Below, piece after piece: positions 1 through 64,000 of a DNA stretch of 64,000 bases. The stretch lies in contig JAKPMO010000026.1 of the NCBI GenBank assembly GCA_029548865.1, forward strand, positions 68,877 through 132,876. The letters run 5' to 3'. Every line of letters starts with the position of its first letter. Position 1 is the first letter of the stretch. The notes under the pieces were generated by a model. That model did not search any database, had not been told where the DNA came from, and was given only the letters and a program-made list of their open reading frames with translations. Made by a program: the position numbers and the translations under genes. The DNA is from Caldisericota bacterium. Lineage in GTDB: Bacteria > Caldisericota > Caldisericia > JAAYUI01.

Positions 1-1
1 G

Positions 2-715
2 ACGATTTGTGTTTCAACGCAAGTTGGTTGCCCATTGTCCTGCACATTTTGCCAGTCGGGAAGCACAGGTCTGGAAAGAAATCTTGAGGCATCAGAAATC
101 ATCTATCAGGTGGCACTCGCTAGACCTAAACCAAGGAATGTTGTTTTCATGGGCGTTGGGGAACCAATGCTCAATTGGACAAACTTCAAAGAGTCCGTGT
201 TGAGACTCCAGGATGAAGCTGGTATGTCACAGAGACACATGACTGTCTCAACTGTAGGTGTACCTGGTATGATAACAAGACTCGCGCAGGAGCTTCCGAG
301 AATCAATCTGGCCATATCCCTGCACGCCCCAACCCAAAGACTCAGGGAAAGGATCATGCCAAAAGCTGCAAAAGTAATGCAGATACGAAAACTTATTGGA
401 GAGATAAAACTTTATCAGGGGATAACGGGCAACAGGGTCACTTTTGAATACGTGATGCTTGATGGTATCAATGATGGGCTGGACAGTGCAGATGCGCTGG
501 CAGACATCACGGACGGCATAGCATCCCTTATAAACCTGATCCCTTACAACCCGACAGATTGTGCATCCTACAAACCATCAAACCCAGCAAAAATAAGGTT
601 TTTTCTTGAAAGGTTGAGGTCACAGGGGAGAGATGCAACTGTGAGAAAAAGCCTTGGACTTGGGGTTGATTCTGCGTGCGGCCAGCTCCGCGCAAGAAGG
701 AGCAATGATGAATAG
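2..715 (+). CDS. rlmN: 23S rRNA (adenine-C2)-methyltransferase RlmN, 5'-truncated by the window edge
   Basis: The frame is open from base 2: TICVSTQVGCPLSCTFC (CxxxCxxC), VFMGVGEP, AISLHAP, NLIPYNP, SACGQL. Confidence 0.92.
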   Translation, partial: TICVSTQVGCPLSCTFCQSGSTGLERNLEASEIIYQVALARPKPRNVVFMGVGEPMLNWTNFKESVLRLQDEAGMSQRHMTVSTVGVPGMITRLAQELPRINLAISLHAPTQRLRERIMPKAAKVMQIRKLIGEIKLYQGITGNRVTFEYVMLDGINDGLDSADALADITDGIASLINLIPYNPTDCASYKPSNPAKIRFFLERLRSQGRDATVRKSLGLGVDSACGQLRARRSNDE

Positions 716-1730
716 AGTCCTTTTATGGGCAGGCGTTTTTGTCCTCGTTTTGTTGGTCGCAGTGGGTGGTTTTTATCTATGGATGCAAAATGCTGTTGCT
801 ACACTTTATGGCAATGCTGAATATCCGGTTACATTTGAAGTTAAAGTTGGTTCCTCACCTTCCCAGATAGCAAAACTACTTGCAGATAAAGGACTCATAA
901 GCTCTGAATGGGTTTTTCTTTATGAAGTTCGCAGGGAAGAGGCTGGCCCGAAACTCCAGGCCGGTGTTTTCACCTTTGGCGAGCCGCTTTCGATGCCCCA
1001 GGTCATAAAAAAACTCATGACAGAAGGCAGACTCCCACCCACAAAAGTTCTCGTTCCGGAGGGAAGAACAGCCAGGGAGATTGGAATGTTGCTCTCATAC
1101 CTGCGCAGTTTTGATGGTGAGAAATATAGAGAGCTTGCTCTAAACTCAAAAGACAGCTTTCAGTTCAGATTTTCAAAAACTATAAAAGGCAAATCGCTTG
1201 AGGGTTATCTTTATCCTGACACGTACCTTCTTGATGATGTCTCTGCGGAAGGACTCATAAAGCGCCAGTTGAAAGAATTTGAACAAATATTTACCAGCAA
1301 GTTTGAAAAGAGATGCAAGGAACTTGGGCTGAGTGTCCATGAGCTGGTGACACTGGCCTCGATAATCGAGAGGGAATCTGGAACTACTGAGGAAATGAAG
1401 AATGTCTCATCGGTTTTCTGGAACAGGTTGAAAGCAGGCTGGAAGCTCGAATCTTGCGTAACTGTCGGTTATGTTCTCGATAAGCCTTCGGTGATCCTTA
1501 CTTTGAAAGAGCTTGCAGTCGATTCACCCTACAATACTTACAAATACCCCGGATTACCTCCTGGGCCGGTGTGCAATCCAGGCTTGTCGGCCATTGAGGC
1601 GGCACTCTGGCCAGCCAAGACAAATTATTTCTTTTTTGTCGCCACTGGCAAAGGCTACAACGATTTCTCTGAGACCATCACAGAACATAATCAGAAGGTC
1701 GCAAAATACCTCAAGAACGGGCTGAGATAG
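705..1730 (+). CDS. mltG: Endolytic transglycosylase MltG (YceG family)
   Basis: N-terminal TM helix, LEGYLYPDTY, LASIIERE, SPYNTYKYPGLPPGPVCNPG; AAGGAG precedes ATGs at 705 and 708. Confidence 0.92.
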   Translation: MMNRVLLWAGVFVLVLLVAVGGFYLWMQNAVATLYGNAEYPVTFEVKVGSSPSQIAKLLADKGLISSEWVFLYEVRREEAGPKLQAGVFTFGEPLSMPQVIKKLMTEGRLPPTKVLVPEGRTAREIGMLLSYLRSFDGEKYRELALNSKDSFQFRFSKTIKGKSLEGYLYPDTYLLDDVSAEGLIKRQLKEFEQIFTSKFEKRCKELGLSVHELVTLASIIERESGTTEEMKNVSSVFWNRLKAGWKLESCVTVGYVLDKPSVILTLKELAVDSPYNTYKYPGLPPGPVCNPGLSAIEAALWPAKTNYFFFVATGKGYNDFSETITEHNQKVAKYLKNGLR

Positions 1731-1769
1731 AACAGTAAAAGATTATTGCAGTTGCGGCGTGTTGCTTCA

Positions 1770-1797
1770 TTGACCGACTGGCTAAAAAGGATAAAAT
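1770..1797 (+). promoter_or_regulatory. Sigma70-type promoter for the buk operon
   Basis: TTGACC-N16-TAAAAT upstream of SD AAGGAG and ATG 1829. Confidence 0.5.
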
Positions 1798-1828
1798 AAG
1801 TAAGTAAACCGCAACCTGAAAGGAGCCT

Positions 1829-2890
1829 ATGGCAAGGGTACTAGTCATTAACCCAGGCTCCACCTCAACCAAGGTGGCAGTCTTCGACGACGAAAAAGAG
1901 ATAGCGCAGGAGAATATTACACATGGTAATGAGGAACTCGCTAGCTTTCCAAAAACATCAGACCAGGCACCATTCAGGCTCAAAGCCATAAAAGATTTCC
2001 TGTCCAGACACTCCATTCCAGAGGAAAGCATTGAATGTGTTGTTGGCAGGGGTGGGCCACTCAAACCAATTCCAGCAGGCACTTATATTATCAATGATGC
2101 AATGCTTGTTGATCTCATTGAATCAAAGAGAGCAGATCATCCATCCACCCTTGGCGGAATCATTGCCGACATGATAAGGAAAGAAAGAGGTATTCCAGCC
2201 TATATTGTTGATCCTGTGTCGGTTGATGAATTTGAAGATTTTGTAAGGGTGGCCGGTTTCCCGGAATGCGAAAGGGTATCACTGGGCCACGCTCTCAACA
2301 TCAGGGCTGCCTGTAGAAGGGCAGTCAAAGAACTCGGCATTACCCCTGGAACATCTAGATTTGTTGTTGCTCATATGGGCGGCGGCATTTCGGTTGTGCC
2401 TGCTGAGGCTGGAAGAATAGCCGATTACGACAATGCAAAAGAAGCCGGCCCAATCCAGCCAGAACGTTCTGGCTGGCTCCCGCTGGCCTCGCTCATTGAG
2501 CTCTGTTTTTCTGGAAAATACACAGAAGATGATATTGCAACCATGACTTCAAAAAAGGGTGGTATTTATGCCTACCTTGGCACAAATGACGTACGTGAGG
2601 TGCTTGATAGGATAAAAAAAGGAGACATGAAGGCCAAAATGGTCCTTGATGCCATGATCTATCAAATATCCCAGGAAATAGGCATCATGGCAACCACCCT
2701 AAAAGGCAAGGTTGATGCGATTATTCTTACCGGCTCCATCGCATATTCTGATTATGTTGTTTCGAGAATCACTGATTATGTTGGCTACATTGCCAAAGTG
2801 GTTGTTTATGGAGGTCAGATGGAGATGGAGGCGCTCGCCCAAGGAGGACTGAGAGTCCTAAGGGGCGTCGAGAAAGCGAAGGAGTACTAA
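1829..2890 (+). CDS. buk: Butyrate (branched-chain carboxylic acid) kinase
   Basis: INPGSTSTK, VVGRGG, HALN, AHMGGGIS and PERSG motifs; near ptb. Confidence 0.93.
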   Translation: MARVLVINPGSTSTKVAVFDDEKEIAQENITHGNEELASFPKTSDQAPFRLKAIKDFLSRHSIPEESIECVVGRGGPLKPIPAGTYIINDAMLVDLIESKRADHPSTLGGIIADMIRKERGIPAYIVDPVSVDEFEDFVRVAGFPECERVSLGHALNIRAACRRAVKELGITPGTSRFVVAHMGGGISVVPAEAGRIADYDNAKEAGPIQPERSGWLPLASLIELCFSGKYTEDDIATMTSKKGGIYAYLGTNDVREVLDRIKKGDMKAKMVLDAMIYQISQEIGIMATTLKGKVDAIILTGSIAYSDYVVSRITDYVGYIAKVVVYGGQMEMEALAQGGLRVLRGVEKAKEY

Positions 2891-2893
2891 AAA

Positions 2894-3766
2894 ATGGCGA
2901 CACTCCAGGATTTTGTACAGGTGCCGACCAAGGACCTACTGCTAAAATTCCTGGAAGAAGGTCCAAAGGTCGAGGGCAGGGAGAGGGTCAAATTACAGCG
3001 AAAAATGCTGGCAGACCCACTTCAAGCATTGTGGGACTTAATGAGCCAGGGTATGTCTGGTTTTTCAGGCTACCAGCTTCTCAGGTTGGGGATGCTATTT
3101 GATCCTGATGATGATCTCAGGGAGGTAAGGGCAGCTTATGATGCCCTTGTTGCTTTCCAGGCATGGGAAAAAGTAGAAGAAACTCTTAGAATGTCACGCA
3201 AATACTTTGGTGGGCCAGCCGCAATATGGGCACTGCTTATTGCTGACAGGACAAAACCTGATGTTGTAGAACGTTTTAAGGGTTATACAGGTTTTGGCAG
3301 CGTTCCACCTTATATAATCTTTTCAATCTGGCCAACAACTTACTCGCTTGTGCATTTAAAGGCCTCTGTTGCGAGGGAATATCACCACCAGATGAGGGCG
3401 ACCCTATTCCCTATTGGCGGCCCGCATTTTGATCTCGCCTCTGCCATTGTCAATGAGGGCCTTGCAGAAGTTTTTGTTGAAGAGCAATATGGGCAACAGT
3501 CTGTCTCTGAAATAGCGGCCAGCCTTTTAGTTGATCAAGTAAAGGCCCTGTGGCCAAAGTACAAAGATAATCTGAAACTTGTTGGTATGGACAGGCATAG
3601 GCCCTTCCTCTATGGTGGTTATGGATCCGATCTCCCCTTCTGTGCGGGTTTTGCGGTTGGATACCAGATTGTAAAGGGTTATCTTTCAAAACACAAAGAA
3701 TCTACAAGCAGAGACCTCATATCAATGCCTGCACAAAAAATTGTTCAGGGTTCAATTTTCCAATAA
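2894..3766 (+). CDS. DUF2268-like predicted Zn-dependent protease
   Basis: AREYHH...EGLAE...GFAVGYQIV pattern of this family. Confidence 0.7.
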   Translation: MATLQDFVQVPTKDLLLKFLEEGPKVEGRERVKLQRKMLADPLQALWDLMSQGMSGFSGYQLLRLGMLFDPDDDLREVRAAYDALVAFQAWEKVEETLRMSRKYFGGPAAIWALLIADRTKPDVVERFKGYTGFGSVPPYIIFSIWPTTYSLVHLKASVAREYHHQMRATLFPIGGPHFDLASAIVNEGLAEVFVEEQYGQQSVSEIAASLLVDQVKALWPKYKDNLKLVGMDRHRPFLYGGYGSDLPFCAGFAVGYQIVKGYLSKHKESTSRDLISMPAQKIVQGSIFQ

Positions 3767-3783
3767 TCAAGGAGAAACATATA

Positions 3784-4692
3784 ATGATTGAGAATTTTAC
3801 ACAGCTTGTTGAAGTTGCGAAGAAGAAGGGTCCGAGAAAGCTTATTGTTGCTGCAGCAGAGGACGACGTTGTTCTTGAAGCAGTCAAAATGGCAGTTGAT
3901 CAAAAAATTATCGAGCCGATTCTTGTTGGCAACGAACCTGAAATCAAGAGAATTGCATCACAGCTTAATATGGAAGTCCCATGGCCGATAATTCACCAGC
4001 CAGATCCAACAGCTTCTCCAAAGGTGGCAGTTGAGGAAATCAGAAATGGAAAAGCTGAAATAATCATGAAAGGTCTTGTTGGTACACCGATACTTCTCAA
4101 GGCTGTTTTGGACAAGGAAAAGGGTCTTGCAAAAAGCAAGGTGCTTTCACATGTTGGTCTTATTGGAACCAGCACATACAAAAAGCTCATGATTATGACT
4201 GATGGTGGAATGGTCCCAGCACCAACCCTCGATGAAAAGATAGAAATACTTAAGAATGCAATTATTGTCGCTAGAGCACTTGGTGTTAGCCCTATAAAGG
4301 TAGCAGTCTGTTCATCCGTTGAGACTGTCTCAAACAAGGTTGTCTCGACAATGGATGCAGCCATACTCGCAAAGATGGGAGATAGGAAGCAATTTGGAAA
4401 AGACGTAATTATTGATGGTCCTCTCGCAATGGATAATGCCGTCAATAAGCATGCCGCGGAGCACAAGGGTATCATATCGGAAGTCGCCGGAGACGCCGAT
4501 GTACTACTTATGCCAAACATTGAATCAGGCAATATATTCTACAAGGCCCTAGTTTATCTGGGCAACTGCAACGCCGAGACGGCCGGAATCGTCCTTGGCG
4601 CTAAGGTCCCAGTAATAGTGCCTTCAAGGTCTGATACAGCAGAGTCGAAATTGAATGCAATTGCAGCATCCGTCCTGATTGCTGGAATCTAG
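3784..4692 (+). CDS. ptb: Phosphate butyryltransferase (PTA/PTB family)
   Basis: IMKGLV, TDGGM, DGPLAMDNAV, MPNIESGN, PSRSD motifs. Confidence 0.9.
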   Translation: MIENFTQLVEVAKKKGPRKLIVAAAEDDVVLEAVKMAVDQKIIEPILVGNEPEIKRIASQLNMEVPWPIIHQPDPTASPKVAVEEIRNGKAEIIMKGLVGTPILLKAVLDKEKGLAKSKVLSHVGLIGTSTYKKLMIMTDGGMVPAPTLDEKIEILKNAIIVARALGVSPIKVAVCSSVETVSNKVVSTMDAAILAKMGDRKQFGKDVIIDGPLAMDNAVNKHAAEHKGIISEVAGDADVLLMPNIESGNIFYKALVYLGNCNAETAGIVLGAKVPVIVPSRSDTAESKLNAIAASVLIAGI

Positions 4693-4763
4693 GACTTCTA
4701 ATTGACTCGCGCTTTGCAGGCGGCGCAAAAGATGCCTGTGCGTAAAGAAAAGGAGAGTGTAGG

Positions 4764-6110
4764 GTGTCGAATTTTATTGACGAGATTATGTCTATTGTTA
4801 AACAAAGGGACCCGGCTTCGCCGGAATTCCACCAGGCAGTCCACGAGGTTGTGGAAAGTCTGGAGCCGCTCATAGAGCGCAATCCAGTCTACAGGAAACT
4901 GCGCGTCGTTGAGCGCATCATTGAACCCGAGAGGGTAGTAATGTTCCGTGTACCATGGGTCAATGATGCGGGGGACATCATTGTAAATAGGGGGTTCAGG
5001 GTAGAATTCAATAGTGCAATTGGACCGTACAAAGGTGGTTTAAGGTTCCATCCAAGTGTGAATATATCAATCCTGAAGTTCCTTGGTTTCGAACAGATTC
5101 TCAAGAACGCCCTCACAACCCTTCCAATGGGTGGAGGAAAAGGTGGGGCAGATTTTGACCCCAAAAGCAAATCTGACAATGAAGTAATGAGATTTTGCCA
5201 GAGCTTCATGAATGAGCTCTTCCGCCATCTTGGTCCAAACACCGATGTTCCCGCCGGAGACATAGGCGTTGGAGGCAGAGAAATAGGCTACCTGTTTGGC
5301 CAGTACAAGAGGCTCATGAATGAATTCTCTGGTGTATTTACTGGAAAGGGAATCACATTTGGTGGCTCGCTCATACGTCCTGAAGCCACAGGTTATGGTG
5401 CGACGTATTTCCTCATGAATATGCTTGCCACCAAGGGTCTGGATCTGAAGGGCAAGCTGGTAGCAATTTCAGGTTCTGGAAATGTTTCACAGTATGCTAT
5501 TGAGAAAGTCACCGAGTTTGGTGGCAAGGTCATAACTTGCTCTGATTCGGACGGCTACATAATTGATGAAGCTGGAATCGATAAAGAGAAGCTGCACTTT
5601 ATTATGTGGCTCAAAAATGTCAAGAGGGGCAGAATCAAGGAATACGCAGAAAAATATAACGCAAAGTATTTTGATGGTGCCCAGGGAATCTGGAAGGCTC
5701 ACAATTATCATGTGGCCATGCCTTGCGCAACGCAAAACGAGCTTGATGAAGTATCTGCAGAGGCACTTGTTAAGGGTGGCTGCGTTGCCGTTTCTGAGGG
5801 TGCGAATATGCCTTCAACTCCGGGGGCAGTAAAGATATTTCTTAACAATGGTATACTGTATGGCCTTGGAAAAGCTGCCAATGCAGGTGGGGTTGCCGTT
5901 TCGGGACTTGAAATGACACAGAATGCCCTCCACATGGCATGGACAAGGGATGAAGTTGATAAGCATTTGCAGAGAATAATGAAAGAAATTCATGATTCAG
6001 CCTATAACGCGGCTGAGGAGTTTGGGCAAAGGCATAATTATGTTCTTGGTGCAAACATTGCTGGTTTCAGAAAAGTCGCTGACGCAATGATAGCGCAGGG
6101 CATAGTCTGA
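4764..6110 (+). CDS. gdhA: Glutamate dehydrogenase (NADP-specific-like)
   Basis: GPYKGGLRFHPSV, GGGKGG, DVPAGDIGVG, RPEATGYG, GSGNV, EGANMP; GTG start after AAGGAG. Confidence 0.95.
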   Translation: MSNFIDEIMSIVKQRDPASPEFHQAVHEVVESLEPLIERNPVYRKLRVVERIIEPERVVMFRVPWVNDAGDIIVNRGFRVEFNSAIGPYKGGLRFHPSVNISILKFLGFEQILKNALTTLPMGGGKGGADFDPKSKSDNEVMRFCQSFMNELFRHLGPNTDVPAGDIGVGGREIGYLFGQYKRLMNEFSGVFTGKGITFGGSLIRPEATGYGATYFLMNMLATKGLDLKGKLVAISGSGNVSQYAIEKVTEFGGKVITCSDSDGYIIDEAGIDKEKLHFIMWLKNVKRGRIKEYAEKYNAKYFDGAQGIWKAHNYHVAMPCATQNELDEVSAEALVKGGCVAVSEGANMPSTPGAVKIFLNNGILYGLGKAANAGGVAVSGLEMTQNALHMAWTRDEVDKHLQRIMKEIHDSAYNAAEEFGQRHNYVLGANIAGFRKVADAMIAQGIV

Positions 6111-6134
6111 CCCGGTTGGTGGAAAGTAGAAACT

Positions 6135-6162
6135 GGGGCGACCTTTTGGTCGCCCCTTTTTT
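6135..6162 (+). terminator. Intrinsic terminator after gdhA
   Basis: GGGGCGACC-TTTT-GGTCGCCCC followed by T6. Confidence 0.85.
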
Positions 6163-6177
6163 AAAAGAGGTGTTTTA

Positions 6178-6714
6178 ATGAATAAAGTGCTGGCAGTGAC
6201 AGTTTTTGGGCTAACTTTTTGTTTTCTGGCCGGATGTGGTAGCAATACTATAAAAGGGTCATTTTTTGAAATGGAGATTCCAAAGGGGATGTATCAAGTT
6301 GAAATTCCCGATGGTTTTTCTTATCAGATTGTATTGATGCCGGACAGGGAGAAAATAGAAAGCATCAATGATATGACTGGAAAAACTGCTTTTTGCTCAT
6401 TTAAGTGGTTTAAAGGGGCATTTAAAAAAGGTGTTGTAAAGGGACTTGAAACGGGCACGCTTCCGCCTTATGCAGAAACTATTTTAAGCAGTGAGGCCAA
6501 GGCTGGGAACATGACTGTATTTACCGAGCAGATTAATCAAAAGGACCAAAGTGGCACCCAGGTGATCAGGTCCATTTTTAGAGCGGTGTTTCCTTTTGAT
6601 GGGTGGTGCTTGGAAATAATTGCTTCAGTGCAACCAGGATCATCGGTGGATCTTGAGGAAGTTAAAAAATTGATACAAAAAATTGAGTTTACAAATCCAT
6701 CTTTTGCTCCTTGA
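6178..6714 (+). CDS. Hypothetical lipoprotein (PsbP-like fold suspected)
   Basis: SD GAGGTG, signal peptide ending in lipobox LAGC. Confidence 0.7.
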   Translation: MNKVLAVTVFGLTFCFLAGCGSNTIKGSFFEMEIPKGMYQVEIPDGFSYQIVLMPDREKIESINDMTGKTAFCSFKWFKGAFKKGVVKGLETGTLPPYAETILSSEAKAGNMTVFTEQINQKDQSGTQVIRSIFRAVFPFDGWCLEIIASVQPGSSVDLEEVKKLIQKIEFTNPSFAP

Positions 6715-6745
6715 AACTTGTCCTTCAGAAGGGAGAATTATAGAT

Positions 6746-7198
6746 ATGAAAATAACCAAATTTGCCTTGGTGACTTTGTTGGCAGTTGCCCTTTGCGCTT
6801 GTGCGAGCGGTGTACTGGCAAAGGGCCCATTCTTCACGGTAGTTGTTCCTGAGCGTTTCCCGATAGAGAATTCCCCCCAAAGATTGGCGTTCCAGGGTCC
6901 GGAATGCAGGGTCCAGATAAAATGGTGGCCCGATGGAATGGCCTGGAGAGAATCTGTGGAAGCCAGTGAGATGGAAGGGGATGAAATCATTTCAACATGG
7001 CAAGAAACTGTTGATGGCAAAACAATGGAGTTCACCGATGCCAAAAATGGACAAAGAGAGAAAATTTATTTCAAACTTCAGATAGATGGTGGTTTCATAA
7101 TGGGTTTTGGGACTGTGATAACTTCCAAGGAACCAATACTCGAAGCTGCAAGATCGTTAAAGGTAACAAATGAAAAATACTTCCAGGAAAATAATTAG
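6746..7198 (+). CDS. Hypothetical exported protein or lipoprotein
   Basis: Start reassigned to ATG 6746 (MKITKFALVTLLAVALCAC); terminal motifs shared with its neighbours. Confidence 0.6.
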   Translation: MKITKFALVTLLAVALCACASGVLAKGPFFTVVVPERFPIENSPQRLAFQGPECRVQIKWWPDGMAWRESVEASEMEGDEIISTWQETVDGKTMEFTDAKNGQREKIYFKLQIDGGFIMGFGTVITSKEPILEAARSLKVTNEKYFQENN

Positions 7199-7799
7199 TT
7201 TTGCCATTACTTTTCTGGTAATAGCAATTTTGATAGTCGTTTTTTATTCCTGCAGGTCTTCCGGGGGAGGCCCAGGTCCTTCTTCAGCTTATATAGGACC
7301 TTTTTATACGCTCGAAACGGGCAAATCCTGGGAATCATTCAAATATTTCGGGGAACTTAGAAAAGAAACTGGAGCCTATAGCTATACGATATTCCACAAG
7401 GCCCCCATCAAGATTTCCAAATGGGATGATGAAGAGAATTACGAATATGCGTTTGTTTGTGCATCATACAACGATAACAATGTATCTCTTGGGGATTTTA
7501 GAAAGCTCATGGAACTTCCAGTATCCAATAACGTAAAACTTTTAAAGAAAGACAATATCATCCTTGGTAATCTCGATGCAAGATGGTATGAGTATGAAAT
7601 AACCGTGACATCCAGTAACAGCAAAGTCTTCAATTTGATTGTTGATCTACCAATCGACAAAGGCTACATAGAGATAAGAGCCTGGGCGCCGATGGGTGAT
7701 GAGGATGTAAAGGAAGAATTTAGAAAAATCGCTGAGACTCTTAGAGTTACCGACAAAGATTTTTTTGCTAAAAACAAACACATGGAAGGTGGCAAATGA
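7170..7799 (+). CDS. Hypothetical membrane-anchored protein (PsbP-like fold suspected)
   Basis: N-terminal hydrophobic helix ending FYSC, Gly/Pro linker; overlaps both neighbours. Confidence 0.65.
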   Translation: MKNTSRKIISFAITFLVIAILIVVFYSCRSSGGGPGPSSAYIGPFYTLETGKSWESFKYFGELRKETGAYSYTIFHKAPIKISKWDDEENYEYAFVCASYNDNNVSLGDFRKLMELPVSNNVKLLKKDNIILGNLDARWYEYEITVTSSNSKVFNLIVDLPIDKGYIEIRAWAPMGDEDVKEEFRKIAETLRVTDKDFFAKNKHMEGGK

Positions 7800-8788
7800 A
7801 GGTATTGACCCTATTCCCAGCCGAGAACGCAATTGAAGCCTCTGTTTTTGATGGCAAGAGCAAAATATCAAGCGCAAATTTTGCTTATCCGGAATGCTTA
7901 TGCGAAACTGGCTCGATTGCGGAAAAGATCGCCATACAAATGGGTGGTATGTCAACTGATATAGGAATTACTTGCTATTCCATGGCTCCTCAAGCATGTA
8001 ACAAAATCACGATATTGGACAATGAGCTTTCTTCAAAGATAGCCTGTGACACCTTTGGCCATGAGAAAACCAATATATGTCCACAGATACTTTTGTCGCT
8101 TGCCCCAAAAAAAGCCATGCTTGTATATCCGCTTACTTATGGTGAGTTACCGCCTGTTGCTGTGCTTTCTGGTATACCTCAAATCCAGCGTAGGATAGTT
8201 GCAAGAACATTTGAACACCTTCTTGGTGCAAAAGAGTTGTGCAAAATAACTGGTAAAGAATATGAACAATCCAATATTATCTCAATTTATTTGAGCAGTG
8301 ATGAGATATCTGCATGTGCCCATGAAAAGGGTGGAGTGCTAGATATTGAAGATTCCTACGATGGCGAAGGCGCTATGACGCTAACCAGATCAGGGTTTTT
8401 TGGTCAGAGATGTGTTTATAAAATGGCCTTTTCTGGCAAATATACCAAAGAGCAGATGCTTGAAAAGGTGAGAGGAAAATCGGGCATTCTAGGCCATCTT
8501 GGGACATCTGATCTGAATGAAGTCAGAAAAATGGTAAAATCTGGCAACAAGAAAGCAGAAGATGTTTACAAAGCTTTTGTCTATGGAGTAGCAAAATCAA
8601 TTGGAAAAATGGCTGCAAGCCTCAAAGGGAAAGTTGATGGCATTGGATTAATTGGATCACTGTCTACTGATGGGGAATTGGTTGCAGAGCTAAAGAATTA
8701 TGTTGGTTATATCAAAAATCCAGTCCCTCTTGGAATTGACCCTTCATCTGCACTCATGGAGATTGCTGTCACACACAAGGAAAACTGA
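7796..8788 (+). CDS. Divergent butyrate-kinase-like protein
   Basis: C-terminal half resembles Buk (GEGAMTLTRSG, FSGKYT, HLGTSD, LKGKVDGIGLIG); catalytic motifs are altered. Confidence 0.75.
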   Translation: MKVLTLFPAENAIEASVFDGKSKISSANFAYPECLCETGSIAEKIAIQMGGMSTDIGITCYSMAPQACNKITILDNELSSKIACDTFGHEKTNICPQILLSLAPKKAMLVYPLTYGELPPVAVLSGIPQIQRRIVARTFEHLLGAKELCKITGKEYEQSNIISIYLSSDEISACAHEKGGVLDIEDSYDGEGAMTLTRSGFFGQRCVYKMAFSGKYTKEQMLEKVRGKSGILGHLGTSDLNEVRKMVKSGNKKAEDVYKAFVYGVAKSIGKMAASLKGKVDGIGLIGSLSTDGELVAELKNYVGYIKNPVPLGIDPSSALMEIAVTHKEN

Positions 8789-8789
8789 T

Positions 8790-9494
8790 ATGGAAGCAAG
8801 AATATTTATTTTTGCCGGCACCACTGGTACCGGCAAGACAGAGGTTGCCATAAATTATGCTCTCTATCTCCACCAAAACGATGAAAAAGTTGCCCTTTTA
8901 GATTTTGATGTTGTCAAACCATACATACGAATCAGGGATAAAGCGGACATCTTGAGAAAGGCTGGACTTGAAGTCCTGATGCCGGAAGGATCAATTGCTT
9001 TTGCTGATATGCCAATAATTCCAACACACTTGTATGCGTGGGTGGCGGACAAATCCAGAAAACTCGTTGTAGATGTCGGTGGCGACAAGCAGGGTTCAAC
9101 AGCACTTGCGCAAGTGATGCCAAGGATCGAAACTAATGGATACGAGTTTATATTGGTAGTAAATCCTTTTAGACCATTTTCCAAAACTGTGGATCAGATA
9201 AAGACAATTGCGGGTGAGGTTGCTTTTGGAGCACGTGCTAAATTCACGCATATTGTTGCGAACCCACACCTTAAGGAAAAAAGTACAAGAAAAGACTTCC
9301 TTGAAGGCTTGGAAATAGTAAAGCAAGCCTCAAAAGAAATGGAACTTCCAATAAAATTTGTGGCCGTTTCACACGAATATCTGAAAGATGTTACTCAGGA
9401 TGATCTTCCAGCTCCAATGCTTCCATTGCAACTTTTTATAAAATATCCTTGGGAAGAGAAACCAAGAGTCAATTGGATATATAGAAGAGGTTAA
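8790..9494 (+). CDS. P-loop ATP-binding protein (MinD/ParA/CobQ-like)
   Basis: GTTGTGKTE Walker A, DFDVVKPY, DVGGD, VVNPFRPF; start ATG 8790 directly after the previous stop. Confidence 0.8.
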   Translation: MEARIFIFAGTTGTGKTEVAINYALYLHQNDEKVALLDFDVVKPYIRIRDKADILRKAGLEVLMPEGSIAFADMPIIPTHLYAWVADKSRKLVVDVGGDKQGSTALAQVMPRIETNGYEFILVVNPFRPFSKTVDQIKTIAGEVAFGARAKFTHIVANPHLKEKSTRKDFLEGLEIVKQASKEMELPIKFVAVSHEYLKDVTQDDLPAPMLPLQLFIKYPWEEKPRVNWIYRRG

Positions 9495-10684
9495 TTGTTG
9501 TTGTAGAAATTTGTTGAGGTCTTGGTTTTCTTTTTGCAGCTAGTGGCATCCTTTAGCACAGATTCACCGCACAAAGGGTTTATCCCAAAAAAGTCCAGGA
9601 TTGTTGCTCCAACATCGCAAAGCGATTGCCTTGTCCCAAGATCAACACCCTCATAACCTTTCATGTAGCACATCAACATGGTGTATTCTCTTGTATGATC
9701 GGTGTGCTTCTCATGTGTTGGGTCACAGCCATGATCAGACGCCACTATTAGAAGATCATCATTGGCAAGAGACATGAGGAATTTGGGCCATGCCTCATCA
9801 AGCTCTGCAAGTGATTTTGCATACCCCTGTTTGTCGCGTCTGTGGCCATAGAGCATGTCCAGGTCTTCAAGATTGGCAAAGACGAAACCATGATACATCT
9901 GCCTATACATTTTTGTTCGCTCAAGGCACTCAATATTGCCAGGTGGATTATCAAAAGTATCAAGGTATTCTGGGAAAAGGTCAGCTATGCGTCCCACCCC
10001 AGATATGTTTATATTGCGTTTTTTGAGCTCTGAAAGGACATTTGGTTCCGGGATCTTGAGTGTAAAATCCCTTCTCCTGGAGGTTCTGTAATAATTTCCT
10101 GGCTCACCAGCAAATGGCCTGGCAATTACCCTCGCAAAGCTGTCTGGTTGATTAAAGTTGTTCCTTATTGTTTTGCAAATCTCATAAAGTTCGTTTACTG
10201 GTATCGTATTCTCATGGGCTGCAACCTGAAGTACGGAATCGGCTGATGTATAGATTATCGGCATGCCAGTTTTTTGGTGACGCTCTCCAAGCTGTTCGAT
10301 GATTTTTGTTCCTGAAGCTGGTTGGCCACCAAGGAGTCCTCTCCCTATGAGCTTAGATATAGTATCCATGATCTCTGAAGAAAACCCATCTGGGAAAACG
10401 TTAAAAGGATTAGTTTTTGGCTGACCCATCATCTCCCAGTGGCCTTCTACTGTTGATTTGCCTGATGATTTAGGAACCATGCGACCTGTTGATGCCTGGC
10501 TTGGTCCATCCCTGCCACAAAGTTTATACAGACCAAATTTTGTGAGATATGGTAAATTTAATTTGCCATTTTCAGTTGCATGGGAGAGAGTTGACGTACC
10601 TGCATCCTCGTACTGTGCAGCATCAGGGAGACACCCAACTCCTAGACCATCAATAATCAGCAGAACAGCACTTTTTCCGTTCAT
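9491..10684 (-). CDS. deoB: Phosphopentomutase
   Basis: IIDGLGVG, GHWEMMG, YTSADSVLQ, RVIARPF, D.LYGHRRD, SDHGCDP, DHTRE. Confidence 0.93.
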   Translation of the reverse strand: MNGKSAVLLIIDGLGVGCLPDAAQYEDAGTSTLSHATENGKLNLPYLTKFGLYKLCGRDGPSQASTGRMVPKSSGKSTVEGHWEMMGQPKTNPFNVFPDGFSSEIMDTISKLIGRGLLGGQPASGTKIIEQLGERHQKTGMPIIYTSADSVLQVAAHENTIPVNELYEICKTIRNNFNQPDSFARVIARPFAGEPGNYYRTSRRRDFTLKIPEPNVLSELKKRNINISGVGRIADLFPEYLDTFDNPPGNIECLERTKMYRQMYHGFVFANLEDLDMLYGHRRDKQGYAKSLAELDEAWPKFLMSLANDDLLIVASDHGCDPTHEKHTDHTREYTMLMCYMKGYEGVDLGTRQSLCDVGATILDFFGINPLCGESVLKDATSCKKKTKTSTNFYNNN

Positions 10685-10832
10685 ATAGAATTATATTAAT
10701 GTCTAAATTGATTGTTCTGGTTAAATAAGAATAAACCACTTCCAGATATTTCACTTTTTACCATAGTTTTCTTAAAATCACCTTCACTTCTAAAATTTGT
10801 GAAATTTTGATTATATATAGCTTAGTTCTGAT

Positions 10833-10852
10833 TTGACCTGATAACAGGTCAA
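10833..10852. promoter_or_regulatory. Dyad, candidate operator
   Basis: TTGACCTG-ATAA-CAGGTCAA in the AT-rich divergent intergenic region. Confidence 0.4.
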
Positions 10853-11118
10853 CAAGATTCAAAATGTGAAATTATTGTTGAATGTTGTCACGCCATCATT
10901 CAACATGGTGGATTTTGGACTTTTTTACGATATAATGATATATTACCGAAAAATAAGCGAAAATATAAAATCATTGTTTGTAAGAGGATACAGCATTTGC
11001 GTGATGATTTGTGAACCTAGTACAAAACTAGTGTAAATATCTCCAAAATGGACCATTGCATTTAAGATTGAATTGTGATTGAATACTAACATAAATTCAG
11101 GCGAAAGGAGCCAAACAT

Positions 11119-11652
11119 ATGAAAAAACTACTAGTTGTTTCAGTACTGTTTGCCTTAGCCTGTGGTTTGATGATGCCGGTGACCTATGGAACCAATGGTT
11201 CAACGGCTTTCAGACCATATGGCTGATGTCCTTCTGGAGGAGGCGGTGCGCCTCCACCACCACCCGCAGGTGCAACTACCGGTGGGTCAGCTGATACCGA
11301 TTTGGCATCGGATCCGACGCCAAAGAGCTGGTGCAGCAATGTTCTTGAGAATGACACAATCAGACTTCCATTTAACCTAATGGGCGAGTGCAAGGGCCAG
11401 GCCCCAGTCAATAACATCGAGATCTCGCTTGACGGCGGTTCAACATGGTTCAAGGCAAATCTGAACACCAAGACAAATGAGTGGTCCTATGAGCTCAACA
11501 CATCAATTCAGGGCTCAACCTACCAGCTTTTGACAAGGGCAACCGACAAAGCAGGCAGGACAGAACGCACAGTCAATCCAAATCTTGATGTCAGATATCG
11601 TAAGCGTCCGGTCACAATCAACATTGTTTCGCCAGGGACTGGAAGAGAGTAA
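11119..11652 (+). CDS. Secreted Ig-like-domain protein with an in-frame TGA at codon 36 (candidate selenoprotein, or a pseudogene)
   Basis: SD AAGGAG and ATG 11119, signal peptide MKKLLVVSVLFALACG, TGA 11224-11226. The same frame continues into the 11302..11652 ORF (EISLDGGSTW...RATDKAG Ig motif). Confidence 0.7.
11235..11259 (+). promoter_or_regulatory. SECIS-like hairpin
   Basis: GGAGGCG-GTG-CGCCTCC stem-loop plus an outer TGG/CCA pair; the loop begins after 19 intervening nt from the TGA. Confidence 0.4.
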
Positions 11653-11672
11653 CTCAAACCTAGTTTTTCCAC

Positions 11673-11704
11673 AAAAAAGACCAGCTTTTAAGCTGGTCTT
11701 TTTT
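11673..11704. terminator. Bidirectional intrinsic terminator
   Basis: A6-GACCAGCTT-TT-AAGCTGGTC-T6. Confidence 0.85.
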
Positions 11705-11750
11705 GTTTTTGGGCACAAATACGAATAGCTTTTATAATTCCTTTGAATAT

Positions 11751-11783
11751 AAAAAAGCTGGTTTTGAAAAAACCAGCTTTTTT
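11751..11783. terminator. Second bidirectional intrinsic terminator
   Basis: A6-GCTGGTTTT-GAA-AAAACCAGC-T6. Confidence 0.8.
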
Positions 11784-11806
11784 GTTATCTGATGGCTATT
11801 ATTAAA

Positions 11807-12253
11807 TCAGCAAATTTGAGAGCCTTTGTACTCCTCTTCCTCATCATCGTCTTCATCGTCAAAATCTTCATCGTCAAAATCGTCTTCTTCGTCATCCTGA
11901 AATTCACTGGCAAGATCTGGAACTGCCGCCATATATTCCTCCAGCATCTCTTGCGCCTCCTCAATTGATTCGTCTGAAACTAAAATTGGAACTGAGTTGG
12001 CTGAAGAAGGTCTCATTGCGGTCATGAACCTTGTTGGCGAAGATTGATCAATGTAGGTTGCAGCAATGTCATTCTCCCTCAAAAACTCCACTATGGCCTG
12101 AGCCTCTGCCAGGTTGTCGGCCATGTAGAGAATTTCTGGTTCGAACCCTGATTCGAGTTCCTCTTCGTCATAATCAGAAAAATCTTCACCGCAATTTGGA
12201 CAAATTTCATCGGTTTCATCACATATTGTTTTACATTTTGGGCAAATATTCAT
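11807..12253 (-). CDS. Zinc-ribbon + DUF2007-like protein with an acidic tail
   Basis: CPKC...CPNC, AEAQAIVEFLRENDI...ILVSDE, Asp/Glu-rich C-terminus. Confidence 0.75.
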   Translation of the reverse strand: MNICPKCKTICDETDEICPNCGEDFSDYDEEELESGFEPEILYMADNLAEAQAIVEFLRENDIAATYIDQSSPTRFMTAMRPSSANSVPILVSDESIEEAQEMLEEYMAAVPDLASEFQDDEEDDFDDEDFDDEDDDEEEEYKGSQIC

Positions 12254-12275
12254 GTTGTTTTTATCCTCTTTTTGG

Positions 12276-12303
12276 ATTCTAAAAGTGCTGCTATTCTTGT
12301 CAA
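12276..12303 (-). promoter_or_regulatory. Sigma70-type promoter
   Basis: TTGACA-N16-TAGAAT on the minus strand. Confidence 0.6.
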
Positions 12304-12455
12304 CGCTAAGAACGGAAGATGATAATGTTTTAGATATATCTAAAAGAAAGCGCCTGCAGGATTTAATTCCGAATCAGGTATTTTGGTGGGTTTAAGAATA
12401 TGTTTAATGGCAGCTATAAATTAGTGTGCAAAAATATTACAACTACCGCGCAAAA

Positions 12456-13259
12456 TCATTCTATAAACTCTTTTTGGGACCTTGTCTGGGCAAGATATAT
12501 CCCGATACAAAGGAATGCCGATACTTCAAATATGAATGGGAGCCAGCCGAACCAGTAGTTTGAAGGCATGATTGGCCATGAGATTGCCAGTAGCATTGCT
12601 GAAACGGCCAAAATCCCACCTTTGGATTGAACAAGAAAGAAACATGATAGTGATGAGGCAAGAATTGACAAAATGAGGGCAATTGTTGTAAAGGGCCCTT
12701 CAATTGGGAGGGCTGTAGCAAGGAAAACGGCAAAAACAGGCCCGATCACTGCCAAATATTTGCTTTTTGTATCGACCACTTCAAAATTGGACGACCATAG
12801 AGTGATCCACAGGGTTCCAATAAAAGAGAGGCCAAGTGAAATCCACGACCAGATTGGAGAAACAAGGCCCGATTTGACAAGTGATGAAATAAAGAATGAC
12901 GCAAAGAGAATTGAAAAACAGTACACAAGAGTGCATTTCTTTTGCCATATTGCTATGCCAAGGATTATTCCTGGGAGCACAATATTGATAAAACTGAAAT
13001 ATTTAACGCTCAAATTTTCAAGTGGTACGTATCCCATGGAAATAGTTTTCCCAACAGAAAGTGCCACCCCAAAAACGATTGATGCCATTAGAATGCCCTT
13101 GTTTTTGCTTGCAATTCCAATGGCTATGATGAGGATTGAGATTAGAATGTATATAAAAAAGCCATTTTTCAGGCCCTCTATAAGGCCAAGCTGGTCGAGT
13201 ATTATTGATGCAAGGGCAAGAACGCCAGCGACAACAAGGGCGATTGTTCTCTTGTTCAT
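12456..13259 (-). CDS. Multi-pass membrane protein, unknown function
   Basis: About 10 hydrophobic segments; start reassigned to ATG 13259 (MNKRTIALVV), which removes the overlap with ahcY. Confidence 0.7.
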   Translation of the reverse strand: MNKRTIALVVAGVLALASIILDQLGLIEGLKNGFFIYILISILIIAIGIASKNKGILMASIVFGVALSVGKTISMGYVPLENLSVKYFSFINIVLPGIILGIAIWQKKCTLVYCFSILFASFFISSLVKSGLVSPIWSWISLGLSFIGTLWITLWSSNFEVVDTKSKYLAVIGPVFAVFLATALPIEGPFTTIALILSILASSLSCFFLVQSKGGILAVSAMLLAISWPIMPSNYWFGWLPFIFEVSAFLCIGIYLAQTRSQKEFIE

Positions 13260-13354
13260 GCAAAGCATTCTAGCAGGGCTTTTACCCTTTTCAATGCAAA
13301 CTTTTAAATGGAAAAGAAATCTGCTATTTTGTTGTTTGCATAAGGAGGAGTTTA

Positions 13355-14584
13355 ATGAGCAGAATCTATGATGAAAAACTAAAAGATGCAGGCCTTTTGA
13401 AGATAGATTGGGTTTCAAAAAGAATGCCTGTCCTCACGAATCTTTCGGAATATCTAAAAGGCAAGTTTAGTGGGGTAAAAATCTCCATGTCCATACATCT
13501 TGAGGCCAAAACAGCTTATCTTGCAAAGGTACTCAAATTATCAGGTGCCGAGGTTGCAATTTGTTCATCAAATCCCCTCACTGCACAAGACGATGTTGCT
13601 GCTGGCCTGGCCTCCCTTGGAGTAAATGTTTTTGCAAGAAGAGGTGAAAGCGAGACCGAGCATGAAGAAAACATTGAGAGTACCCTGGCAATTAATCCTG
13701 ATCTTGTGCTTGATGATGGTGCTGATCTTGTTGTGACAATGGTCAGAAAGCACCCAAATATGAAAGTCCTTTGTGCAACAGAAGAAACAACCTCTGGTTT
13801 GACCAGGATGAGGGCGCTCGCCCGTGAGGGCAAGCTGCCATGTCCTGTGATTGCCGTGAATGATGCCCAGAGCAAATATCTTTTTGACAACAGGTATGGA
13901 ACAGGTCAGTCATCCTGGGATGGAATAATGAGGACAACCAACCTGACAGTGTGTGGGAAAACAGTGGTAATAGGCGGCTATGGCTGGGTGGGCAGGGGAC
14001 TTGCAATGAGAGCAAAAGGTCTTGGCGCCAGGGTTGTAGCGACTGAAGTTAACCCTATCAGGGCAATGGAGGCCTATTTTGACGGCTGTGAGGTCATGGA
14101 GATGAAAGATGCAGCCAGAATTGGCGACATCTTTGTGACCGCAACAGGTGACATCAACATAATTGATGGTAGACATTTTGATCTGTTGAAAGATGGGGCA
14201 ATCCTTTGTAATGCCGGACATTTTGATGTGGAAGTGTCGATGGCCCAGCTCAGAAACTATGCGGTTTCTCACAGAGAAGCCAGAAACAATATCCAGGAAT
14301 ATATGCTGTCTTCTGGAAAAAAAATCTATGTGCTTGGCGAGGGAAGACTTGTCAATCTGGTGTGTGCCGATGGCCACCCTGCGGAGATCATGGACCTCTC
14401 GTTTTCTTTACAGTCACTTTCCCTGCTTTATGGTCTGGAAAATGGGAAAAGCCTGGCAAAGGAAGTGGTCCCTGTTCCACAAAAGGTGGATATGGACGTT
14501 GCCAGGCTCAAATTGGAATCAGTTGGAGTAAAGGTCGACCAGTTGACTGAAGAGCAAGTTCGTTATTTGGCTTCTTGGGAATAG
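13355..14584 (+). CDS. ahcY: Adenosylhomocysteinase (short, archaeal/Thermotoga-like form)
   Basis: HLEAKTA, SSNPLTAQDD, EETTSG, FDNRYGTGQS, GYGWVGRG, NAGHFDVE, GHPAEIMDLSF. Confidence 0.95.
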   Translation: MSRIYDEKLKDAGLLKIDWVSKRMPVLTNLSEYLKGKFSGVKISMSIHLEAKTAYLAKVLKLSGAEVAICSSNPLTAQDDVAAGLASLGVNVFARRGESETEHEENIESTLAINPDLVLDDGADLVVTMVRKHPNMKVLCATEETTSGLTRMRALAREGKLPCPVIAVNDAQSKYLFDNRYGTGQSSWDGIMRTTNLTVCGKTVVIGGYGWVGRGLAMRAKGLGARVVATEVNPIRAMEAYFDGCEVMEMKDAARIGDIFVTATGDINIIDGRHFDLLKDGAILCNAGHFDVEVSMAQLRNYAVSHREARNNIQEYMLSSGKKIYVLGEGRLVNLVCADGHPAEIMDLSFSLQSLSLLYGLENGKSLAKEVVPVPQKVDMDVARLKLESVGVKVDQLTEEQVRYLASWE

Positions 14585-14970
14585 GTGTTCCTGGAGAGAA
14601 TAAATCCATTTACTCCGGCCCAGACCTGAACGATTACTGCAGCAACCATGAAGAAGAACATAAATGTGTTTACAGAGGCGGTTTTGTTCAATGCATCGAA
14701 CCCATACATATAGCCTAGAAACGCTGCTACAATCAATGAAAGCCCAAGCTGGGCAAATGCAGCATGCCATGTTGCAAGGAGTGCAGAGCTCATTGTTCTG
14801 AGTTTCTCCTTGTTTTCAGCAGAAACCTTGCCCCACTGGGCAATAAGGATTTTCTCGTTTTTCTTGAACGTGGCGAGTGAATAGATGAGTGCCACTATTG
14901 GTATGAAAAGAAATGTAATTCCAAGTATGATACCTGATGTTTTAATCTGTGAAACTTCGGTTTTGTCCAT
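14563..14970 (-). CDS. Small membrane protein (3 TM)
   Basis: SD GGAGGT before ATG 14970; three hydrophobic segments. Confidence 0.7.
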   Translation of the reverse strand: MDKTEVSQIKTSGIILGITFLFIPIVALIYSLATFKKNEKILIAQWGKVSAENKEKLRTMSSALLATWHAAFAQLGLSLIVAAFLGYMYGFDALNKTASVNTFMFFFMVAAVIVQVWAGVNGFILSRNTYSQEAK

Positions 14971-14987
14971 GTTGTACCTCCACGCCA

Positions 14988-15016
14988 ATTATATCTTGCG
15001 CAAGATCGTTCTTCAA
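14988..15016 (-). promoter_or_regulatory. Promoter with a palindromic operator in its spacer
   Basis: TTGAAG-N17-TATAAT; ATCTTGCGCAAGAT at 14993-15006. Confidence 0.55.
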
Positions 15017-15156
15017 GCTGCAGTGAGATGATTTCAACTGAAATCAAAATGTGTAAAATCATGCTATTTACATAATTAAATCTGGCTCATTTAAATTTTG
15101 TAATAAACAGCATTTTATGTATAATGTTACCAATCAAAAAAATTAAAGGACAATTT

Positions 15157-16098
15157 ATGGAAAAAACTTATACCGAAACTGACATCTTGGGCTCAATCAG
15201 AAAGATCAATCATGCAATTGCAAAAAGATCAAAGCTTGCGATAAGCAAATCAGGGTTTACTTTGCCGCAACTCTCTGTCATGCAGGAACTTCTACGCAAG
15301 GGCCCCATGACTGCAAGCGAACTCTCCAATTTTGTTTCAATAAGCATTTCTACCTTGACTGGTGTGGTAAGCAGGCTTGAAGCGAAAAAGATGGTGAAGA
15401 AAAACCAGTCAAAGCGTGACAGGCGATCTGTCGTCATTTCGATAACCAAAAAGGGAGAAGAAAAACTTGATGATCTCCCGCCCTTGGGGCTTGAAGATGC
15501 TCTTGAGTCACTTGGGTCTTGGGACAAGAAAATTTTTGGCCCAATGGTTTCCAAGCTTGCATCAGCGCTTGAAACAGATGGGTTGGCCAAAAGTGGGGAT
15601 GATGGACCCATGCTTGTTGGCACATTTGATGGCGATTGTGGGAAAGTAGATATCTATAGAGTCGATTCGCTGGGTTCGCTAGAATTCTTTACAACAGCCG
15701 ATGGCCTTGCGCGTTTTATTATGGATGCCCTCCACCCTTACGAAGATACTTTTGAGGACACGCTAAGGGGTATAGATGATGCCATAGGTGGTGATCCAAG
15801 GAAGGGCGGTTTTATTGTCCTTGCTGTCCAGAACAAAAAGGTGCTTGGTGTTGTGGTGATGCTCGAAACGAGAATGCAGGGCTACATCCCTGACAAGTGC
15901 CTTCTTTTTGTCGGGGTGGACCAGAACAATCGTAGCCACGGGATTGGTAGAAAACTCATAGAAACGGCCGTAAAGGAGTCCAGGGGCGATATTTATCTGC
16001 ATGTCGAGTATGCCAACAAGGGTGCCCAGCGCCTTTATGAGAGGATAGGCTTTGTAAACAGGTATGCCGAGATGAGGTATTACAAGCATTCGAAATAA
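15157..16098 (+). CDS. MarR-family wHTH fused to a GNAT acetyltransferase
   Basis: TLTGVVSRLEAKKMV...DRRSVVISIT (MarR); RSHGIGRKLI, N.GAQRLYERIGF (GNAT). Confidence 0.88.
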   Translation: MEKTYTETDILGSIRKINHAIAKRSKLAISKSGFTLPQLSVMQELLRKGPMTASELSNFVSISISTLTGVVSRLEAKKMVKKNQSKRDRRSVVISITKKGEEKLDDLPPLGLEDALESLGSWDKKIFGPMVSKLASALETDGLAKSGDDGPMLVGTFDGDCGKVDIYRVDSLGSLEFFTTADGLARFIMDALHPYEDTFEDTLRGIDDAIGGDPRKGGFIVLAVQNKKVLGVVVMLETRMQGYIPDKCLLFVGVDQNNRSHGIGRKLIETAVKESRGDIYLHVEYANKGAQRLYERIGFVNRYAEMRYYKHSK

Positions 16099-16119
16099 TC
16101 TGGGTTTTGCCTTGATATT

Positions 16120-16150
16120 AAAAAGGCCCTCCATTATGGAGGGCCTTTTT
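16120..16150. terminator. Bidirectional intrinsic terminator
   Basis: A5-GGCCCTCCA-TTA-TGGAGGGCC-T5 between convergent genes. Confidence 0.88.
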
Positions 16151-16168
16151 AATTAGTTGTTACCTAAT

Positions 16169-19100
16169 TTATTTCATGTGGACGATTCTTTCGACCTTTT
16201 TATTAAGGCCGAATGCATCGTCAACAGAGATAATCACTTTGTAATCGCCAGCTGAGGTGTAGGTGTGCGTTAGTGTGTGCGGCTCTTCATTTATTGCGGT
16301 GAAGATTTCTTTCTTGGAATTATCTCCGAAGTCGACAGTGACTTCATATGGTGAAGCACCATCTTTGCAGACTATCGTGAGTTCCATTTCCTGGCCGGCT
16401 TTGCCTTCCGAGGTCTTTGTGTTTATCCCCTTCCAGGTAGCAACAACACTGAGCTCTCTTCTGGCATTGTCCGGAACGATGATGATGGTTGCGTAGGCAT
16501 ATTTATCTGGGAGGCCGAGGGCTGATACTTTTCCGGTGTTAACAAGCACCATGTTGCTGGTCCTTGGAAGCATGTCCGGGTTCTTGATTCTGAATGTCAA
16601 TACAAACCTCTTCGATTCCCCTGGCTGGAGGTCGCCAATGTCGTATTTTACAGAAGTTGCACCACCCTGGTTTGCAGGTCTTGATGAGACAAATTCAAAT
16701 TCCCTTGGGAACAGGTCTGTCATGAACACTTCGCTGGCGACATCACCGCCAACATTTGCAACAGTCACTGTAAAGACTATGAGGTCCGTTGGCCTCAACA
16801 CCATTGCTTTTGCAGTTTTTGTAATCTGGGTCTTTGGTCTGTAGATCCCGAATGGGGCCTTGGCTGTTATTGGGTCGAGCTCATTTGTGAAGAGTATTGC
16901 GTTGTTTACAAATTCCAGGGTCTCTTCACCGAATATCTGGTGCTCGTCAATATTGAAGCTCAGAACATAAGTTAGTGACTCACCTGGCATGATAGTACCA
17001 ATGTAGAGAGTCCAGATACCATTCCTGACTTCTCCAAGCGGCGGTTCAACCGTGATATAGGCAAGAACATTTGGCAATTCATCAACAAGCGTGACTTCAG
17101 TGAGCGGATCTGTGCCGCCATTTGTTACAACAAGGGTAAACTGGACTATTTCATTCTTCTTGAAGTAGCGCTGATTAACTGTTTTTGTCAGTGTAGCGCC
17201 ACGAGTATGGATTGTGACGGTGGCCTGGGAATTGACTGGTTCAATGCCCCTGGCTGTGCAAATGGCAAAGTTTGTCACTGTAAGCGGTTCACCACCAAAG
17301 TTGTAGTCCGGGAGGACTCTGAAAGAGATGGTCAATGTTCTTATCTCACCGGTTGCCATGTCGCCAACGCCCCACTGTATTACATTACCATTGACGGTGA
17401 CTGGTTCGGATGAGGAAATATACATGAATTCGACTGGGAAAGTATCTGTTACGATGACGTTTGTTGAGGCATTGAATGCTGAATTTACTGTAAGTGTGAA
17501 GACGATCACTTCATTGGAGAAGTAGTCAGTTTTGGAAGACGATTTTATAAAACCTATTGCTCCTGATGTATTGCAAACTTCATTTGACACGAGCGGGATG
17601 TTTCTATCAAAACGGTGCCTGAAAGTTGCTCTGTTACAAATATTTGAAGTAACGGTTGCATCAACCAATACCTGGAAAGTGAATACTAGGTCATCTTCTT
17701 CGTCGTTTGCTATTGCCCAGCGTAGTATTGTCCCACTTGGCGAGCCATTTGGCGCATCACCAGCGATCCATGTGAAACCGCCATCAGTTGAGTAAGATGC
17801 AATTGCTGGATTGGCAGAACCACCGATGTATGTTGTTCCATTTGGTATTGCATCTGTAATGTACGCACCCCTGAGTGGGTCACCATCTGGATTGTCAAAA
17901 GACCAATTTAATCTATAGGTGAGTGTGTCACCACCCCTTACTGGAGCAGCGTCATCGGTGAAATCAAGATCTCCGTCTACATCAACTTCTTTTGTCAGAT
18001 CAAAAGTACCGGTCATGTTGAAGAAAAGCCTCACATACATTATTTCCCAGTTTTTGGGCGGGTTTGTTGGGTCGTAATCACTCGCTTCATTGTATGTGAA
18101 ATCTTCCCATGAGATGTGTGGCATGTCGACACTATCGACGATCAGATCTGGCTCAAGTGAATCCCTTCTATTGGCACTGACAACAACATTTGTTCCATCA
18201 GTGGAGCTGTATGTTTGCTTGTTTCCACAAAGCCAGTTTGATCCGTTCCAGTAGAAGTAGCAAATTTCAAAATTGCTGTTCCAAGTGTTGTCTGACCATG
18301 CAATGTGTGGGTTATTGTTTGAGTCAAGCTCAAGGGACGGAGTGTTTGAATCACCAGTATTATTGGTGACGTTTGCATTGGTGCCATTGTATACAGCATT
18401 ATTTATAGTGATCCAGGATGATCCACTCCATCTAACATAGAAAATATCAAAATTGCCGCTGGCCGTCCTGTTTGACCAAGCAATGTGCGGCCTGTTGTTT
18501 GTGTCCACTTCGAGCGATGGCCTGACGGAAGTCGAAGTGCTACTGGAAACTCTGGGACTACTTGATGTCCAGACGCCCCCTGAGACATTGAGCCAGTCTG
18601 TGCCATTGGAGCGGACATAAGCAATTTGCCATGTTACGCCCCAGTTCATGTCTTGCCATGCAATGTGCGGCCTGTTGTTTGAATCCAAGGCAAGAGACGA
18701 GAATTCGGAATCTTTGCCTGGGGTCTGGCTTACGATGACAGCGGTCATGCCACCACCACCCGACCATGAAACACCCCTATGGCTTACCCAATCTGTTGTT
18801 CCAGCAGTAGTCAGTCTGGCATAAATTATTTCTCTATCACCCTTGTCATCCATTGTCATTGAAACATGTGGAAGATTGTTGGAATCAAGCTTGAGGCATG
18901 GGTCGTAATAGTTGATTTGTCCTGGAGGGCTTATCCTGCAGTTTCCAGTGGCGCCATACGAGGAATTGTTGTCCTGCTCCCATTGGCGATCAACCGGGTC
19001 CCAATGTACGTAGGCAGGTTCATAATTGCTTCCCCATGTTACATCCACCCAAACGATGTGTGGCATATCATTTGAATCGAGCTGGAGCGATGGGTTAATT

Positions 19101-19465
19101 GAGGCGAGTCTTGTTTTTGAGACGTTGGCATTTGAGACATTGTAAGTTGCACCTTGAGCATTGACCCAATTTGTTCCGTTCCACCAGGCGTAGAATATAT
19201 CTGTCGCAACTGGATCTGTCCCCGTGTTGTCTGTCCAGGCAATATGTGGTCTTCCAAGTGAATCAATCGCAAGAGAGGCTTCTGTAGAAGTCCCGGTGTT
19301 TACACTAACATTTGCATTTGTTTTTGGTGGTCCTGGGTTATATGTCTGATCTTTTACATTTACCCATAAAGTGGCGCTTGCAACATTTTTAATTAAAGGT
19401 GTTGCTACAAAAGATGACAGCAACATTAGAGCAGACAAAACAATAGCTATATATCTATGCTTCAT
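16169..19465 (-). CDS. Large secreted protein: 7 repeats (propeller-like) + DUF11-type Ig repeats + C-terminal PKD-like domain
   Basis: Signal peptide; 7x SLxLDSxxxPHIxW; repeated FTLxVxN...V..TD.FP modules; VDFGD...HTYTSAGDYKV. Confidence 0.85.
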   Translation of the reverse strand: MKHRYIAIVLSALMLLSSFVATPLIKNVASATLWVNVKDQTYNPGPPKTNANVSVNTGTSTEASLAIDSLGRPHIAWTDNTGTDPVATDIFYAWWNGTNWVNAQGATYNVSNANVSKTRLASINPSLQLDSNDMPHIVWVDVTWGSNYEPAYVHWDPVDRQWEQDNNSSYGATGNCRISPPGQINYYDPCLKLDSNNLPHVSMTMDDKGDREIIYARLTTAGTTDWVSHRGVSWSGGGGMTAVIVSQTPGKDSEFSSLALDSNNRPHIAWQDMNWGVTWQIAYVRSNGTDWLNVSGGVWTSSSPRVSSSTSTSVRPSLEVDTNNRPHIAWSNRTASGNFDIFYVRWSGSSWITINNAVYNGTNANVTNNTGDSNTPSLELDSNNNPHIAWSDNTWNSNFEICYFYWNGSNWLCGNKQTYSSTDGTNVVVSANRRDSLEPDLIVDSVDMPHISWEDFTYNEASDYDPTNPPKNWEIMYVRLFFNMTGTFDLTKEVDVDGDLDFTDDAAPVRGGDTLTYRLNWSFDNPDGDPLRGAYITDAIPNGTTYIGGSANPAIASYSTDGGFTWIAGDAPNGSPSGTILRWAIANDEEDDLVFTFQVLVDATVTSNICNRATFRHRFDRNIPLVSNEVCNTSGAIGFIKSSSKTDYFSNEVIVFTLTVNSAFNASTNVIVTDTFPVEFMYISSSEPVTVNGNVIQWGVGDMATGEIRTLTISFRVLPDYNFGGEPLTVTNFAICTARGIEPVNSQATVTIHTRGATLTKTVNQRYFKKNEIVQFTLVVTNGGTDPLTEVTLVDELPNVLAYITVEPPLGEVRNGIWTLYIGTIMPGESLTYVLSFNIDEHQIFGEETLEFVNNAILFTNELDPITAKAPFGIYRPKTQITKTAKAMVLRPTDLIVFTVTVANVGGDVASEVFMTDLFPREFEFVSSRPANQGGATSVKYDIGDLQPGESKRFVLTFRIKNPDMLPRTSNMVLVNTGKVSALGLPDKYAYATIIIVPDNARRELSVVATWKGINTKTSEGKAGQEMELTIVCKDGASPYEVTVDFGDNSKKEIFTAINEEPHTLTHTYTSAGDYKVIISVDDAFGLNKKVERIVHMK

Positions 19466-19691
19466 TTTTCACCTCTACAGAATAAACAGCCGCTAGGGAT
19501 TAGTGCTAATAGTCAATGGGTCAAATTATCTTATTTTTGCAGTTTCTGAGAGGAATATTCTCGTTTTTGTAGTATTGCTAAAATTTAAACTATTGGTAAA
19601 TATATTGCTAAACATTAATGTCATTTTGATTATTTTTTAATAGTTAGTGTAGATTTTGGGAAAATTTATGAATTTCAGGAAAGAAATTTCT

Positions 19692-20207
19692 TTAAATTGT
19701 TTTGATCATCTTCCTGACGAGAGTTTTAAAACCAGATGTTTCATAAATTTCTAAAGATTCTTTATTGAATTCGTGCACATCAATGACTATTTGTTTGATC
19801 TTTTTAATTTTTGCGGTTTCTTCAATCTTGGCTATTAATGCCTGTTTCAACTCATTTTTGTGGTAATGATCATCTATGGCAATCTCATTCACAATTATAA
19901 AGGGTGGCGAGATCAGGTCGTCATGTTTGTGGCAGATCTCGCTGTAGGCATAGCCTATGATTGGGCTGTTCTCTCCGGTTTTTGCTACGATAAACAAATT
20001 GTTTAAGTCATCAAGTGCCATATCATAATAGTATTTGTCTATTTCACCAGTTTCCACATGGTTTTTCGAAACATCTAAATGCAAACGCATGATTTTCTGG
20101 TATTGTCTATTTAGGGAAATTATTTCATCAACAAGCTTTTTTCTTTCTTCCTGACCCAATTTTTCTGGGTCTACCATTTTGATGATTACCTTATTTTCAC
20201 CCGTCAT
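19692..20207 (-). CDS. GNAT-family acetyltransferase
   Basis: IIGYAY, VNEIAID, DVHEFN...IYETSGF; the acetyl-CoA loop is divergent (HKNELK). Confidence 0.7.
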   Translation of the reverse strand: MTGENKVIIKMVDPEKLGQEERKKLVDEIISLNRQYQKIMRLHLDVSKNHVETGEIDKYYYDMALDDLNNLFIVAKTGENSPIIGYAYSEICHKHDDLISPPFIIVNEIAIDDHYHKNELKQALIAKIEETAKIKKIKQIVIDVHEFNKESLEIYETSGFKTLVRKMIKTI

Positions 20208-20827
20208 AATCTCCTCGCTACAGCAACGAGCTCTTTTGTAAGCAGAAGACTCTGCCTATCGAAAGAAGCACTTGAATAAGTATAATCGATTGCTTGTGCA
20301 AAAGGAAACACCAATGATTGATCAACAAAAAGAATAACCCCGGACCATGTTAGAACAATCGATGAGTTGTCTGAAAAAACGATTCTTCTTGAGCCTTGTT
20401 TGATGATTTTTCCTGGCCCATCTGGCATCAAAGTCTCTGTAAAAGGTTCCAATGATAAAATTTCTTTTGTGATCTGGACATTACCACTGAAGGTTTGCTG
20501 GCATGTTTCGAGGTTGGGATTTACAAGTCTAACCTGACTTGTTGTTATGATTTGTCCACCACCCGGGTAAAAGACGGTTTCATCGGTGTCGTAATTGCCT
20601 CCAGTAAAGTTTAGAAGATTGATTGCGCCATCAGTTTCCATACAAATCGAAAGATGGTGCTTGCATGTCCATGATCTACAGGCAAGAGGAGTGAAATCCA
20701 AAGGAAATGCGGTGTACTGTATTGTTGAGGACGATGTGCCGCTACTTGGATTTGCTGTGCCACTGTGGTTTCCTAAAAATTGGGCACCGTTGATGTTCCC
20801 GTAAATTGTGCTCGTTATCTGAATCAC
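20204..20827 (-). CDS. Hypothetical protein
   Basis: GTG start with SD GGAGGT; 4-nt overlap with the GNAT gene. Confidence 0.55.
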   Translation of the reverse strand: MIQITSTIYGNINGAQFLGNHSGTANPSSGTSSSTIQYTAFPLDFTPLACRSWTCKHHLSICMETDGAINLLNFTGGNYDTDETVFYPGGGQIITTSQVRLVNPNLETCQQTFSGNVQITKEILSLEPFTETLMPDGPGKIIKQGSRRIVFSDNSSIVLTWSGVILFVDQSLVFPFAQAIDYTYSSASFDRQSLLLTKELVAVARRL

Positions 20828-20880
20828 GTTACCTCCCGTGTCTTACGTGGTTTTAACAAGACAATTTATCAAAACACTTA

Positions 20881-20920
20881 AAAAAGAAAAGACCAGATCG
20901 GCATCTTAGCCGACCTGGTC
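20881..20920 (-). terminator. Terminator of the tldD-pmbA operon
   Basis: GACCAGGTCGGC/GCCGATCTGGTC stem followed by TTTTCTTTTT on the minus strand. Confidence 0.75.
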
Positions 20921-20928
20921 AGGTTCTA

Positions 20929-22266
20929 TTATCCAATGGCTACAGTGCAGTTGTCAAGTAGAATATATGGCAGTACCATTTCGCCATTAAACCCTGAAAT
21001 TTCCACATCCGAGCTTATTGCAGCTATGTTATTGTTTAATGCTTCAAAGAGATTGACTGATACCATGGCATCTTTTATTCTGCCAACGATCTCGCCGTTT
21101 TCTACCAGGAACCCGAGGTCAACATTTCCAGCAAGCTGGCCTGTCAGTGGGTTGCCCATCATGGTCCCGATGAGCCCATCAAAATAGAAGCCCTTTTTGA
21201 TCCCTTTCAGGATTTCATTGGAGGGCTTGCTACCTGGTTGCATGACTATTGTGGATTGAGTGATGACCGGAGCGTTGTCAATTTCTGGTGGAGGGTTGAA
21301 AATGCCGCCTTTCTTGAATGCGTTGCCAGTTGATGCCATTGACAACTTTTTTGCAGTTCTTTTGTCCAGAAGGAAGTTTTTTAATACACCATTTTCAATG
21401 AGTGAGGTGCGCTGGGTTGGGGTGCCTTCATCATCATAAGGGCAAGAATGGTTCCTAAGGTCCATCCTACCGTCATCAATGAGCGTGAACATATTAGAAG
21501 CTACTTTTGTCCCAAGCTTGTCCGTCCATGGACTGACTTTTCTTTCAACACTTTTGCCACCAACGGATGCCAAAAGAATATTTATGGCATGGAGAAATGC
21601 GTTTGGTGTAAACAACACTGGATATTTGCCGGAATTAGTTTTTACATTTTTCTGCCCATATTTAAAATTCCGGATTGCTTTTTCAACCAGTTCTTTCTTT
21701 TTGGCTTCATCCTTGATGCCTATAAAACCCTCACCACAACCGAGCATATTGTCGCCATCAGTCAGGTCTATGTAGCATCCCCAGGAAAAGGTGTCCTTCT
21801 CGTAAGAGCCTTTGAATCCATTGCTTGTTGCCATTTCAGTCTTGAAATGACTTTTTGTTACACCAGCGTGTGCTCTGGCTTTTGGGTGAAGGCCAGATAT
21901 TGCGCCGATTGTTTCTTTGCCCATGTCCACCATTTGCTGAATTGTAAGCTCTTTGGTCTCTTTGCTTGTTATGATCGGGGATGCAAAACTAGCATTTGAA
22001 GCAAACTCAAAGTCCATCACCGGAGAGTATTTTATTGTTTCAAGCGCCTGATTTATTAAGCCTTCAACATCACCTGGCTTTGTTGTGGTCGAGAAAGCCA
22101 GCTTGCCATCCTTCACGGCACGCATTGCATAACCTTCCCTTTGGGTTTCTGAAATCTCTTTGAGCCTCCCGGATTCAAAACTTACCGGTGTTGTTGTTCT
22201 GTTGTAGTGGATGACCTCGACGCTCTGAAAGTGTTTCTTTGCCTGCTCAATTATTTTTTCTATCAT
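20929..22266 (-). CDS. pmbA: PmbA/TldE family protein
   Basis: PYDDEGTP, LIENGVL, TGNA; lacks HExxH; follows tldD. Confidence 0.88.
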   Translation of the reverse strand: MIEKIIEQAKKHFQSVEVIHYNRTTTPVSFESGRLKEISETQREGYAMRAVKDGKLAFSTTTKPGDVEGLINQALETIKYSPVMDFEFASNASFASPIITSKETKELTIQQMVDMGKETIGAISGLHPKARAHAGVTKSHFKTEMATSNGFKGSYEKDTFSWGCYIDLTDGDNMLGCGEGFIGIKDEAKKKELVEKAIRNFKYGQKNVKTNSGKYPVLFTPNAFLHAINILLASVGGKSVERKVSPWTDKLGTKVASNMFTLIDDGRMDLRNHSCPYDDEGTPTQRTSLIENGVLKNFLLDKRTAKKLSMASTGNAFKKGGIFNPPPEIDNAPVITQSTIVMQPGSKPSNEILKGIKKGFYFDGLIGTMMGNPLTGQLAGNVDLGFLVENGEIVGRIKDAMVSVNLFEALNNNIAAISSDVEISGFNGEMVLPYILLDNCTVAIG

Positions 22267-22274
22267 GCTTGCAC

Positions 22275-23654
22275 CTACTTTCCCGAAACAACAATCTTCT
22301 GGATGCGGATTGATGGCGAACCATGCGAGGTTGGAAGAGGCATCTGGCCACCCTTTCCACAGCCACCGGCACTGTCAGGTTGTACGAAATCCTTGCCTAC
22401 CATGTCGATTGCTCTAAGTGTCTCGAAGACGTTGCCTTGAAGAACGCTTCCCTGGCACATCTGCCCAATCTTTCCATTTTGTATTTTGTATGTGACCATT
22501 GAAGAGAAGGTGAACATCTCCCCGTTGGTCTGGCCGCCAAAGACGCCCTGGCAGAGCAGTCCGTCTTTTATCCCGTTGAGCATCTCATCCATAGAGGAAT
22601 TGCCAATCTCGATGCAGGTGTTGCGCATCCTTGGAATTGGGGCGAACTTATAGTTTATTGCCCTTGCTGAACCAGTGGCTTTCTCACCCATTTTTCCGGC
22701 CGTTTCTCTGCTATGGAGTCTTCCAACAAGCTTGCCTTCCTTGATAAGGTAAGTCTTCTCTGTCGGTGTTCCCTCATCATCGTATTTGAGGTATCCCCTT
22801 GTTCCCTTGTCCAGACCTGTATCGTAGACATTCAAGATTGGTTTTCCGAATTGCCTGCCCATAGTCATAACTTCTGCAAGTGAGGGGTTTTCGTAAACAT
22901 TATCACCCTCGGAGAGGTGTCCAAAGGCCTCATGGATAAATGTACCGGAGAGAATTGGGTCAAGAATTACAGTGTAGGAACCACTGTTGACTTGCTCACA
23001 GTCAAGCAACTTGACTGCTGTCTCAGAGACTTCAAGCACTTTCTGGTCAAGATCAAGAACAACGTTGAAGTCATCACTGGAGCCAACGCCAGTAAAGTAA
23101 TTTTGTGATACCCCGTCTTTTGCAGACATTGCGATGAAGTTGGCACCCAGATCCATCTTTTCCTGTTCGATATAAGCGCCCTCTGAGTTTGCAAAATATA
23201 ATTTTGAGTATGCGTCCTTGTAGTAGACCCTTGTGGTTTTGACTAATGGTGAAACAGAAAGCATCAATTCTGTATAACCCTTTAGCAGATCAACTTTTTT
23301 TCCAAGCGGTACATTTCTTACATCATTCTTTACGTCTAGCTTTACCGTATCAACGATTGATTTTGTAGGCGCAAGCATGCTTTTTTCATTAATAGTGTTG
23401 CCAATAGTACGCGCCATCTGCACAGCTGCTTCAACCTTGGATTCCAATTCATCAATTGAATTGAAGGAAGCAAAACCCCAACCACCCTTGTAAAGTGCCC
23501 TGATTGCACCACCAAAGGCCTTTGTCCTCTGGACCTGGTCAAGGTCATGGCCTTGATAGGAAATACCAGTGTGGTCAGTGTCTTCAATCCTTATTTCAAG
23601 GTAGTCACAGTCATTTCTTTTTGTCAAACCGGTCAAAAGTGTTTTCATTGCCAC
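22275..23654 (-). CDS. tldD: TldD family metalloprotease
   Basis: HEAFGH, YDDEG, PRMRNT, CGKGGQ. Confidence 0.92.
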   Translation of the reverse strand: MAMKTLLTGLTKRNDCDYLEIRIEDTDHTGISYQGHDLDQVQRTKAFGGAIRALYKGGWGFASFNSIDELESKVEAAVQMARTIGNTINEKSMLAPTKSIVDTVKLDVKNDVRNVPLGKKVDLLKGYTELMLSVSPLVKTTRVYYKDAYSKLYFANSEGAYIEQEKMDLGANFIAMSAKDGVSQNYFTGVGSSDDFNVVLDLDQKVLEVSETAVKLLDCEQVNSGSYTVILDPILSGTFIHEAFGHLSEGDNVYENPSLAEVMTMGRQFGKPILNVYDTGLDKGTRGYLKYDDEGTPTEKTYLIKEGKLVGRLHSRETAGKMGEKATGSARAINYKFAPIPRMRNTCIEIGNSSMDEMLNGIKDGLLCQGVFGGQTNGEMFTFSSMVTYKIQNGKIGQMCQGSVLQGNVFETLRAIDMVGKDFVQPDSAGGCGKGGQMPLPTSHGSPSIRIQKIVVSGK

Positions 23655-23736
23655 CTCGGAATTTTCTTTGTAACAACAAAGTTATTACTTTGGACCCAAA
23701 ACTTCAAGCAAAGTTTTGACTGCGGTTTTGGTTTTG

Positions 23737-23886
23737 TTATTTAAGAATTTGCGACACCCAATATGAAAGCCACTTGGTCCCTCCAAGGGCCACCATCCAC
23801 AGAGCAATTGCTAGTGTTATCGTGATCAAAAGGGCAAGCGAGAACTTGAAGAAAAAATCAAGCATCTTTGATCTCTGCTCAAACAT
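23737..23886 (-). CDS. Small single-TM protein (49 aa), below the ORF-track cutoff
   Basis: SD AAGGAGG; the start overlaps the end of the ABC gene; MFEQRSKMLDFFFKFSLALLITITLAIALWMVALGGTKWLSYWVSQILK. Confidence 0.65.
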   Translation of the reverse strand: MFEQRSKMLDFFFKFSLALLITITLAIALWMVALGGTKWLSYWVSQILK

Positions 23887-25621
23887 TGGGCCCTCCTTCA
23901 AATGCTTTGCCATCATAGATGAAGTACACCTTGTCTGCCATTTTTATCAGTACTGGATTGTGCGTTATAATGATTGTGGTTCCTTTCCTCAGCACTGGGG
24001 ATATGTCTGCAAATATCTCCTTGGCCGTTGGGATGTCTACCTGTGCCAGAGGTTCATCCAGCAGGAGTATCTCCCTGTCCATCAGCATGACTCTTGCCAA
24101 GGCAACTCTCTGTTTCTCGCCAGCGGATATATTTCTTGCACGTTCCCCCAACGGGCCGTCACCAAGCCGTTCAGCTACCCCCGAAAGCCTGCAGAGCTTT
24201 ATCACTTCCACCGGGTCATTTTTTGTTTCTCGCCCAAAAGTGACATTTTCGACCAGGTTGCCAGGGCCAAAATATGGGTGCTGGCTTAGAAAACCTATCT
24301 TTCCCCTCCAGGCTTGTCCATCCAGCTCCTCCAATGCAGTGCCGTTTATTTCCACATGCCCTGATTTTGGGTTCAGGAGCCCTGCAACAATTTTTAGCAG
24401 CGTTGTTTTTCCTGCTCCAGAGTCGCCGGTTATTGCGACTATCTCGCCAGGTTTTGCCTGGATGTCCAGCTCTTTCAATATTTCCTTGCTTTCGGCATAA
24501 GAGAAAACAATTTGTTTACACTCAATTGTGTATGGTCCATCCGGGATTTTTTCCTTGCCGGTTTTTGGCAGTTCCTTGGCATCATAGACCTCAAAAAAGC
24601 GCTGTATCGATATTGATGTTCCAACAAGCCCTTCCCAGAGAGAAAACATCGTCTGGAGTGGTGATGTGATATATCCAAATGCTATTGTAATGGCAGACAC
24701 TTTGCCCAGTGTCCATGCACCTGATGTGACTTGCCCCCACCCGAAAATATTTATCAGAAGCGAAACTACAGCGAGTATTAGACTTTGAACCAGCCCTGAT
24801 CCTGAAGAGACCAGTGATGAGACCACACCCATGCGCCATACCGAAACGTATTCCCTGATGTATGACATCATGGCCCTTCGCGTCTGGCCTGACATTCTCA
24901 AATCCGAGAGCGATGATACGAGGTCGTATTGTGTTGAACTGAGCTTTCCTGATGCATCCATTCTGACCTTTTGGTATGACCGGAGCAGTCTCTGGATAAA
25001 ATACCATGCTGTTGTAGTGAAGATGAGCGTTGGGAATCCGAATGCAGCGACCCTCCAGTCCATCACTGCAACTGCCGCTGGAATGGCCAGGATTCTTACA
25101 ACAAGCGTGAATACAGTGTTGAGCGAGCTTGAGATGTAGCTAATTCCATTTGCAAGCCCGCTTGATCTGCTTATGAGGTCTCCGCTTCTTTGGGAGTCAA
25201 AGTATTCCTCATCAAGTTTTGAGAGTTTTCTATAAAAATCCACCTGAGTTTTGAACGCTATGTAGCTTGAGAGGTACTCTGAATAAATACTATTGAACCA
25301 TCCGACAAGCATTGAAAAAAGGTTTGCCCAGAAAGTGAACATCAAAACATTGACTATCAGGCCTAAATCACCCTTTGCCACTCCATTGTCCAGGATTATC
25401 TTTGGCGCAAATGGCAGAATCAATCCAAATGCAGCCGAGATTACGGAAAAAAGCGAAAGTAAGATAAAATGCTTGAGCAATGGTCTGGCATAAGGAAGGA
25501 CCCTTTTTAGATGTTTTAAGTTCTCCGCAAACCCGTGCCTTTTCGGTGGTTCAGGGGGTGTAAAATCCAGCTCAACCCCCAATTTCTTTATGATTACCTT
25601 TTTTTTCATTGCAACTCCCAT
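23879..25621 (-). CDS. ABC exporter, fused TMD + NBD
   Basis: TM domain, GDSGAGKT, ISAGEKQR, LLLDEP, ITHN; the true start may be ATG 25609. Confidence 0.9.
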   Translation of the reverse strand: MGVAMKKKVIIKKLGVELDFTPPEPPKRHGFAENLKHLKRVLPYARPLLKHFILLSLFSVISAAFGLILPFAPKIILDNGVAKGDLGLIVNVLMFTFWANLFSMLVGWFNSIYSEYLSSYIAFKTQVDFYRKLSKLDEEYFDSQRSGDLISRSSGLANGISYISSSLNTVFTLVVRILAIPAAVAVMDWRVAAFGFPTLIFTTTAWYFIQRLLRSYQKVRMDASGKLSSTQYDLVSSLSDLRMSGQTRRAMMSYIREYVSVWRMGVVSSLVSSGSGLVQSLILAVVSLLINIFGWGQVTSGAWTLGKVSAITIAFGYITSPLQTMFSLWEGLVGTSISIQRFFEVYDAKELPKTGKEKIPDGPYTIECKQIVFSYAESKEILKELDIQAKPGEIVAITGDSGAGKTTLLKIVAGLLNPKSGHVEINGTALEELDGQAWRGKIGFLSQHPYFGPGNLVENVTFGRETKNDPVEVIKLCRLSGVAERLGDGPLGERARNISAGEKQRVALARVMLMDREILLLDEPLAQVDIPTAKEIFADISPVLRKGTTIIITHNPVLIKMADKVYFIYDGKAFEGGPNV

Positions 25622-25781
25622 CTGGATTATAGTTTATATTTCCAAAGGTTGTTTCTGATAACAGGATTAAAACCGACAGATTGTTTTTGTGCTTGTCACT
25701 TGGTTTTATTTATGCTAGAAACATCATTGAATATTTGCATTGAGTGGTGGCTTGCTATAAAATTGTTTTTCGGAGGTCTAG

Positions 25782-28088
25782 ATGAAGCGTATTGCCTTTG
25801 CACTTGCGGTTATACTCTTTTTGAGCTTTCCGGTATTTTCAGCGTCTTCTGTGGAACCACCACATTGCACAGTTACCCTGGAAGCACCTGTGGGGAACCC
25901 CACCATTGATGCCTTGGGAAATTTAGTGGGCAGGGTGAGATTTGTTCTCACCGGAGAGGGCAAAACTGCCATCTGGGGACGTTTCATTGTAGATGGTCAG
26001 GAGGGGCCGACCTATTTCAAGACCCTTATTGCACCATCACCAGAGCCAATAATTTTTGAAACCTTCCTGCCGACATCTCTTAGTGGCAGCCACGAGATCT
26101 ATTTTGAACTTATATCTCCGAATGAGTCAAAAACTTCCTCGACCACCTATATCGTCAATCCACCGAAACAAGATATTTCTGGAGTAAAAATCATCTCTCC
26201 AATAAATGGTCAAATTATAAATCAGGGTGATTTTTTTGAGGCAAAAGCAGAAATACCGCTAAAAGGTCAAGGAACATACGAGATTTCTGGTAAGTGGATT
26301 GTTGATGGAGTCAGTCATCCTTTCAGCCAAAAAATGCAGGTTGCATGGCAGGCAGTTGCAAAAGTATCTCAGGTGCTTCCAACGAATGTTTCTGGCGATC
26401 ACACCGTTGAGCTGATAGTTGATTTGCCGACAGCATACAAATCAGGAATTATTAAATACACAGTTTCTTTAAAAGCACCAATAGCAGTTGTACTTGATCC
26501 TGTCATTCAGGATGCAACTGTTTCAATCGATGGAACTACAAAAATCAAAATTAAGATAAATGTTACCCAGGCAGGTTCTTTCAACTTGCTTGGTTACCTT
26601 CTCCTCGATGGTAAAGTGTATGATAAACTTGAAAAGATTGTTATTGGTCCTGGTGAATTTATTTATGAAATGACTATACCCGCCCAGTCTGCGGGTCCGC
26701 ATACTGTCCAGTTTAAACTCGTTTCTCCGACAGAACTGCTTTCTAATGCTGTAACTTTTAGGGTTGTTGGAGAAGCATGGGTATGGCCCGGCATAATCTA
26801 CCCTGGCGATGGGACGACTGTTACCCAGAACTCGCCGCTTGTTGCAGAACTTGGGATCAAGGTTGGTGGAAAAGGCACCATCAAAGTGGTTGGCGTATGG
26901 ATGATAGATGACCTTCCATATCGTGATTATGAGCAGATGCTCCAAATAACATCGGAAACAATAATTCTGGAAAAGATGCCCCTTCCAACTGATGCTCCTG
27001 GCTGGCACAGACTGAAATTCAGGATGACCTGGCCGTATTATGAGGAGACAAAAGAAATCTGGTACAGGATATGGGGGAGAGAGCAACCACCGAGTTTCCT
27101 GCAAGTCATTACACATCCGCAGTCACCATATTCAAACTACCAGAGTTTTCAGCTCCAGGTGAGAGCTCAGGACGATAGGGGAATCAAAAATCTCTGTGCT
27201 TATGTCGATTTTGCCAAGCATGTTGATGTATCAATGGGTGGAATGATGGTTATCGACTATATAACGCCTACCATTGGCCCGCTTCCGGTTGGCGAGCACA
27301 CATGGTCTGTTACACTCACAGATCTTGATGGACTCGAATCAGAATACATAGGGAAGTTTGTTGTCACGAAATCTTCTGGTGTTCTGGAGGGTTTTGTGCT
27401 TAACAAGATAACCAACGGGCCAATTGTCGATGCAGAAGTGTCTTGCGCTGGACATCTGGTGAAGACAGATGCTTATGGAAAATACAGGATCGATGGGCTT
27501 GGTGAAGGTGAACAGGTGGTCATGGCCACTCATCAGTCATACAGGAGTGCTGAAGCAAGGGTCACAATTTTTGCTGGTGTGACCACAAATGCACCAACGC
27601 TTTATCTTGATGACAAAGGCCCATTACCCTTTGTTTATCAGATAGAGCACTGGCCGCAGGTTCCAAAGACTGGTGAGAGTTTTGTCTTGAGTGTATATGT
27701 GAGGAATGATGGCGCTGATGCTGATCTTTCGGAAGTAGCAATATCCTGCCCGGAAGGCGCAGTAATTGAAATTGATCCTGATACTGGGGCCCAGTATCCA
27801 TCGTTTGCCTATGTCTATTATCCTGGGTCTTTCATAGATCACAGAGATGGCCAGCAAATAAGAGCAATCCATCCTGTTGCCATTGTTAGGTGGAATTCTT
27901 GGGGCAGTGGCGTGACAAGAAAGGTAATGATCAAGGTGTCTCCGCAGGAACCTAAACCATTCAATTTCTGGGTCAGGGCTATGATGTCAAAAGGTCTGTC
28001 AAAAGAGATTTTCCCGAGAAATTCTGAAATAATCGACCAGCAGGGTTATCCAATTAAAGAATACAGGGTTGAGGTGCAACCGAAATAA
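25782..28088 (+). CDS. Secreted tandem Ig-like protein with a carboxypeptidase-regulatory-like domain
   Basis: Signal peptide; about 5 repeats of ~100 aa ending LPT...G.H; TDAYGKYRIDGL motif. Confidence 0.75.
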   Translation: MKRIAFALAVILFLSFPVFSASSVEPPHCTVTLEAPVGNPTIDALGNLVGRVRFVLTGEGKTAIWGRFIVDGQEGPTYFKTLIAPSPEPIIFETFLPTSLSGSHEIYFELISPNESKTSSTTYIVNPPKQDISGVKIISPINGQIINQGDFFEAKAEIPLKGQGTYEISGKWIVDGVSHPFSQKMQVAWQAVAKVSQVLPTNVSGDHTVELIVDLPTAYKSGIIKYTVSLKAPIAVVLDPVIQDATVSIDGTTKIKIKINVTQAGSFNLLGYLLLDGKVYDKLEKIVIGPGEFIYEMTIPAQSAGPHTVQFKLVSPTELLSNAVTFRVVGEAWVWPGIIYPGDGTTVTQNSPLVAELGIKVGGKGTIKVVGVWMIDDLPYRDYEQMLQITSETIILEKMPLPTDAPGWHRLKFRMTWPYYEETKEIWYRIWGREQPPSFLQVITHPQSPYSNYQSFQLQVRAQDDRGIKNLCAYVDFAKHVDVSMGGMMVIDYITPTIGPLPVGEHTWSVTLTDLDGLESEYIGKFVVTKSSGVLEGFVLNKITNGPIVDAEVSCAGHLVKTDAYGKYRIDGLGEGEQVVMATHQSYRSAEARVTIFAGVTTNAPTLYLDDKGPLPFVYQIEHWPQVPKTGESFVLSVYVRNDGADADLSEVAISCPEGAVIEIDPDTGAQYPSFAYVYYPGSFIDHRDGQQIRAIHPVAIVRWNSWGSGVTRKVMIKVSPQEPKPFNFWVRAMMSKGLSKEIFPRNSEIIDQQGYPIKEYRVEVQPK

Positions 28089-30244
28089 TGAAAAAATCGC
28101 TCCTTCTCCTTATCGTTTTCTCTGTTCTTTTTGCCTCCCCGGCAATCGCTGAACCACCTACTGATCCGGGTAATTCAGGCAGGGTGAACTTTATTGGGCG
28201 TGAGCCAATGACGATGAGATGGAAGAAGCATGTGGATTATGAAACAGAAGAGCTACCATGCGCAACTAATGGTAAACACGTTCTTGTTGTTTCTGGCCAA
28301 TATAGCATAGTTTGTCTGGATGCCGATACAGGAAACCAACTATGGAAAAGACAAACAGTTGATTATGTAAAATACACCCCTTGCGTAACATCGACCATGG
28401 GCCTTGTGACCAGCAAGCTTGGTTACATACAGGCCTTTGATCTTGAGAGGGGGGAACAGAAGTTTCTTATCAATCTTGGTTTTGACGAGCTTACAACACC
28501 GGTTATTGGTGAAAACTACGTTTTTCTTAAAGGTCTCAATCACGTTGCCAGAACATCGTCTGCTATGGCCATTGACCTTTATAAAGGCAGAGTTGTTGGG
28601 AGCTATGTTCAATGCGATTATTCCCTGGAGCCGCCAGTTTTGTCCCAAAAAGAAGTTTTTGTAGTGACACCAAACAGGAAAGGTATCCAGGCAATCTCGC
28701 AATCAACTCTCCTTACCATATGGACAAAGAATCTTAATGATGAAGTGACCCATATTTCAACAAGGATGAACCATGTTGTTGCTGTTTGCAGGTCTGGAAA
28801 CGTTTACACAATGGACAATGCTACTGGCAATATAGTTTGGAAGACCAATGTTACGGGCCCGGTAATCTGGCCAGCTACCATTTCAATTGATCATGTCATA
28901 ATTTGTTCAGGATCAAACGTCATTTACTCTTTTAGGCTTTCAGATGGCACCCAGCTTTGGGAAAAACGTTGGCCTGTGACTGTTCAACCTCAATCATCAA
29001 GAGCATATGATATCTTCTGTTTTGGCAAAATGATGAGTTTTCATGATCCAAAAAGTGGCGAAAAACTCTGGCAACTTGAATTGCCATCTGAAACAATAGG
29101 CCAACCGATACCTTTCCTGGACCAAATATTCGCTGCCACAAAATCAAACAAAATTGTTGCCCTCAAAACAGCAGGTTTTGAAATCTCGCTTTCCTCAAAG
29201 AAACTTGATTTGGGAAGTGTTTCTTCAAGTCATCCCTATACCACGTCCCAATTAACAGTGAGGAATAATTCAGGTGAGATTCAGCAGATTTTCACATCAT
29301 CGAGTAACCCATGGATATCAGTTTCGCACAATGGTTTTGAGATTATGCCATTTGATCAGATTGATATAGCCATTGAGCTTGACATGCATTCGTTAACGCT
29401 TGGACAGTCGCAGGGTGAAATTGTTGTTGCCTGGAAAAATGGCTCGATAAAAGTTGACGTCATGGCTAAAAAAATTGGCGATAAGGAAGCTGTGCCTCCA
29501 AAACCAGGTTTTCTTTCGCTTGGTACTACCGAGGCAACCCTTGAGGGTAGATTGAACATGGGTGTTCCACTTGCTTCAATAACACTTTTCAACAAGGGAG
29601 AGCTTCCGGTCTCGTATATTGCAAAATCCGAAGTCCCTTGGGTTGTTATTGGCAGGCCAAATGGCAGGATATATGGCAATACAAGCACATATTTTACTGC
29701 AACAATTATCAATGATCTTGCTTCAGTTGGCGAGAACACTGCAGAAATATATGCAACTTGCCCTGAAACAGGACAATGCTTTACTATTCCACTAAAATAT
29801 ACTAGAAGCCTTGGCAGGACGCATGTCATATTCCAGATGCGCATTGGTTCTTCTGTTGGTCATCTTGGACAATCGAAAATAAGGGTGAGGCCAGAACCAT
29901 TTATTGAAAACAACTCCATCATGGTTCCCCTGGAAATTTTCAAGCTTGCGCTGGACGCAACCCTTGATGTATACGAATACACCTATGAACCAACCTATTA
30001 TGTATTGCAAAGGGGAGACATCAAGATAACACATAGACTTGGTGAGTCAAAGGTTTATGTGCAGGAGGGCGCTGGTGAGATAAATGAAATACTGCTACCG
30101 TGCCCATCAAGACTCATCAATGAGAGGCCGGTTGTACCACTTTTGGGGATTGCAATGGCCCTCAAGGGTGAAATGATTTACTCACAAGCAGACGGCAAAG
30201 TTACTCTTGATGTTTTTCTTCCTGAGCTTCCAACTCAGAAATAA
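28088..30244 (+). CDS. PQQ-type beta-propeller + BACON-like + stalk (Cu amine oxidase N-terminal-like) protein
   Basis: CLDADTGNQLW-type repeats, SNPWISV and EVPWVVI, PFIENNSIMVPL. Confidence 0.8.
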   Translation: MKKSLLLLIVFSVLFASPAIAEPPTDPGNSGRVNFIGREPMTMRWKKHVDYETEELPCATNGKHVLVVSGQYSIVCLDADTGNQLWKRQTVDYVKYTPCVTSTMGLVTSKLGYIQAFDLERGEQKFLINLGFDELTTPVIGENYVFLKGLNHVARTSSAMAIDLYKGRVVGSYVQCDYSLEPPVLSQKEVFVVTPNRKGIQAISQSTLLTIWTKNLNDEVTHISTRMNHVVAVCRSGNVYTMDNATGNIVWKTNVTGPVIWPATISIDHVIICSGSNVIYSFRLSDGTQLWEKRWPVTVQPQSSRAYDIFCFGKMMSFHDPKSGEKLWQLELPSETIGQPIPFLDQIFAATKSNKIVALKTAGFEISLSSKKLDLGSVSSSHPYTTSQLTVRNNSGEIQQIFTSSSNPWISVSHNGFEIMPFDQIDIAIELDMHSLTLGQSQGEIVVAWKNGSIKVDVMAKKIGDKEAVPPKPGFLSLGTTEATLEGRLNMGVPLASITLFNKGELPVSYIAKSEVPWVVIGRPNGRIYGNTSTYFTATIINDLASVGENTAEIYATCPETGQCFTIPLKYTRSLGRTHVIFQMRIGSSVGHLGQSKIRVRPEPFIENNSIMVPLEIFKLALDATLDVYEYTYEPTYYVLQRGDIKITHRLGESKVYVQEGAGEINEILLPCPSRLINERPVVPLLGIAMALKGEMIYSQADGKVTLDVFLPELPTQK

Positions 30245-33233
30245 ATGTCTGGATTGCTTCTTCGCTAGTATCGTCATCGACTATCTTTAATTTTCTCCCG
30301 CCAGCCTTTTTTTGCGTCTTTGCTTCTTCAAATGGTCTGACTGGCAGTTGAACTGGCGTTGTATGCTCTTTTCTTCTTGTTTTCCCGATGCTTGTTTTTG
30401 GAAGAACTTTTTTCAGATATTCACCGGTATATGAACCTTCGATTGCGGCAACTTCTTCAGGTGCACCGAATGCAATGAGCTTTCCGCCAGCATCTCCACC
30501 ATCAGGGCCAAGATCAATGATGTAATCAGCAGATTTAATAACATCAAGATTGTGCTCAATTATAAGCACTGTGTTGCCCTTGTCGACCAATCTGTTGAGG
30601 ACCTCTATGAGCATGTGAGTATCCGCCATGTGAAGGCCGGTGGTTGGTTCATCGAGGATATAAAGTGTCCTGCCTGTCCCCCTCTTGGACAATTCGCTTG
30701 AGAGTTTGACCCTCTGGGCTTCTCCTCCGGAGAGTGTTGTTGCCGATTGGCCAAGTTTGATGTAGCCAAGACCAACATCTCTCAGTACATGGAGCTTGTT
30801 TTTTATTGATGGTATACTTTCAAACATCTCGTATGCTTCATCAACCGAGAGGTCGAGTACTTCTGCGATGTTTTTGCCCTTATACTTGATTTCCAGTGTC
30901 TCCCTGTTGAACCTTTTGCCCTTGCAAACTTCACATGGCACATAAACGTCAGGAAGAAATTGCATCTCTATTTTGATCATTCCGTCGCCTTCACAGGCCT
31001 CGCACCTTCCGCCCTTCACATTGAACGAGAACCTTCCTGCCTCATACCCCCTCGCTTTGGATTCGGGTAATTTTGCAAAGAGTTCTCTGAGGTAGGTGAA
31101 GAGCCCTGTATATGTAGCTGGGTTTGATCTTGGCGTTCTACCTATCGGTGACTGGTCAACAATGATGACCTTATCGAGATTGCGGATTCCTTCTATTTTT
31201 TCGCACTTGCCTGGCATTTCCCTTGAAGCATAGAATTCTTTTGCGAGACTGGCATACAGGATGTCATTTACAAGTGTACTTTTCCCTGATCCGGAAACGC
31301 CTGTTACAACGGTCAGGGTCCCAAGTGGTATTGTTATGTCGTTCCCTTTAAGGTTGTGTTCTGTGGGGTTGACGATCTTTATGGATCTTCCGTCACCAGA
31401 CCTTCTTTCATCTGGAATTTCCACCTTTTTTTTGCCGGACAGATACATACCAGTTTCTGATATGGGAACTTTGCAGATTTCTGATACGCTTCCAGTTCCA
31501 ACAACGTGACCGCCGTTTACTCCGGCGCCAGGACCAATATCAACGATAAAGTCGGCTTCCCTTATTGTTTCCTCGTCATGCTCTACAACAATTAATGTAT
31601 TACCAAGATCTCTCAATCTTTTGAGGGCAGAAAGCAGTTTGCTATTGTCTTTTGAATGGAGTCCAATTGACGGTTCGTCAAGAACATAAAGAACACCACT
31701 AAGACTGGAACCTATTTGTGTTGCCAGCCTCAACCTTTGGGCCTCGCCTCCAGAGAGTGTTGCCGACCCCCTGTCGAGACTCAAATAAGCCAACCCGACA
31801 TCAAGAAGAAAGTTGAGCCTGGATTTTATTTCTTTGACTACCTGTTTGGAAATGGCCATGTTTTTTTCTGAAAGTTTCAGCATTTCAAAAAAATTGAATG
31901 CTTTGTCTATTGGCCATGAGGCAATTTCTGCAATATTCTTCCCGCTGACCTTTACTGATAATGCTTCTGGTTTGAGTCTTTTTCCTCCACATACCGGGCA
32001 GGGGACCTCAATCATAAGCTCTTCATAGGCCTGGCGCATGCCATCACTTTGTGTCTGTTTGTGTCTGCGCTGTATTGAGGGGATGATTCCCTCAAAGTTG
32101 ATATTGTAGCTGAATGTTCCACGCTCACTTGTGAGCTGGACCTTTATTTTCTTTTTTGTTGCCCCCCCATAAAGAATTTCCTTTTTGATTTTTTCAGGGA
32201 GATCTTTCCATGGCTTGAATGGGTCTGCCCCAAGAGCCTCTGCAACTTGTTTGATTATGGCCACCGAGTAGCTGTCGGTTGATGCAAAACCCGGCGCTTT
32301 TATCGCACCCTCGACTATTGAATAGTTTGGGTTTGGAATCAGCAGATCTTCTGAGATTTCGAGTCTTCTCCCCAAGCCATCGCAGACTGGGCAGGCACCA
32401 AATGGAGAGTTGAACGAAAAAAGCCTTGGTTCGATCTCTTCAATTGCGACGCCACAATCCGGGCAGGCAAAGTTTTCAGAAAAGGTGAGCTCCATAGGTT
32501 CGTCATCTTTTGACTTCTGAACAAGCACTCTGAGAACACCCTCCCCAAGTTTCAGCGAGGTTTCAAGTGAGTCGGCAAGTCTTGTTTTTGATTCTTCCTC
32601 AATCAGGACACGGTCTATGACCACTTCCAGGGTGTGGCGCTCGTTTTTGTCCATTTTTATTGACTGGTCAAGGTCAACGGTTAACCCATCGATGCGCATC
32701 TTTGTGTATCCTGATTTGCGCATCTTCTCGATCTGCTCTTTGTATTCACCCTTGCGGTGTCTTGCTATTGGTGCAAGTATGGTGGCCCTGAATCCAGGAT
32801 AATCGCTCATGAGCGTATCTACCATCTGCTGGACAGTTTGCTTCTGGATTGGTTTTCCGCATTTGGGACAATGTGGTGTACCTACCCTGGCCATAAAAAG
32901 CCTTAGGTAGTCGTAAATTTCTGTCATTGTGCCAACTGTTGAACGTGGGTTTCTTGATCCTGTTTTCTGGTCGATAGAAATCGCTGGCGAAAGTCCTTCA
33001 ATATAGTCCACATCGGGTTTTTCCATCATCCCTATAAATTGTCTTGCATAGGCGGAGAGTGACTCGACGTATCTGCGCTGTCCTTCAGCGTAGAGCGTAT
33101 CAAATGCAAGACTGGACTTTCCAGAACCAGAAAGACCTGTGACAACAATTAGGCTGTTTTTGGGGAGGGTGAGGTCAATGTTTTTAAGGTTGTGCACCCT
33201 AGCACCCTTGATGAAGATGTATGATTGTTCCAT
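30201..33233 (-). CDS. uvrA: Excinuclease ABC subunit A
   Basis: [22 protein letters not shown], two LSGGEAQR motifs, Zn fingers. Confidence 0.98.
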
Positions 33234-33248
33234 TAAAAAACCTGATTT

Positions 33249-34877
<1,629 letters not shown>

Positions 34878-34913
34878 TCACCTCTCGTACTTTTATACAT
34901 TCTTCCGGAAAGT

Positions 34914-34928
34914 GGTCAACGGTTGACC
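34914..34928. promoter_or_regulatory. Back-to-back TTGACC -35 boxes of divergent promoters
   Basis: GGTCAAC-G-GTTGACC; TAAATT lies 17 nt downstream on + and TATAAA 16 nt downstream on -. Confidence 0.5.
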
Positions 34929-34960
34929 GCCGACTTTTTTGAACTTAAATTCTTAATAGA

Positions 34961-35689
34961 ATGAAGAAGATTCCCCTTCTACTTGTTGCGCTATCTTTCT
35001 TGCTCTCGTCCTGTGGCAGGGACCCTGTTCCGGCCAACGAAGCACTTGCTTCAATGAGGCTCTCGTATGAGACCGCAATCGAGGTTGCAAGGCAAAATCT
35101 TGAGATCATTGGTTCCGATTTCAGAATAACCCGTACAAATATAGATGAAAACACTATTGTTTGCAACCGTCCTATCCCAAGATCCATTGTGCAGGCATAT
35201 GGTCAGCAAAGGGCAAAAAAGATGATGCTGGGCGTTTGTCTCATTGATCAGAAACTTGCACCAACAACGCCACCTGGAAGGTTACCAATTGAAGGTTCAC
35301 CACAATTTGACTATGACGACGAGCTCCTGGCCAAATACAGGGAAGGACTTATCTTCCCAAAAGCCATGCTGGATGCTGTTGGTGATGTCCCCACAGAACC
35401 CATACTGCCGTTTGAGAGAAAAGACGCTGAAGAAGCGCTTGCCATTAATTATTCAACTTTTGCCACCAATCTCGACAAAATAATCTCACAGGCGGAAAAA
35501 GATGGGGTCGATAGCGGGCTTATTGATGCCTTCAAGAAAGCCAAGAACTCCCTTTTGAGCTCGCTTTCCAGGTATCAGAAGGCAAAAGATGGCGCCACCC
35601 TCGACAAGGATTCATTCGATCTTGCAGCTGGAGGATTCATATATCCAATTTATGAAGATATATTTGGAGAAAAACCACCTACTCCCTGA
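34961..35689 (+). CDS. Hypothetical lipoprotein
   Basis: MKK + hydrophobic stretch + LSSC lipobox. Confidence 0.75.
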   Translation: MKKIPLLLVALSFLLSSCGRDPVPANEALASMRLSYETAIEVARQNLEIIGSDFRITRTNIDENTIVCNRPIPRSIVQAYGQQRAKKMMLGVCLIDQKLAPTTPPGRLPIEGSPQFDYDDELLAKYREGLIFPKAMLDAVGDVPTEPILPFERKDAEEALAINYSTFATNLDKIISQAEKDGVDSGLIDAFKKAKNSLLSSLSRYQKAKDGATLDKDSFDLAAGGFIYPIYEDIFGEKPPTP

Positions 35690-37259
35690 TGACCAAGTCT
35701 ATATCAATATTTGATTTGAGCGTTACTTTAAAATCCTGTGGCCCCATGTCCTGACGGAAAATCCTTATTGTGTAATATCCGGTTGGGACTGTGTAGACAA
35801 ATTTTTCCGTGAAGGCAGTTCCTTCCACTGCATTCCCACTGGCATCAAGCAACTGCAATTTTCTTTTTACTGGTTTGCCCAGCTGGTCCAGTATCTGGCC
35901 AGACAATGATACCTTCTGATCTGATTCCACAATAAAATCAACCTTTTGGAAATTGTCCTTGAGCTCTACAAGCTTTTTCTGATTTTTTCCGTAACTCACC
36001 AGATATTTGCCTTTTGGAAGCACTCTGAAGAATTTTCCTGTTCCTGGGTCTATTTTTAGTGATTGATCCAGCCCTGGGATTGTTATTTTTGCTTGGACAG
36101 GATTTTTGAAAATATCGGTCACCTTGCCATAAAGTATGCCGAATTCCTTGGGTGATTCTTCCATGAGATAGAAGTTGAATTCCATCACCTGGTTTATTGT
36201 CGGTTCTATCATTGTATCGGGTGGAGCGAAAGCGTCTTTTGTCTCGCCCATTTCGATCGTAAATGCGGGAGTTCCGAACTCGGCAAAAAGAAAATCTGTG
36301 CAATCACCGGATGATTCATAGAGGCCGGAAGCCTGCATTGGTATGTAGTCGTACTTGTCGGAAAGCGGCTTTTCCTTGTAATCGTTGTCGTTTGGTGACC
36401 CGGAGATTTTCGCCATTCCTTCGGCCAGTTTTGCCAGTTTGGCATCAAAGGATGTTTTTGTTTTTGTGTATCCCCAAGGATAGAGAATCAGCTCTCCAAA
36501 AGTGTGGTACGTAAGACAGCCGATGATGGGTATTTCTTCCGAAAGTGCTTTTATGATTGAAGTTTCGTTCTCAGAAAAAGGTTTGTTGCCATGGTAGGTT
36601 TCGTCAGAAGGATCTCCGGAAGCTCCCTGTTCACTCCATTTGTATCCATAGTTGCGGTTCAGGTCTACGCCTACTGACCCACCCTGCTGTTTTGTCCTGT
36701 TTTTTCTCCAAAGCCTGTTTTCTTTGACTGAATAGGAGTGGCCGTCGGGATTTACCATGGGGATGACCCAGATGTCATAGTTCGCCAGATATTTGTCAAT
36801 TCTTTTGTCATTGCCTGGATTTTCGGCCAAAATGTGGGCAAGCCTGAGAGGAACCTCAACACTCATCCATTCCCTTGCATGGTGGCAACCCATAAAAAGA
36901 AATGCTGGAGAGGGTTTTTCTGGCTGGAATCTCAAGGCCATGATATCGCGGCCCTCGATTGTTTGCCCAAGCGACACCGTGTGACATTTTGAAGGATATT
37001 TTTCCGACAGGTCATTTAGCTCATCAAAGACCATTTCATATGAATGAAATTTGCCCAGTTCTGTTTGTTCGTAGATGGTTTTGATGGTTTCGGCATCTTG
37101 TGGGAGTGTCTTGTCGAGGCAGTAATATTTTCCTCCCTCAACGTGCAGGAGCACTTCACCATGCGGTTCATCAGACTCGAAATAGTATGATTTTTCCCTT
37201 ATTGTCGAGCCTGTTGCCAGCAAGACAAAGAGTAGTGAAAATGCTAGGAATTTTTTCAA
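35679..37259 (-). CDS. Secreted M14 zinc carboxypeptidase (carboxypeptidase T-like)
   Basis: HHAREW, NPDG, WRKNR, DLNRNY, YHTFG, FTIEM. Confidence 0.9.
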   Translation of the reverse strand: MKKFLAFSLLFVLLATGSTIREKSYYFESDEPHGEVLLHVEGGKYYCLDKTLPQDAETIKTIYEQTELGKFHSYEMVFDELNDLSEKYPSKCHTVSLGQTIEGRDIMALRFQPEKPSPAFLFMGCHHAREWMSVEVPLRLAHILAENPGNDKRIDKYLANYDIWVIPMVNPDGHSYSVKENRLWRKNRTKQQGGSVGVDLNRNYGYKWSEQGASGDPSDETYHGNKPFSENETSIIKALSEEIPIIGCLTYHTFGELILYPWGYTKTKTSFDAKLAKLAEGMAKISGSPNDNDYKEKPLSDKYDYIPMQASGLYESSGDCTDFLFAEFGTPAFTIEMGETKDAFAPPDTMIEPTINQVMEFNFYLMEESPKEFGILYGKVTDIFKNPVQAKITIPGLDQSLKIDPGTGKFFRVLPKGKYLVSYGKNQKKLVELKDNFQKVDFIVESDQKVSLSGQILDQLGKPVKRKLQLLDASGNAVEGTAFTEKFVYTVPTGYYTIRIFRQDMGPQDFKVTLKSNIDIDLVIRE

Positions 37260-38647
37260 GGGCCCCTCAAGATTGGGGTACCGGTCTTGGTGCCGTATGG
37301 CAAGCTTTCCCTGATTTCACCATTGATGGACAAAAGAACGGCAGAATTCTTGTCTAGTTCTGTGATTGTCATCACAAGCTGTCTGACCATTGTTGCCTCG
37401 TAACTGGCGTCCTGAATTGCTTTTGTGTCGAGATTCAGATCAACAAGATAATGATCGCCTTCTTTTTTTATGGAGTTGAGTTTTGTTTCACCCGGGATGC
37501 AAGTGCCAATCGAGAAGTCCCTCTCGTCGGCATTTGTTCCCTGTAACAATAAATTTACAACCTGCTGGATTGGATCGGCATCAATCCTTATGCTCCTTAT
37601 CCTTGGCACCGGCAGGTAAATGCCGTCACCCATGTCCACCGACAGGAACACAAGAACGGCCTTGCCGCCTTCTTTTACATTCTCGTCGAAAAGCACCTGG
37701 TCCATTCTTTCGATTGGGTCAAATGTTGAAATGTGACCGCCAAGCGTGTCTGCGGTTTTGCCTGCAACAAGGACCTTAACTTTTCTTACACCCGGAATCT
37801 CTGTCAACGTCCAGACAAGAGACTGCATCATTGCAAGCTCTCCATCTGCCCCCGTGTTCTGGTTTCTTGCTTCAATCGACAGGTTGATGGTGAGCATTCC
37901 TTCGGCTAGTTTTACCGAAAGGACTTTCGTGGATGGTGGGAAAACGTTTGTCAAGTACGGTGATTGTGGCCCCTGAATGAGTCTTTTTGCAACAAGCCCG
38001 GCAAATGTGGCAGGATCAAGAACGTTTCTGACCTTTGCCGTTTCGACTGCTATGTATTTTGATTCCAGGTCCGGGAAATACAGATAGCAGTCCCTGGTGT
38101 TTTTGTTTTCCTCCAGGAGTTGTGTAAATTGCCCTGAGGCATCAAAAGAGCTCTGGAAAAATGTTGGTTTTGTTCCATCAATCAAGAATTCTACTGCGTT
38201 TATACCTTTTATGGAGGTCAAAGTATTGATGATGGAGTAGATTGCCATCTTTTCCGGAACATCGGAAGATATTCGGGTTTGTATCTCTTTGCTCAGGTTG
38301 ACTGTCGCAACTCCGCCCTCGGTTTTTAACCAGATAAGTTTTGTTCTGGGATTTAACGTCGCTCTGACGTGTTCGCCTGGCTGCGGCCCTTTTATTAGTT
38401 CCAGAACGGCATTTGTTGCCAAATCTGGCTGGGAGCTTATCTTGCGTTCAATAGGGGTGAGTGTGCCAAGTATATCATCATAAAAATACAAGGAAGTGTT
38501 ATTGTTCCCGCCTCCGGACCTGAACAAACACCCAAACCCTGTCCAGAGGACCCACAGAACAAGAAATGCTGCACCCAAAAGGAGCACAAGCCTGACAAAT
38601 GCCCTTATCAGTCTTGCCCTGGCCTTCTTTTTCTTTGATTTGCCCAT
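37256..38647 (-). CDS. Membrane-anchored protein with three GerMN domains
   Basis: Three repeats: ELIKGP...INTLTS, RLIQGP...VWTLTE, LLLQGT...VMTITE. Confidence 0.85.
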   Translation of the reverse strand: MGKSKKKKARARLIRAFVRLVLLLGAAFLVLWVLWTGFGCLFRSGGGNNNTSLYFYDDILGTLTPIERKISSQPDLATNAVLELIKGPQPGEHVRATLNPRTKLIWLKTEGGVATVNLSKEIQTRISSDVPEKMAIYSIINTLTSIKGINAVEFLIDGTKPTFFQSSFDASGQFTQLLEENKNTRDCYLYFPDLESKYIAVETAKVRNVLDPATFAGLVAKRLIQGPQSPYLTNVFPPSTKVLSVKLAEGMLTINLSIEARNQNTGADGELAMMQSLVWTLTEIPGVRKVKVLVAGKTADTLGGHISTFDPIERMDQVLFDENVKEGGKAVLVFLSVDMGDGIYLPVPRIRSIRIDADPIQQVVNLLLQGTNADERDFSIGTCIPGETKLNSIKKEGDHYLVDLNLDTKAIQDASYEATMVRQLVMTITELDKNSAVLLSINGEIRESLPYGTKTGTPILRGP

Positions 38648-38655
38648 TGCTTGGT

Positions 38656-38707
38656 ATTTTACGCTTTGCTCCTTAAGGTTGCAACGCTTTCGATTGGATT
38701 ATATCAT
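38656..38707. promoter_or_regulatory. Divergent promoter pair sharing the palindromic -35 TTGCAA
   Basis: TTGCAA 38679-38684; TATCAT 17 nt away on +, TAAAAT 17 nt away on -. Confidence 0.6.
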
Positions 38708-38713
38708 AAAGAC

Positions 38714-39841
38714 ATGATAAACCTGATACTCCACAATCCGACCAAGATAATATTTGGTGTTGGTGTATTGTCTCAACTTGCTACTGAAGCTTCAAAAATA
38801 GGCAAACATCCACTTGTGATGTATGGAAAATCGTCTGCCAAAACCTCAGGGCTCTCTGATAAAGTAAAATCCATGCTTTCTTCCAGTGGGCTTAAAGTAA
38901 CTGAGTTCTTTGGTGTTGAGCCAAACCCAAGGGACGACACTTGCGATAGAGCCGCAAGCCTTGGCAGACAAGCCGGTTGCGATGCAGTCATAGCTGTTGG
39001 TGGCGGTTCTGTCATGGATGCGGCAAAACTGACATCAGCGTGCATTGTTTCAGGAAAACCAACCTGGGACTATGTCACGAGGGTGTATCCTGTAGAAAAA
39101 GCTTTGCCAATAATCATGGTGCCGACTCTTGCGGCAACGGGCTCTGATTTCAATAGCGGTGCGGTAATAACCAACTGGACAATGAAGCAGAAGTTTGGGG
39201 CCTATTCGCCACTGTTTTTTCCTACTGTTTCAATAATAGACCCTGTTTTAACTACAACGTGTAATCGTAATGTGACGGCTTGGGGTGGTGTGGACATAAT
39301 GATACACGTTCTTGAAACATACCTTGGAACGAATGATGCCCATTGCCCCATACCTGACTACTTTAGCGAGGGCATCGTAAAAACAGTCATGAAGTACCTT
39401 CCTCTTGCACTTGCTGACGGAAATGATATTGTAGCAAGAACTCAGCTTTCATGGGCTTCTGCGGTTGCACTCTCCGGAATGCCAAATGGTGGAAGGCCCG
39501 GTGGCTTTCTGCTCCATTGGATGGAGCATGTAATGTCAGCACACTTTGACATTCCGCATGGTCTTGGGCTGGCTTATCTGCTTGTTCCCACACTCTCATA
39601 TTTCAAGGAGAATTTCCCGGAAAGACACTATATGTTCACAAACAACCTCATGCCTGACCCGGCAGGATTCCTTGAAAGCATTGGCTGTGACACAACGCTT
39701 GAGAAGCTTGGCATCCCTGGATCATCAGTCCCAACCATGGTTGACGACCTTTTTGTGCAGAAAGGCAAAGGGGACGAAATGCCAGGTTATCCTAGTTTTG
39801 ATAAAAAATGGGCTGAAAAGATATACAAAGGGAGATTTTAA
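38714..39841 (+). CDS. Iron-containing alcohol dehydrogenase (butanol dehydrogenase/YqhD-like)
   Basis: NPTKIIFG, VEPNP, GGGSVMD, TLAATGSD, metal His residues; start reassigned to ATG 38714. Confidence 0.9.
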   Translation: MINLILHNPTKIIFGVGVLSQLATEASKIGKHPLVMYGKSSAKTSGLSDKVKSMLSSSGLKVTEFFGVEPNPRDDTCDRAASLGRQAGCDAVIAVGGGSVMDAAKLTSACIVSGKPTWDYVTRVYPVEKALPIIMVPTLAATGSDFNSGAVITNWTMKQKFGAYSPLFFPTVSIIDPVLTTTCNRNVTAWGGVDIMIHVLETYLGTNDAHCPIPDYFSEGIVKTVMKYLPLALADGNDIVARTQLSWASAVALSGMPNGGRPGGFLLHWMEHVMSAHFDIPHGLGLAYLLVPTLSYFKENFPERHYMFTNNLMPDPAGFLESIGCDTTLEKLGIPGSSVPTMVDDLFVQKGKGDEMPGYPSFDKKWAEKIYKGRF

Positions 39842-39847
39842 GTTCTG

Positions 39848-42800
39848 ATGTTGCGTAAATGTTGTCGTCAGGGAGTTGCTCTTTTCTTGGTAATGCTGTT
39901 GTCGTTTGTTTTTACCCCTGTTGATGTGAGGGGGAGTGTAAGGGAATCTGTAGAAACAACAGTACAAAGACTTACAGCCTGGAAGCTTGAAAAAGTTGCG
40001 ACAACATGTACCGCCGATTTGAGAAAGATGGTCATTCAGGGGCCTTCGAAAGAACTTGTTCTTCTGGATATCGAGCCCTCCATGTTGAGGGTGACAAGGA
40101 TTTCGACGCTTTTCCAGCCAGGTGATCTTGCCGGTCCAAAAACATATCCGGGAACAATAAAGGTCATGTCAGAACCTCAATTACCAAAAAGAGGGGATCA
40201 TGTTGGATTTATCGGCATGTCTTCTGGCAGAAGATATCTTGTGATGCTCAATCTGAATGGCAAATCTGCCAAAACGGCCATGGTCCCCGATACAACCTAT
40301 GATGGAATAAAGGTGAAATGGGACCTGCTTTGGTTCAGATTGAATGCTGATGGATCAAGATTTATTGGTGTCTGTCTGGGGAAAATCGTAACCTCTGGAA
40401 AGAGTGGCTCCTGCATTTCGCTTGTTTCAATGGGAACGAATGGCGCAGGATTATTTTTCCTTAGCAGGCCAAGATGGGATGGAAAAAAATTCTACTATCC
40501 AAAAACTGGCACGGGAAAGATATTGAGTCCGATAGGTATTGCCAGAGAAACAGGGCAGGTTTTCTTTAAGGCTGAAATTGGCCAGAGTGGCAAACATGGT
40601 GTGTATACCTGTTCTTCGGACGGGAAGAACTTCAAGCTTTTGATTACTGCAACAACCAGATACTCAATAACAGCCACCGTGAGCAGTGTTTCTTCTACCG
40701 ATCTTGTCACAGATGACGGAAAATATCTTGTTCTCAATGATAATGGAATGGAACACCCAGGTGCTGTAACTTTCGAAATTGCAACTGGAGATGTCAAGGC
40801 AAAGCTCACCCATAAATCGGTTGGGGTATCATGCGATGGGAAATTTTCCTTTTTCTCTGATCCAACCGGATTTGGAATGGAATTCATTTTTGGAGGGGAG
40901 CCATATGTGCTTATTGAGCCTAACCAGCCAAATTGGCCGGTTGTTGGCAAGATAAACAACAGGAGCAATTCCCTTGAGCCGTCCTTTGGTAACATCACCT
41001 GTTCTCCGTTCGGTTTTCTTGGGAGATCAGAAACTGATGCTGTTGCTGTTGGCGAGGTTTATTTTGTGGGAATTCCGAACCCTCCTGTTCCACCAACTCC
41101 AAAACTTGTTGTTCCACCAGTGATTGATTTTGGCCTTGTAGACGGCAATTCCTCCTTGTCGCTTCCGGTTGGAAATGAGGCCAAGACGGCCATTATAGGT
41201 AGCGCCACGATCAAGACAACAACTGAATCATGCAACCCATTTTCGTTTTCTGGAGAGCAGAGTGCCGATTTTTCTTCAATAGGCGATATACCAGTCAGCC
41301 TCAATACTACTTGCATGAGCAAGGGTTTTACGTATGAAGCTGAGGTATTGGTCAGTTCGATTGCTGGAAAAAGCACTGTCCAGATGATTGCAACCCTGAA
41401 TGATTCTGATAGGTTGCTTGTTCGGTTAGGAATCGGGAGAAAGACTTCATGGATTGGTAGCCAGGTGAGCGAATTGCCTGTGGCACCCTTCATTTTAGGA
41501 GGAGTGACCATGGTACCATTGAGAGTCTTCCTAAACGCTCTTCCATGCGATTTTGAGTGGAGTGCTGAAGATCAGTTGGCCAAAATAAATTTTCAGGATA
41601 AAAATATTGAAATAACAATTGGAAAAGAAAAAATGCTTGTTAATGGTCAGGAAGTACCAATGGCCAAACCGGCAATGATAAAGGATGGTCAAACTTTTCT
41701 CCCTTTAAGATCAGTAACCGAGGTTTTTGACGGGACACTGGGCTGGTATTCAAAATCGCAATCAATTCTTGTAAATTTCCCTCAGCCATACTGGGGCAGA
41801 GAGCAGATTGAAATCTCGGGTGTTCCTGTTGGTGCCAATGTAATGGTTAACTATGCACCACATGGGGTTGCCCCTACTACGTTATACCATCTGGTCTCTG
41901 GCAAATACCATGTGAAAGTTTTTGCTGAAGGATATGAGACTTTCGAGACCTTTGTTGATGTCCCGCCATCTCCTGCCAAGGTACAGTATTTCCTACAAAA
42001 AATTGTACCCACGAAAGCTGAAACAAAAGTCTCCAGTAGCCCGAAAGGTGCCTACATCTATGTTGATGGCAAAGCGACTGCCACCTGCCCAGCCACAATA
42101 CAACTTGAGCCTGGACTGAGAATCATAAAAGTGTCCCTAAATGGTTATCCGGATTATGTTATGCAGGTTGTCGCCCTGCCAGGGAAGAAGCTGGAACTAA
42201 ACTTTGATTTGGAATCCTTGAAGCAAAAGAAAGAGAAACAGATAGAACCACCTCTTGCTAAGAGGGCAATTAACTTGGAGCAGAAAAGATATGAAGATAT
42301 TGATTTCTCAGTAACAAATCATCTTGGTGTTCCAGCTGAGTTCAAGCTTAAATCTCCTGAAAATGTGCCACCCGGTTTTGAGGATTTTGGTTTTGCAACA
42401 CTTGATGGGCTTGTTCGTGAATTTGCCACCCCGAAGATAATACCAGGCGAGACTTTCAAAATGCGTTTTTCTATACTCTTGTCTGAAGACGCATCTCCTG
42501 GTGAAGAACTCAAAGATGTCATAAATCTTGAGCCTGTAGGTTACCCATCATGGAAAATTGAGGTACCACTTGACATAACTGTTGAGGGTGAGGCGCAAAA
42601 AGCCCCGAGACTCTATTTCGAGCTTTCTGATGAAGTAAAAGAAGCGACAGAATTCACGGCTTTCTTGAAAATAAAGGATGCAAAAGGGATAACTGGATCG
42701 AAATTTTATTTTGTCTACCAACCATCAAAACTGGACATTTTAAGCATAGAGGATGGTGGTTTCTTCAGCAGTGATGGCACAAATACTGCTTTCTACTGGA

Positions 42801-43033
42801 GCGAAGTAGCGAAGGGGGAGATCCTTGTCACTGGGCCTGTAAGAATTGGCTCACTGCCTGGCGTTGATGGTGAAGGAGTTATCCTCAAAATAAGGTTCTA
42901 TGCCAAGAAGAAAGGCGAAGCGATATTTGATTGCCAGAGTTCGACCATCTATGATTCAAAATCAAAAGAGGTGGAGCATTTCAAGCCAGAAGCACTTGTG
43001 ATAACGATAAAGGAAAGTGAACCTTCACCTTGA
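39848..43033 (+). CDS. Secreted multidomain protein: propeller-like, stalk, 2 PEGA, C-terminal cohesin-like
   Basis: APFILGGVTMVPLR and GQTFLPLR (stalk); SSPKGAYIYVDG (PEGA); YQPSKL...GEGVILKIRFYAK (cohesin-like). Confidence 0.8.
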   Translation: MLRKCCRQGVALFLVMLLSFVFTPVDVRGSVRESVETTVQRLTAWKLEKVATTCTADLRKMVIQGPSKELVLLDIEPSMLRVTRISTLFQPGDLAGPKTYPGTIKVMSEPQLPKRGDHVGFIGMSSGRRYLVMLNLNGKSAKTAMVPDTTYDGIKVKWDLLWFRLNADGSRFIGVCLGKIVTSGKSGSCISLVSMGTNGAGLFFLSRPRWDGKKFYYPKTGTGKILSPIGIARETGQVFFKAEIGQSGKHGVYTCSSDGKNFKLLITATTRYSITATVSSVSSTDLVTDDGKYLVLNDNGMEHPGAVTFEIATGDVKAKLTHKSVGVSCDGKFSFFSDPTGFGMEFIFGGEPYVLIEPNQPNWPVVGKINNRSNSLEPSFGNITCSPFGFLGRSETDAVAVGEVYFVGIPNPPVPPTPKLVVPPVIDFGLVDGNSSLSLPVGNEAKTAIIGSATIKTTTESCNPFSFSGEQSADFSSIGDIPVSLNTTCMSKGFTYEAEVLVSSIAGKSTVQMIATLNDSDRLLVRLGIGRKTSWIGSQVSELPVAPFILGGVTMVPLRVFLNALPCDFEWSAEDQLAKINFQDKNIEITIGKEKMLVNGQEVPMAKPAMIKDGQTFLPLRSVTEVFDGTLGWYSKSQSILVNFPQPYWGREQIEISGVPVGANVMVNYAPHGVAPTTLYHLVSGKYHVKVFAEGYETFETFVDVPPSPAKVQYFLQKIVPTKAETKVSSSPKGAYIYVDGKATATCPATIQLEPGLRIIKVSLNGYPDYVMQVVALPGKKLELNFDLESLKQKKEKQIEPPLAKRAINLEQKRYEDIDFSVTNHLGVPAEFKLKSPENVPPGFEDFGFATLDGLVREFATPKIIPGETFKMRFSILLSEDASPGEELKDVINLEPVGYPSWKIEVPLDITVEGEAQKAPRLYFELSDEVKEATEFTAFLKIKDAKGITGSKFYFVYQPSKLDILSIEDGGFFSSDGTNTAFYWSEVAKGEILVTGPVRIGSLPGVDGEGVILKIRFYAKKKGEAIFDCQSSTIYDSKSKEVEHFKPEALVITIKESEPSP

Positions 43034-44481
43034 GGTTTTTTGCCGCTTTTCTGGCGCTTGCCGCAACACTTTACTGGCCAACTTTTGGTGGCTCGCCGAT
43101 GCACCACAGTTCAACCAGTGTTAATATCTGGCCAGGGTTTTCCAAATCCTGGGAAAGCCCTCTTTCAGAGGGTTCCGCAAGGATCTCCACGCCGGTTTGT
43201 TTTGAAAATAAAATAATCCTCAAATACCAGGAGTTAAAGAAACCTTTTGAATTTAAGGTGGTTTGTTTTGATGTCGCCAATGGAAACGTTGTCTGGAGTT
43301 TTTCTGATTTGGTGATTCCAAAGCCTAAAAAAGTTGTGCTTCCGTTGCATCCAAAAGATTTCGAAGGGTCTCCAACAATTTTTCGCAATATGGTTTATGT
43401 AACCAGTAATGACACCGTTTTTTGCCTTTCCATGAATGATGGAAAGCCCCTCTGGTGGAAAACGTTTGGCAATAATTGCGATGTGTTCTATATCTCACCG
43501 TTAATACAGGGTGCTTCCATGCCGGCCGTTGTTGTTCCAATAGCCAGGAGATCAATTTTTTGTCTGGATGCTATGAAAGGGCGAGTCATTTGGGAGAGCA
43601 AAAACCCGTTTTGGGCAACATCACCTGCGTTTTGCCAGGACAATGGTTTTTTGTGCCCGGTTCCAATGGATTCCAGTGGTTCAATAGTTGCAAGCATTCC
43701 CGAAGAAATGAACACTTCGCTTGGACCGGTCATAACAGTGCCTGAAAAAAATAAGGCCCTTTTTCTCTGCAGGGACGGAGTTTTCAGGTTCTTCTCATAC
43801 AATCATTTTTTTTCCAAATGGGAGTTTGAATGGAAGTGTTCTGTTGATGGCGGATCAACATATCCGAGGGCAGCTTGCTATTTTGAAGGCGATTTTCTTT
43901 TGCCTGGCAGAGAGAATGTTGCGCGCGTAAATGAAAAAGGGAAAACGCTCTGGAACCTCCAATTTGGCAAAGGAAACATCATGGGTTGTCTTGTATGCGG
44001 CAAGAAAGCGCTTGTTCTTTCGAAAGGGACTTCATCCACAATTTCCGTCATTGACACACGGGATGGTTTTTTATACGAATCCATGAAGCTCGATGGCCAA
44101 CCGATGACAGTACCTGTTCAAACAGAAAATGGTTTTGTGATAGTGTTTGCCAAACAGGGCCTTGTTTGCTACAAGGGGAGTAACCCTCCAAAACTTGACT
44201 GTAAGAGCGTTGAAGAGGTTGAGGTGAATGGCGATGGTACCACATTGCTTGAGGTATCAAACATTGGTGATTCCTGGGTTTCATTTTATGTCCGATCAGA
44301 AAAAGACTGGGCAGTTCCAGAAAATGGGATAATCAGATGCGCACCTGGGCGGAAAGTAATGATACCGATAAAAATATCCCTTCAGGGGAAACCCTATAGG
44401 GAAACAAGGATTGTTCTAAGCTCAGAAACAGAGACAAAAATAGTTCTGTTTTGTGTTACAGACACTTCTGGCAAAAACTGA
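43030..44481 (+). CDS. PQQ-type beta-propeller protein with a BACON-like C-terminus
   Basis: WPTFGG, CFDVANGNVVW, CLSMNDGKPLW, CLDAMKGRVIW repeats. Confidence 0.78.
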   Translation: MRFFAAFLALAATLYWPTFGGSPMHHSSTSVNIWPGFSKSWESPLSEGSARISTPVCFENKIILKYQELKKPFEFKVVCFDVANGNVVWSFSDLVIPKPKKVVLPLHPKDFEGSPTIFRNMVYVTSNDTVFCLSMNDGKPLWWKTFGNNCDVFYISPLIQGASMPAVVVPIARRSIFCLDAMKGRVIWESKNPFWATSPAFCQDNGFLCPVPMDSSGSIVASIPEEMNTSLGPVITVPEKNKALFLCRDGVFRFFSYNHFFSKWEFEWKCSVDGGSTYPRAACYFEGDFLLPGRENVARVNEKGKTLWNLQFGKGNIMGCLVCGKKALVLSKGTSSTISVIDTRDGFLYESMKLDGQPMTVPVQTENGFVIVFAKQGLVCYKGSNPPKLDCKSVEEVEVNGDGTTLLEVSNIGDSWVSFYVRSEKDWAVPENGIIRCAPGRKVMIPIKISLQGKPYRETRIVLSSETETKIVLFCVTDTSGKN

Positions 44482-44755
44482 GCATCCTGTCATCTCAATG
44501 AATTATTTTAAAGATTATTACTTCAATTTTTAAACAAAAGTATGAATTTCCTGTTTTTGTGATGGATTTGTGAAATTTTGATGTCGTAGAAACAAACACA
44601 AGAATGATGTTTTGCTCGATCTGCTAAAGCTTTTTTATCATTTGTGGAAATGTTAAGAAGGTCACATCATTTCAGAAAAAAATCATTTTATCACAATGGA
44701 AAATCGCTTGATTCGTGAAGAAATGCGATTATTTTTCTAGCAAAAAGGAGGAGAA

Positions 44756-47700
44756 ATGAGGAAAAATCTTTCATTCTTTTTGGCAGTTCTTCTTTGTTCT
44801 GCTTCAATTGCCTTCCCGCAATATTCGTTCTCGAAAAATGGTGTACCACCCTATCTTATCCAGCTATCAGCAACGGCATCAAAAGGCCAGATAACCCTCT
44901 CTTGGCCGCAGCAGCAGGCCTCCACCATCTACGTATACAGGGATTTTGGCGGCCCCAACTCCAAGCCAGTGGCAACACTTCTTCCGTCTGAAACCACCTT
45001 TATTGATAAACCAATCCCGGGCCCTCATATTTACGGGCTTCTTGTTGTTGGGAAAGATGGAAGGATTGCCCACAGAACGGCTATGCTCCCAGTTTATCTT
45101 CCAAAAGACTGCGAAGATCCTTCACAAATGGTCATCAAACTCTGGATAAACAGATTTGACATGGTTGTCGATTGCCAGTCAACGACAATCAAGACTGCAC
45201 CAGAAATTATTAATGGTTCTACATTTGTTTCGATCAGACCAATCATAGAAGCTGCTGGTGGTTCACTTTCATGGGATGGAACAACCAAAACTGCCACCGT
45301 ATATTTGCAGAACCATTTTGTAATGCTCACCATTGGCAAGAATATAGCTAAAGTTGATGGAGTTGAAAAACCAATTCTGGCATCCAATCCTGCAATTGTG
45401 CCTTTGATAAAAAATTCAAACACGATGCTTCCTTTCAGATTCATTGTTGAATCACTTGGTGGCAGGGTCAACTGGGACGGCACTGAGAAAAGGATTGAAA
45501 TATTTTTTGCCCTTTCTGAACTAGCAAAAATAAAAAGATACCTTGAGCCACAGTCGCTTGTTGCAATGGGCGAGATTGGCCCAGTGGTAAAAGTTTCTGC
45601 AGTCGAAGAAATCAAGAAGAACGATCCTTTGGAAACTTTTATGTCTGGTGCGAAAATACTTGTGGCATCTGGCAAAGATTACAATGTTGTTTCAATATCG
45701 GACGCTTTGGATCCAATGGGACGCAAGCTTTCAAAAACCAACTTCCCCCTCTGGATGAAACAGACAGGCAATGTCAGAGCCTACAAGGTCTCGTATGATC
45801 CGTTGACGATGAAGATAAAACCGTTTACATCAGTAATTCTTGTCGATTTAGGAAATGGTGATATCTTTGATCCGACCCTATTCCCATTTCTTTTGGAATT
45901 TGGCCCAGTCGACTTTGAGGGCCAGCAACAGTACAAAAACAAGTTTGATGCCAAAATTGCAAGGTTCTCGACCAGCTGGCCTGTTGGCAATATTTTCAAT
46001 GACTCGTCCAGAATTGCTTTCCTCGATTTTGACGTTGTAATTTCAGGAAAAATATCGGTTTCCAACCCCAATTGCACCCCATGTGCCAGAACGATGGGTG
46101 AGGCGGAATTTGCTATCAAATCGATATGTGATGAAATCCAGGCGAACTCATTGAGGATTTTTGTGCCAATGATAGCATCTTTGTTTGATGTTTCGATGGC
46201 AACCTCCCAGGACAATGGTTTTGCAGATCTCTCGCTTAAAGGTGGATGCGGGTTCTTCCCAACCTCAACATGTCCCGACATGAAGGACCAGTTTGCAGAG
46301 ATGGAATTCAATTTCTCTGATATGAGACCCTATCAGGCAACTGATGATCCGCAGAAATCCGGTCAGATTGTAAAGGGTATTTTCAAGCTCAACCCGTCAA
46401 ACGCTTCCGAGCAGGGATATGAATCAAAGGATTCCAATCCTAAGTCTCAGGGGCTTTTTGCAGTAAAAATTGACGACTCGCCAAAACCAAAGCATATGCG
46501 GATTGAAAGAAAGTCAAATCCAAAAAAGTTTGGAGAATTTCTGACTCCTTCCCTTCCGCCATCTCTCCAGCCGATACCGGGTTGCACACTTTCAATGAAG
46601 GTGCCAATTCTGAATACCCCTTCAGGAAGGCAGTCGGGCATTTTTGAAGTTGCCTTCTCACCAGCTGTTTCCGTTACCTATCCTTTTGAGCGCACGGTTG
46701 GATTTTTTGGTGTAGAGCAGGAGAAAAAAACACTGGTTCTTTGTAATGGACAATTTGTTGCCCAGGCTGGTTTTGAGTGTCCATGTGGTGAATTAAGAGG
46801 AATCGAGGACGCATCATTAAAAGTCGACAAGACAAAACCTGGCCAACCGAAAGTTGTCGTGGATGTCAGGATAAACCCAGAAGTAGCATTTAATCCTCCA
46901 GAATCAGATGTATATGTTGCCTTGTTCAGAAATGATGTTGAAATCTCAAAACAAAACGTCGATAAATCGAACCCTCAAGTCCAATTTGTTGATGAAAAAA
47001 TTGGTGCCGGGGAAGTTTATGCCTATTGCATCAAGCTTTACCAGAATGGTATGGAGATAGACAAATGGTGCCACGATGAAACCATTGTTCCAAATCCATG
47101 GACAATCTCGGCTGCATTTGAAGATGGAAAACAGTCAAAATCAGAAACGATACTCCCAGGACGGGCAACACAGGCAAAGATAAAAATTGGGAATACTGAT
47201 GCTCAGGAAATTCAAGTGCAGGTAAGGGTTGATAATATCTGCCCCAAATGGACTGTCAAAATAGATGGAAAGAATGACAAGTGGGTGACAGTGGGACCTG
47301 ATAGAGAAGAGTTTGTTTCGGTTGTTGTTGAGCCGGACGAAACAATAACACCTGGCGATTCTTGTGAAGTTGGTATAGTTATTCAATCTGGTCTTCAGAA
47401 AATTACTCTCAAATATAAAATCACCATTGAGTCACCAACATGCTCCTTCAAGTGTGAATGGGAAGAGGGTGGAGCTGGAATTACAAATGATGTTTCACCA
47501 GGGATTGCAAAATATCAGATGTTTACGATAAAAAATACTGGTTCTGAGCAAAACAAATTTGTGGTTGATTTTACAACTGACCAGGATGCGTCCACAATGG
47601 GCGGAGTGCTATGGACAGTGAATTTCAAGGATATTATGCAAGGCCAGTCGATAACTATTGATGCTGGTAAATCTGTGAACATTTATATGATAGTGAAGGC

Positions 47701-48922
47701 ATCAATGAGTACGCAAGATGGAAAATCCATCAAAATTGATGTATCAGTAAAGGGATGTGGAGAGACATACAAGCTTGAATGGGTAGTTACATGCAAACTC
47801 CAAGAGTGCGAATTTGATGTGGGTTGGACAAAAGGTACATCAACAAGAAAATACACAACAAACCCCGGTGATTCTTGGTACGAGTCGTTCACTATTATAA
47901 ATTATGGAACACAGGACATGTTGTTTAATGTGAAAGTGGAAAATGAAGGTGAAAAACTTGTAACTTTGTTGGACAGCTATGAATTCTCTATTGCTGGTGG
48001 TGATACACATAAGGCAAAAATGCAGATCAAAACACCCGATTCTGCCAGAATTGGTGAGGCAAGATTAAAAATAACTGTAACGTGCGGCAAGACAGAGAAA
48101 ACACTTAAACTAACAGTCAACATAGTTAAAGGAGAATCTTGCTCTTATACTGCTTCATGGATCATTACTGGTAATGGTACCCTCAATATGGATATGCCTG
48201 TAGATGAAGTTGTTACTGCATCAATCAGAATCAAAAATAAGAGTAAAAAAGCTGAATTATTTGCGATACTCACAGATAGATCTGATTCCAGCTGGGAATC
48301 AGGTTTTGACACAGCAAAAGGCCTAAAACAAACGTTTACACTTGATCCTGGTGAAGAGACCCAAAAATTGATTCTTTGGGCCAAAGCTGGGAAAAACACA
48401 AAACCAGGTGATGCTTGTTCTGTGAAAGTCTCGGTGAAAGCATGCTCAACATCCCTTGAACTCATGTGGAACCTTGTTTGTGTACCGCATGCTGATCTAG
48501 ATGTTTCTGTCTCAAACAAAGTACAATCCGCAAAATGGACAAAAGATGGATCGCTTGCCATGGAAGGTGTGATGGCTTTTACAAGACAGGGTGCTGGATC
48601 AATTAAAGGGATCTCCTATCAGTTTGAATGGATTGATGTTGATGGTGGTGGTGTCACACTTGGCAAGACATCCCAATACAGCCTTGATCTTGAAATCTAC
48701 ACTGGCGTTCCAGCTTTTAGCTATGAACACAGAGTTCCGAAGAGTATCATTGATAAACTTGCAACATCTGGAAGCAAAAGGATCAAAATAATTGTCTCTC
48801 TCAATTTCCTTTTCAAGGAAGAAACCGTGGTTACGAAAAAGGCAGAATTTATTGTGGATATTCCCCCAAAAACTTCTCTTATACAGAGTGATTCAAAGGG
48901 ATTAGTTCCAATCGCTGTCTGA
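44756..48922 (+). CDS. Very large secreted stalk-domain protein with FN3/Ig-like repeats
   Basis: SD AAGGAGG, signal peptide, APEIINGSTFVSIR and NTMLPFRFIVESLGG, Cys-containing beta-rich repeats. Confidence 0.82.
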   Translation: MRKNLSFFLAVLLCSASIAFPQYSFSKNGVPPYLIQLSATASKGQITLSWPQQQASTIYVYRDFGGPNSKPVATLLPSETTFIDKPIPGPHIYGLLVVGKDGRIAHRTAMLPVYLPKDCEDPSQMVIKLWINRFDMVVDCQSTTIKTAPEIINGSTFVSIRPIIEAAGGSLSWDGTTKTATVYLQNHFVMLTIGKNIAKVDGVEKPILASNPAIVPLIKNSNTMLPFRFIVESLGGRVNWDGTEKRIEIFFALSELAKIKRYLEPQSLVAMGEIGPVVKVSAVEEIKKNDPLETFMSGAKILVASGKDYNVVSISDALDPMGRKLSKTNFPLWMKQTGNVRAYKVSYDPLTMKIKPFTSVILVDLGNGDIFDPTLFPFLLEFGPVDFEGQQQYKNKFDAKIARFSTSWPVGNIFNDSSRIAFLDFDVVISGKISVSNPNCTPCARTMGEAEFAIKSICDEIQANSLRIFVPMIASLFDVSMATSQDNGFADLSLKGGCGFFPTSTCPDMKDQFAEMEFNFSDMRPYQATDDPQKSGQIVKGIFKLNPSNASEQGYESKDSNPKSQGLFAVKIDDSPKPKHMRIERKSNPKKFGEFLTPSLPPSLQPIPGCTLSMKVPILNTPSGRQSGIFEVAFSPAVSVTYPFERTVGFFGVEQEKKTLVLCNGQFVAQAGFECPCGELRGIEDASLKVDKTKPGQPKVVVDVRINPEVAFNPPESDVYVALFRNDVEISKQNVDKSNPQVQFVDEKIGAGEVYAYCIKLYQNGMEIDKWCHDETIVPNPWTISAAFEDGKQSKSETILPGRATQAKIKIGNTDAQEIQVQVRVDNICPKWTVKIDGKNDKWVTVGPDREEFVSVVVEPDETITPGDSCEVGIVIQSGLQKITLKYKITIESPTCSFKCEWEEGGAGITNDVSPGIAKYQMFTIKNTGSEQNKFVVDFTTDQDASTMGGVLWTVNFKDIMQGQSITIDAGKSVNIYMIVKASMSTQDGKSIKIDVSVKGCGETYKLEWVVTCKLQECEFDVGWTKGTSTRKYTTNPGDSWYESFTIINYGTQDMLFNVKVENEGEKLVTLLDSYEFSIAGGDTHKAKMQIKTPDSARIGEARLKITVTCGKTEKTLKLTVNIVKGESCSYTASWIITGNGTLNMDMPVDEVVTASIRIKNKSKKAELFAILTDRSDSSWESGFDTAKGLKQTFTLDPGEETQKLILWAKAGKNTKPGDACSVKVSVKACSTSLELMWNLVCVPHADLDVSVSNKVQSAKWTKDGSLAMEGVMAFTRQGAGSIKGISYQFEWIDVDGGGVTLGKTSQYSLDLEIYTGVPAFSYEHRVPKSIIDKLATSGSKRIKIIVSLNFLFKEETVVTKKAEFIVDIPPKTSLIQSDSKGLVPIAV

Positions 48923-48930
48923 TAGATAAA

Positions 48931-48975
48931 AACAAATAAAAAAAGCCGGTCATTGACCGGCTTTTTTTATTTGTT
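48931..48975. terminator. Bidirectional terminator, 22-bp perfect inverted repeat
   Basis: AACAAATAAAAAAAGCCGGTCA-T-TGACCGGCTTTTTTTATTTGTT. Confidence 0.9.
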
Positions 48976-48993
48976 GGTTGATTTGTTCTTTTA

Positions 48994-50196
48994 TCAGTCG
49001 CCTAAGATTTTTTGTATTTTGGAGAATGCCCAGTCAATTTGATCCTTTGTAATGACAAGTGGTGGTGCAAAACGGATTATCTTATCGTGGGTTTCCTTAC
49101 AGATTAAGCCTTCATTGCGAAGTTTTTTGACATAGTCTTTTGCCGGACCTGCAGACTGTTTGATTACAACACCTATCAGCAAGCCTTTACCTCTTACTTT
49201 TTCAACCTTGCTGTTGCCCTCAAGCTGTTTCAGGAGTTTCATGAAATAAGCACCCTGGGTTGCTGAATTTTCAATCAGTTTTTCTTCCTGGAGTACTTCG
49301 ATTGCGGTTATTCCTGCAACACAGGCAAGGGGGTTTCCACCAAAAGTTGAACCATGCTGGCCTTTTTTGATGAGACTGAGGATTTCTTTGTTTGCTGCCA
49401 CACCTGAGACGGGATATACACCGCCACCCAAGGCTTTACCCATGATGATGATGTCCGGATCAAGTCCTTCGTGGTCGAAGCAGAATCTCTTGCCTGTTCT
49501 GCCAAAGCCTGTCTGGATTTCATCACATACAAAAAGGATCTTGTGCTTCCTGCACATCTTTTGAAGATTGGTCAGATATCCTTCATCTGGAACATTAACG
49601 CCAGCCTCACCTTGGATTGGCTCAATAAGAATGCCAATAGTTTTGTCCGTGATGGCTTTTTCAACTGCTTCAGCATCGTTATATGGAACGATTTTGAAGC
49701 CTGGGGTAAATGGACCAAAATGGTCATGGCTTCCCGGGTCAGTTGAAAAACTGATGATCGTCGTTGTTCTGCCGTGGAAATTCTCTGCAAAAACAATGAT
49801 TTCACCAGTTTCCGGCTCAATGCCCTTTACCTCATAGCCCCACTTGCGCATGCATTTGATGGCAGTTTCGACAGCTTCTGCCCCAGTATTCATCGGAAGG
49901 AACATTTCCTTGCCTGTGAACTTGCAGATCTTCTCCGTGAAAAGCGGGAGCTTGTCATTGAAGAATGCCCTGGATGTAAGCGTCAATCTGTCAATTTGAT
50001 CTTTTAGGGCCTGCGTAATCTTTGGGTGTCTATGGCCATGGTTTATGGCTGAATACGCACTGAGCATGTCCATGAACTGGATGCCCTCGACGTTCCAGAC
50101 CCAAACCCCTTCGCCTTTTGACAACACTACCTCGAGCGACTCATAGTTGTTTGCGCCATACTGTCTCTCAAGGTTCATAAAATATTCGGAATTCAT
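48994..50196 (-). CDS. rocD: Ornithine aminotransferase
   Basis: SAYSAINHGH, MNTGAEAVETA, NFHGRT, EPIQGEAG, DEIQTG, GKALGGG; SD GGAGG favours ATG 50196. Confidence 0.93.
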   Translation of the reverse strand: MNSEYFMNLERQYGANNYESLEVVLSKGEGVWVWNVEGIQFMDMLSAYSAINHGHRHPKITQALKDQIDRLTLTSRAFFNDKLPLFTEKICKFTGKEMFLPMNTGAEAVETAIKCMRKWGYEVKGIEPETGEIIVFAENFHGRTTTIISFSTDPGSHDHFGPFTPGFKIVPYNDAEAVEKAITDKTIGILIEPIQGEAGVNVPDEGYLTNLQKMCRKHKILFVCDEIQTGFGRTGKRFCFDHEGLDPDIIIMGKALGGGVYPVSGVAANKEILSLIKKGQHGSTFGGNPLACVAGITAIEVLQEEKLIENSATQGAYFMKLLKQLEGNSKVEKVRGKGLLIGVVIKQSAGPAKDYVKKLRNEGLICKETHDKIIRFAPPLVITKDQIDWAFSKIQKILGD

Positions 50197-50300
50197 GAAC
50201 ACCTCCTGGATTTGTGAGAAACAAATAAGATTGTACCAGCCTAAAATTATAGGTCAACAAGGCTTGTGGTTATAGAATTATTGTGATATGGGGATATTGA

Positions 50301-50376
50301 TGGAGCCGAAGAGGGGATTCGGACCCCTGACCTGCTGATTACGAATCAGCTGCTCTACCAGCTGAGCTACTTCGGC
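50301..50376 (-). tRNA. tRNA-Thr(CGT)
   Basis: 76-nt cloverleaf GCCGAAG...CTTCGGC-TCCA; anticodon loop TTCGTAA. Confidence 0.93.
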
Positions 50377-50454
50377 ACGGTCAGATATTATAACAAACAC
50401 CATAATCCAGTCCAGTGCAATTGGTAAAACTCCTGAAGCTGGTGGCTGCTGTTT

Positions 50455-51519
50455 CTATTCAAGCCCCAGTTTTGTTGCCAGATCATGGATTTTGAAAGAA
50501 TATTCTAAACTTACGAATGATTGTCTAAAACCCAATTTTCTATTTATTTTAAGCATGTGCTCATTCTTTGTATCATTTCCAGTTGCAATGAAAATAACAT
50601 CAGGTTTTGTCTCTCTTATCTTGAGGAGCATCTCTGCTTTTAACCATTTGCCAAGGTTTTTGCCCCTCTTCTCTTTTAGGACGCCGGTCATGTCCTGGTC
50701 TATCTTGTATGGCTCTCTTTTATCGTATGAAATTTCAGTGTATCCGACAATTGTTCCATTGGCTTCCCTTGCAACTGCTATGATAGCATCTCTAGTTCCT
50801 TCCTCAATGCGTTTTTTCTCATATTCTGTGAAGTCTTTCCTGAAAAACTCTTCATCAAAGAGTGGTTCCTCGTCAAAAAGGGAGAGTTCTTTGAAAAAGG
50901 TAACTTCCATCTCCAAATATTGATCCCAATCTTTTCCAGTGAGTTTATCGTGAAATTCTATTTTTATATCAGGCGTTTTTGTTTCAGCTTCAGTTTTCCA
51001 GCTCTCCACCATCTTCCAGTCAATATCTTTGATATCCAGTTTGTTGAAGCCGAAGTTAGAAACCACCTTACCCTGAAAGTGCTCGCAGAAAACTTTTCCT
51101 GAATCAAGCATGCTGTACATTTCAATTATCTTGATATCCATCTTTAGCGCTTCTTGGGTCATCTTTTTTAGAATTGCAGTACCAACACCTTTACGCCTAC
51201 ACTCTGGTAAAGTCCTTATGTAGAATGTCGACAAAAATTTGAATTCATCAGCTTCCACACCTGGCTTTACAAATTGCATACTTCCTGTCCCTATGTATGC
51301 ACCATCCTTGAAAACTGCAAAATACCTGTTGCACCAAGACGGGTCATTCCCCTGGATCCGTTGTTTTAAAATATCTGGTGGTAATGCTGGTTCATCCGGG
51401 CGTTCTTCTTTATATATCCGGTTGTATATGGTATAATATTTATCGAAGAGCTCAAAAGAGGCGTTCTTCAGATCGTATTCGACAACTTCCCAATCATATG
51501 GTTTATTTGTGTCTCCCAT
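50455..51519 (-). CDS. Tandem-GNAT acetyltransferase
   Basis: RRKGVGTAIL and TGV...RGKNLGKWLK...N.HMLKINRKLGF; start probably ATG 51519. Confidence 0.85.
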   Translation of the reverse strand: MGDTNKPYDWEVVEYDLKNASFELFDKYYTIYNRIYKEERPDEPALPPDILKQRIQGNDPSWCNRYFAVFKDGAYIGTGSMQFVKPGVEADEFKFLSTFYIRTLPECRRKGVGTAILKKMTQEALKMDIKIIEMYSMLDSGKVFCEHFQGKVVSNFGFNKLDIKDIDWKMVESWKTEAETKTPDIKIEFHDKLTGKDWDQYLEMEVTFFKELSLFDEEPLFDEEFFRKDFTEYEKKRIEEGTRDAIIAVAREANGTIVGYTEISYDKREPYKIDQDMTGVLKEKRGKNLGKWLKAEMLLKIRETKPDVIFIATGNDTKNEHMLKINRKLGFRQSFVSLEYSFKIHDLATKLGLE

Positions 51520-51606
51520 GGCATTGCATTTTATGTGATATTTTATGAATGGCAATAATTGAGGTTTTGTTCCCAATAAGTATATGTATCAAGAATCTGA
51601 TCCGGT

Positions 51607-52488
51607 TTACATTGAACCCAACGAAATAAGGCTACAACATGTCGGGTGCTTGATTATTGTCAAACCCAGCCTTGCGGCCTCTTCTTCTGCCTGTTTGCTT
51701 GGAACTGCAATCCCATCGACCCCGGCCCTTATTGCCAAGATGTCGGTTTGCCTTTTGTGCTCCCCAACCGGCCTCGCGCAACCCAGATTGATGAATGTTC
51801 TTGGCATTAATGATTTTGCCAGGCCTATGATCTCGGCCACTCTCTCTGGTGTTGGCGGATTTGCCTCACCCATCGGAGTGTGCCTGCTTGGCCTGAGAGC
51901 TATTATAACCACTGTTTTTGGTGAGTATCCGGCAATCATCTCCAGCGCTTTTTCCTCGTCAGAAGGCTTGCCGTAATCAAGCCCAACGAGGACATGTGGC
52001 ACAACATGGAGACCAGATTGGAAAACTGCATCCACTGCCCTTGCAGCAATCCCGTTTGGCAATTTGTAAATTCTCCTGGCTACATCATCACTGCCTATGA
52101 CATCAATCAGTGCCTGGTCAATTTTTGCCTGTTTAAGTAATCTTGCCTGATCTTCATCCGCAAAACCGGAGTGTACTGACAGAATGAGTTTTGTTTTTTG
52201 TTTTATCTCCAGAAGTGCTGGCCAAAAAGTTTCCCAGGGCAATTTGCCATTTTTGTCTGATCCACCTGAAACGAGGATTCCTCTTGCTCCTGAAGAGTTT
52301 GCTTTCAGCGCAAACTCAACAAGTTTTTCTGGCGTCGAGCAATCTGGCATGGTGCACAGGATGTGCGCCATGCAATGATCGCACATCAAGATGCATGTTT
52401 TGCCTGTTATTGATACCGCTGGATAAATGCCTGTTTCACCATCGACAGTAAACATCCCCGGTAGAAAAAACTCTATTTTGCCGTTCAC
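51607..52488 (-). CDS. Radical SAM protein, LipS1-like
   Basis: CILMCDHC, SGG, VVPHVLVGL, LGCARP, C-terminal TCCS. Confidence 0.8.
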   Translation of the reverse strand: MNGKIEFFLPGMFTVDGETGIYPAVSITGKTCILMCDHCMAHILCTMPDCSTPEKLVEFALKANSSGARGILVSGGSDKNGKLPWETFWPALLEIKQKTKLILSVHSGFADEDQARLLKQAKIDQALIDVIGSDDVARRIYKLPNGIAARAVDAVFQSGLHVVPHVLVGLDYGKPSDEEKALEMIAGYSPKTVVIIALRPSRHTPMGEANPPTPERVAEIIGLAKSLMPRTFINLGCARPVGEHKRQTDILAIRAGVDGIAVPSKQAEEEAARLGLTIIKHPTCCSLISLGSM

Positions 52489-54125
52489 TCTGCAGCGTGA
52501 CCCTCGTCAGCATGGACAACATCACCGAGTACTGATTGCGCAATATTGACGCAATGGTCGCCTATTCTTTCAAGATTGCTTGACATATCCAGATAGAATA
52601 TTCCGTTATCAGGTTTGCAGTCATTTGTTTTGAGACGTTCTATATGTTCATCCCTTATCTGGTCGGTTTTTTTGTCGATTGCTTTTTCTTTTTCAAACAT
52701 TTGTCTTGCGAGCTTTTTGTCGTAGTCCGTGAGCGCTCGTTTTACAAGATCAGTTGATTCTTCGACGGTATCATAGAGCTCGAATAGTGAAGCAAGTCCT
52801 GCATCCGAGAACCTGACGTTGTTGTCTATCATTCCTTCGGCAAGTTCTGCCAGGTTTGTTGCATGATCACCAATCCTCTCTACATCATGCACAGCTTTCA
52901 GCAAGACTATGGCACGATCTGCCTGTTCGTCAGAGAGTGATTTTTGTGTCAGCTTGGAAATAAAAGTTGTGATTGCCATCTGCAGGGAATCAACTGTATT
53001 TTCGTTGTCCATGATGAGTGTAATAAGCCTGTGGTTCCTTGTTTTGATCATCTCTCTTGTTGATTTTATCATGCCCTCTGCAATGCTGAGCATCCTTGCC
53101 ATCTCTTGTGTTGCCTGTTCAAGGGCCAGCGATGGAGTTACAAGGATTTTGTCTGAGATGAATTTTATTCCATGTTCAGCGACCATCTCTTTGCCTGGCA
53201 TTATCCATTTGATCAATTTCTCATAGTAGGAAGTGAGGGGGAGCATGATTATCGTCATTGATATATTAAAGAAAGTATGGAAGTTGGCAGTCTGCCTTGC
53301 TGGTTCTGATGATAATGCCTGCATGAGCGAGGTGACTGGGATAACAAAAGGTATGAAAACCACGACTCCTATAACGTTGAACATCAGATGCGCCAAAGCA
53401 ACCCTTCTTGCGCCAAGATTGCCACCTATTGAAGCAAGCAGTGCCGTAACACATGTTCCGATATTTGCACCCATCATCAGGCCTATTGCACCTGTCAGGT
53501 TTATCAGGCCTGCGCCGATAAGAGCTATTACAAGACCCGATGTTGCAGATGAAGACTGGATTATTCCGGTAAAAATTGCTCCGGCCAGAATGCCAAGGAA
53601 GAGGTTTCCAGAGACACTTGCAAGGAAAGATTTCACCGATTCAACATCTTTTATGAAAAGGACTGATTGTGACAGAAAACTCATGCCCAGGAAGAGGATT
53701 CCAAAACCCAATAAAACTTCTCCGAAGAGTCTGAGCGCCTTTTTTGTTCCAAACAGTCTTAATACAACCCCAAGAAAGATTGCAGGCATTATGATCCATT
53801 CAATCTTGAATGCCACAAGCTGTGCAGTTACTGTTGTCCCGATATTAGCTCCAAAAATTACTCCAAGAGCCTGGGAAAGTGACATCAATCCAGCATTTAC
53901 AAAACCAACCAGCATTACAGTTGTTGCCGAAGATGACTGGATTATACCGGTAATGATTGCCCCGACGAGGACGCCGTAAATTGGTTTTCTGGTCAGCTTT
54001 TCAAGAATGTATCTGAGTTTATCTCCAGCGGCTTTCTGGAGACCGTCACCCATCATCTGCATGCCCCAGATGAAAAGGGCAAGGCCACCAAGGAGTTCAA
54101 ATGTCATTTTCACATAATCGTTCAT
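52485..54125 (-). CDS. Na+/Pi cotransporter family protein with PhoU domains
   Basis: Two QSSSAT and GANIGT repeats; two ERIGDH motifs. Confidence 0.93.
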   Translation of the reverse strand: MNDYVKMTFELLGGLALFIWGMQMMGDGLQKAAGDKLRYILEKLTRKPIYGVLVGAIITGIIQSSSATTVMLVGFVNAGLMSLSQALGVIFGANIGTTVTAQLVAFKIEWIIMPAIFLGVVLRLFGTKKALRLFGEVLLGFGILFLGMSFLSQSVLFIKDVESVKSFLASVSGNLFLGILAGAIFTGIIQSSSATSGLVIALIGAGLINLTGAIGLMMGANIGTCVTALLASIGGNLGARRVALAHLMFNVIGVVVFIPFVIPVTSLMQALSSEPARQTANFHTFFNISMTIIMLPLTSYYEKLIKWIMPGKEMVAEHGIKFISDKILVTPSLALEQATQEMARMLSIAEGMIKSTREMIKTRNHRLITLIMDNENTVDSLQMAITTFISKLTQKSLSDEQADRAIVLLKAVHDVERIGDHATNLAELAEGMIDNNVRFSDAGLASLFELYDTVEESTDLVKRALTDYDKKLARQMFEKEKAIDKKTDQIRDEHIERLKTNDCKPDNGIFYLDMSSNLERIGDHCVNIAQSVLGDVVHADEGHAAE

Positions 54126-54183
54126 GTTTTACCTCGCGAGGAGTGATTGTAAGAGTTGTGTTAGAAATTTGCAAACAAGCTGG

Positions 54184-55524
54184 TTAAACCTTGTGTCGCT
54201 TCCAGCGTCCAGTCCTGAATACAGAAATTGAGATTATGGCCATCACAATAGAGCCTGCATTGATACCCCACCAGACGCCATATTGCCCAAACATGTTCGC
54301 AAGAACGAAGCACAAAGGGATCTGGAGGACCCATTGTGTGCCCGCAGAAATCATGAGAGCAGTTATCGTGTCCCCAGCGCCACTCAGACCCCTTTGTGGA
54401 ATGAAGCTGAGTGGCATGAGAATGTTTGCGATGAATGTTGTTGAGAGTATTATTCTGCCTTCATCAATTACCGTTGGATCGTTATTAAACAACCCAACTA
54501 TGGTTTTTGCAAATGCCACAAAAAGTATGCTCAGAGAAACAACTATGATTGTATTGTAGAAGAGAGCCTTATAAACAGCCTGCTCGGACCTCTCCGGTTT
54601 TCTGGCCCCGAGGTTCTGACCAACGAGTGTTGCGACTGCATTGCCCATTCCCACTACCGGCAACGTTATGAATTCCTGGGCCCTTATCGAAACCGTGTAT
54701 GCTGCCGTGACAGCGTCGCCAAACCTTGAGACAATCCCCATGAGAAATGTCCTTGCGGTGAACATTACAAATGTCTGGAGTGACGAGGGAAGGCCAATTT
54801 TCAGGACATTCATCATGAGATGGGATTTTATTCTTATCAGACCTTCAGACATCTCTGAGAATGTTTTGTAGGAGAACCATGTAAGTATGGATGCGGCTAC
54901 AAATTCGGAGAAAATGGTCGCTATTGCAGCTCCTGCAATGCCCAATTCTGGAAATCCAAGCCAGCCGAAGATGAGTACCGGATCCAGGAACATGTTTAAT
55001 ACTACTGCAATGATGTTTGCTATAAGTGTCAGTTTTGGGCGTCCTGCACCCCTTAATGCTCCTCCATTAATGGAGGAGATGAAAAGGAGTGGTCTGGCAG
55101 CAAATATCCAGATGTAATACTGTTTTCCAAGCTCCAGTGTTTCTGGTGACATTCCGAAAAGGTCCAGGATCGGGTTTTGAAGGACTATCATTATCAGGGT
55201 GACCAGAATTCCTATCACCAACCCTATGATCGTACCGTTGAGCCACCCTTCTGCGGCACCCTTTCCGTTGCGTTCCCCGATTCTCCTGGAGACAATTGCT
55301 ATGACTCCGATTGAGAGGCCGAATGCAATTGAGGAAATTGTTATCATCAGCATTCCAACGATGCCTGCAGCAGCGAGTGCTTCCTTGCCAAGTCTCCCAA
55401 CCCAGAACATGTCGGTAAGGTTCAGTATCGTCAACACCACTGATTCGAGCATCATAGGCAAGGCAAGTGACCAGAGTGCTGTGGAAATGGGTTTGTTTAT
55501 GATTGTGTCTCTGTATTCATCCAT
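54184..55524 (-). CDS. MATE efflux transporter
   Basis: LALPMM, DMFWVGRLG, LDPVLIFG..GIAGAAIAT, GQNLGA. Confidence 0.93.
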   Translation of the reverse strand: MDEYRDTIINKPISTALWSLALPMMLESVVLTILNLTDMFWVGRLGKEALAAAGIVGMLMITISSIAFGLSIGVIAIVSRRIGERNGKGAAEGWLNGTIIGLVIGILVTLIMIVLQNPILDLFGMSPETLELGKQYYIWIFAARPLLFISSINGGALRGAGRPKLTLIANIIAVVLNMFLDPVLIFGWLGFPELGIAGAAIATIFSEFVAASILTWFSYKTFSEMSEGLIRIKSHLMMNVLKIGLPSSLQTFVMFTARTFLMGIVSRFGDAVTAAYTVSIRAQEFITLPVVGMGNAVATLVGQNLGARKPERSEQAVYKALFYNTIIVVSLSILFVAFAKTIVGLFNNDPTVIDEGRIILSTTFIANILMPLSFIPQRGLSGAGDTITALMISAGTQWVLQIPLCFVLANMFGQYGVWWGINAGSIVMAIISISVFRTGRWKRHKV

Positions 55525-55642
55525 AGGCCCTAGATTCTATCCCGAAATAAAATTTGAATCTTTAAAACAAAACCCAAGCCATGATGTTGTCGAGAAAAAT
55601 CGCTATTTATAGAGGTTTGCGTTTCATTCTGGTATGGTGGCC

Positions 55643-55681
55643 ATAAAAAAACCGGCCTCAAAATGAGGCCGGTTTTTTTAT
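55643..55681. terminator. Intrinsic terminator
   Basis: ATAAAAAAACCGGCCTCA-AAA-TGAGGCCGGTTTTTTTAT. Confidence 0.88.
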
Positions 55682-55698
55682 TTGGTTTTTTTAATGGA

Positions 55699-56040
55699 TT
55701 ACTGCTTATCCTTGAGTTCTTCCAGGTTCTTGCCAGCCTCTTTTGCAAAATTCACAAACTCTTTTAGTGTTTCACACATGTAAGAATCGCATTTTGCGCA
55801 GTTTTCAACACCCTTGGAATTGGCGCATGATCTTACCTTGCACTCGTTGCAATAGCCGATATGCGCGCCTTCAAGAGAACAGCCAACGCAGTTGATGTCC
55901 TCCGGTTTTGCATCAAAACCAAATTCTGCCTTCCACTTCTTTGCGATTTCCGCCTTCAGTTTTGTGTCATTGTTTTTTGTGGCAATATAGGCATCGCATT
56001 TTGAACAGTCCAGACCGCACCTTGCATATAGTTCTGCCAT
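55699..56040 (-). CDS. DUF3795-like Cys-rich protein
   Basis: CGLDCSKC...CVGC...CNECKVRSC...CAKC...C. Confidence 0.85.
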   Translation of the reverse strand: MAELYARCGLDCSKCDAYIATKNNDTKLKAEIAKKWKAEFGFDAKPEDINCVGCSLEGAHIGYCNECKVRSCANSKGVENCAKCDSYMCETLKEFVNFAKEAGKNLEELKDKQ

Positions 56041-56103
56041 TTTTTTGCTCCTTCGATTTTTTGATTTTTAAAAAGAAAAAAGAGGGGATTTTTTGAGGGT
56101 TAA

Positions 56104-56189
56104 TGGTGGGCAGTGAAGGATTCGAACCTCCGAAGACATGAGTCAACAGATTTACAGTCTGCCGCGTTTGACCGCTTCGCTAACTGCCC
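56104..56189 (-). tRNA. tRNA-Tyr(GTA)
   Basis: 86 nt with a long variable arm; anticodon loop CTGTAAA; TTCGAAT; ACCA end. Confidence 0.95.
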
Positions 56190-56260
56190 ACTACTCCATG
56201 AATATATAGCAATCGAGGTGTTTTCAGTCAAGGACGCGATTTAAAAAACGCCATAAACAT

Positions 56261-56830
56261 TTATTTGATGGTTTTTCCGTCTTCAAAACCGTTGCCAATT
56301 TTTTCACCAATTGCCCTGTAGCTTGCATCTCCTGTATCCCATACAAAGGGCTTGAATTTTTCCATTGAAAGGTGGTCTTTTTCATCAAGAAGGTTCTCAT
56401 CTGCTTTTACATCCATTATTTCACCAACAAACTCGGTGTGGAGGCCAATTTCCAGCGTATGCAGGAGCTTGCATTCGAGCACTACTTCAAACTCTGATGG
56501 ATATGGTGCATCGACGATGTCTGATCTTATTGGTGTTAGACCAAGTTTTTTGAACTTGTCCTCGTCTCTACCAGACACAATGCCGACGTGGTCTGCCTCT
56601 CTGACGAATTTTTGGGATGGAATGGACACGGTAAATGCCTTTCTGGTCATTATGTTGCCATAGGTTAGTGTTGCCTTGCGCAGCGAAATATAAACACATG
56701 GTGGTTTTGAACAGCAGACTCCTGCCCATGCGGCGCACATCATGTTTGGTCTGTCATCCTCGCCATAGCTGCCAACTATCCATACCGGCGTTGGGAAAGC
56801 CAACACCTTTGCGCCCAAAGATTTCTTCAT
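56261..56830 (-). CDS. Flavin reductase-like protein (flavoredoxin)
   Basis: PTPVWIVGSY, AAWAG, GIVSGRDEDKF, LECKL, GLHTEFVGEI. Confidence 0.88.
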   Translation of the reverse strand: MKKSLGAKVLAFPTPVWIVGSYGEDDRPNMMCAAWAGVCCSKPPCVYISLRKATLTYGNIMTRKAFTVSIPSQKFVREADHVGIVSGRDEDKFKKLGLTPIRSDIVDAPYPSEFEVVLECKLLHTLEIGLHTEFVGEIMDVKADENLLDEKDHLSMEKFKPFVWDTGDASYRAIGEKIGNGFEDGKTIK

Positions 56831-56888
56831 GCGTTGCCTCCTTTTTATCAGACCATGATAAGTTTCTGTCTCGCTTTTTCAATCGCCC

Positions 56889-56917
56889 TTGAAAAGAATG
56901 GCCTCAAAAAATAGAAT
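56889..56917 (+). promoter_or_regulatory. Promoter of a probable leaderless gene
   Basis: TTGAAA-N17-TAGAAT, 7 nt before ATG 56925. Confidence 0.6.
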
Positions 56918-56924
56918 TCTTGCC

Positions 56925-58241
56925 ATGAAAAAAGCGACTGTCATGGGTTTGGGTTATGTTGGTCTTCCGCTTTCGCTTGTTTTGTGGAGCAGAGGTTTTG
57001 AGGTTTACGGCCTTGATGTCAGGGAAAGGTACATCAAAGACCTTTGTGAGGGCAGGGTCAAAATGGCCGAGTCCTTCAATGGAGAACCAATCACGTCAGT
57101 CCTGAAAAGGGCTGTTGCCTCTGGTAGATACCATCCGACAACTGATCCGGACCTTGCCCTGGGTTATGATGACCAGCAAATCATTCTTACGGTTGGCATA
57201 CCCCTTGTTGATGGCAAAACTTACACCAAGGACCTGGAGGCCGCCCTTGATACACTTGGCAACAGGCTCAGAAAAGGTGCCCTCGTAATTGCCAGGTCAA
57301 CGGTGATAGTTGGCTACACAAGGTCTTTCATAAAACCGCGTTTGGAAGAACGTTCTGGTCTTTGCGCGACAGAGGATTTTGATCTCGCATTCTCTTCGGA
57401 AAGAATGGCCGAGAATGTCGCTTTTGAGGAGCTTATCGGCATGGTAACGCCAGTGGCTGGGCTTACTCCCAGGGCAACCCGTAGGGCAGCAGACCTTCTC
57501 AGGGAAATGGGTGTAAAGGAAGTGCTTGAGGCCTCCAGCCCAGAAGCGGTGGAAACAGCCAAGGTTTTTGAAAATATCGCAAGGGATGTCAACATAGCCC
57601 TTGCAAATGAGTATGCAAATTTCTGTGCGGCCTATGGCCTGGACACAAAAGAAGTGCTTTCAATAGTGCGCACCCACAAGAGGGTCGGTTTCCTTCATCA
57701 TCCTGGGCCAGGGGTTGGCGGTCACTGCCTTCCACAGGCAATGTTTTATCTAAAACCGACGGCAGACAGTGTCGGAGTTGGGTTACCGGTCATTTCAACA
57801 GCCAGAAAGGCCAACGATGATCAGCCTGTTCATGTTGCCAGCCTCGCAAAATCATGGCTTGATGTGCATGGCAAAAAGAATGGGAAAGTTGCCCTGATCG
57901 GACTTGCAATGAAGGATTACAGCACTGATGCAAGACTCAGCCCGGCTGTTGATCTTGCCAGAGCACTTCTCAAAAACGGACTTGGTGTTGTTTGTTGGGA
58001 CCCGATTGCCGATGTTGAAAGCATCTCCGGCTTGCCACCATGTGTTTCGACAATCGAAGAGGCGACAAAAGGTGCCGATGTTGTTATAATAGCTGCTAGA
58101 CAGGAACCGCTACCGGAAAAAAGCCCTGCTGGCTTGAAACTGCTATCTGGCATGTCAAAACCGGGGTTGCTCCTGGATTGCAGATTTGCCTTTGACAGAG
58201 CGGAGGTCATAAAGAATGGAATTGATTACATCGCCCTCTAA
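56925..58241 (+). CDS. Nucleotide-sugar dehydrogenase (UDP-GlcNAc/ManNAc dehydrogenase family)
   Basis: GLGYVGLP, AKVFENIARDVNIALANE, PGPGVGGHC. Confidence 0.88.
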   Translation: MKKATVMGLGYVGLPLSLVLWSRGFEVYGLDVRERYIKDLCEGRVKMAESFNGEPITSVLKRAVASGRYHPTTDPDLALGYDDQQIILTVGIPLVDGKTYTKDLEAALDTLGNRLRKGALVIARSTVIVGYTRSFIKPRLEERSGLCATEDFDLAFSSERMAENVAFEELIGMVTPVAGLTPRATRRAADLLREMGVKEVLEASSPEAVETAKVFENIARDVNIALANEYANFCAAYGLDTKEVLSIVRTHKRVGFLHHPGPGVGGHCLPQAMFYLKPTADSVGVGLPVISTARKANDDQPVHVASLAKSWLDVHGKKNGKVALIGLAMKDYSTDARLSPAVDLARALLKNGLGVVCWDPIADVESISGLPPCVSTIEEATKGADVVIIAARQEPLPEKSPAGLKLLSGMSKPGLLLDCRFAFDRAEVIKNGIDYIAL

Positions 58242-58689
58242 AAAGACTGGTTTTTGGACACAAATTGTTGCTTTTAAGAGAAGATTTCTGTCTGATTGGG
58301 CCAGGGCGATTGAATACTTTGTTTGGGGACTTGGTTTCGCAGAGGCGATCTCTTTTATTTTCTGGGCAACAACCGGTTCTGACTATGCACACTGGATCAT
58401 AAGAATGGTTCTCTCACCGATTTTTCTTTATCTGTATGGTGTGAGATACATGAGGTTTGTCCCAACTCAGCAAAAGGAGAATCGCAGGCTGGGACTTCTC
58501 TGGTTTCTCCTCAATGTAGGTTTCGATCTTGTGGTCATAGTTGTCATTGCAGGGTTTGATTTTTCAAGGGTATTTCTGAAGAGTCAGCCGTTCCTGATTT
58601 TAGGCTATATAGGCGTGCTGGTTTCACCGTGGATAATGGACACCAAAAAACACAAGCAACACAAGGATGATACCTGGATTGGCATGTGA
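58216..58689 (+). CDS. Small membrane protein (about 4 TM)
   Basis: Hydrophobic segments; overlaps the upstream gene end. Confidence 0.6.
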   Translation: MELITSPSKKTGFWTQIVAFKRRFLSDWARAIEYFVWGLGFAEAISFIFWATTGSDYAHWIIRMVLSPIFLYLYGVRYMRFVPTQQKENRRLGLLWFLLNVGFDLVVIVVIAGFDFSRVFLKSQPFLILGYIGVLVSPWIMDTKKHKQHKDDTWIGM

Positions 58690-58692
58690 ACC

Positions 58693-58721
58693 TTGACAAG
58701 GTAGCCAACCTGGGCTAATTT
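58693..58721 (+). promoter_or_regulatory. tRNA-Gly promoter
   Basis: TTGACA-N17-TAATTT. Confidence 0.6.
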
Positions 58722-58732
58722 TTAATGGCCAT

Positions 58733-58807
58733 GCGGGTGTAGCTCAGTGGTAGAGCATTAGCCTTCCAAGCTAATGGTCGCGGGTTCAAGTCCCGTCGCC
58801 CGCTCCA
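58733..58807 (+). tRNA. tRNA-Gly(TCC)
   Basis: GCGGGTG...CGCCCGC-TCCA; anticodon loop CTTCCAA. Confidence 0.95.
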
Positions 58808-58818
58808 TAAGAAAACAC

Positions 58819-58847
58819 AAAAGGGTCAGATTTTTCTGGCCCTTTTT
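58819..58847. terminator. Terminator between tRNA-Gly and the R-M gene
   Basis: AAAAGGGTCAGA-TTTT-TCTGGCCCTTTTT. Confidence 0.75.
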
Positions 58848-58867
58848 ATTTTATTCCATCTTGTTTG

Positions 58868-61800
58868 TCAATCTTCGTATATGTTTCCGGTCAACTCTTC
58901 CAGGAGTTTTATTTCATCAGGTGTTAGTTCGTAGAGCCCATAAACAATCTGGTTTATCTCATTTTCACATGCGTGTATCTCTTCTGTGAGCTGTTTGCAT
59001 TCAGGTTGCATCTCCTCAAAGAGCCTCTTGAGGTCAAGCAGTCTCCTGGTCATTGGTGCGAACTGCTCTTTAAACGCCTTGCCAAAGGCAGATGGGCTTT
59101 GCGCTTTTTTTACAAAATCATTCCAGGAAAGCGTGTCCCACTTGTTTATGTCTGATCCTTCAGAAACTTCTTCAGCGTCATCCCCTTCATTTGCCTTGCC
59201 CTGGCCCAGCTGGTCTCCTATCATCTCAAGCAGATCATGCCTGAGCTGGAGCCTTTTGAATGCCTTTTCCTGTGCTTTTTTGGCCAAAAGGGCAAGCCTG
59301 CCTTTTGGAGTGGATGGATTGTTTTCATCGCCTGTGGGATCGATGATAGGAAATTGTTCGACATATATCGTGAACATCTCAAAAACTTCCCCTAGTTTTA
59401 CGGCGCAAGTTTTCTTGATGATTAGCCACATTAATCTGCTTGTTAATAAAGCACACAACCATGATGATCCTTTTGGTAAAAAATACACTTTATTGTTGAA
59501 AAAATTGTATTTTGTGTCAATTTGAAATTTGGGTTGGATCATAAATTCTGGATACATAATTTTTGGTTCTTCAAAGGTTTTGTAATATTCGCACGCCCTG
59601 AGCTCCCACCAAAAATCACCTTTGTCCTGTCTCTTTTTTGCTCTTTCCTCAAAAGGTTTCAGGCAGTTTGCAACAGCCGGATAATGTTTTTCGAAAACTT
59701 CCCAAGCTTTTGCTTCGGTGATGTCTTCTTTCCCAGCCCACTGCTTTGTCCAGCCCTTCTGGATGGCAACAAGATACCTCTCCCTGAAATCGTAATGCCA
59801 CTGTTTCAGGTCGCGTCCAACAAGGAATGGTTTGATTAGTGGGTGGTTTGTGGAGGAGAGGCCGTCACCGAAAACCCCCTCACCCTCCCCTCTCCCAAAG
59901 GGAGAGGTAGAATAAGAAGAACAAGAAGATCCGTCCTTTTCTTCCCCAAAGGGAGAGGGAGAACAAGAAAGCTCATCCTTTCCTTTCTCACAGGGAGAGG
60001 GAGAACAAGAAGATCCGTCCTTTTCTTCCCCAAAGGGAGAGGGAGAACAATTTGGAGAAAAGGCATTCCTGCCATAGGTGGAGGGAGAATTGTTTGCGGA
60101 AACAGCATCCTTCCCGCAAGAAGAAGGAAACTCCCCCTCTCCTTCCAGGAGAGGGTCGGGGTGAGGTTGTTTACTCCTCTGCCCAAATTCCTCTTTTACC
60201 AGCCTGTCTCTTGTCGCTTTGTCAATGACAAAAGCTTCATTCAAACCAGTTTTTATTCCATAAAGAGGGCTGCCTGCAACATCTTTTAGTGGTCTGCCTT
60301 TTGAGAATATCTTTCTTCTTAGCGCCTCAACCTCTGGCCTGTCAAAATTCCAGCTGTCCTCACCAAGGGAGTTTTGTGCCACTTCGACATGGCCTGCCTT
60401 TTCCAGGAGATTCTCGGTTTCCAGCCCCGGCAGTGACTCGATTTTTGAGGACTGGATTTTGTGATCTGGCATCAGTTTTGTGTTCCTGGCTATTACTATA
60501 CAAGCAAGATTTGTTGCTTCATCAAAAAGCTGGAGCAATCCGAAATCGACAAACCGGTCGATTGCTGTTTCATTTTTCAGGAAACGGCGAAGGTTGGCCC
60601 CGGAGCTTGTTTTTGTGAATGTACTGGATGTGATGAAACCAAGATACCCATCTTTTTTGAGGAGCTGAAAACCCCTGCGATAAAAATAGGTGTAAAGATC
60701 GGCGGTCCCATTGTAGAATTCCTGATATTCTTTTTGGAGTGCTGGTTTTGTGGGGCTGAGGAATTCTTGCCTGACGTATGGTGGATTGCCAATGACTATG
60801 TCGAAACCGGAGGTGTCACTGGCAAGGCTGAATTTGTCTCCCCCAAAAATATTGTGGAACTCGGTTACCCAGTTGAAAGGCACTTTTGTGTATGCCGGAT
60901 CAGCGACAATTGAGTCTCCATGCTTGATTGCATGGTCAAGAGACGGCAGTTTTTCCTTGTGGTAGACGAGCCTCAGCCATAAGGAAAGCCTTGTTATTTC
61001 TACGGACTCTTTTGAAAGGTCCACACCAAAAAGGTTGTTTTTGGCAACAAAATCATCAAATTTTGATTGGTCAATCGTGCCGAAGACGCCAGTGTTTGGA
61101 CGATCGCCAAAATGTTTTCTCTGGCTGGCTATTTTCTCATGCGATGAAACCAGATAGTCAAAAGCTTTATTGAGAAAAGCACCTGATCCACAGGCAGGGT
61201 CCAGTACTTTTATCTGTTTGAGCCTTTCCTGGAGGCCAGTCCATGCTTTTGCGTGTTCCTTTGATTTTGTCTCGAGCGATTTTGGTATCTTTATTTTTGG
61301 GTTTATTTCAACTTCGGAAAGCAATCTCTCTTCATCTTCGGTAATTTGTGGCAAGCTTTCAAAACCAAGCCTTATTTTTTCGCGCTCGATCCAGGCGCCT
61401 ATGGTTTCTTCTATAATGAAACTCGTAATGTAGGCTGGTGTGTAGTAAATTCCTTGTTTTTTTCTTTTGCCTTTTTTTTCGTCAAAATTTTGCCCTTTTA
61501 TCTTTGCCTTTAATTCTTCAATATCAGAAACCGACTGTTCGAAAATATGGCCAAGGATATTGACATCAAGCTCTGAGTCAAAATCGTACTCGGCAATTGG
61601 CCTGAGTGATTCCAGGGCGTCGTTTGAGACATTAAGATTTTCAAGCTCGGAGTCTTTGGCAAACAAGCCACCATCATAGGGAGGGATTTTTATTGGTTGA
61701 TCCGATCCTTCATCTATGGCTCTTGAAATATCCATAAATTCATTCCAGATTGATCCGCGAAAACTTTTTTTTGGGGCATTGAGAATAAATTTGGTTAATT

Positions 61801-62665
61801 CCTCGTCAGCCGCAGAGCGATTGATGAATCCTTTGTCCTCGCAAAAGCACATAAACAAGAAACGATCAAGTATCTTCTGGACTTTTTCAAGCAAAACAAG
61901 TTTGTCGATATCTGGATTTGTTTCGGAGAGTTTATTGAATATATCTTGCCTTGTTCTGCTATAGATTGCATAAAACTTGTTATTTATTTCAGCTTGATCG
62001 GCCTGATTTCTTGCATAAAGCTTGTCAAGATAGGATTCTTTGGATGATGGTGCATATGGCAGGAGGTTTTGGCGACAAAGAAGAAAATAAAACCTCTCCA
62101 TTTCTGTTGGGGAATTAGCAATCTCGGCAATATTGAATGACTCATATCTGTTTTGATCCCCAACATGGTAGAGTCTTATCTCATCCATGTTCGAAACAAT
62201 TACCCAGTGACAAGTCGAACCAATTTTTGCAGAGTAGTCAAATCCTTGCTCGACAGCTGACAATTCCCTTGAGGCTGGTTTCCTTGAGAGGTCTTTTGTG
62301 AAAGGGGCCTTGAGTTCTATAACGGCAAAAACAGAGCTGTGTTCATCTTTGCCATTTTCAAAAAATCCGAGCGCGGCATCGGAGGATTTTCCACCCTGCA
62401 TTTTATATTCTCTTGTGCACTCCCATGTTGGAGAATCGCCTTGTCTTTTGTATCCAAGTGTTTGTCTGAAGATGGTGTCTATGAAAGGATCCTGAAAACT
62501 TTCTTCATCCTTGATTACCCCGGAATCAAGCATTGAAAGCCATTTTTTAATTGGTTTGAGGAGATTTTCTCTGTTTTCTTTTAGAAAAGAGCTTATTGAC
62601 GATTCTTCTTTTATTTTGCTAGCAAGAAATTTTTTGCCGAAAATGCTGTTGTTTATGCTTCTCAT
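58868..62665 (-). CDS. Type IIG (fused) restriction-modification enzyme, Eco57I/TaqI-like
   Basis: N-terminal SDAAL...IELK nuclease-like motif, GIYYTP, DPACGSGAF, GNPPY, C-terminal specificity region. Confidence 0.9.
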   Translation of the reverse strand: MRSINNSIFGKKFLASKIKEESSISSFLKENRENLLKPIKKWLSMLDSGVIKDEESFQDPFIDTIFRQTLGYKRQGDSPTWECTREYKMQGGKSSDAALGFFENGKDEHSSVFAVIELKAPFTKDLSRKPASRELSAVEQGFDYSAKIGSTCHWVIVSNMDEIRLYHVGDQNRYESFNIAEIANSPTEMERFYFLLCRQNLLPYAPSSKESYLDKLYARNQADQAEINNKFYAIYSRTRQDIFNKLSETNPDIDKLVLLEKVQKILDRFLFMCFCEDKGFINRSAADEELTKFILNAPKKSFRGSIWNEFMDISRAIDEGSDQPIKIPPYDGGLFAKDSELENLNVSNDALESLRPIAEYDFDSELDVNILGHIFEQSVSDIEELKAKIKGQNFDEKKGKRKKQGIYYTPAYITSFIIEETIGAWIEREKIRLGFESLPQITEDEERLLSEVEINPKIKIPKSLETKSKEHAKAWTGLQERLKQIKVLDPACGSGAFLNKAFDYLVSSHEKIASQRKHFGDRPNTGVFGTIDQSKFDDFVAKNNLFGVDLSKESVEITRLSLWLRLVYHKEKLPSLDHAIKHGDSIVADPAYTKVPFNWVTEFHNIFGGDKFSLASDTSGFDIVIGNPPYVRQEFLSPTKPALQKEYQEFYNGTADLYTYFYRRGFQLLKKDGYLGFITSSTFTKTSSGANLRRFLKNETAIDRFVDFGLLQLFDEATNLACIVIARNTKLMPDHKIQSSKIESLPGLETENLLEKAGHVEVAQNSLGEDSWNFDRPEVEALRRKIFSKGRPLKDVAGSPLYGIKTGLNEAFVIDKATRDRLVKEEFGQRSKQPHPDPLLEGEGEFPSSCGKDAVSANNSPSTYGRNAFSPNCSPSPFGEEKDGSSCSPSPCEKGKDELSCSPSPFGEEKDGSSCSSYSTSPFGRGEGEGVFGDGLSSTNHPLIKPFLVGRDLKQWHYDFRERYLVAIQKGWTKQWAGKEDITEAKAWEVFEKHYPAVANCLKPFEERAKKRQDKGDFWWELRACEYYKTFEEPKIMYPEFMIQPKFQIDTKYNFFNNKVYFLPKGSSWLCALLTSRLMWLIIKKTCAVKLGEVFEMFTIYVEQFPIIDPTGDENNPSTPKGRLALLAKKAQEKAFKRLQLRHDLLEMIGDQLGQGKANEGDDAEEVSEGSDINKWDTLSWNDFVKKAQSPSAFGKAFKEQFAPMTRRLLDLKRLFEEMQPECKQLTEEIHACENEINQIVYGLYELTPDEIKLLEELTGNIYED
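59878..60166. repeat. REP-like inverted-repeat element enclosing five 42-nt tandem units, in frame within the R-M gene
   Basis: Arms at 59878-59907 and 60134-60166 (inverted); units start at 59919, 59961, 60003, 60045 and 60087; units 1 and 3 are identical. Confidence 0.88.
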
Positions 62666-62719
62666 TTTTATATAGCAATATACATCTTATCCAGAGTTTT
62701 GTTAAGTAGTCGCATACAA

Positions 62720-64000
62720 TTACATTTTGTATTCCTCATCCATGTTAAACAGGGTGAATGAGAGAATATCTGTTAACTGGTCCACAACCTGTTTTCTTGA
62801 GGATGCTCCGTGGCCGTATTTCTTGCCAATTCTTGTGAGAATCCTTGGCCCATCTTCCTGCGCATCCTGGAGCGCTGCTGCAAATTTATAAGAGTGTGCC
62901 GGGACGACCCTGTTGTCATGGTCGGCCGTGATAATCATGGTTGCTGAATAAGAAACGCCTTTTTTTATATTGTGATAAGGCGAGTATGATAAAAGATATC
63001 TGAATTGTTCAGGATCATCACTCGAGCCATTCTCATTGGCCCAACTCCAGCCAATTGTGAATTTTTGGTATCTAAGCATATCGTAGACACCAACATTTGG
63101 GAGCGCAACCCTGAAAAGATCTGGTCTTTGTGTCATGCACGCCCCAACCAGCATCCCACCGGCTGAAGAGCCGTGTATGGCGAGTTTTTCCTTGCAGGTA
63201 TAGCCTTTTTCGATGAGCCCCTCTGCGCACGAAATAAAATCGCTGAAGGTATTTTTCTTGTTCAGCAGCATGCCTTCCTTGTGCCATTCCTCACCGTATT
63301 CGCCGCCACCCCTTATGCACGCAGAGCAGTATATTCCGCCAGCTTCCGCAAGAGCTATTGCCAAAGACGAATATTGGGGTTTTATGCAATGCGCATGGCT
63401 CCCGTATCCATAAAGTATTGTTGGTCTTTTACCATCATAGACCAGGCCTTTTTTGTGGAAAATATAGACAGGCAGTGCTTTGCCATCATGGCTTCTGAAC
63501 TCTTCAACCTTTGTTGTGAAATCATCTGGGTTAAAAATGCCTGGTTTTTCAATGACTGGTTTACACTCCCCAGTTTTTTGGTCGCATTCAAGAAGGACAG
63601 TGGGGTGTATAAAAGACGAGAAGACGAAATAAAGGGTTTTATTTTCATGGTTTGCGTAGAAAAGTGCTAATCCCTCACATGGTGTCTTTATCTCATGCTC
63701 GAAGTTCCCTTGTAAATCGTATTGCCTGGCATAATTTTTTGGGCCATTTTTGAATGTGGCCAAAATCTTGCCGTATGAAAGTACTGCATTTTCCATGCAT
63801 GCGCCAGGATCATGGATTATTGTTTGCCAGTTTTCTTTTTTGGGGTTTGCAGGGTCTATCATCACCACTTTGCCCATCGGGCAGTCGATATTGGTGGAAA
63901 AAATTAATTGTTTACCTATTACTCCCATGTATGAAAATTGGTCTGTATTATTTTCAATAATTGGGATCTTGTTTTTAGGGTAGTCAATCTCTTGCAGGTA
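62720..64000 (-). CDS. Prolyl oligopeptidase (S9A), 5'-truncated by the window edge
   Basis: LYGYG, IRGGGEYGEEWH, GSSAGG, ADHDNRV, GHG; the frame is open to base 64000. Confidence 0.93.
   Translation of the reverse strand, partial: YLQEIDYPKNKIPIIENNTDQFSYMGVIGKQLIFSTNIDCPMGKVVMIDPANPKKENWQTIIHDPGACMENAVLSYGKILATFKNGPKNYARQYDLQGNFEHEIKTPCEGLALFYANHENKTLYFVFSSFIHPTVLLECDQKTGECKPVIEKPGIFNPDDFTTKVEEFRSHDGKALPVYIFHKKGLVYDGKRPTILYGYGSHAHCIKPQYSSLAIALAEAGGIYCSACIRGGGEYGEEWHKEGMLLNKKNTFSDFISCAEGLIEKGYTCKEKLAIHGSSAGGMLVGACMTQRPDLFRVALPNVGVYDMLRYQKFTIGWSWANENGSSDDPEQFRYLLSYSPYHNIKKGVSYSATMIITADHDNRVVPAHSYKFAAALQDAQEDGPRILTRIGKKYGHGASSRKQVVDQLTDILSFTLFNMDEEYKM

Follow-up and report, generated by a model that had tools for sequence, protein, structure and literature searches.

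A probable exported selenoprotein family with an N-terminal selenocysteine/cysteine arm and a single Ig-like domain in Caldisericota

Known Selenoproteins and Related Arm Proteins

Bacterial genes of the SelB/bSECIS type, with fdhF from E. coli as the prototype, carry an in-frame UGA and an adjoining hairpin and are accompanied by selABCD (model as given in the accessible part of PMC13188914). The gene described here, which lies in a 64,000-nucleotide stretch of DNA from a Caldisericota bacterium (the window), agrees with this type in all these points, including a hairpin loop of 3–5 nt, a G as the first or second loop nucleotide and a spacing of 16–19 nt. It differs in that no homolog with Cys in place of selenocysteine (Sec, U) was found and in that no FdhA-type protein was seen in the host family (PF00384; 0/5 genomes).

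Among small exported selenoproteins the closest is SaoC, the Cys-Cys-COOH (seleno)protein NF040734, which has an average length of 158 amino acids and a terminal adjacent Cys/Sec pair. According to the accessible text on SaoC (10.1101/2022.07.06.499078), however, the pair is C-U and located at the C-terminus, the signal is mostly that of a lipoprotein, most members are Cys forms, and the gene belongs to a nine-gene operon, whereas in the protein described here U-C or U-x5-C is near the mature N-terminus, the gene stands alone and there is no NCBIfam hit. The selenobacteriocins (TIGR04081; SGUG motif; accessible part of Table 1 in PMC13188914) likewise have Sec within a Gly-rich unstructured stretch (GUG in genus g2 of the present family), but their model gave no hit here, and the present protein combines a signal peptide of the Sec type with a folded Ig domain, no conserved maturase neighbor being seen.

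The best structure and profile match, for approximately residues 80–160 (E 2e-6), is the C-terminal Ig domain of the sulfite oxidases (PF03404; SoxC 2xts, SorT 4pw3/5k3x, SorA 2blf). Unlike these enzymes, the protein has no molybdopterin catalytic domain, and the match covers only profile positions ~275–390 with 27 bits versus cut-offs of 420–600. It should also be noted that this likeness has a Z score under 8, comes from a low-confidence model and is tied with unrelated Ig folds, and that numerous surface proteins use the same type of domain as a stalk repeat. A chalcogen residue on a flexible Gly-rich arm of a folded body is also found in SoxY, which has a C-terminal GGCGG carrier arm, and in thioredoxin reductase, whose C-terminal Cys-Sec arm forms a vicinal Se-S couple. 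In both the arm is C-terminal, whereas here it is N-terminal and the order is U-C. Neither a sequence nor a fold match to SoxY was among the matches listed; the GGCGG arm is absent, the C-terminus of the protein being G-x-x-[R/N]-[E/D] without Cys.

The sequence-only reading from which this analysis started did not recognize the architecture among selenoprotein families. Indeed, it is absent from NCBIfam 20.0, where four orthologs gave no hit to a selenoprotein model and only a weak one to a sulfite-dehydrogenase C-domain besides chance hits, and by name, motif or model from the 119 families in the accessible part of Table 1 of PMC13188914, in the text of which Caldiseric, Omp28 and Ig-like do not occur. 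BSepDB (PMC13326102), which has at least 18 Caldisericia rows in the accessible part of its Table S1, is built from known families. In the literature outside subscription journals we found no description of the family and nothing relevant on the Caldisericum envelope, on digesters or on secreted Ig-like selenoproteins. That the gene represents a new selenoprotein family, with standard recoding, a new architecture and an inferred function, is well supported. New is the combination of a signal peptide, an N-terminal Sec/Cys arm, a poly-Pro tether and one Ig domain, of which the database copies are almost all truncated fragments. Because a Cys form is not detectable, searches by Sec/Cys alignment miss the family. 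It provides a small, testable case for why bacteria retain Sec and for the extracellular role of selenium in anaerobic digesters.

Gene Structure and Transcription

The features of the gene are collected in Table 1. As the sequence-only reading had it, a strong Shine-Dalgarno sequence (SD) and an ATG (11119) open a frame that after 35 codons reaches the TGA and then continues, with TGT (Cys) next, unbroken for 141 codons to TAA at 11650–11652.

Table 1. Positions in the window of the gene and its features.
Feature	Position	Strand	Remarks
Shine-Dalgarno sequence AAAGGAG	11104–11110	+	From sequence; AAAGGA[G/A] ahead of ATG in 11/11 orthologs
Whole gene, TGA read as Sec (177 aa)	11119–11652	+	
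Sec-pathway signal peptide, ~residues 1–24	11119–11190	+	MKK, hydrophobic core, small residues at −3/−1
In-frame TGA, inferred Sec36, motif [Y/F]-[G/A]-U	11224–11226	+	TGA in 11/11 family genomes
Partner Cys37	11227–11229	+	U-C (genera g1, g3) or U-x5-C (g2)
bSECIS-type hairpin	11235–11259	+	Core GGAGGCG-GTG-CGCCTCC at 11239–11255; loop 19 nt past TGA
Gly/Pro/Ser tether with invariant A-PPPPP	11230–11298	+	Overlaps SECIS; modeled as unstructured with low confidence
Conserved block DLxxDPTPxxWxxNVLxxDT	11299–11358	+	5' of most possible internal starts
Single Ig-like beta-sandwich, motifs SxDGGxTW and RAxDxxxR	11356–11628	+	Type of Big-type stalks and the sulfite-oxidase C-terminal domain
Terminator-like hairpin GACCAGC-TTTTAA-GCTGGTC, then T6	11679–11704	+	By eye; RNA contigs end at 11623–11679

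The 12-mer Kyte-Doolittle maximum of the signal peptide is 2.8–3.2 in all nine orthologs examined; its cleavage site was placed by eye. A lipoprotein was considered and rejected, there being no conserved lipobox Cys: Cys15 is confined to genus g1 and is missing in 6 of the 8 aligned sequences. The terminator that had been proposed behind the TAA is visible by eye as a hairpin, but the terminator scan listed none. At 11748–11790 the window has another terminator-like inverted repeat (AAAAAGCTGGTTTT..AAAACCAGCTTTTTT), whose sequence is related to that of this hairpin and which probably serves the convergent gene. Comparison with Rfam gave 29 matches, nearly all on terminators and all under the gathering score, for which reason a non-coding RNA was dropped as an explanation.

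In 4/4 metatranscriptomes, which come from four studies, a single contig spans the gene, from 11093–11110 to 11623–11679, across an unchanged TGA. Contig depth is 48–663 on the gene versus 0–5 alongside, which is a hint of high expression and no more, since the runs were chosen for containing the gene and expression is poorly measured by contig depth. The runs with a stated habitat are from sludge or digesters.

Conservation of the In-Frame TGA

TGA is found at the identical site in all 11 genomes of the source's family, which are distributed over three genera, here called g1, g2 and g3 (identity 46–99%; 46–94% among the 8 aligned sequences). Two of the 11 orthologs end prematurely at contig ends. 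In the remaining 82 of the 93 genomes of the phylum the gene was not found (11/61 in a first pass, all from the source's family). Every ortholog has an MKK-type signal peptide, then [Y/F][G/A], then TGA, and of the tail ahead of the TGA only this [Y/F][G/A] is conserved. Directly behind it, seven orthologs (g1 and g3) continue as U-C-P and four (g2) as U-G-[G/S]-G-G-G-C. Since U-C in two genera is U-x5-C in the third, it is not the adjacent pair that is invariant but the Cys partner; the vicinal Sec-Cys pair of the sequence-only reading is therefore right for 7/11 orthologs and not for the other 4/11.

The ratios of synonymous to non-synonymous codon changes 3' of the TGA within the genus are 13/0, 8/1 and 29/6, and third codon positions dominate the changes in 8/8 pairs. 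As judged from these alignments, purifying selection acts on the codons downstream of the TGA. The frame is preserved in every ortholog, all indels being multiples of three. Possible internal starts vary by genome between codons +7 and +52 past the TGA, are mostly without SD, and none is common to all orthologs. In the source genome they are TTG at +26 and ATG at +52, neither with a GGAG-type SD in the 16 nt upstream, which bears out the earlier statement that the downstream half lacks an SD of its own. Conservation includes the stretch that separates the TGA from the first possible start. For example, A-PPPPP sits upstream of nearly every possible internal start, and in one genome (G006) the first possible start comes 43 codons after the TGA, past most of the invariant DLxxDPTPxxWxxNVL block. 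A sequencing error, against which the raw reads at 11224–11226 were to be checked, is contradicted by the TGA in 11/11 family genomes and by the RNA, where none of the 4 runs has another letter listed at these positions. In one genome (L350:1-460; G005:C111) a contig begins with three tandem copies of the 3' end of the ortholog together with the terminator, which would be a local duplication or a misassembly.

The SECIS-Type Hairpin

The hairpin GGAGGCG-GTG-CGCCTCC, with its loop 19 nt after the TGA, is as described before and has a minimum free energy (MFE) of −19.9 kcal/mol. Stability was nevertheless discarded as evidence for Sec: relative to shuffled sequences the z score is −0.94, with 36/200 shuffles equally stable, 52–91% of synonymous recodings fold as stably or better, and a loose SECIS filter lets through 490 TGAs across the source genome. 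The earlier caveat that Gly and Pro codons create complementarity by themselves is thus right with respect to stability, since recodings fold equally well, but loop position and sequence still carry signal, and this signal is the geometry.

The geometry was assessed with our own implementation of bSECIS criteria (loop 3–9 nt, G within the first two positions, spacing 16–37 nt, MFE <= −7.5), the consensus model being taken from the accessible part of PMC13188914. Hairpins agreeing with the model, their loops 17–19 nt past the TGA, are present in 7 of the 8 orthologs tested, versus 0.1–18.6% of 2000 synonymous recodings of each; one ortholog fails. The loop, which begins 16–19 nt after the UGA, is GUG in g1, GGC in g3, and GUU or CGUGU in g2. 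The stems are built from different codons and residues in each genus and are not in register across genera.

Selenocysteine Machinery and Genetic Code

The sel genes, of which the window itself has none, were looked for in the source genome (1.8 Mb, 93% complete), and selA, selB, selC and selD are all there: selB has tRNA-Sec directly behind it, and selD has an in-frame TGA of its own. SelD (G000:C18:18657-19688, + strand, locus L008) contains the sequence CAGUASK, with the loop GUC 17 nt after the TGA and an ATG without evident SD; it is itself a selenoprotein. Whereas selB, selC and selD were established for the source genome, the relatives were scored for selA alone, which is over the cut-off in exactly the 11 of 93 genomes carrying the gene; two more genomes have sub-cut-off matches. 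The 11 genomes are kin and form one clade, so that this co-occurrence has to be counted as one event and not as eleven. Two 698-aa GTPase frames (G000:C5 near 1812 and C16 near 117582), which match the selB model weakly and with similar scores, are probably EF-G copies.

TGA is the commonest stop in the source genome, closing 414 of 957 long ORFs, in keeping with the earlier remark that it normally is a stop here, and the sole tRNA with a TCA anticodon is tRNA-Sec. The genetic code is therefore standard, and a variant code was ruled out on these grounds.

Other Apparent Selenoproteins of the Lineage

As a genome-wide control, the source genome was compared with the complete genome G010 of genus g2. 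They contain 3130 and 4337 TGAs, respectively, that are preceded by a start, and 282 pairs of these occupy homologous positions. A SECIS-like hairpin accompanies both members in 2 of the pairs, which belong to the gene under study and to that of an exported Omp28-like protein. The two-genome filter has false negatives, as it overlooked SelD; a further scan retrieved all three genes in both genomes (8/23 and 8/16 of the matches listed).

The Omp28-like protein (G000:C16:188160-190493, − strand, locus L330) is unannotated and 777 aa long. It has a signal peptide, an N-terminal domain with U-T-K-C (UxxC), Big_5 and BACON-type Ig stalks and a Cu-amine-oxidase N-terminal domain. At its Sec site all 11 family genomes have TGA, versus Cys (TGT/TGC) in 11/11 other loci covered, 10 of them from other, selA-lacking families and 1 a paralog; 2 more are without coverage of the site. 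Hairpins agreeing with the SECIS model are found in 9/11 TGA forms versus 0/11 Cys forms. Since the homologs elsewhere have Cys and the loop geometry is the same, TGA stands for a Cys-like residue in the source's family. With 14.7 bits for the G010 ortholog against NF045500 (Omp28_seleno; cut-off 200), the protein is possibly a new subfamily. The copy in G004 also has a TAG within the match.

Judging from two genomes and a few searches in the family, the apparent selenoproteome of the host lineage consists of SelD and two exported proteins, without formate dehydrogenase, and thus of very few apparent Sec users. Matches to MvhD/FlpD and to thioredoxin in five genomes have no TGA inside. An AhpC match with a TGA (G006:C1:1469299-1469430, L349) was rejected as a Sec site, since it is a degraded peroxiredoxin gene with several breaks.

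The Ig-Like Domain and Its Relatives

The Ig-like domain of the sequence-only reading is real, though weakly scored. Pfam gave Big_13 (E 6.7e-5) and Mo-co_dimer for the window protein, both under cut-off, and the predicted models are weak (mean pLDDT 51.5 and 58.1), with a beta-sandwich at approximately residues 80–170 and an arm without structure. The top fold match (Z 7.7, rmsd 2.5 over 80 residues), which is tied with other Ig folds, is to the C-terminal Ig domain of the sulfite-oxidase family; an HMA or MerP fold was not among the matches. Within the genus, the domain is most closely related to the stalk repeats of a 691-aa surface protein (L031:850-2925 in G003; ortholog at the start of G000:C28). 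This protein has an N-terminal CLCH...H, a Temptin_C-like hit, Big_7 stalks and a Cu-amine-oxidase N-terminal domain, and is possibly a variant of a surface c-type cytochrome.

A profile search of 1.84 billion representatives yielded 549 hits, the best 150 of which are family fragments, P0092 and Ig repeats of large proteins. P0092 (JGI/IMG, 86 aa) is a distant relative with 36% identity that has the C-terminal RKKP motif of the family but is missing its N-terminal region; it comes from none of the 93 genomes searched. A full-length Cys form was found neither among these best 150 hits nor in the 93 phylum genomes, so that the usual Sec/Cys criterion lends no support in this case. In a word-indexed protein search ("near" length band) one of 177 candidates was a hit, again a fragment of the same family. 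Among the matches listed from genome and metagenome scans, 2 are family members and the rest distant Ig domains; of 155 hit frames in 154 distant loci, 59 are bounded upstream by TGA, and none has by eye a signal peptide with a U/C arm.

The databases contain mostly the truncated downstream half as proteins of 90–140 aa. That homologs might have Trp, Gly or Arg at this position, without a conserved TGA or hairpin, had been named as an argument against the selenoprotein reading: TGA and a SECIS-type hairpin are kept in three genera, but one full-length database protein, P0157, does have W36. Its six contigs are short (<=1340 b) and it is otherwise identical to the read-through protein, which fits a gene call with translation table 4; W36 is probably such a call rather than a TGG allele.

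Proposed Function and Alternative Explanations

From its conservation and from the machinery present, we consider it very likely that the in-frame TGA encodes Sec, and that the product is an exported Sec-containing protein is hardly less probable. Among the functional readings we favor, at somewhat below an even chance, an extracytoplasmic swinging Se/S redox arm. SelB, bound to the in-frame hairpin, would bring Sec-tRNA to UGA36. After cleavage of the signal peptide Sec would be located about 5–12 residues from the mature N-terminus, with Cys adjoining it or sitting six residues on, and the Gly/poly-Pro tether would join this arm to the one Ig-like domain, which would be a stalk or docking module and not the catalyst. 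The arm could cycle between selenol/thiol and selenenyl-sulfide and in doing so take up oxidants or sulfane sulfur; alternatively, it could act as a reductant of envelope proteins. Its recharging could proceed via a CcdA/thioredoxin route, CcdA being present in 5/5 genomes tested, possibly through the Omp28-like UxxC protein as the proposed partner. A wider proposal, which as a whole we regard as rather unlikely, is that the family keeps its Sec apparatus for a two-protein extracytoplasmic selenium redox relay rather than for any metabolic enzyme. The carrier, small, strongly transcribed and without a Cys form, would present a tethered Sec/Cys arm as an N-terminal equivalent of the swinging arm in SoxY or TrxR and would be recharged by the surface-anchored Omp28-like UxxC oxidoreductase, and the SECIS within its coding sequence would in part have shaped the Gly-then-Pro tether.

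That the TGA is not read as Sec at all could be explained in three ways. It could be a true stop, ending a short secreted peptide that is followed by a separately initiated Ig-domain protein; TGA being the commonest stop (414/957) and the 90–140 aa database entries would agree with this, but the conserved residues between the TGA and the first start, starts that differ and mostly lack an SD, the intact frame with indels in multiples of three in all orthologs, and the lack of conservation in the upstream tail beyond [Y/F][G/A] make it extremely unlikely. Equally unlikely, in our view, is that near-cognate suppression or a variant code places Trp, Cys or Gly at the TGA. W36 of P0157 speaks for it, but this protein is otherwise identical and lies on short contigs, which fits a table-4 call; moreover, tRNA-Sec is the only tRNA with a TCA anticodon, 414/957 ORFs end in TGA, and the SECIS geometry is shared with the Omp28-like protein, for which the homologs carry Cys. 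For a recent pseudogene or an assembly error only the stop itself can be adduced; with TGA in three genera, purifying selection and variant-free RNA contigs, this explanation is practically out of the question.

If Sec is read through, as we think, the arm could still serve other purposes. It might be a chelator or shuttle that, instead of undergoing redox cycles, uses Se and S to bind extracytoplasmic soft metals (Hg, Cu, Cd, Ag, As). The variable Se/S spacing (U-C or U-x5-C) suits chelation by a flexible arm, the habitat of the RNA runs, where one is given, is sludge or a digester, and Haft and Gwadz tie exported CU motifs (SaoC, SaoB) to heavy-metal interaction in the accessible text of their paper (10.1101/2022.07.06.499078). 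Genes for metal transporters, MerR-type regulators or efflux are, however, not conserved neighbors, an ArsR-like gene (label by eye) being upstream in genus g2 only, and an HMA or MerP fold is not seen, which leaves chelation doubtful. Distinctly unlikely is an abundant structural subunit of the envelope whose arm forms cross-links to neighbors (Se-S/Se-Se), with the Omp28-like UxxC oxidoreductase introducing or remodeling these links. In favor are the Ig-like fold, which is common to adhesin and S-layer stalks, the conserved extensions that flank the Ig core on both sides, the stand-alone unit with its strong SD, and the RNA depth of 48–663 versus 0–5 beside the gene, itself only a hint in runs chosen for the gene; but there is no anchor domain, and an intramolecular Cys partner is always there. 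Sec insertion is usually inefficient and limited by selenium, so that a bulk envelope subunit fits poorly. Finally, the protein could be a selenium store, scavenger or sensor, made in full length only when selenium is available and otherwise as a signal peptide with a tail of 4–11 residues. Sec on an unstructured arm, few other apparent Sec users in the clade and a readily assembled RNA would be compatible with this, but a protein with a single Sec in 177 residues stores little selenium, and the invariant Cys partner and the conserved folded domain point to chemistry; we therefore regard it as very unlikely.

Genomic Neighborhood

The gene is monocistronic-like and stands alone. On its upstream side g1 and g3 have deoB; on the downstream side a Zn-ribbon/DUF2007 gene is present in g1 and in one genome each of g3 and g2. 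No conserved redox, transport or maturase neighbor was seen at the orthologous loci. Further upstream in the window (6178–9494, + strand) there are three small exported or lipoprotein-like genes without a Pfam match above cut-off. An acetate/butyrate-kinase-like gene and a P-loop NTPase come next, and genomes of g1 and g3 share this gene order.
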